34,773 nucleotides of DNA from Basidiobolus ranarum (GCA_040143965.1 JASJQH010000065.1:1-34773), one strand, 5' to 3'; positions 1 to 34,773 are shown, numbered from the stretch's first letter. Notes: a model not told the origin generated them from the letters alone. Numbers and translations: made by a program.

Positions 1-840
1 AAACTATAAATGTCAACTTTCTACTCAATAAATCAATAAGTGAAAACCACCAATTCCTCTAATTCTCCAAACCACTTCCAACAGGCTCCCAAATACTTTA
101 ACAGAAGTAAGCATTACCTAAACACCTATATAATCATATATTGCTTAGTATTTAATTCTTCTATATTCCACTAAGATATCTCCTAGTACTCTAAAGAGTA
201 ATTTGTTAATGTATTTGGGAGCCTGTTGGAAGTTGTTTGGAGAATTGGAGAAATTGGTGATTTTCACTTGTTGATTTATTGAGTATTCAGTTGATGTTTA
301 TAGTTTTGTCAAGATGTAAGAAAGCTAACATGTAGACTTTGCACAAATATTCCTGGGACCTTCCTTAGTGTTAAGGTATTTGGGAGCCTGTTGGAAGTGG
401 TTTGGAGAATTAGAGAGATTGGTGGTTTTCACTTATTGATTTATTGAGTAGAAAGTTGACATTTATAGTTTTTCAAGATGTAAATAAACTAGCATGTAGA
501 ATGTGATAAGGAAGGCCCCAGGAACATGTGTGCAAAGTCTGGGGCTTCTAGCACAAGTTATCAAAATCTATATATCTTCAAACTTCCAAGTAAATTCCTT
601 GTGAGTATAATGGATAATATCTTAGTGAATTATAAGATAACTAAGTACTAAGCTATATATGACTATATAGGTGTTTAGGCAATGCTAATTTTAACACTTA
701 GCACATTCTACATGTTAGTTTGCTTACATCTTGACAAAACTATAAATGTCAACTTTCTACTCAATAAATCAATAAGTGAAAACCACCAATTTCTCTAGTT
801 CTTCAAACCACTTACAACAGGATCTCAAAATACTTTAACA
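1..840. mobile_element. Nest of fragments of one LTR family
   Basis: A ~105-135 bp block (aaactataaatgtcaactttctactcaataaatc...ctttaaca) occurs at 1-103 (+), 205-~335 (-), 369-~505 (-) and ~702-840 (+). A second block (agcattrcctaaacacctatata...cactaagata) occurs at 109-198 (+) and ~590-687 (-). All pieces map onto the 369-696 element. Confidence 0.85.
369..696 (-). mobile_element. Solo LTR (328 bp) with 5-bp target-site duplication, probably Ty1/copia
   Basis: Termini are TGTTAA (369-374) and TTAACA (691-696), flanked by identical CTTAG at 364-368 and 697-701. On the minus strand a TATAAAT is followed by AATAAA about 70 bp before the end, giving the U3-R-U5 orientation. Removing it rejoins a collinear opposite-orientation copy (334-368 + 702-840). 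Confidence 0.85.
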
Positions 841-1150
841 GGATCAAATCTTTCAGTCATGGTAGAAAAAATTAACACCAACATAATGAATGACTAATGA
901 AATATTCGGTATTGACACTAGAATCCAAGATTCCAATCCTTTACAATAAGATTTAATGACTTTTTTTTTAGAATAAGGGTCAGATATTATTGGATTATCT
1001 CTACAAGAATTCATTTTGGTTAGCACACTATACCCTGTAGATGATAAACAATTGCCTTGAACAAAGAAAAGTGAAGGTCATACGTATCGCTATCAGTAAT
1101 AGGTTAAATGTGAAGGGTTGACATACATGGAATAGAATTGAACAAATATT

Positions 1151-3620
1151 TTAAGTTCGAGTTTTGAAGTTAATAGCTGGTCGATCATCCTCTTCATCAT
1201 AACCATTCACATTAATCGGGAATTCACTACCATTAACGTATGAATGTATACCAGGGGAGCCAGGAGCAGATAGGGGTGAAGCCATTTTATCAAAGCTTTC
1301 AAATTCTTCTTCAAAATGGGAGAAAGAGTGAGGGTAACGACGACGAAGTGCCAATTGTCTGGCTTTCATGTATTCAATACCCATACGTTTCCAGTCCAAT
1401 AAATCTGATAGACGTTCGGTTCGATTTCTTTGATTGATTCGTTGTCTTCGTGATTTTTGACAGAATTCGAACATTTGGTCGGAAAGTTGTTGAACTGACT
1501 CTTCTACGGACTTCATTCGACGGTCAACAATATAGATACCATAATCTGAAGGGTTCTCAATACCATCATCCATGAAGCACCCAAACCCTGATAAGTTCGT
1601 GGTAATCGAAGGAACCCCCATTACTGTACATTCCGCCGGTGTATATCCCCTAGAACAAGTAAAGATGAATACAATGATTTCAAAGATACTTGAGTAGCAA
1701 AAGCCCTACCATGGTTCGTAATAGCTTGGGAACACTCCTAGATGACAGCCACGTACAAATTCCTCATAATCTAAGCCAAGGACCGGATTATTGGAATTCA
1801 AGAATTCGGGGTGATACACAACCTTTACTCTATCGCCGGGATGATTGAATAAATGCAATTTTCGTAATGTATTCAGGATAGGGTCTTGAGAGTCATCAGC
1901 CATATTATGAGTAACAATGGGGGGAAGTGTATTTCTCTTCAATGTAAGCACTCTATGCTTTAAGAAGACTTTCTCTTCTTCGGTCAGTAAATCTTCTCCA
2001 CCTGGTTCATGCCCTCTATAAAAGTGAATATTGTATTAGCTTGACTTGAAGATCTACATTGCTACCACGACATACCTTGCGGCCTGTTCAAACAAACGCT
2101 TTCCAATTCGCTGTTGAATATCATCAACAGTATCCTTTAGCTGCTTCGTTAATGCTTGCCCTTTAAGAGTTTCTACAGTATAAGAATGGGTAGCAGCTGG
2201 CATGACAACAAAAGCAACCACTGTGATAGTGGAGTTAGATGATCTAAGCCGATGATTTAAACCTGTGAAATGAAGATATTTAAGTAAACAAAGATCTAAG
2301 AATGACATGACGGAATACTCACGAGCCAATCCCTCAAGGAACATATCAACTCCTTTATTACGAAACTCGTAACGGCCTGCTGTAAAGAAGTACAGCGTGT
2401 TATTCAGTTCAAAATCATAATGTCTAGAGAGTAAATGGTTAGATGATTGGAACCGTGAGGAGAACAAGTAATTACTAACCCATAGAAATGTCCGCGTACA
2501 AAGTTATGAATCTTTGCTTTGGACATGGCATGCATATTTTGGAATTCATGAATAGCACTAGAATGTCATAAGTATTATTTAGCTGACTAAAATCTCAAGC
2601 ATTGCTTTATGAACAAACCTGAATTTCTTGACATTCAAACCATTCGGAAGAACTCCATCTAGTTGGATAGAGCATTGTCAGCATCATTGATCGGATAAAT
2701 AGAAATTATAACCCTACCAGGCTTCCTCTTGAGTAAGTGCTCTGCTTCGTAAGCAGTAATATGACTGACAGTGGTCAGAACATCTGCGCAGTGAGATGCG
2801 GCTCTCTCCAGGCAATATCGATGGTAAATATTCCGTTTTCCAGCCTCATGATCCACATCAAAGAAACGTAAGTGGTTATAAAAATCCACGTTACCAGCGC
2901 ACAAATAACGCCCCAAAAGGGTAGCGTGAGTGGTGAAAATGGTAGCCACATCAATTTGACGTTTGCTACATAAAATAAGCCCAACTCCAGCTAACCATTC
3001 ATGAAAATGGGCCACAACGGCAGTGTGCGTTTGTCGTGATACGTACTTGAATATATTTATGTTAGATACATTAACATGAAATAAGTCTTGGTACATATAT
3101 CCTGCAACTTCATACCTCACCCAAAAACCAAGCCACCTGGTACCCTAAAAGAATAGCTTCGTTAGTTTCAGCGTCGTTTGGAGGTGAAGGAATTCCCGCT
3201 GTCTTCCACAAGTCTCCTTTCCATTCATCCAATTTATGACTAATAGCACCACAGTCAAATAAAAGTACATGAGGTGCACCCTCCACTAGCCAACGACCAT
3301 AAAGATATTTGACTCCATGTTCTTTCATAACCTCTAGGGTTTGTTTGATATAGGGATCTTCAGGCTCAAGAGATTCCACTTCCATAGGTGCAGATTTATA
3401 AGACAGTGGACCGATGAGTGTATAACGACCTTCATACTCTTGCACAGTTACTGGAACCTTGGTCTTGATAACGGTGTAGATACCTCCAACTAAACCATAA
3501 AAGTCCCAGTTTGATACGCGGGTTTTTACCAAAAACACGTAAAAGAGAAATACCTTTATTTGCCACCTCCCAAGCTATTTCAAAGAGGATAGGACTTTGC
3601 ACGTCGCGGTGACCGGACAT
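1151..3620 (-). CDS. GSY1: Glycogen synthase (GT3), 9 exons
   Basis: Motifs [63 protein letters not shown] and [20 protein letters not shown]. Exons 3620-3554, 3489-3116, 3045-2718, 2658-2619, 2557-2480, 2423-2323, 2262-2076, 2015-1710, 1649-1151 splice in frame with GT-AG introns. Confidence 0.97.
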
Positions 3621-4370
3621 GTTTACAATGGATTTTTCAAAATAAACCTAATACAATGTTGGGTAAAATGAGCCCAAGTATATCGTCTGTTCTCTGCTGA
3701 AGGTAACGAATGATTAAAAGAGAGTCGCAACTGAAAGTGGGTTATTTGAGATGGATTGATAGATAGACATGGTGGCTGAGATAAAATTCGACTGATAGGT
3801 GTGACGACATGACTGGCAGTTTGATGGGAAATCCTAAACCAGTTCTTTATCTTACGATGATGTAAAAGGATGAATTGCACTGGATTCCTGTGAATTCCTG
3901 ATGCTGTTTATTTTGATCGTTTATCTAGCATCAGACATTTCCTTTTTAGTTGAAGTTAGTGGCGGATATACTTATTGGCTTATCTTGAGGAATCAGACGA
4001 TCTTTCGATTGTGTGGCTTAATTGTATTTGAAACGGCGTAACAGTCGTACTCTAATAATGATTAACTCTAAGCTGAGCAAATACAGGAACAATGTTACGA
4101 GGATGTGGCAGTAGTGTTTAGGTGAGCTATCTTCTCAATCAGGATCTTAAATGTCGTTATGGGAGCACCTCTTTTAATAATGAAATAAATAATATTAACG
4201 CTTTATTTCTTCGTTCTAGGGGAAATGATCGTGGAGTGGGTTGAAATCAAAACAAATGCGAATACTCTACTACTATGCTAACAGACAAGAGTATCACAAC
4301 AGGTCACAAGTTACTAAAGATACAATCAGTTGCAGATAATTGGAAGACTCATCTGAAAACATTGAATATC

Positions 4371-6249
<1,879 letters not shown>

Positions 6250-6652
6250 TTACTTTAAGAAAATAACGAGTGGACTTTTTTGTTTACAAATACAAAGTTG
6301 GTTTTTAAATAGGATTTGAGATGATCAAATACGGCATTTATACCAAATTTTTATTTATCGGAATCTTTGCTAGTTGTTTGTATATGAGACTACCCAACAA
6401 ACCATAGTATTTCAGATTTCAGTTTAATGTTGAACTTCCTAATAAATAACTAACCATAAATAATAAGCCATTACACAAGAACAGATTTGAGAGATTCATG
6501 AATTTATCTTAACAGTATCTATTACATAGCAAATACAGTTGAGTCTGGGGAAACTAACCCTGAATACTCGCGCGAGGAAAATATGAAAGTTTGTTTATAA
6601 TAGCTCCTCGACCATTAAGTGTGAAGATAGATGGCGGTGATTTCGACATCAT

Positions 6653-7528
6653 CTACAGGTAGTCTGCCGATTTTCTGACAATACGTTGAACTTTCTTTTT
6701 GAATGTAGGGTAGTCTTCACGCCATTCTTTGGCTGCTTCGATATTAGCTGGTGATTCATCGTTAGGACTAGAGAGCATAGATATTACGCTGATCAAAATG
6801 GTCTCTACAGTATGAACTGGAAGCCAGCGTTCGTTCGCTTGTTCGTACCCATATTTATCTTCACCTGGAGGATGCTACAGGGACATATCGTTAAATCAAG
6901 TGGCATGGAATATATGCTACGATACTAACATACCAAGATAGAGATGCAAACTTCACCATCAGGATATACTATCAAAAAATCATCATTTAGAGAAATACTA
7001 GGCTTTGAAAGCACTTATAACAACTACCATTAGGATGCCATAATTCGGTCACAAATCTCAACTTTGGAGGCATCAAAGGGTAATCCTATAAACATGTAGG
7101 ATTAGATTAAAATATTTATCATATCAAATAACGAAATTCAACTAACAGTAGGGAAAGACAATCTAGCGGTAAAGAAGCCACCCTCACTATATCATTCGGA
7201 GGTATCAGAATATCTACTACTAAAGTAAATGAAATATTGAAAAAAAACCCTTACTAAAGAGTGTCTGGAGGGCCAAGTATCATTACTTCCCACTGACAAA
7301 AACATGTTAGCTTTTAAATGATAGCATAATGATAAATAATAAGGAAGAATACCTCGTAGATATTATCATCGTTAACCAAACCAGCAGAAAATCCCTCCAC
7401 AGGATGTTTGGTGAGTTCTAAAAGCGAAGAATCATAAGGAGAGTTGTTCTGAGGAAGAACACAGGTATTTTGAAAAAGCTACCTCTGAGCTGCCTTCTAA
7501 GTAGAAGGACGGATTGTTCTTGTGCCAT
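6653..7528 (-). CDS. Ubiquitin-conjugating enzyme E2, UBE2G1/Ubc7/Cdc34-like subfamily, 7 exons (missed by the ORF track)
   Basis: Spliced protein MAQEQSVLLLRRQLRELTKHPVEGFSAGL...[50 protein letters not shown]...RKSADYL*. It has the HPN motif, catalytic Cys and acidic-loop insertion. Exons 7528-7483, 7417-7353, 7292-7255, 7186-7147, 7085-7028, 6968-6934, 6874-6653. Confidence 0.95.
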
Positions 7529-8038
7529 ATTGTATTATCAAACTACTATTACTTGAAATATCTAGAGGACCAATATCTATGTTATAGAGTTTGAAAAACA
7601 AACACCCTCAAGGGATTTTTTCAATCGGCGACACGGGAACGTATTGCATGAAGTTAAGCAATCTTTAAGTCAAACTGGTTGATGTCTAACATCTCTACGT
7701 ACTGAAACTGGACACATTCGAAAAAGAGAAATGCATGATTACTAACCATTTTTTTACACTAAAATGCTTTTGATGCGTAAATTAGTACTACTTGGAGCAA
7801 AAATATGGAGGATTGATAAAAAGGGTATACGCAATCAATTCTTTGCCATGACGCAGGTATTTGTATTGTACGTAATCTAAGCTGCCGATTTTTGTTCAGC
7901 CAGACTATCAGTTATTCTCTATAACGTCACTTTTGACTCAAGAGGTAGATTATTACAATACTGTTGGGAAGCCTACATAGTTTTAACATACGTATAACTC
8001 CTCTTATTTAATATATTTCCAACTAGAAGATTACTACC
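7529..8038. promoter_or_regulatory. Shared divergent promoter region between the E2 and proteasome beta-5 genes
   Basis: 510 bp between two head-to-head ATGs. It contains TGACTCA (7934-7940) and several T(G/T)ACG(C/T)A-like bZIP-type motifs. Confidence 0.55.
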
Positions 8039-9264
<1,226 letters not shown>

Positions 9265-9528
9265 GGAGATTATTACTTTGGCCATTAATTTTATGTTCCT
9301 TTCTTGACATGTATTTTCTCCTTGCTTTCTTCTCTCTACCACCACCGCCACACAAAAGCTCATTATAACTAAATATCGATAATTTATCATCATGTTTCCC
9401 AGGGTATTTATTCTATACGCTTATTTAGCAAACATAATATATAGTCAGCAATAGCTCGTGGCGCGCTGTGTAACGAAAGCCAATAATATGTGTTAATATA
9501 CTTCCAAGTAACTGTAGATAGATGTTTC

Positions 9529-10305
9529 CTATTGCAAAGATCCAAACAGCGTTTTTTTGACGCACACAGATCCATGCTCTAATTCCAGCATGACACATTC
9601 CTCAGAGAGTGGCTGTGTTGGAGTACCATTCGTTTGAGCTGCTAGTTCATCCGAGTTATTCATATCTTGATCAACATTAGCACTTGGAGCTGTTTCTCCA
9701 CTTTTTTCATCGCTTTGTTCAGAGAGGTTAGGCTCACTGATCGTGGAGGGATCGAGACTTCCAGGTTCACTAGCCACATCATTGAGGTTTTGTTGTTCTT
9801 GGTCAGGTTTGTCGAGTTCACTGGACTCTGTTTCACGGGCCCAAAACCTTGTCTGATCTTCTTGAGGAGCTTTGGAATCGACGGAGTCGAGTTGTGTTGG
9901 TTGAAGATCAGCCTCGTTGGTATTAGTAAACACCTCCTCTCCGTCGAGTTCGTTGGGTCTTCCTAAACGCTCAGAATTCTGTTCAAGTTCCGGAGCTTCT
10001 GGATTACTGTGTGGAGCTTCATTCCTGAAGAAGGTTGGCTGCCCGAAGTCTTCTAAATCCGCTTGCTGAGGATTTCTGAACCTTGCATTCTCTGTAGGTT
10101 CTATAAAGTGGGATTTTCTGTTTACCGAAGATGAACGGAAGCCAGGCGGCCTTCTCAGAAAAGGTCTCCTTCTAAAGCGATCAGAAACGGGTCGCCTTCC
10201 ATGACTTGGTCTTCGATGCCAACGATCCCGAGAGAATGGTTCTTGAGGCATGACTGAGAGACTACCAAAGATTAGTAGAATGAAGGCTAGAATGAAGAAT
10301 TGCAT
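9529..10305 (-). CDS. Hypothetical secreted protein, 258 aa, intronless
   Basis: Long ORF with a hydrophobic signal-peptide-like N-terminus (MQFFILAFILLIFGSLSV), an Arg/Pro-rich segment, a long acidic disordered region and a C-terminal two-Cys motif. TATA-like TATATTTAAA lies about 50 nt upstream on the minus strand. Confidence 0.75.
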   Translation of the reverse strand: MQFFILAFILLIFGSLSVMPQEPFSRDRWHRRPSHGRRPVSDRFRRRPFLRRPPGFRSSSVNRKSHFIEPTENARFRNPQQADLEDFGQPTFFRNEAPHSNPEAPELEQNSERLGRPNELDGEEVFTNTNEADLQPTQLDSVDSKAPQEDQTRFWARETESSELDKPDQEQQNLNDVASEPGSLDPSTISEPNLSEQSDEKSGETAPSANVDQDMNNSDELAAQTNGTPTQPLSEECVMLELEHGSVCVKKTLFGSLQ

Positions 10306-10739
10306 AGCTATTGCGATATCACTTGAATTTTGACAACTTGGAATGGTTTAGGTTTAAATATAGACGGCATCTGAGCCTAATTTGATGGTCAGTGTCAGTG
10401 TTCATCGGACATTTACGTAGTTCAAGTCTTCTTTTGTAAATCTAACAGGATTACAATAGGAGCATCAGTATAATACTCAGCTAATAATGCGTAGCTTTAC
10501 TGATATTTTCTGCCTCTACCAAAGCCATAGATAGTTTCAAATTCTTTACTTCCTGCAGATCTTCAATATCTCCTCATGAAGTCTGTGTTGAGAGAAATGG
10601 CCATGTAGATCCATTCTGCACTCAAGCAGCTTTCAACCATTTCGTCCACCATTGTGTAACACAATATACTAAGTCATGTCGTGATCCTGATCCTGATCGG
10701 TCATTGGAATGTTCCGAAGGCTATAGTCAATACGCAAAT

Positions 10740-10769
10740 ACATCCCACATCCCACATCCCACATCCCAC
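10740..10769. repeat. 7-bp microsatellite (ACATCCC)x4
   Basis: acatcccacatcccacatcccacatcccac read directly. Confidence 0.9.
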
Positions 10770-10959
10770 TATCCTTTGAGAATATATGCTCTCAAGCAAT
10801 CTACAAGATCTGATAGGCATTGGAGAACCTAAGCCTCCACTCAACCCTGGTTAAAGCTAGATTGAGATCTTCCCAAAGGTATGGTTGAAAGATACGGTTG
10901 ATCGATCAAGCGACTTGGAAGAAGTGAACGCTAAATAGGTTAAATCTCTGCAGTAAAGA

Positions 10960-11009
10960 AAGTCACTTCTGACATCCATTATTCAAGTCACTTCTGACAT
11001 CCATTATTC
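10960..11009. repeat. Perfect 25-bp tandem duplication
   Basis: AAGTCACTTCTGACATCCATTATTC at 10960-10984 and 10985-11009. Confidence 0.95.
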
Positions 11010-11613
11010 CCGTTGTTACGATCTTACTTTGTTGCGAAAGCTCTTCATGTGCGTTTTAATACTGACACCATCACTCCTTGTGGTGTATCAGACCCCCTTC
11101 GAAATGAAATTCTCGATTTTTTTATGATGGGGATCCCATATCCCCATCTTTTGATCCCACTACAGGGATGGGAAAATTTACTCCAGTGATATTATTGTTG
11201 AGGAATTGGCAAGAATGAAATCCCGGATAATAATGATCACGGATAATTTTATTAAACGTAGTCATAAAATTAACCGGCATATCCCCTGACTGTCAGCCAT
11301 TTGGAAATCCCAGATAACATTCGATTTCTCACTTTCTCGACAGCTTCCTTATTATTATTTGGCTTAGGTCGTGTTTTCCGCGTAGTTTTTCTCGTTGACA
11401 CGATAAGTAATACCTGTCCCATTCTAAGAAAGGTTACTTCTTCTTAGTTGCTGGTTTTATTCACACTTGGTACATACTTTCCCCTTATTTTCCTATATAT
11501 CCAATGAGTTGACTCCCACTGATATACAATGTCTATAATAACACTGTACTTACCACTTTTTACAAAACACCCAAAGGTATTTTAACCGTGATAACCTTGT
11601 CTTAGCCTTCAAA

Positions 11614-13114
11614 ATGGAAGTCAGTGAATTCTTAAGAAAATGTAAATTGGAACAGTACATAGATACCTTCATCTCCGAAGGTTTTGATCAGCTCAAATCG
11701 GTAAGAGTATCACTTGTGCTGAAAACAACCACTGTCCATGGATATTCCCCTTGCTGACTCTATTATCCATAGCTTCTTGAAATAACTGAGAGTGACCTAG
11801 CTGCTATGGATGTAAAACGAGGTCATCGTAGGGTAAAGTATTAGTCAGATGGAATGTCGTAAAATAGCCCTGAGATTGATGAATTTCCCTTCCATCACTT
11901 TAGCTTCTGCAACGGGAAATAGCTAGTGTCAGAGGCGTACCAAGTTCACATCCTATAGGACTTCCGTTAGTCTCCTCTGATGGAACGTTTCTATCTATGA
12001 GTGATGCCGGTAAAGTAGAGAAGTTTATTTTATTTAGTATGGGGAATACAAGCTGAGGTTACTCCATTTTCCTCTCTTTGGTTTTTATAAAAATCTAGTT
12101 GACTTATAATAATCTATTCCTAAACGTATGCTGATATCTGGAACTCTTCTTTTATCTCATTCAGCAATGTCATCGTTACCAATGCATCAGCTTTCACCAA
12201 ATTCCGGAGATATGAGTCCCGATGCCAATGGAAACAAAAGGAAATACAGACGACATCCTAAACCGGACAAGAATGCACCGGAGAAACCTCCTTCTGCATA
12301 TGTGATGTTTTCTAATAAAGTTAGGAATGAGTTGAAAGATCAAAATATGTCGTTTACAGAGATCGCCAAGATAGTGGGAGATCGATGGAAATCCATTAGT
12401 CCTGAGGAGAAAGATGAAGTGGAACGTAGTGCTGCCAAAGCAAAGGAAGAATATTACGAGTCGCTTAGAACATACAAGGAGACGGAAGAATATAAGGTAG
12501 TTCAACTAAATCTACAAAATCATTTCAATTTATTTCACTTCTCAACTAGGCACTACAACTATTTCAGGAGTATCAAAGTTACCTGGAAGATTTCAGGAAA
12601 AAGTCTGGAAGCTGTGGTAAGATACCGTTCTCATTCATTTCTTTACACGATTTGTAGTCATTGAGCCCAAAGTCTCTTCACAGTTCGGCCGGTTGGAAGA
12701 CCCAGAAAACATCCCAAGACAGAAGATAGCCCAGACGCATCATCAGTACTTCAACATCCTACAAGTATTCCGAATGTTGTGAGCGTTCCACATATTCCAA
12801 ATGTTAATGGGGTTCCAGGTATATCTCATGAGCAAACACTGCAGAATGGTGTCCCCCCACAAAACGTTCAGAATGTGCAAAATCTTCGGGATGTTTCTGG
12901 TGTACACAACGTTCAAGATCTCCCGCACGTGCAGAATGGTGACAAGCACCCAGGGCCGAACCACAATCATAATAACAGCAATCATGAGCAAGATATTAGC
13001 CTTGAGTTCGTGGTTAGTCAACCAGGCCAAACCTTAATCACATAATTTAGCCTTTTTAACCAATCTCTAATTAGCCTTACCCGTACATGCTGTTTTAGCA
13101 ACACTTTCGAATGA
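11614..13114 (+). CDS. SAM domain + HMG-box + AT-hook protein, 6-7 exons; 3' end uncertain (13045, 13114 or 13143)
   Basis: Exons 11614-11700, 11773-11832 and 11904-12009 encode a SAM domain (MEVSEFLRKCKLEQYIDTFISEGFDQLKSLLEITESDLAAMDVKRGHRRLLQREI). Exons 12165-12496 and 12568-12616 encode an HMGB-type box (PDKNAPEKPPSAYVMF...EIAKIVGDRWK). The exon from 12684 starts with the AT-hook RPVGRPRKHPK. A GTTCGT donor at 13006, a donor type used elsewhere in the window, would give ...DISLDNTFE*. Confidence 0.85.
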
Positions 13115-13751
13115 CAGCTCCCCGGCATGGATTCCTGGTATGAAAACATGATCATAATGGACTGTTCTTATGTTTTGTCATTACCCCAATTTATCGATGA
13201 AAAGGAGTTAACGCACCGAAGATGCATTATCAACGGATAAGCATTATCTTGATGTATAATTTCTATTTATTTTTGATCTTGAAGTTTATAGAGCTTAGAT
13301 CCCTCCAATTTTTCTTCCTTTTCTCACTTCCCAATGGCCACTTTAGCACTTTCATTGTTTCAATCAGTCCGCTTTTCCATTGCTTTACTATAACTATTAT
13401 CGATTTTATTTTCTTTTTCTTTTCATTCGAACCATCGCTTTTCATGTCTCCCACTCCTTCCCTTTCTTTCATTCCAGCTGAAACTATATGGTATGAGGAT
13501 CAGTTGTAAATAAAATCATTCGATCAGGAGCACAGTGACTGTCACAACCATTTGAACGTGAGTGAGTCCACCAGCATCGACAGAAGAGCAACTAGCGAGA
13601 TTCCAAAGCAAATTCGCGTGAAAAGGAGATGAAGAAAGTATGGATTTATTTACATGAAAAACATCGTATGAAGGGTGGTTGGTATAAGAGAAGAAATTGT
13701 GAATGATGAATAGGTGATGGGGAAGCGGAAGGAGAGGGTGAAGTGAATGAT

Positions 13752-15275
13752 TTAGATATTAACTCTAGAGAAATCACATTCTAACAATGGGACCATTTTG
13801 GTTTTTTTCACCACTTTGTAGCTAACAAAGAAGATGATGAATATGACCACGCCCAAGTATGCAGCACAGATGGCACTCCAGTCGATGGGATCGGATGCGA
13901 ATCCTGTGTAACCTTGACCAGCGATCACAATAAAGCAAATAACAAACGCGACGATAGGTCCAAATGGAAACCATTTTGCATGATATGGAAGATCATTCAT
14001 ATCACGTCCTTGAGCAATATACGCTTTTCTAAATCGATAATGGGATACGGCGATACCTAACCAAGCGATGAATCCGGTGACACTGGAAGCATTTAAGAGC
14101 CATATGTAAACCACTTTGTTCCCGAATAATGATGAGAGGAATGATAGGCAGGCAATTAATGCCGTGAATGCAAGTGAGTAAATTGGAATTCCCCCGGAGT
14201 TTACTTTCTTAAAGATTTTCGGAGCTTTTCCTTCATTCGCTAGCATCCAAAGAGTTCTACTAGCACCATACATTCCGGAATTTCCTGCTGAAAGAATGGT
14301 GACCAGGATGATAGCATTCATTACATTCTTAGATTGTGTAAAGCCTGAACGCTCAAATCCGAGAGTGAAAGGACTGGTGGCAACATCATTTTGTGTGAGA
14401 TCAGGATCGGTGTATGGAATAAGCATAGATATGACAAAGATAGCGCAAATATAAAATAGTACAATACGCCAGAATACTTGCTTCACCGCTTTAGGGATAT
14501 CTTTTTCTGGATTGGCAGACTCCCCTGCCGCTACACCCACCATTTCAGTACCTTGAAAGGAGAATCCAGCTGCTAAGAATACGTTGAGCACTCCAATGAA
14601 TCCATTTACAAAGGGTGCTTCACCGACAGTAAAGTTCTTAACACCGTAAACTTTTCCACCTAAAACACCAGCTGATACTAATATACCAACAATCACAAAG
14701 ATGATCACGGTTATAACTTTGATAAGGGCAAACCAGAATTCTGCTTCACCGTAGCCTTTAACTGAAAGGGCATTGAATCCTACGATGAACAGGAGTAGGA
14801 TGAACGCCCAAACAATCCCTGGACATTTCTCCGTACTTATCCTCATCTGCATGATTCCCTCGCCAGCTGAAAGTTCAGTAGCGACTGTGATGGCCCAGCT
14901 GAGCCAATAATTCCATCCTAAAGCGAAGCCAAAGGCTGGATCAACGAAACGAGAACCGTAGGTATTGAAAGATCCGGATATAGGTATATAAGCAGCCATC
15001 TCTCCAAGAGAGGTCATCAGGAAAAATACCATAACACCGATCAATCCGTAGGCTACCAGGGCACCACCGGGACCACCATTGGCGATAGATTGTCCACTGG
15101 CAATGAAAAGACCAGTACCGATAGTACCACCAATGGCAATCATCGACAGATGTCGAGTCTTTAATGTACGGTTGAGTTGTTCAGTTTGACTCTCAACCTG
15201 AATGATAGAGGCTTTGGAGGGATCCCCATGGGGCTTCTCTAGGTTTTCCATACTAATGGATTCATCATTGACCAT
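13752..15275 (-). CDS. lysP: APC-superfamily amino acid permease, bacterial LysP-like, intronless CDS (copy 1)
   Basis: First ATG at 15275. Motifs LKTRHLSMIAIGGTIGTGLF, FALGWNYW, GEAPF, GFSFQGTE, QVFWRI, IPYTDP, SAGNSGMY, GFIAWLGIAVSHYRFR, DLPY and GP(I)xAF follow the order of E. coli LysP as recalled. Confidence 0.9.
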   Translation of the reverse strand: MVNDESISMENLEKPHGDPSKASIIQVESQTEQLNRTLKTRHLSMIAIGGTIGTGLFIASGQSIANGGPGGALVAYGLIGVMVFFLMTSLGEMAAYIPISGSFNTYGSRFVDPAFGFALGWNYWLSWAITVATELSAGEGIMQMRISTEKCPGIVWAFILLLFIVGFNALSVKGYGEAEFWFALIKVITVIIFVIVGILVSAGVLGGKVYGVKNFTVGEAPFVNGFIGVLNVFLAAGFSFQGTEMVGVAAGESANPEKDIPKAVKQVFWRIVLFYICAIFVISMLIPYTDPDLTQNDVATSPFTLGFERSGFTQSKNVMNAIILVTILSAGNSGMYGASRTLWMLANEGKAPKIFKKVNSGGIPIYSLAFTALIACLSFLSSLFGNKVVYIWLLNASSVTGFIAWLGIAVSHYRFRKAYIAQGRDMNDLPYHAKWFPFGPIVAFVICFIVIAGQGYTGFASDPIDWSAICAAYLGVVIFIIFFVSYKVVKKTKMVPLLECDFSRVNI

Positions 15276-15717
15276 ACTGAAACCTAAACCTACTGTATTG
15301 GTAAAGGTGAGATAAAGGAAGGAATAATACACAAATGTAAGGAAAAGAAATTCCCAAAAACCTACAGAGAGGATGGTATATATAAGCAAATCTCATACGA
15401 ATGAATACTCATAAGAACGAATGTGACTAGACATTGGAGAACAAATAAAATGGATTTTTACTTATCAAGATACCATCAACCAATCGCTAGGTTGCTACGC
15501 TCCTAACACGCTTTCCACTCCCGGGAAAGTAAGAATTTTCCACGGCGCTTGTCCAATCTGTAGGCACAAAAAGTTTGTTGTAAGAGAACGGTTATGGAAA
15601 TTTGTTCATATTAGGGAGGAATCTCCAAGTATGTACATAAAATTCGTTCAAATTGAACTGGTGATATTTATTTGCCAAAATTAGAAGTAGCCATGATAGG
15701 TCTAGATATCTAAAATT

Positions 15718-15748
15718 CAGTAAAAATCCAGTAAAAATCCAGTAAAAT
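15718..15748. repeat. 11-bp tandem repeat (CAGTAAAAATC) x~3
   Basis: cagtaaaaatc cagtaaaaatc cagtaaaat between the two permeases. Confidence 0.85.
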
Positions 15749-15996
15749 GGACAATCGCACGAGTTGTGTCTACAATAGGAAGGACACGTTAGGCACGAGG
15801 CTATGTGAAATGGAACAATCCTAGAGTTGGTTAGGTTCGTGATCACTCGGCACATTACTAAGCCAAAGGTAATTAGTTTATTTACAATATGTGATATTTA
15901 ATATCGATTACAGTGATCAACAAAACTGATCAGATTCGACTATACACCCGACAGGCCGACATACCAACGCTTTTGCCAAGATGATGGTGATGTAAT

Positions 15997-17514
15997 TTAC
16001 CGATTACTCCTGGAGAAATCGCACTCCATAAGAGGTACTAATTTGCTTTTTTTCGCTACCTTGTATCCAACATAAAAAATGAGGAAGATGACCACTCCAA
16101 TATAAGTAGCAACTAAACCAACCCAGTCGACTGGTGTGGTGGTGAACTTGCCATACCCTTGACCAACAATCATTATCAGGATAAGAATAAACGCAAAGAT
16201 TGGTCCAAATGGGTAGAGTTTGGCGCGGTACGGTAAATCTTTTAGGTCTCGTCCTTGTGCGATATATGCTTTTCTGAAGCGATAGTGAGATATCGCGATA
16301 CCTAACCAGGAAAGAAGCCCCGTAATACTAGCCGCGTTAAATAACCAATTAAATACGACACTATTTCCGAAGAGTGAAGTGAAGAATGACAAGCACGCAA
16401 TGAGAGCGGTGAATCCAAGGGCATAGATAGGGATACCGCGAGAATCGACTCTTTTCAAGAACCTGGGGGCTTTACCTTCGTTTGCCAACATCCAAAGAGT
16501 TCTACTGGCTCCATACATACCAGAGTTACCAGCAGAAAACACTGTGACTAATATGACAGCATTCATAGCGTGTGGAGCAGCACTAAAACCAGAGAGTTGA
16601 AAGGCCAGGGTAAATGGACTAGTAGTGATTCCTCCTCGAGTGAGATCAGGGTCTGTATAGGGAATAAGCATTGAGACGACGAATATTGCGCAAATGTAGA
16701 AGAGTAAGATACGCCAGAACACTTGCTTCACAGCTTTAGGAACATCTTTTTCTGGGTTAGCTGATTCACCTGCAGTTACACCCACCAGTTCAGTACCCTG
16801 GAATGAGAATCCAGCCACTAAAAACACTCCAAGTACTCCGAGAAATCCATTCACGAAGGGGGCTTCTCCAACACTTAAATTCGAGACACCATAGACCTTT
16901 CCACCTAAAGCACCGGCTGATACCAATATACCAACAATAATGAAGACAATCACTACGATGACCTTGATCAGGGCAAACCAGAATTCCACCTCACCATAAC
17001 TTTTGACTGAAAGCACGTTAAATCCTATCATAAATACGAGTAAAATGATTGACCAAACTATTCCAGGAACGCTATCAGTCCAATATTGTATGATCCCCGC
17101 TCCAGCTGCGAGTTCAGTAGCGATGGTAATTGACCAACTAAACCAGTAATTCCACCCTAGAGCAAATCCGTACGCCGGGTCAACAAAGCGAGAGCCATAG
17201 GTATTGAAAGAGCCAGAAACGGGTATGAAGGCAGCCATTTCACCAAGAGAGGTCATCAGAAAAAATACCATTAAGCCAACTATAGCATAGGAAACAAGAG
17301 CACCACCAGGCCCGCCCTCAGCGATAGATTTACCACTAGCAACAAAAAGGCCAGTACCGATGGCACCACCAATAGCAATCATTGATAAGTGACGGGTCTT
17401 TAAAGTACGGTGAAGTTTTTCCCCGTCATACTCTGTGGAAAACTTGGTTTGATTAGGGTCCGTGGGGTATTCGGCTCTATGTATTCTATCCAAATCATAA
17501 GAGTTTTTATGCAT
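15997..17514 (-). CDS. lysP: APC-superfamily amino acid permease, bacterial LysP-like, intronless CDS (copy 2)
   Basis: First ATG at 17514. It carries the same motifs as copy 1 (GGAIGTGLFVASG, FLMTSLGEMAA, GFSFQGTELVG, QVFWRILLFY, WLGIAISHYRFR) and is its collinear tandem paralog. Confidence 0.9.
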   Translation of the reverse strand: MHKNSYDLDRIHRAEYPTDPNQTKFSTEYDGEKLHRTLKTRHLSMIAIGGAIGTGLFVASGKSIAEGGPGGALVSYAIVGLMVFFLMTSLGEMAAFIPVSGSFNTYGSRFVDPAYGFALGWNYWFSWSITIATELAAGAGIIQYWTDSVPGIVWSIILLVFMIGFNVLSVKSYGEVEFWFALIKVIVVIVFIIVGILVSAGALGGKVYGVSNLSVGEAPFVNGFLGVLGVFLVAGFSFQGTELVGVTAGESANPEKDVPKAVKQVFWRILLFYICAIFVVSMLIPYTDPDLTRGGITTSPFTLAFQLSGFSAAPHAMNAVILVTVFSAGNSGMYGASRTLWMLANEGKAPRFLKRVDSRGIPIYALGFTALIACLSFFTSLFGNSVVFNWLFNAASITGLLSWLGIAISHYRFRKAYIAQGRDLKDLPYRAKLYPFGPIFAFILILIMIVGQGYGKFTTTPVDWVGLVATYIGVVIFLIFYVGYKVAKKSKLVPLMECDFSRSNR

Positions 17515-17599
17515 TGTTGGAATGAAGTCCAACGGGTGAAATCGGTAACCTGGGAGAAGGTATAAACAATAAAGACAGAGAGACCAAGTTCGAACAGAT

Positions 17600-17656
17600 A
17601 TACTGCTGTTCAGAAATAGGCTTCGAAAGGAGATACTGCTATTCAGAAATGGGCTT
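17600..17656. repeat. Imperfect 24-bp direct repeat (period 33)
   Basis: atactgctgttcagaaataggctt (17600-17623) versus atactgctattcagaaatgggctt (17633-17656), 22/24 identical. Confidence 0.85.
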
Positions 17657-18115
17657 TGGCTTGGCTTTTAACAAGATTGAGTAATCTAACCAGGGCTCAA
17701 ATCTCGCAATTTCAGGTTTTTTGTCCCCCTAAACCGGATAATTTTAAAGTAAGTGGGAATTCTTTCTGAAACTACTTACATCAGAATTGGCATTGGAGAG
17801 TGATGATGAGAAAACCACCTCACTATATTGAGAAGGCTGAAGTTTAGTAGTTGAGCAACACCCACCAGAAATGTATATTACTGGATACCAACTGTCTATA
17901 CCACCTGTCGTCGGTTTACTATTTAGTAAGAAACCGAGAATACACCTCGTGATCTACAACATGCCAAATTTAGTCTCACGAGATAGATACGAACATATAG
18001 TTCCCATAGCCGATTGACCCACCTTGAGAACCAAAATATGCTAGATAATTAATTTATATCCTGCCTAAAGCTGACCAACGTTGGAAGACTGCTGAAATGT
18101 TGTGCAAAAACGCTG

Positions 18116-18160
18116 CGAATAGATTACCGCTGGATAGATTCCCGCTGGATAGATTCCCGC
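18116..18160. repeat. 15-bp tandem repeat x3
   Basis: cgaatagattaccgc / tggatagattcccgc / tggatagattcccgc. Confidence 0.9.
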
Positions 18161-19304
18161 AACCTGTTTAATGGTTGGAGCCTAAGAGATAGCGATTAAT
18201 GTATTTTTATGGACGAATATCATCTCCATTTCTTATGCTTGCACTGTGCATGACTAATCGTGATAGGATAGGTACTTCAATGTTAATCTTACTAAGGATT
18301 GAGCTTATTCGTAGATGAATAACACTTACAATCGACTCGTCACTATGGATCTGTTTGAGTAGAAGATTGTATTACATGGGTTCGTGGGGGGGGGTGTGTG
18401 ATATGCGATATGCCATAGACTGAATCACTTGTTTTGATCAGGTTTAGTGATGTTTCATCAAGTAGACATTCCCTGAACCAGTTATCCTGCTTTGAGGTCT
18501 CTTTAACGACTTGATCCATTATTCTCAGAGCTACTCATGGTAATAGTTCTTCCAAACATTGTAAGAGAGGGAAAAGTGTCTACTACCATCATATCTAATC
18601 CACTGTTGAAGTCACAATTGTATTTCAAGAAATTTGATAATGATTTGGTTTCTCCAAGCGTCATGGTATGTACTACAATCATGAAGCGAAACCTTAAAGT
18701 TTAACAGTCCCAATCTTGAATTATTCAAACACGATATTGACGATATCTTACCACGGTATCGTATACAGTATACGCATCTTGGATATGCTGGTACTATAAG
18801 GCAGATTAGAGGTCTACAAAAGATAATCTCAGTCAACCTTCTCGTTTCATCTTGACTAGATCAATTACCAGGCCAGAGGAGGCCTTATATTGCATTGGTG
18901 TTGAACTTTAATCATACCCGCTTCGAAGTTTCACTGGTATTGTACTGTTCATGCAGTTATGCCGATAAATTTGTATCTGCTTGAGAATATCTGTATGAAA
19001 CAAGTTTAAAGAAATCATGGTCTTATATGAAGCTAGTACCACTGACACCATACATATCCCACCTTCTCATTCACCTATATGGCTATATTAAGCTAACTAT
19101 TTAGGACGAATCTCTTCTAGTTTCTTCGTATCACCCCATGAAACACTTGATGAGACAAAGACTTGACCATACTTTGATCGATAGGATGAACAATGCATAA
19201 TTTTTGGGCTTGATGTGAATTTTAAATTACATTGAATATCAAGAAATAACTGAAAGTATTTTTTTCCTCGTTTAGAATACATTTTATGTTATAAATGAAT
19301 AAGG

Positions 19305-22300
19305 CTAACCAGGACGGGATGGAGTGGAGACACGGAAGTAGTCAAGCATCAAGTTAGTTTTCGAGTGCTCATATATGCATGTTAAGTCAGTTTCAAACTC
19401 GGGAATTCCGTCAGTAAAATCTGTACCATCGGAAGACACCCCATTTGCCTTAAGCTCCAAATACTCCATTACGCGGTCATACATCGTGGCCAAACGAGTC
19501 CGCAGTCCACCATAACGGAGGTCAAGAACTTCCCATCCAAAAGGTTTATTGGTTTTCATCCATATACTGCGATGGTAGCGCCAGAGCTTATCTACCTCAT
19601 CACGGAGCTTGGTCAATCTTGTAGTGGCAAGCTCATATAAAACATCTCGCTGACCAGATCGGTATGCTTCAATCATTCTCTCCCGGAGATGGCATTTAAG
19701 CATCAGTACATTGGATATCAAGTAAGGTAGTTGAAGCCGAGAGTTGAATGATAATACTTGCTTCTTCTGTAATGCTTTGTACAGATAGTCCGATATGATC
19801 GCATAATGCTGTTCTAGATCATATCCAGAATATTGTGGACTAAGAAAACTGTAAAATGGATCTAGAATAAATCTTATGTTAGATACATTAGTAACAAGGG
19901 CTTTTATAATCAACATACCCTCCCATAACAGCCATTTACTCATGTTAGAAGGGAAGTTAACTCTAGGCTCAAGTAGAGAATCATCAAGAGTGGGCTCGTC
20001 AATCTAAAATTGAAGTTTAGTTATTTGTTGAAAAGTGAGCACTAGGAATAAGTACATAAAAACATACCTTACTAGCAAAGACCTTTCATATGGATTGAAA
20101 ATAAACATAAATGAGTCTCACGGATCAATTGAAGATTTTTAAAATTGGTAATACAACTTACAAAATCGTCCAGGTCGCCTCCACAAATCCCAGCTTAATA
20201 GAGTTCATTTAGTAAAAGAAGGTAAGTACCCGAAAGAAATTTCTGGAAATTTACCAAAATTACGTTTGACCAAATCGACATCAACTTGGCTGTCTTCACA
20301 ATAGCAATGCTGAGCAAAGTACACTAGACCAGGAAGGGCTGAATAGCTGGACAGATAAAAAACGTAAGTCTAAATAAAAGTATACGATAATAAAATCGTC
20401 TGTACATGTCGCATTCATTGCCTTCGTCACCCCATATAGTCGACATGACGTTGCTAACTCCGGTAGTTTTGTTCTTGGCAGCTTGCAAACAAGCTTGAGT
20501 TGATTCGAATGTAAATGGTAATGCACACCAGAATCGATTCCAAGTCCAGTTGCCACCTAATTGATGTCTATCTATTAGCTTGAAAGAAGAAGGAAGATTC
20601 TATAAGATCCCAACAAACCAGCAACCCACGGATTGAAACATCCGGATTCGCGATGTTGTTGGATTTTATGAGTATAAATAGCTGAGCTGGTATGGTAGTA
20701 GTCCCAAAAGACTAGATCCATTCCTTTGGATATGGCCTCTACAACCTGATCCGTTGCTGGGTTCACGTTGTAATCATAATATCCATGAAGACTGTTATTA
20801 TCGGCAGCTATTGTGTTGAAATGTGAGTGTCAAGATGAACCAAGATTAAAGTAGAAGGCCAGTAAAATACCTAAAGAGAAAAGCACTATCAAATAGTTTA
20901 TCGTTAAATCATGAAGTTACGTTGAATATATACCAAAAAAACTTACTATCCGACCAAATCATTGGATATAGTCCCAACCGCTTACATATATCGTTCACTT
21001 TTTGTAAATGTTCTAAAAATATACGAGTTCCTTCTTGATGTCCGTATATCTGCTTGAATCTACCTTCTCCAAGCCCATGAGCCTGAATTTAAAATCAATC
21101 AGTCTATGCTTCATAAAAAATCGCCTTCCGAATATTTACCTCGTCCATTCCTATGTGAATTCTTTTTGACCTTAGAGGAGCTGACGCAGATTTGATCATC
21201 TTCTCAATAAATTCTAGAGTCTCCTCTGATTTAGTTAACAATACCTCGCCTGTATCTCGGAGATTAGAAAATCTAGGCCATTGAAGCATCTGACCTAGGT
21301 GACCCAGAGTTTGAATGCATGGGATTACCTCGATACCGCTACATAAAGTTATTCAGTTAGTTAATGCTTTAGCATCTACGCAGATGTATACAACAGCTAG
21401 TTATCATACAAGTCATCCGCATAATCATCAATATTTGAGAGCTCTCGCTGGCTGTAACCTCCTTCATAATGCAACTGTGTGAATTTCTTTTTCTGTAGAT
21501 AAATTTAAACTATACTTCATACCTCGAAGATAACCAAAAAATGGCTCTCCTTCAATCTACATTTAAATTAAAACTGTTGGTGAATCGAAGAAGTATAATA
21601 TCATTGTAAAATATGATCTAATATACCTCATATGTATCCTCAGTATAGAGTTGTATCATGTTAAATCCCATCAATGCACAGGCTCGAAGTAAAAAACAGA
21701 CACTTTCAACTAGCAAGACACCACCTCGACTACAGTCAACCATTAAACTAAAATCGTACATTCAGAGTTTGAGTAACTTTCAAGTACACCCTACTTAAAA
21801 ATATCTATTACCCCATGGTCTCGAATTGAGCCTCTTCTTTAAAACATAGAATTCCTTCCACTGCCCCAGAGGGATCAGGGTGAACTGCAGCTCCTAATAT
21901 GCGACCTAAACCGCGAAAAGCTATACCAAGAAAGAGGTTTATGTAATAAAACACGGAGAATTAATTATATGAAATACAAAATTGATACAGAACTCACACT
22001 GTATTGAAGCGTAAGCTAACAACTACTGGATCTAGGTTAATATTTTAAAGTTCTTTCACCTTCAGTTTTTCTTCTATAATAGATATTTATCTCGAATTGC
22101 TCATCATAGGGGATTTCTTTATAGTTGGGATGACTACAGACCACATTTAGTTGGCCTGGGCTTAACTCTTCACTATATGTAAATCTGATAATGGACATAC
22201 ATTCGGAGCATGAGTAAGTCAGGCAAATGAAAGACTATAGCAACTTTCGGGGATACTTCACGAACCTTAAAGACCATTTATATTCTACTTCACCATCAAT

Positions 22301-22432
22301 CATGGTCTCGTCGGTGACAAAATTTTTATGTGGACTATTTCTAACTAGTTCTGATATACCATCTCGTAGGTCAATAGGGATGTAAGAATGCTCGGCAAAA
22401 AGCAAAATATTTTGGGTATATGGGTTCTCCAT
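19305..22432 (-). CDS. Glycoside hydrolase family 20 beta-N-acetylhexosaminidase, GcnA/HEXD-like, 16 exons, no signal peptide
   Basis: Spliced motifs [49 protein letters not shown], catalytic IHIGMDEAHGLGEG, IWSDMLF, LVFWDYYH, TIWGDEGNEC and C-terminal W..[17 protein letters not shown]. All junctions are GT-AG and in frame. Confidence 0.9.
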
Positions 22433-22881
22433 GACTAAACGAATAGATTAGTCGAAGAGTTTTGTAAGTTCAGAAAACAAGTGACAAGTATGAGACTACT
22501 AAATGTGAATGCTCTAATGAGGCAAGTAGTGATTGAATATGAGCTTCTGATGACGATAAGAATTTTCGGATATATGCTCTACTCATTTCACATTAATTAT
22601 CGAGATTTGAATCCATAAATGTGGATATTGATAGTTCGATATGGATGGTCACCGTAGTACATTACATCTATTGATATCAAATATCATCACAACCTACATT
22701 CATTTACGTAAAGCGACATGCAGATGGAACCATCATTGCAGTTGCATTTATGAGACAAATGGCGTAGAAGATGAAGAGCTATTGGCGAAACCTGGGCCAG
22801 GAACTGTACTGTTAAGTCCTCTCAATAGTAAAGCTAAGTCCAACATACAAAATCGATTACTTATTGACATTTAAATACATT

Positions 22882-22906
22882 CTCAATCCTCAATCCTCAA
22901 CCCTCA
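22882..22906. repeat. Degenerate 7-bp microsatellite (CTCAATC)
   Basis: ctcaatc ctcaatc ctcaacc ctca. Confidence 0.7.
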
Positions 22907-23468
22907 GCTCTCGAAACTATATTAGTGATGCTTGACTCAAGCTAGCTATAACTTATGATAAGTTTGTCCACGGTGATATAGATAAATACTGGGCATTCAG
23001 GGTGATCTAGATGTGCAATGTCAGATAAAGCGAAAGTTACTGGAATGGCACATATACCCAAGCTACTGGTACATTTAAAAATATGTGACTGGCCATTTAT
23101 ATGGAGATTGACCTTCATGACAAGGGTCAAGATATCGTTGTCACTCAAGCAACCTATTCGTTTTTTTATTAGTGCTTGTAGATAGACACTTTCCTTGCTT
23201 TCATTTTCACATGTCAACGGCTATTTGCCATAACCACAACTTTAACAATACTGAATTTAGATAAGGCATTTGATGCTTAATCCGATTAGATTATGTAATT
23301 GGCTACATGGTTTCCCCTTCAAGAGGAAGGTATATTACCATTTACCATTACCATTGGAAATTGTCAGTATTATTACCTGGGCTCCTTGAAATGAATCCAA
23401 TTGAATTCAATATTGAAGCACATAAACCTATCTTCTCTGCTTATTCCCTCTCACAATCTTTTACTGTC

Positions 23469-24929
23469 ATGACTAGAAGACGTTCTGAAGCTAGTTCCTT
23501 GCCAACGCAAAAACCACCAGCTATACAGCAAAAAGTGGTTTTTCCCCAGTCAGGAACTGATTTCGAAACGGAAGGTTTCGGACACAAAAGTAAACTACCC
23601 AATCGTACCACCAAAACCTCTCAGAAGCTCGCCCTTTTCCCTGAAGCAGAACAAGATGTTCACCTTTTACCTGGAGATTTTACAGAAAATGAGTATTATT
23701 CTACTATCAAACATCTCCCTAGAGTTTCTGCTTACTGTACAGCATCGTAAGTGGACCTTTTGCTTTACCGAGTACTTTCACCAATTCAGTTATTGAACTA
23801 ACTATGTCAATAGCTCTTATCGTATGGACAGTCTTATGAAGCATTTTCAATCTTTAAAGCGTAGATATCTTTCAACACCAAAGCGTTTTGACGAATGGTA
23901 AATTCCTTTATATTCACTATGACTTTTTTCAAATTCTTATGAATGGTTTATAAGTATATATTCTCCTTTCTCATTCCATGCGGAATCGATCAATGGCACC
24001 GTTCCCACTGGAGACCTGCTTTCTTTATCGGCGGGAGATACAACAACCAATGTTGACCATAGCTTCCACCAATACGAAGAGAATGAGTTGAATTCCTTTG
24101 TCATGGGAGAGATATTTTTGTTTGATTACGGAGTGTGTGTATTGTGGGGATTTACAGAAAAGGAAGAGACGAAAATCCTTGAAGAGATAGCACCATTTGA
24201 AAAAGAGAAACTTGATATAACAGATGTAGAGTCAGAGCAATTACATTTTCGCTACAATAGCTCAGCTAAACCGAATATCTTCAACGATATTATCACTTTG
24301 AAAAATCCCTCCAATTACATGGTAAAACTTACCATCTCACATGCGATTGCTCAGTCTGTCAAAATGACCTTGTTTGAAGAGTTAGTGGATGCTACGATCG
24401 CAACTACAAAGTATATCCCTCAAGATATAGCACAATCCGGAAAGGTTAACATGTCCAGAACAGCCATTACTAAAAAGATTGGTCAGCTCTTCATCATGAG
24501 AATCAACGTGAACCTCGTGAGTAACATACTGGATACCCCAGAGATATTTTGGTCTGAGCCTTCACTGAAGCCTCTCTACAAAACCATCAGAGGGTATCTC
24601 GAGATTGGCCAAAGAGTAGACTTGCTCAACCAACGAGTGAGCGTAATTGGGGACTTATTGGAGATGCTGAAAGATCATCTGAATAGCTCGCACAGTAAGT
24701 AACCCATTTTCGTTAGTTCATGACATCTTGATTTACATTTCTCTTTTACCAGGTGAGCAGCTTGAGTGGATCATTATCATTCTCTTAGGTAATCATTCTA
24801 TGCTATGTTGTACGCAGATCTTTTTCTAACTTTTTGATTTATTTTTTAGTATTTGAAATTATCATTGGCCTCAGTACAATCGGATTCGATATCGCCAACT
24901 TTAAGCAAGGCACTGGTATGATACATTAG
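23469..24929 (+). CDS. RMD1: RMD1/Sif2 family (DUF155) protein, paralog A, 5 exons
   Basis: PNRTTKTSQKLALFPE, LPRVSAYCTASSY, FLFDYGVCVLWGF, KLTISHAIAQSVK, NLVSNILDTPEIFWSEP, EQLEWIIIILL. Exons 23469-23746, 23814-23897, 23955-24694, 24753-24788, 24850-24929. Confidence 0.9.
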
Positions 24930-25291
24930 GTTCCATCATTGAGCTGATCGAATAGTGTAACGATCCTTGCACTTATTATAATAAACATTAATGCAACATC
25001 AGTTAATTCTTTTTTCCTCTTGTATTTTGCAATCGGGAATTGGCCTATCATATTAATACAATCCATCCAATCAATTCTTCCACCCTGAGCGGGGGCAGTC
25101 ACCTATTTAAGCATTTAAGGGTTGGGTAAATTACCCTGTCGACATCTATAATAGTTTCCCATTTTTTTTGGTGCAAATGAATTAAGGAGCAGTTGCGCTT
25201 TTATAGCTTTTATATATAACCTGAATATATACGGTATCCTTTATCTTCATATATATTTCCATTCACTCTGTTCCCTGAACCACAGTAAAAG

Positions 25292-26693
25292 ATGAAGAGG
25301 AGAAACCAGCTACCTGCCTCATTACCTATTCAACAAAAGGTTGTTTTCCACAATGTGGACGGGAATGATTCCAATATTAACGGGTTAGAGTCAAGTCTCT
25401 CTCGTAGTAAAGCCAAGCAACCTAACCGAACCACCAAAACCTCTCAAAAACTGGCTATATTTCCGGAAGAAGAACAAGAGGCCGAATTATTGCCAGGTGA
25501 CTTGACTGAAGGTGATGAAGTTTACAACCAGATTGCTCAAATCCCTTCTGGTACCGCTCGCTTTGAAGCAGAGCAACTAAGTAAACTTCGTCGTAAACAG
25601 TTGCCCAGAGTATCCGCTCACTGTACCGCCACTTCTTATCGTATGGATAGCTTGATGAAGTACTTACAAACTTGTCGTAATAATCACTATACTGCTCCAA
25701 AACGTTTCGACGAAGTACTTTATACTCCATTTTCTTTTCACTCGGAAAAAATCAACCAAAGAAATAACATAGCTACTGGGGATTTATTACTCATGGAAAA
25801 CGGTGAACCCACACCCCAACAATCATTATTTGATACACCAGTCAGTGAAGAGTTAAATAATGTATTCTTACTTGGGGAGGTGTTTTTCTTTGATTACGGA
25901 GTTATTGTTATGTGGGGATTCAGTGAGGAAGAAGAGCAACAATTATTGAAGCAAGTAGCTCCATTTGAAGTGGAGAAGCTCGACAATGATGATGTGGAGG
26001 TGGAAGAACTTAACTTCCATTATAATCCTTCATGTCAACCGAGAATTTACAACGATATCATCACACTGAAGCACCCCAAGAATTACATGGTTAAACTCAC
26101 CATCTCTCACGCTATTGCCCAGTCAGTCAAAATGACACTATTTGAAGAGTTGGTGGATGAGACCATCAATGCTACCAAACATATCCCTCAAAACATGGCT
26201 CAAACCGGTAAAGTGAACATGTCTAGAACGGCCATCACCCAGAAGATTGGACTAGTAAGTTGACCACCTATATATGATGGTGAATTCCGTCTAAACATTT
26301 TTGATATTCTAGCTGTTCATCATGAGAATCAATGTAAACCTTGTCAGCAATATACTAGATACACCAGAGATATTCTGGTCTGAACCTGCTCAACAACCAC
26401 TCTACAATGTAATGAGAGGGTATTTGGAAATTTCCCAGAGAGCCGAACTATTGAATCAACGTGTTAGTGTGATCGGAGACCTTCTGGAGATGTTAAAAGA
26501 TCATCTGAATGGAACCCACGGAGAAAAATTAGAGTGGATTGTGATCCTTCTTATCGGTAAGTTTCCATCTAATCATGTTTGATAAACTAGTATCTGACAC
26601 TGTTTTTGTTTTTTAGCCTTTGAGATTGTCATTGGTCTCATTACTATAGGATTCGACATAGCAAACTACAGAGGTGGCGCACAAAAGGATTAA
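25292..26693 (+). CDS. RMD1: RMD1/Sif2 family (DUF155) protein, paralog B, 3 exons
   Basis: Same motifs as paralog A, plus EVYNQIAQI and HGEKLEWIVILLIAFEI. Exons 25292-26254, 26313-26556, 26617-26693. Confidence 0.92.
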
Positions 26694-27156
26694 ATAACAT
26701 TCTACACAATTAATTCGTTAAGATCTCTTCATTAAATATACTTTCAAAGCTATCGGTGACATTTTATGTCGTGAACAAGTGTTGTGGATATGTATGATGC
26801 ATTGAATTATCGTTAATCCAGTAGACTTCGGAACATGACGTTTATTTATTTTGTCGGGGTTTTCGGCCATATTAGCATCTGTATAATTTGGAACCAACCA
26901 ATATTGCTTCGACATACGTTTCCGGATATTATTATCTAACTGCTTCTTTTCCGAATGAGTGGGTAATGCATTTCTATTGCTGCACCAATGACCATATGAG
27001 AGGCGAAAGGAAGGGAAGGGTAAGAGTTTCTATCGCACAAGTGCCTTTTTATCCAGACGGTCTTGTTTGGCTTCAATAAAATACAGTTATCTAGGGGAGA
27101 TATTTACAAAAACATGAGCACTTGCAAAGTAATAGCTGGAGTTTCATTAAGTCATT

Positions 27157-30070
27157 CTAGTCCAAAACTATCACTTCCGGGCCAGCATTAGGATCAGAGC
27201 TTGATAGCGAGGAGATTTTGGGATGCTTTGATGCGTTTGAATTGGAATTGGTTTTCAATCTTGATGATCGCTCTATCTCCTCATCGCTTTCATCACTAAG
27301 TTCGATCACTTCGGAAATGGTCCTTTTGGGAGGTCTATCATTGTCAGTCAGTTCGGATATCGCGGGAGTAGATGTGCGAGATTTAATATCATCCTGAGGT
27401 AAAGGTGCAGTGCTTCCATCGCTATGTATCAGACAACGCTCTAAGTCCGGATAATCGTTGAGATAATTCTTGAATTTGATATCTATTATCATTTCCTAAA
27501 TGAGACCACGTTAGACTTGATTTTGTAGTATGCAAGAATCTAGCTACACTTACAGAAAATGGCAATTCTTGATTACAAACTGTACATTTCCATTTGATAT
27601 TGCCCTCGTTGCACGTGATATAATTCTAGTATATAATGAATGAATACCATATACTGATGCAAGTTTACCAGCTACAAAACATACCTGAGCATCAAAGCAC
27701 TGTGCATGCTTGCAGTTTTTTCCTTTGGAAGGATGTCTAATTTTTTTTAAACTAAGAGGGCAGATAAATGATATTATTTGATCACCCATCTCTATATCAT
27801 CATCTAAAAGGGAGGCAAAGATGAGTTCAATGGAATATAAAATGAGGGAATGGCCAGAATACATACCTTCGAGGGCGGATTTGGTTGTGGTTGGAGCTGT
27901 ATCTTTGAAGTTGGCTGCGAAATTCATCAGCGCCTTTTCGACATCATCGAGTTTGGTAGGGATAGTAATATGAAGTGGCTTCTTAGCGTGACGCTGAAGT
28001 TGCATGATGGTTTGGGAATAGACCTTAGCAGTAATCTATGATATTATGAAGCGATGTTAATCACGAGAAACAGTTATTAACAAGGCAGTAAAGTGATAAA
28101 ATACTTCGTCAATAGATTGATGCACTAAAGAGTGAATAGCCATAATATCTTGACGTGCACATTTCGTTGGAACACTGATGATTATTGTCAAATGTGAATC
28201 AGAGCGGTTAGCAAGAGCTTTCTCAACGAACGAAGTTATGTCAAAGTATTGTATTCCGGGCATTGTTTGTTTCTTACAAAAAGTCCACAATTAGCTCCAC
28301 CAAGTTAAATTCAGATATGAAATATGTAGACATACCTTGCTTAATACAACATAATTACCGTCGATCTTAAGCTGTATCGCTTGATTTAAAACACTTGCCT
28401 CCAGCATTTGCTTTGTATCAAGTGAAAAGATGGATATGTGTACTAGTCGGCGATTGCCAGATGAAGGTATTGACGTATCAAACAACGCAAGCGGAATCAT
28501 TGCCGTAAAACTATGGGAATAATAAGAAACTTTAGCTGGTAACACGACCTTATAAGGTATTTTCTGACACCAAAGTCTAGTGATAGACTTTAAGAACGGA
28601 ATAGGCTTATATTGCGCATTAAAGAGCTGCAACTCGTTATCTGTAGGAAGCTGCATATTCCTCGTATTCAATCCAGGTCTAAATTAAAACGATAGAGTTT
28701 AACAATGTATAAATATCAGTATACATCCAAGTAAAACGTGCGTACAAAGATGATTTATCCAAACCATAGCTAGGATTATGGTTTTGCTGTTGTGTATAGA
28801 TATCAGTATTCTTTCCAACATCATCTACACCTATTACAAATGAAATAATTTGAATAAGATGCTTTTTGCTGACATTCGGCGTGATAGCAGATAAGCTGTA
28901 GCGTTGGCGGAGGTAAATTGCAATGGTTTTTAGTTCGACCTCAGTCAAGTATTCCATGTTCTGGGGTGACTAATGGAGGAAGTGTTCATATTGAGGTTTT
29001 GAAAATCTTCGAAATTTTTACATTAACTTTACCTCAAGACATTTTTTTACGACTTGGCTACTCTTGGGTATCAAGCGAGTAAGGCGGAGGATATCATCAT
29101 CACCAAGAATAATTCTTTTGTTTTTTACGCTTGACTTCGAACTAGATTCTGAGGCGCGTATGGAGGAATTTGCTTTACTACCTTGTAAACTGTTCGTGTT
29201 CCGTTGAGTTTGTTGTGGCTGATAGCTTTGCGGAAATATAGGTTGGTTTAAAAACAATTGAGTGGTTGGTGCAAATCTTGCTGAACTATTGCTAGAAGCA
29301 TTATATAAAGGGTTGGGAGATGAAGTATTGATCTCTGAATTCCAAGGAGTGGTGTTTGCATATGAACTCGTAGAATAAGAATTTTTTTCGGCAAGGTAAG
29401 AGTTGAGTGATTGTTGTTGTTGCGCTTGTTGAGAAACAAAATATGAAGAGATTTTTGGTTGAACGGGATTAGTTGCCGAAGTAAAATTATTAGAGATTTG
29501 TGAAGAGAATTTTGGTTCACGGTTAGCTCGTGCTGTACTATCATATAATCCGATACTATTCTCTGAAGGAAATCCTCGATCTTGTGGTCTAGGATTATTC
29601 AATTGGTTTGAAGGTAGTTGCTGCTGATATGGAAGCTGACTGTAAAAGTAAGGATACATTGAGGTTTGAGTTCGTGAAGTTGGATAAGTTCTGGTTAGAT
29701 CAAAAAAAATATCAGTATCAGTTGGAATGTGGTGAGCTCAAATGAGAAATTTACAAGAAACTAACGCTATTGAGGAAGGAGTGGCAGGGATGGCCGCTCG
29801 TAATGGCTGTGAGCTTGAAATATACGAGCTAACTTCTGAGGTAGAAATACCTCGTTGAGGAGGTAGTTGGTTGTTGGTTGCTCTCTGTGGATTTAGTTGA
29901 AGATCTGACACAGATAAAGTTTCGGAATTGATCTCAGACGTTGCTGATTCACTGTTAAGATTGTCAGTTTTTTCTAATTCAGAAGGTAAGGGATTTATAG
30001 CGTCTGTAAAATTTCCATATTGCTTTGACAAATCGGACAAGATGCTTTGCAACTCATCAAGATTGCTCAT
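27157..30070 (-). CDS. SP-RING/MIZ zinc-finger protein, Siz/PIAS-like SUMO E3 ligase (multi-exon; internal junctions only partly resolved)
   Basis: DDDIEMGDQIISFICPLSLKKIRHPSKGKNCKHAQCFDA...WKCTVCNQ is an SP-RING signature. C-terminal SIM-like VIELSDESDEE and VIVLD. Q/S/N-rich N-terminus, probable ATG at 30070. Confidence 0.85.
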
Positions 30071-30718
30071 TGAAAGGCTGAGTAGGTGTAGAAGAAAAGA
30101 CAATATAAAAATGATTCGAATAATTAAACATCAACAATAATAGTTTCATAATGTTTAGGTCTAGGCCAAAAATAGAAAGATCTCATGGATAAGTCAATGA
30201 ATTTATTTTGAGACGCCTGTACGCGAGTTGATGACCAGTTCATTCTAGTCAACTGCTGACAACAGAACTTGGATCGCGTATGGCATATGCTAACTATATA
30301 TATCTACTAATACGATGTGGTAAATCATTGTTAGGGTGGCGTATCACATATCCTTGTTACATTAAATAGAAGAAGTGCTGGTTTGTAAGAAAGAATAAGA
30401 CGCAGTATAGTCTCGGGAGCACAAATGGCCTATTCAGAAAAAGCATTGATTATATGCTATATTTCTACTAGATAATGGCCGATGTTGGAAGCCATGGCCA
30501 TTTGTTGAAGGTTTCAATAATGCTACGTTTGATTAGCTAATATCCCAGATATGCACTGACACGGTCACTTATGCGCACTTCATACGGGTGAGTTAGTGAA
30601 AAGAAATGCGAAAAGAAATTCGGCGTTTCTAGCCCATTATGCCGAAGCTACAGATATGTGGAGCCTGAATACTTTAAATACGGATTGCTATCCTAGAAAT
30701 TTCATAACTAACACTACT

Positions 30719-32519
30719 ATGTCAATCAAAAGCAAGAAAGGTCAAGAAGCTATTTCGGGGACAGCAATTATGGAGGTCCAATTTGCCAAAGAGTGCCATA
30801 ATCTAAGCGAATCAAATAAAGGCTCTAAAAGCGTTGTGACTGAGATTCTGACCAAAGATATTGAGCGTTTTGGAAGTGACATATCCTTGGATGTGCCTTC
30901 AAATGCGATATACTCAGAATACTTTACAACCGAAGACGAGAAGAATTTGGTGAAGAAAATGGATTGGCGAGTTCTTCCTTATGCTGGATTGATTTACCTG
31001 TTCTTTGTGTTAGACCGTGGAAATGTTGGTAAGAGAATCTAATTGATTGTCCAAGGGCCAAGCACATCAAGTAAACTTATAAAATATAGGCTGCGCACGG
31101 TTAGCTGGAATCGAAACTGACCTACATCTGTCCCCGAGCCAGTACTCTATGTGCTTGTCAGTTTTTTATATTGGTAGGTCCAAGTTGTTACCTTCCCTTT
31201 CAGTTAATTTCTGAACAAGATCTATATGTAGGCTACGTTGTTTGCGAAATTCCATCAAATTTATTGCTGAAACGTTTCAGCCCTTCAAGATGGATTGCAA
31301 TGACTATGGTATCTTGGGGAATATGCACTCTGGTAACCGCTACTGTAAGAAATTTTCAAGGATTGGCCGTTGCACGCCTTTTTCTTGGCTTCACTGAGGC
31401 TGGGTAATACGATATCTAATATCTTGAAACAATGCCTTCACTAACTATCTTACAGATTATATCCGGGCCTTATATTCTACCTCACTTTCTGGTACACAAG
31501 AAACGAGCAGAGTTTAAGATTTGCTTTGTTCACTTCAATCAATAGCCTTGCAAACGCTTTTAGTGGAGTCCTTTCTTACGCAGTTATTCAATTAGCTGAA
31601 TATGCTGGTCTTTCCGCTTGGCAATGGATCTATATACTGGAGGGGGCACCTACGGTATTGATTGGGGTCACCACCTGGTTTTATATGTCGAACACACCTA
31701 CGGATGCTCCTTGGCTAAGTGAAAGAGAGAAGGCACTAGCTGATTATCGATTAAAAAAAGATTTTCGAGACAAACTGACCAGGACTTTTGATAAGAAACA
31801 ATTTGCTGATGCATTTAAAGATCCAATTGTCTTGCTATATATGTTGATCAGTTTTGCTCAAGTAGTGCCACTGGCTTCAATCTCCCTTCTTCTTCCAACA
31901 ATTCTTCGCGATGTGGGTTTTAGTAATACGAAAGCGTTGCTGCTGTCTTCACCCCCCTTTATTCTCGCGACCATTTTGAGTATTTCAATGTCTTATCTAT
32001 CCGATAAGCGTCACAAACGTTCTATTCATGTAATTTTACAACCATTAATCGGGGTAGCAGGCTTTACTATGCTCTTGTTTTTTAATAACCTTTGGATGCT
32101 ATATGCTGCTGCCTGTGTTGCCACACTAGGAGCTTTCTCGTATAGTGCTATTTCCATCAGCTGGCTTACTAACAATATATCTGGCTCAACTAAAACCGCC
32201 ACTGCAACTGCTCTGGCTACTGCTACTGGAAGCTTGGGAGGTATGTTGACTTGATAGTCGATCCCTTCTTTACTTTCGTTTCTCTCCATATTAACGATAT
32301 AGTTTTGTAGGAATAGTGGCCGGACAGCTCTACCGAGCCAGCGAAGCACCCCACTATATTTCTAGCCATCTAATTAATATATCTGCACTGTCACTAGTAA
32401 GCTTATGTGCTATTATCATGCGCTTGTATCTAATTCAAAAAAACAGCCAATCACCAAGAGAATCGAATCTGAAACAATCAGAGAAATCAGAGATGCTTAC
32501 ATTTCGGTATACCGTCTAA
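30719..32519 (+). CDS. MFS transporter, anion:cation symporter (Dal5/Tna1-like) family, 5 exons
   Basis: EKNLVKKMDWRVLP, LDRGNVGCARLAG, CEIPSNLLLKRF, RLFLGFTEAGLYPG, FWYTRNE, WQWIYILEGAPT, APWLSEREK, WLTNNISGSTK. In-frame GT-AG introns. Confidence 0.93.
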
Positions 32520-32889
32520 ATGTTAGCTCACTCTCAAACTTCTCATTGGAAGTCCTCCACCTGTTTGATATGCTTATTTGACAATCTAAATGGGATATGT
32601 AGAGAGTACCTTGGGCCAAAAATAATGGGCAAAATTAGATTCATACCAACATCTAGTCCGTCGCTAATGTTATTACTCCTAGTAATGCAAGTCAATAAAG
32701 TTAAGATATTCTTACAAGTTCCAAGGTTACACTAATAACATCCTATTTGATGCTATAAATTCTGGTGCATTTTCTATTTCTAAATTGGTGATACAAATTC
32801 CCCTAAAAAGTAATGTAAATCCAATTGACACTATCAAGGGTAATCTGTTTCAATCAACTTTAAGCATTGCACACTTATAAAGCAAATAC

Positions 32890-33010
32890 TGTTGAAATAA
32901 GCATAGCCTAAATATATATAAATAGCCTAGTATTTGGTTATTCCATATTACACTAAGATATCACCTACTATTCTGAAGAGAAATAACTTAGAATCCTTAT
33001 GAAATATGTG
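32890..33010 (+). mobile_element. 5' fragment of the same LTR family as 369-696
   Basis: Begins TGTTGAAATAAGCATAGCCTAAA, matching the reverse complement of the solo-LTR end (TGTTAAAATTAGCATTGCCTAAA). It also shares tagta...cactaagatat. Confidence 0.75.
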
Positions 33011-33489
33011 AGTTGAAATCCCAGAGAGAAATTAGCAAAAATTTCACCTGATCCTGATTTGTCATGGGGATCCCATCACAATTTGTCCTGAAAACTGATT
33101 TCCAACTACAAAAAATTGATTTGCATCTCACCTAATGTATTATTCTACTGGATTGTCAATCTATTATTTGCTAAAAATCTTTGCAATAACTCCTCACTTG
33201 TAATAGGATGATCTTCACAGTGCACAATTGAATTCTTTGATTTTGATTCATTATATTCTGACCAGATTTAGCTACTCTTCAGTATTATATAGAGTTCTGG
33301 TATGAAAAGAAATATATTCCTTGTTAGATTTTATTAGCAGCTCAAAAAGAATTACCATTTAATCAGTATATTCCTGTTGCAGTTTTTTTCCAGAGTGGAA
33401 AGATTCTTGTGTTGATATGTTATTGCTGATTTAATTTCTTTCAAAAGTTCTCTTCATCAGCTGTACTTGGTGTAAGTCTTGCCAGTTTC

Positions 33490-33610
33490 TGTTGCAATTA
33501 GCATTGTCTAAGCACCAATATAGTCATAAATAGCTTAGTAATTAGTTATCCTATGTTTCACTAAGATGTTACCTAATGTTGTAGATTGAAGTTTACTTAG
33601 AATGTTATTA
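33490..33610 (+). mobile_element. 5' fragment of the same LTR family as 369-696
   Basis: TGTTGCAATTAGCATTGTCTAAGCACCAATATAGTCATAAATAGCTTAGTAATTAGTTATC...CACTAAGAT aligns with the reverse complement of ~585-696. Confidence 0.85.
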
Positions 33611-33617
33611 CCAACTT

Positions 33618-34385
33618 GGCCTTAGTTTGAGTACAATAACCCAGAAATATGCAATTCTTACTTTTTGGATTAAATTTAGATCAATTTTTGATCATAATTT
33701 TGACATACACAATGCATCCAAAGATCCTCAAATGTTTTACATTTGGCTTAACTCCAAACCAAGCTTGATGTGATGTAGAATTAGACACACTTCTAGAAAT
33801 ACTCCTATTCTTCCTATATACAGCTATAGCACCAGATTCCATCCAAAAGTTATGAGATAAACTTTATGCATTTATCATAGATCTTGCCATTTCTATTATA
33901 GTCCTGTTAGCTCTTTTGGCAACTCCATTTTGTTGAGGTGAACAGGGGGCATTAGTTTCTTGTTTGATTACATGAACTTTGCAAAAGTGATTTAATAGAG
34001 ATGAAACATATTCTCCATCATTATCAGTACATATTTTTGCAAGTCTAGTTCCAGTTTCAGTCTTTACAAGTGTTTTAAAATCTCTAAGCATAGAGAGAGC
34101 TTCTTCTTTCCTTTCCATAAAGTAGACCTAAGTGTATCTTATATAATCATCAATAAATGCAATTAAATACATTTATCTGCCTAAAGACAAATTCTGCATA
34201 GGTCCACACAAATCTGAATAAATTAGATCCAGTTTTTGACAGGTTTAATTAAGCCTGGAATGTTTGCCTGGCTTGTTTTCCATTTATGCAACTCTCACAA
34301 ATTTCCATTTTGGTTGGGATATTAATTTGAATGCCTGAAATTAGGCAATTTTTGACCATTTTGCTCATATAGTTAAATCCAATGG
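33618..34385 (-). mobile_element. Degenerate Ty1/copia pol fragment (pre-integrase Zn region, integrase core, C-terminal region)
   Basis: CESCINGKQ, then a frameshift, LDLIYSDLCGPM, FIDDYIRYT*VYF, TDNDGEY, PQQNGVAKRANRTIIEMARSM, HLRIFGCIVYV, SKFNPKSKNCIFLGY. Several in-frame stops. Confidence 0.93.
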
Positions 34386-34773
34386 ACTTGTTCCATTGTG
34401 CTAGGATTTATCAGACCTTGGCTCAATATATTAGAATAACTGTGATTGAAATTGATCATGCTGGAGGGTGCTGGATAGTGCCAAATTGTCCTGTAAAAAT
34501 TCCAGAATACTGTATCCAATACAACATATACAGCACAATCCCCAACAAAAATAAAATCATTTTGATCAGGATTAGATCCACCCTTCTAGATTGCAAAACT
34601 GTCAGAGAACCATCACAATATTGGTGGCTTGCATTCTGCCAGGGATTTTTATGGTGAGGGTGGCTTCTTGATGGTATTTTGACAGCATTCATACATGGTT
34701 AAATATTGATCCTCTTAATTGGCATGCATTATTTAATTTCTGACATTTTTTGGAGGGCCTATCACAGAGCTGA

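Follow-up and report, generated by a model that had tools for sequence, protein, structure and literature searches.

CpG-free transposon and repeat remnants at both ends of a Basidiobolus ranarum contig, probably a product of methylation-linked decay

Main

Methylated transposons are known to lose CpG dinucleotides through deamination of 5-methylcytosine (5mC) in vertebrates and plants. Classical RIP, described in Neurospora and other Pezizomycotina, is a RID-dependent process with a CpA-to-TpA bias, which leaves a high TpA/ApT index and a low (CpA+TpG)/(ApC+GpT) index. Fungal cases of CpG decay in methylated transposable elements come from Agaricomycotina, Ustilaginomycotina and Tuber melanosporum (PMC3318451, PMC4352252). 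According to statements in this literature (PMC3318451, PMC4352252, PMC4014442), CpG-biased C-to-T changes in the elements of basidiomycetes and Tuber are ascribed to 5mC deamination, and a possible RIP-like process acting at TpCpG is raised for Pucciniomycotina. In the account of PMC11258239, Linderina (Zoopagomycota) and Phycomyces carry their 5mC almost entirely in repeats; the same account describes 5mC as scarce overall in Zoopagomycota, which counts against explaining the locus described here by methylation.

The window, a contig of B. ranarum analysed over its whole length of 34,773 nt, is laid out as a gene-dense core with repeats at both ends, and these ends contain no CpG. Like transposons decayed by 5mC deamination, they have lost CpG specifically and within repeats only, with TpG and CpA gained in return, no other dinucleotide targeted, and genes spared; unlike them, the loss is complete rather than partial (none of the ~78 CpGs expected over 3 kb, both ends pooled), and the host is a zoopagomycete, belonging to a group for which PMC11258239 reports little 5mC. 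The RIP-like TpCpG hypermutation of Pucciniomycotina (Microbotryum; PMC3318451, as described there) likewise changes C to T at CpG within repeats and lacks the classical CpA signature, but the Basidiobolus ends have no visible TpCpG-only preference. Classical RIP shares with them a repeat-restricted, transition-based inactivation and AT-richer blocks adjoining genes, whereas the indices of the Basidiobolus 3′ end run in the opposite direction. The contig ends are probably old transposon and repeat remnants whose CpGs were lost through methylation of the repeats and deamination of 5mC, in a family that was already CpG-poor.

Extent of the CpG-free contig ends

The features defining the two ends are as follows.

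31445–32254 and 32316–32519, plus strand: upstream exon (MFS_1, E 9e-24) and final ORF of the neighbouring MFS transporter gene, with a putative exon join; stop codon at 32517–32519
32659–32663, strand not applicable: last two CpGs of the contig (32659–32660 and 32662–32663), the border of the 3′ CpG-free domain, from the dinucleotide count
32664–34773, no strand: CpG-free repeat domain at the 3′ contig end (the tail), 2,110 bp, 0 CpGs against 55.0 expected
1–906, no strand: CpG-free repeat domain at the 5′ contig end (the head), 0 CpGs against 22.7 expected

The contig contains 881 CpGs, the final one at 32662–32663. A preliminary description of this DNA had reported that no CpG follows this position, that dozens would be expected there, and that the border lies about 145 bp past the MFS stop codon. 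The counts bear it out on each point: the tail has 0 CpGs in 2,110 bp, where 55.0 are expected from base composition and 40.2 at the core observed/expected ratio (o/e) of 0.73. The head, which is also CpG-free, was absent from that description. At the core o/e, the Poisson probability of a tail without any CpG is ~3.5e-18. The lowest CpG count was 41 among 593 sliding windows of 2,110 bp in the core, 32 among 2,000 mononucleotide shuffles of the tail, and 14 among 618 core windows of 906 bp; the longest gap between CpGs within the core is 256 bp. The GC content of the tail is 32.4%, against 38.9% in the core.

Within the core, long ORFs (CpG o/e 0.74) and non-ORF DNA (0.72) are alike, whereas both repeat ends stand at 0.00; the loss is therefore a property of the two ends and not of non-coding DNA generally. 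The CpG-free pieces are of unrelated kinds: they include a copia fragment, members of two short repeat families, and spacers of no assigned type. Both borders are sharp and lie close to genes, 145 bp (tail) and ~245 bp (head) from the respective stop codons. Neither end retains a CpG able to carry 5mC.

The core holds tandem gene pairs. Two adjacent, intron-free amino-acid permease genes (13752–15392 and 15997–17667, both on the minus strand) are 67% identical to each other and ~58–62% identical to LysP-type proteins of Bacillales (Brevibacillus, Heyndrickxia, Laceyella), which makes the bacterial proteins as close as many Basidiobolus paralogues; one amino-acid permease of the contig shares 89% identity with a protein of Basidiobolus meristosporus. 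From these identities the tandem pair looks like part of an expanded family of bacterial origin, and earlier reports describe horizontal transfer into Basidiobolus. A tandem duplicate is seen for a gene of the DUF155/RMND1 family (23274–24702 and 25289–26263, both on the plus strand), with DNA repeats 71–80% identical at a spacing of ~1820 bp.

Dinucleotide signature of the loss

The tail is enriched symmetrically in TpG (o/e 1.31) and CpA (o/e 1.34). Its surplus of TG plus CA amounts to 74, against 40–55 missing CpGs, and the corresponding surplus in the head is 17, against 17–23 missing. The RIP indices are 0.78 (TpA/ApT) and 1.67 ((CpA+TpG)/(ApC+GpT)) in the tail, and 1.03 and 1.13 in the head. 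A search for a TpCpG-only signature through trinucleotides found none, the TG excess being spread over CTG, GTG and TTG (ratios between the repeat ends and the core of 1.20 for CTG, 1.35 for GTG, 1.28 for TTG and 0.92 for ATG, with the proviso that saturation would erase any preference). The TpG and CpA gains, the negative RIP indices and the spread of the TG excess together characterize the loss as CpG-specific, strand-symmetric and of the CpG-to-TpG/CpA transition type. This agrees with the CpG-specific loss, limited to repeats and sharply bordered, that had been put forward for the tail, and adds the accompanying TpG/CpA excess.

Classical CpA-type RIP was considered as a source of the signature and is excluded by the indices, which point in the opposite direction; CpA and TpG were gained, not lost.

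A copia relic in the tail

Two adjoining parts of one Ty1/copia element were identified in the tail.

33606–34232, minus strand: remnant of the integrase core and SH3-like domain, truncated at 33606 and interrupted by 4 in-frame stops over 209 homologous codons
34258–34407, minus strand: GAG-pre-integrase (zinc-finger) remnant of the same element in another frame (gag_pre-integrs, E 3.7e-5)

Domain and homologue searches of the integrase part used a read-through of 33543–34232 on the minus strand with X at the stops. The SH3_retrovirus match lies above the Pfam cut-off (E 1.5e-15 to 3e-16), whereas those to rve (E 3e-7 to 1.5e-6; 28.8–30.9 bits, cut-off 32.6) and gag_pre-integrs (23.9 bits, cut-off 28.4) lie below it. 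Homology to copia is nevertheless settled by phmmer matches to copia polyproteins (TNT 1-94-like) at 44–48% identity, with E down to 6e-56. In tblastn comparisons with 10 full-length homologues, 33606–34232 (to 34268 in two of them) corresponded to residues ~470–690 of polyproteins of ~1360 amino acids, and 8 of the 10 gave a second segment at 34258–34407 in frame −1, covering the gag-pre-integrase region. Because this remnant is in a different frame, the reading frame must have shifted at least once between 34232 and 34258. The order gag-pre-integrase, rve core, SH3-like C-terminal domain is that expected of copia.

In these respects the relic resembles Ty1/copia elements; it differs from them in its state of preservation. 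It is an ~800-bp internal piece of an element of ~4–5 kb, truncated on both sides, and the contig ends inside the element. Neither tblastn nor six-frame Pfam searches detected protease, RT or RNase H homology anywhere in 32664–34773, the six-frame Pfam search returned only the three copia domains, self-comparison of the contig yielded no LTR pair, and Rfam gave no match on the tail at E up to 0.1. The closest named protein matches come from plants and insects, at 40–48% identity. Searches for sibling copies returned a best match of 51% identity and none from Basidiobolus among proteins, and, in a metagenome scan, 56 loci at no more than 46% identity except for one 56-residue match at 52%; neither search yielded a family-level relative. 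An exact look-up of six tail ORFs in a sequence collection likewise gave no match.

Lesions at conserved integrase codons

For the lesion count, the read-through was aligned to 120 homologous integrase regions (38–48% identity), which represent the consensus of the superfamily and not of the family. Of the 209 homologous codons, 89 fall in columns with at least 70% conservation; at 23 of these columns the relic differs from the consensus. Single-base changes can account for 20 of the 23 departures, and a CpG-transition route is available for four of the 20.

34176–34178, minus strand: G19R, AGA after C, compatible with C-GGA to C-AGA; Gly in 97 of 120 homologues; absent from the preliminary description
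34029–34031, minus strand: R68C, TGT, compatible with CGT to TGT; Arg in 116 of 120 homologues, in the LRTDNGGEY motif
33915–33917, minus strand: E106K, AAA after GCC, compatible with C-GAA to C-AAA, the preceding base still being C; Glu in 117 of 120 homologues
33681–33683, minus strand: R184stop, TGA, from CGA (a CpG transition) or from AGA (a transversion); Arg in 117 of 120 homologues

Ten of the 20 single-step departures are transversions; the others, besides these four, are transitions outside CpG. With CpG-type changes at only 4 of 20 and transversions at 10 of 20, this copia copy is old and broadly decayed. A context-free null gives 2–4.5% CpG-type changes, for which the probability of four or more in 20 is 0.0007–0.011. 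As a control, the same count in 17 related, stop-free copia integrase regions from metagenome loci gave 0 CpG-type changes in 135; the difference from the relic has a hypergeometric P of ~2e-4 by our own arithmetic, with control loci that include near-duplicates and are not independent. CpG-type lesions are thus enriched at conserved integrase residues, yet they form a minority of the damage. Their presence in the relic and absence from intact relatives indicates that some CpGs were lost after the loss of function.

The four codon changes on which the preliminary description had built its case for CpG transitions all sit where it placed them, but only three of them are compatible with a CpG transition. 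The IRTD-to-ICTD change (34029–34031) fits CGT>TGT, but related loci give no backing to an ancestral CGT, having AGR in 34 of 36 cases at this column and CGN in none. VAER to VAKR (33915–33920) is compatible with a CpG transition, given the conserved Glu and the retained preceding C. The Arg-to-stop change (33681–33683) fits CGA>TGA, but AGA>TGA is another route to it, and relatives have AGR in 28 of 28 cases and CGN in none. With no CGN among relatives at either column, the ancestral CGT and CGA are unproven and R184stop may be AGA>TGA. The proposed change of FD to FN (TTT AAT, 33669–33674) falls away: the 120 homologues have L-D, not F-D, at this place, and one CpG cannot give two CpG-type changes.

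Short dispersed repeats

Two families of short repeats are also present.

32883–32994, plus strand: copy of a ~110-nt dispersed repeat also present in the head; 72–79% identity to 90–202 and 33489–33603
33489–33603, plus strand: copy of the ~110-nt repeat adjoining the end of copia homology (33606); 87% identity to 615–696 (inverted)
1–104, 204–342, 369–510 and 697–841, direct and inverted: head copies of a ~140-nt repeat, from self-comparison
90–202 and 584–696, direct and inverted: head copies of the ~110-nt repeat, from self-comparison

The head is a nest of these elements, with about four copies of the ~140-nt repeat and two of the ~110-nt repeat at up to 97% identity; its six-frame Pfam search returned a single chance-level match (NdhL, E 0.003, below cut-off). 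Copies that have diverged by 3–14% are all CpG-free. Some copies of the ~140-nt repeat are only 3% apart, and in these the loss of CpG predates their duplication. Among repeat copies within the contig there is one TG/CA double difference, too few to use.

The 219 bp at 32664–32882, which separate the last CpG from the first recognisable repeat copy, are CpG-free and match nothing else in the contig. They represent either unrecognised transposon sequence or a spread of CpG loss beyond the repeat edge.

CpG poverty of related copia elements

Related copia elements are themselves poor in CpG. The o/e is 0.08–0.25 in the 17 uninterrupted integrase regions and 0.11–0.49 across 36 whole related loci. 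The metagenome copia loci L002–L021 combine uninterrupted integrase regions with strong CpG depletion and near-exclusive use of AGR at conserved Arg columns, and their copia clade as a whole seems to avoid CpG. The relic shows a similar codon choice, with AGR at 6 of its 8 conserved Arg columns (all 6 Arg codons that it retains), whereas 85 of the 142 Arg codons in host ORFs (60%) are CGN; at host usage, two or fewer CGN in eight has a probability of ~0.05 (our arithmetic). The preliminary description had pointed to equally CpG-free intact family members as the observation that would speak against it. Uninterrupted relatives do prove CpG-poor, but the contig ends, at zero, are lower still: no related locus is as depleted, and at an o/e of 0.12 about nine CpGs would be expected, with a probability of ~1e-4 for none (our arithmetic).

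These comparisons bear on whether the repeats already lacked CpG at the time of their arrival or copying, their composition being native to a methylating host or a CpG-poor donor, with little or no local loss. The low o/e of the uninterrupted regions, the relatives' AGR in place of CGN, the AGR bias of the relic and the CpG-free state of short-repeat copies 3–14% apart all favour such an origin. As uninterrupted relatives are also CpG-poor, part of the poverty probably predates the death of the copia copy, and, taken with the use of AGR and the CpG-free repeats of 3% divergence, this suggests families already poor in CpG at the time these copies arose. As a full account of the contig ends, however, native composition is unlikely. 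The relic has CpG-type lesions at 4 of 20 positions against 0 of 135 in intact relatives, zero lies well under the relatives' level, and unrelated pieces and spacers are equally CpG-free. A CpG-depleting process in the lineage would still be needed, so that the proposal overlaps with methylation-linked decay.

Slow decay and active hypermutation

From the stops and the excess departures, the neutral divergence of the copia piece since its inactivation is roughly estimated at ~0.07–0.14 substitutions per site. If 40–55 host-like CpGs were lost in place over that time, CpG transitions would have to be ~18–26 times as frequent as other transitions, also a rough estimate. Such a ratio would be at the high end of, or above, the usual range of passive decay; it would be unremarkable if the family began at an o/e of 0.1–0.25.

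An elevated rate would also be produced by active, repeat-triggered CpG hypermutation, RIP- or MIP-like as proposed for Pucciniomycotina, which would strip a repeat of all its CpGs shortly after recognition and leave borders sharp at the repeat edge. Saturation (0 of ~78 expected), a depletion deeper than in any of the 36 related loci, the ~18–26-fold hypermutability required for loss in place, the CpG-free state of short-repeat copies that are still 97% identical, and borders at 145 and ~245 bp from gene stops are all in its favour. Since the contig ends exceed every related locus in depletion, an active CpG-directed process has some place among the candidates. We nevertheless regard it as improbable. 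The copia lesions are largely of non-CpG type (10 of 20 transversions, together with 4 stops, a frameshift and truncations at either end), and lesions of this kind in such number make the piece old enough for slow decay. The TG excess in CTG, GTG and TTG gives no TpCpG-only signature, the gains of TpG and CpA are symmetric and without strand bias, and the repeat copies differ by a single TG/CA double difference. The more specific proposition that Basidiobolus has an active, repeat-directed CpG hypermutation, a RIP/MIP-like defence based on a DNMT1-class enzyme with borders a few hundred base pairs from genes, appears distinctly improbable. If true, it would place a targeted C-to-T genome defence outside Dikarya, and the low 5mC of zoopagomycetes would be explained by consumption of the substrate.

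An assembly artefact, in which the ends would be chimeric joins or foreign DNA, such as that of an animal host whose genome is poor in CpG, is highly improbable: although the CpG-free stretches both lie at contig ends and the nearest named copia matches are plant and insect proteins at only 40–48% identity, the two ends share the ~110-nt repeat, there is no close foreign match (best 51% identity), assemblies normally break inside repeats, and the CpG-free stretches continue directly from gene 3′ flanks in one contig.

Discussion

Under methylation-linked decay, the repeats would have been methylated at cytosine-5 of CpG over a long time, and deamination of 5-methylcytosine would have turned their CpGs into TpG and CpA, while the genes between the two ends would have stayed unmethylated and kept theirs. 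The copia family was probably CpG-poor while active, as its relatives are, and a few CpGs held by selection, for example in conserved codons, may have decayed after the death of this copy, bringing the count to zero. Methylation as the cause of the loss, and the timing of the loss, are what we infer from the pattern of change. B. ranarum presumably has a DNMT1-type enzyme, judging from its sister species B. meristosporus, for which a CDCA7F zinc-finger protein is given in PMC10538959, and from the general statement in that paper that HELLS and DNMT1 are present in nearly all CDCA7-bearing species.

The mechanism of decay is a textbook one, and among the papers listed in our literature searches none reports CpG-free repeat islands in Basidiobolus; one of these searches listed no paper that mentions Zoopagomycota. 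The novelty is the example in this lineage. CpG-free repeat islands beside CpG-normal genes would preserve a fossil trace of cytosine methylation. Should the whole genome show this pattern, Basidiobolus has, or once had, heavy methylation of its repeats, despite belonging to a phylum for which little 5mC is reported, and bulk 5mC measurement would underestimate a methylation system whose substrate has disappeared. CpG o/e could also be of practical use as a cheap repeat mask in Basidiobolus assemblies.
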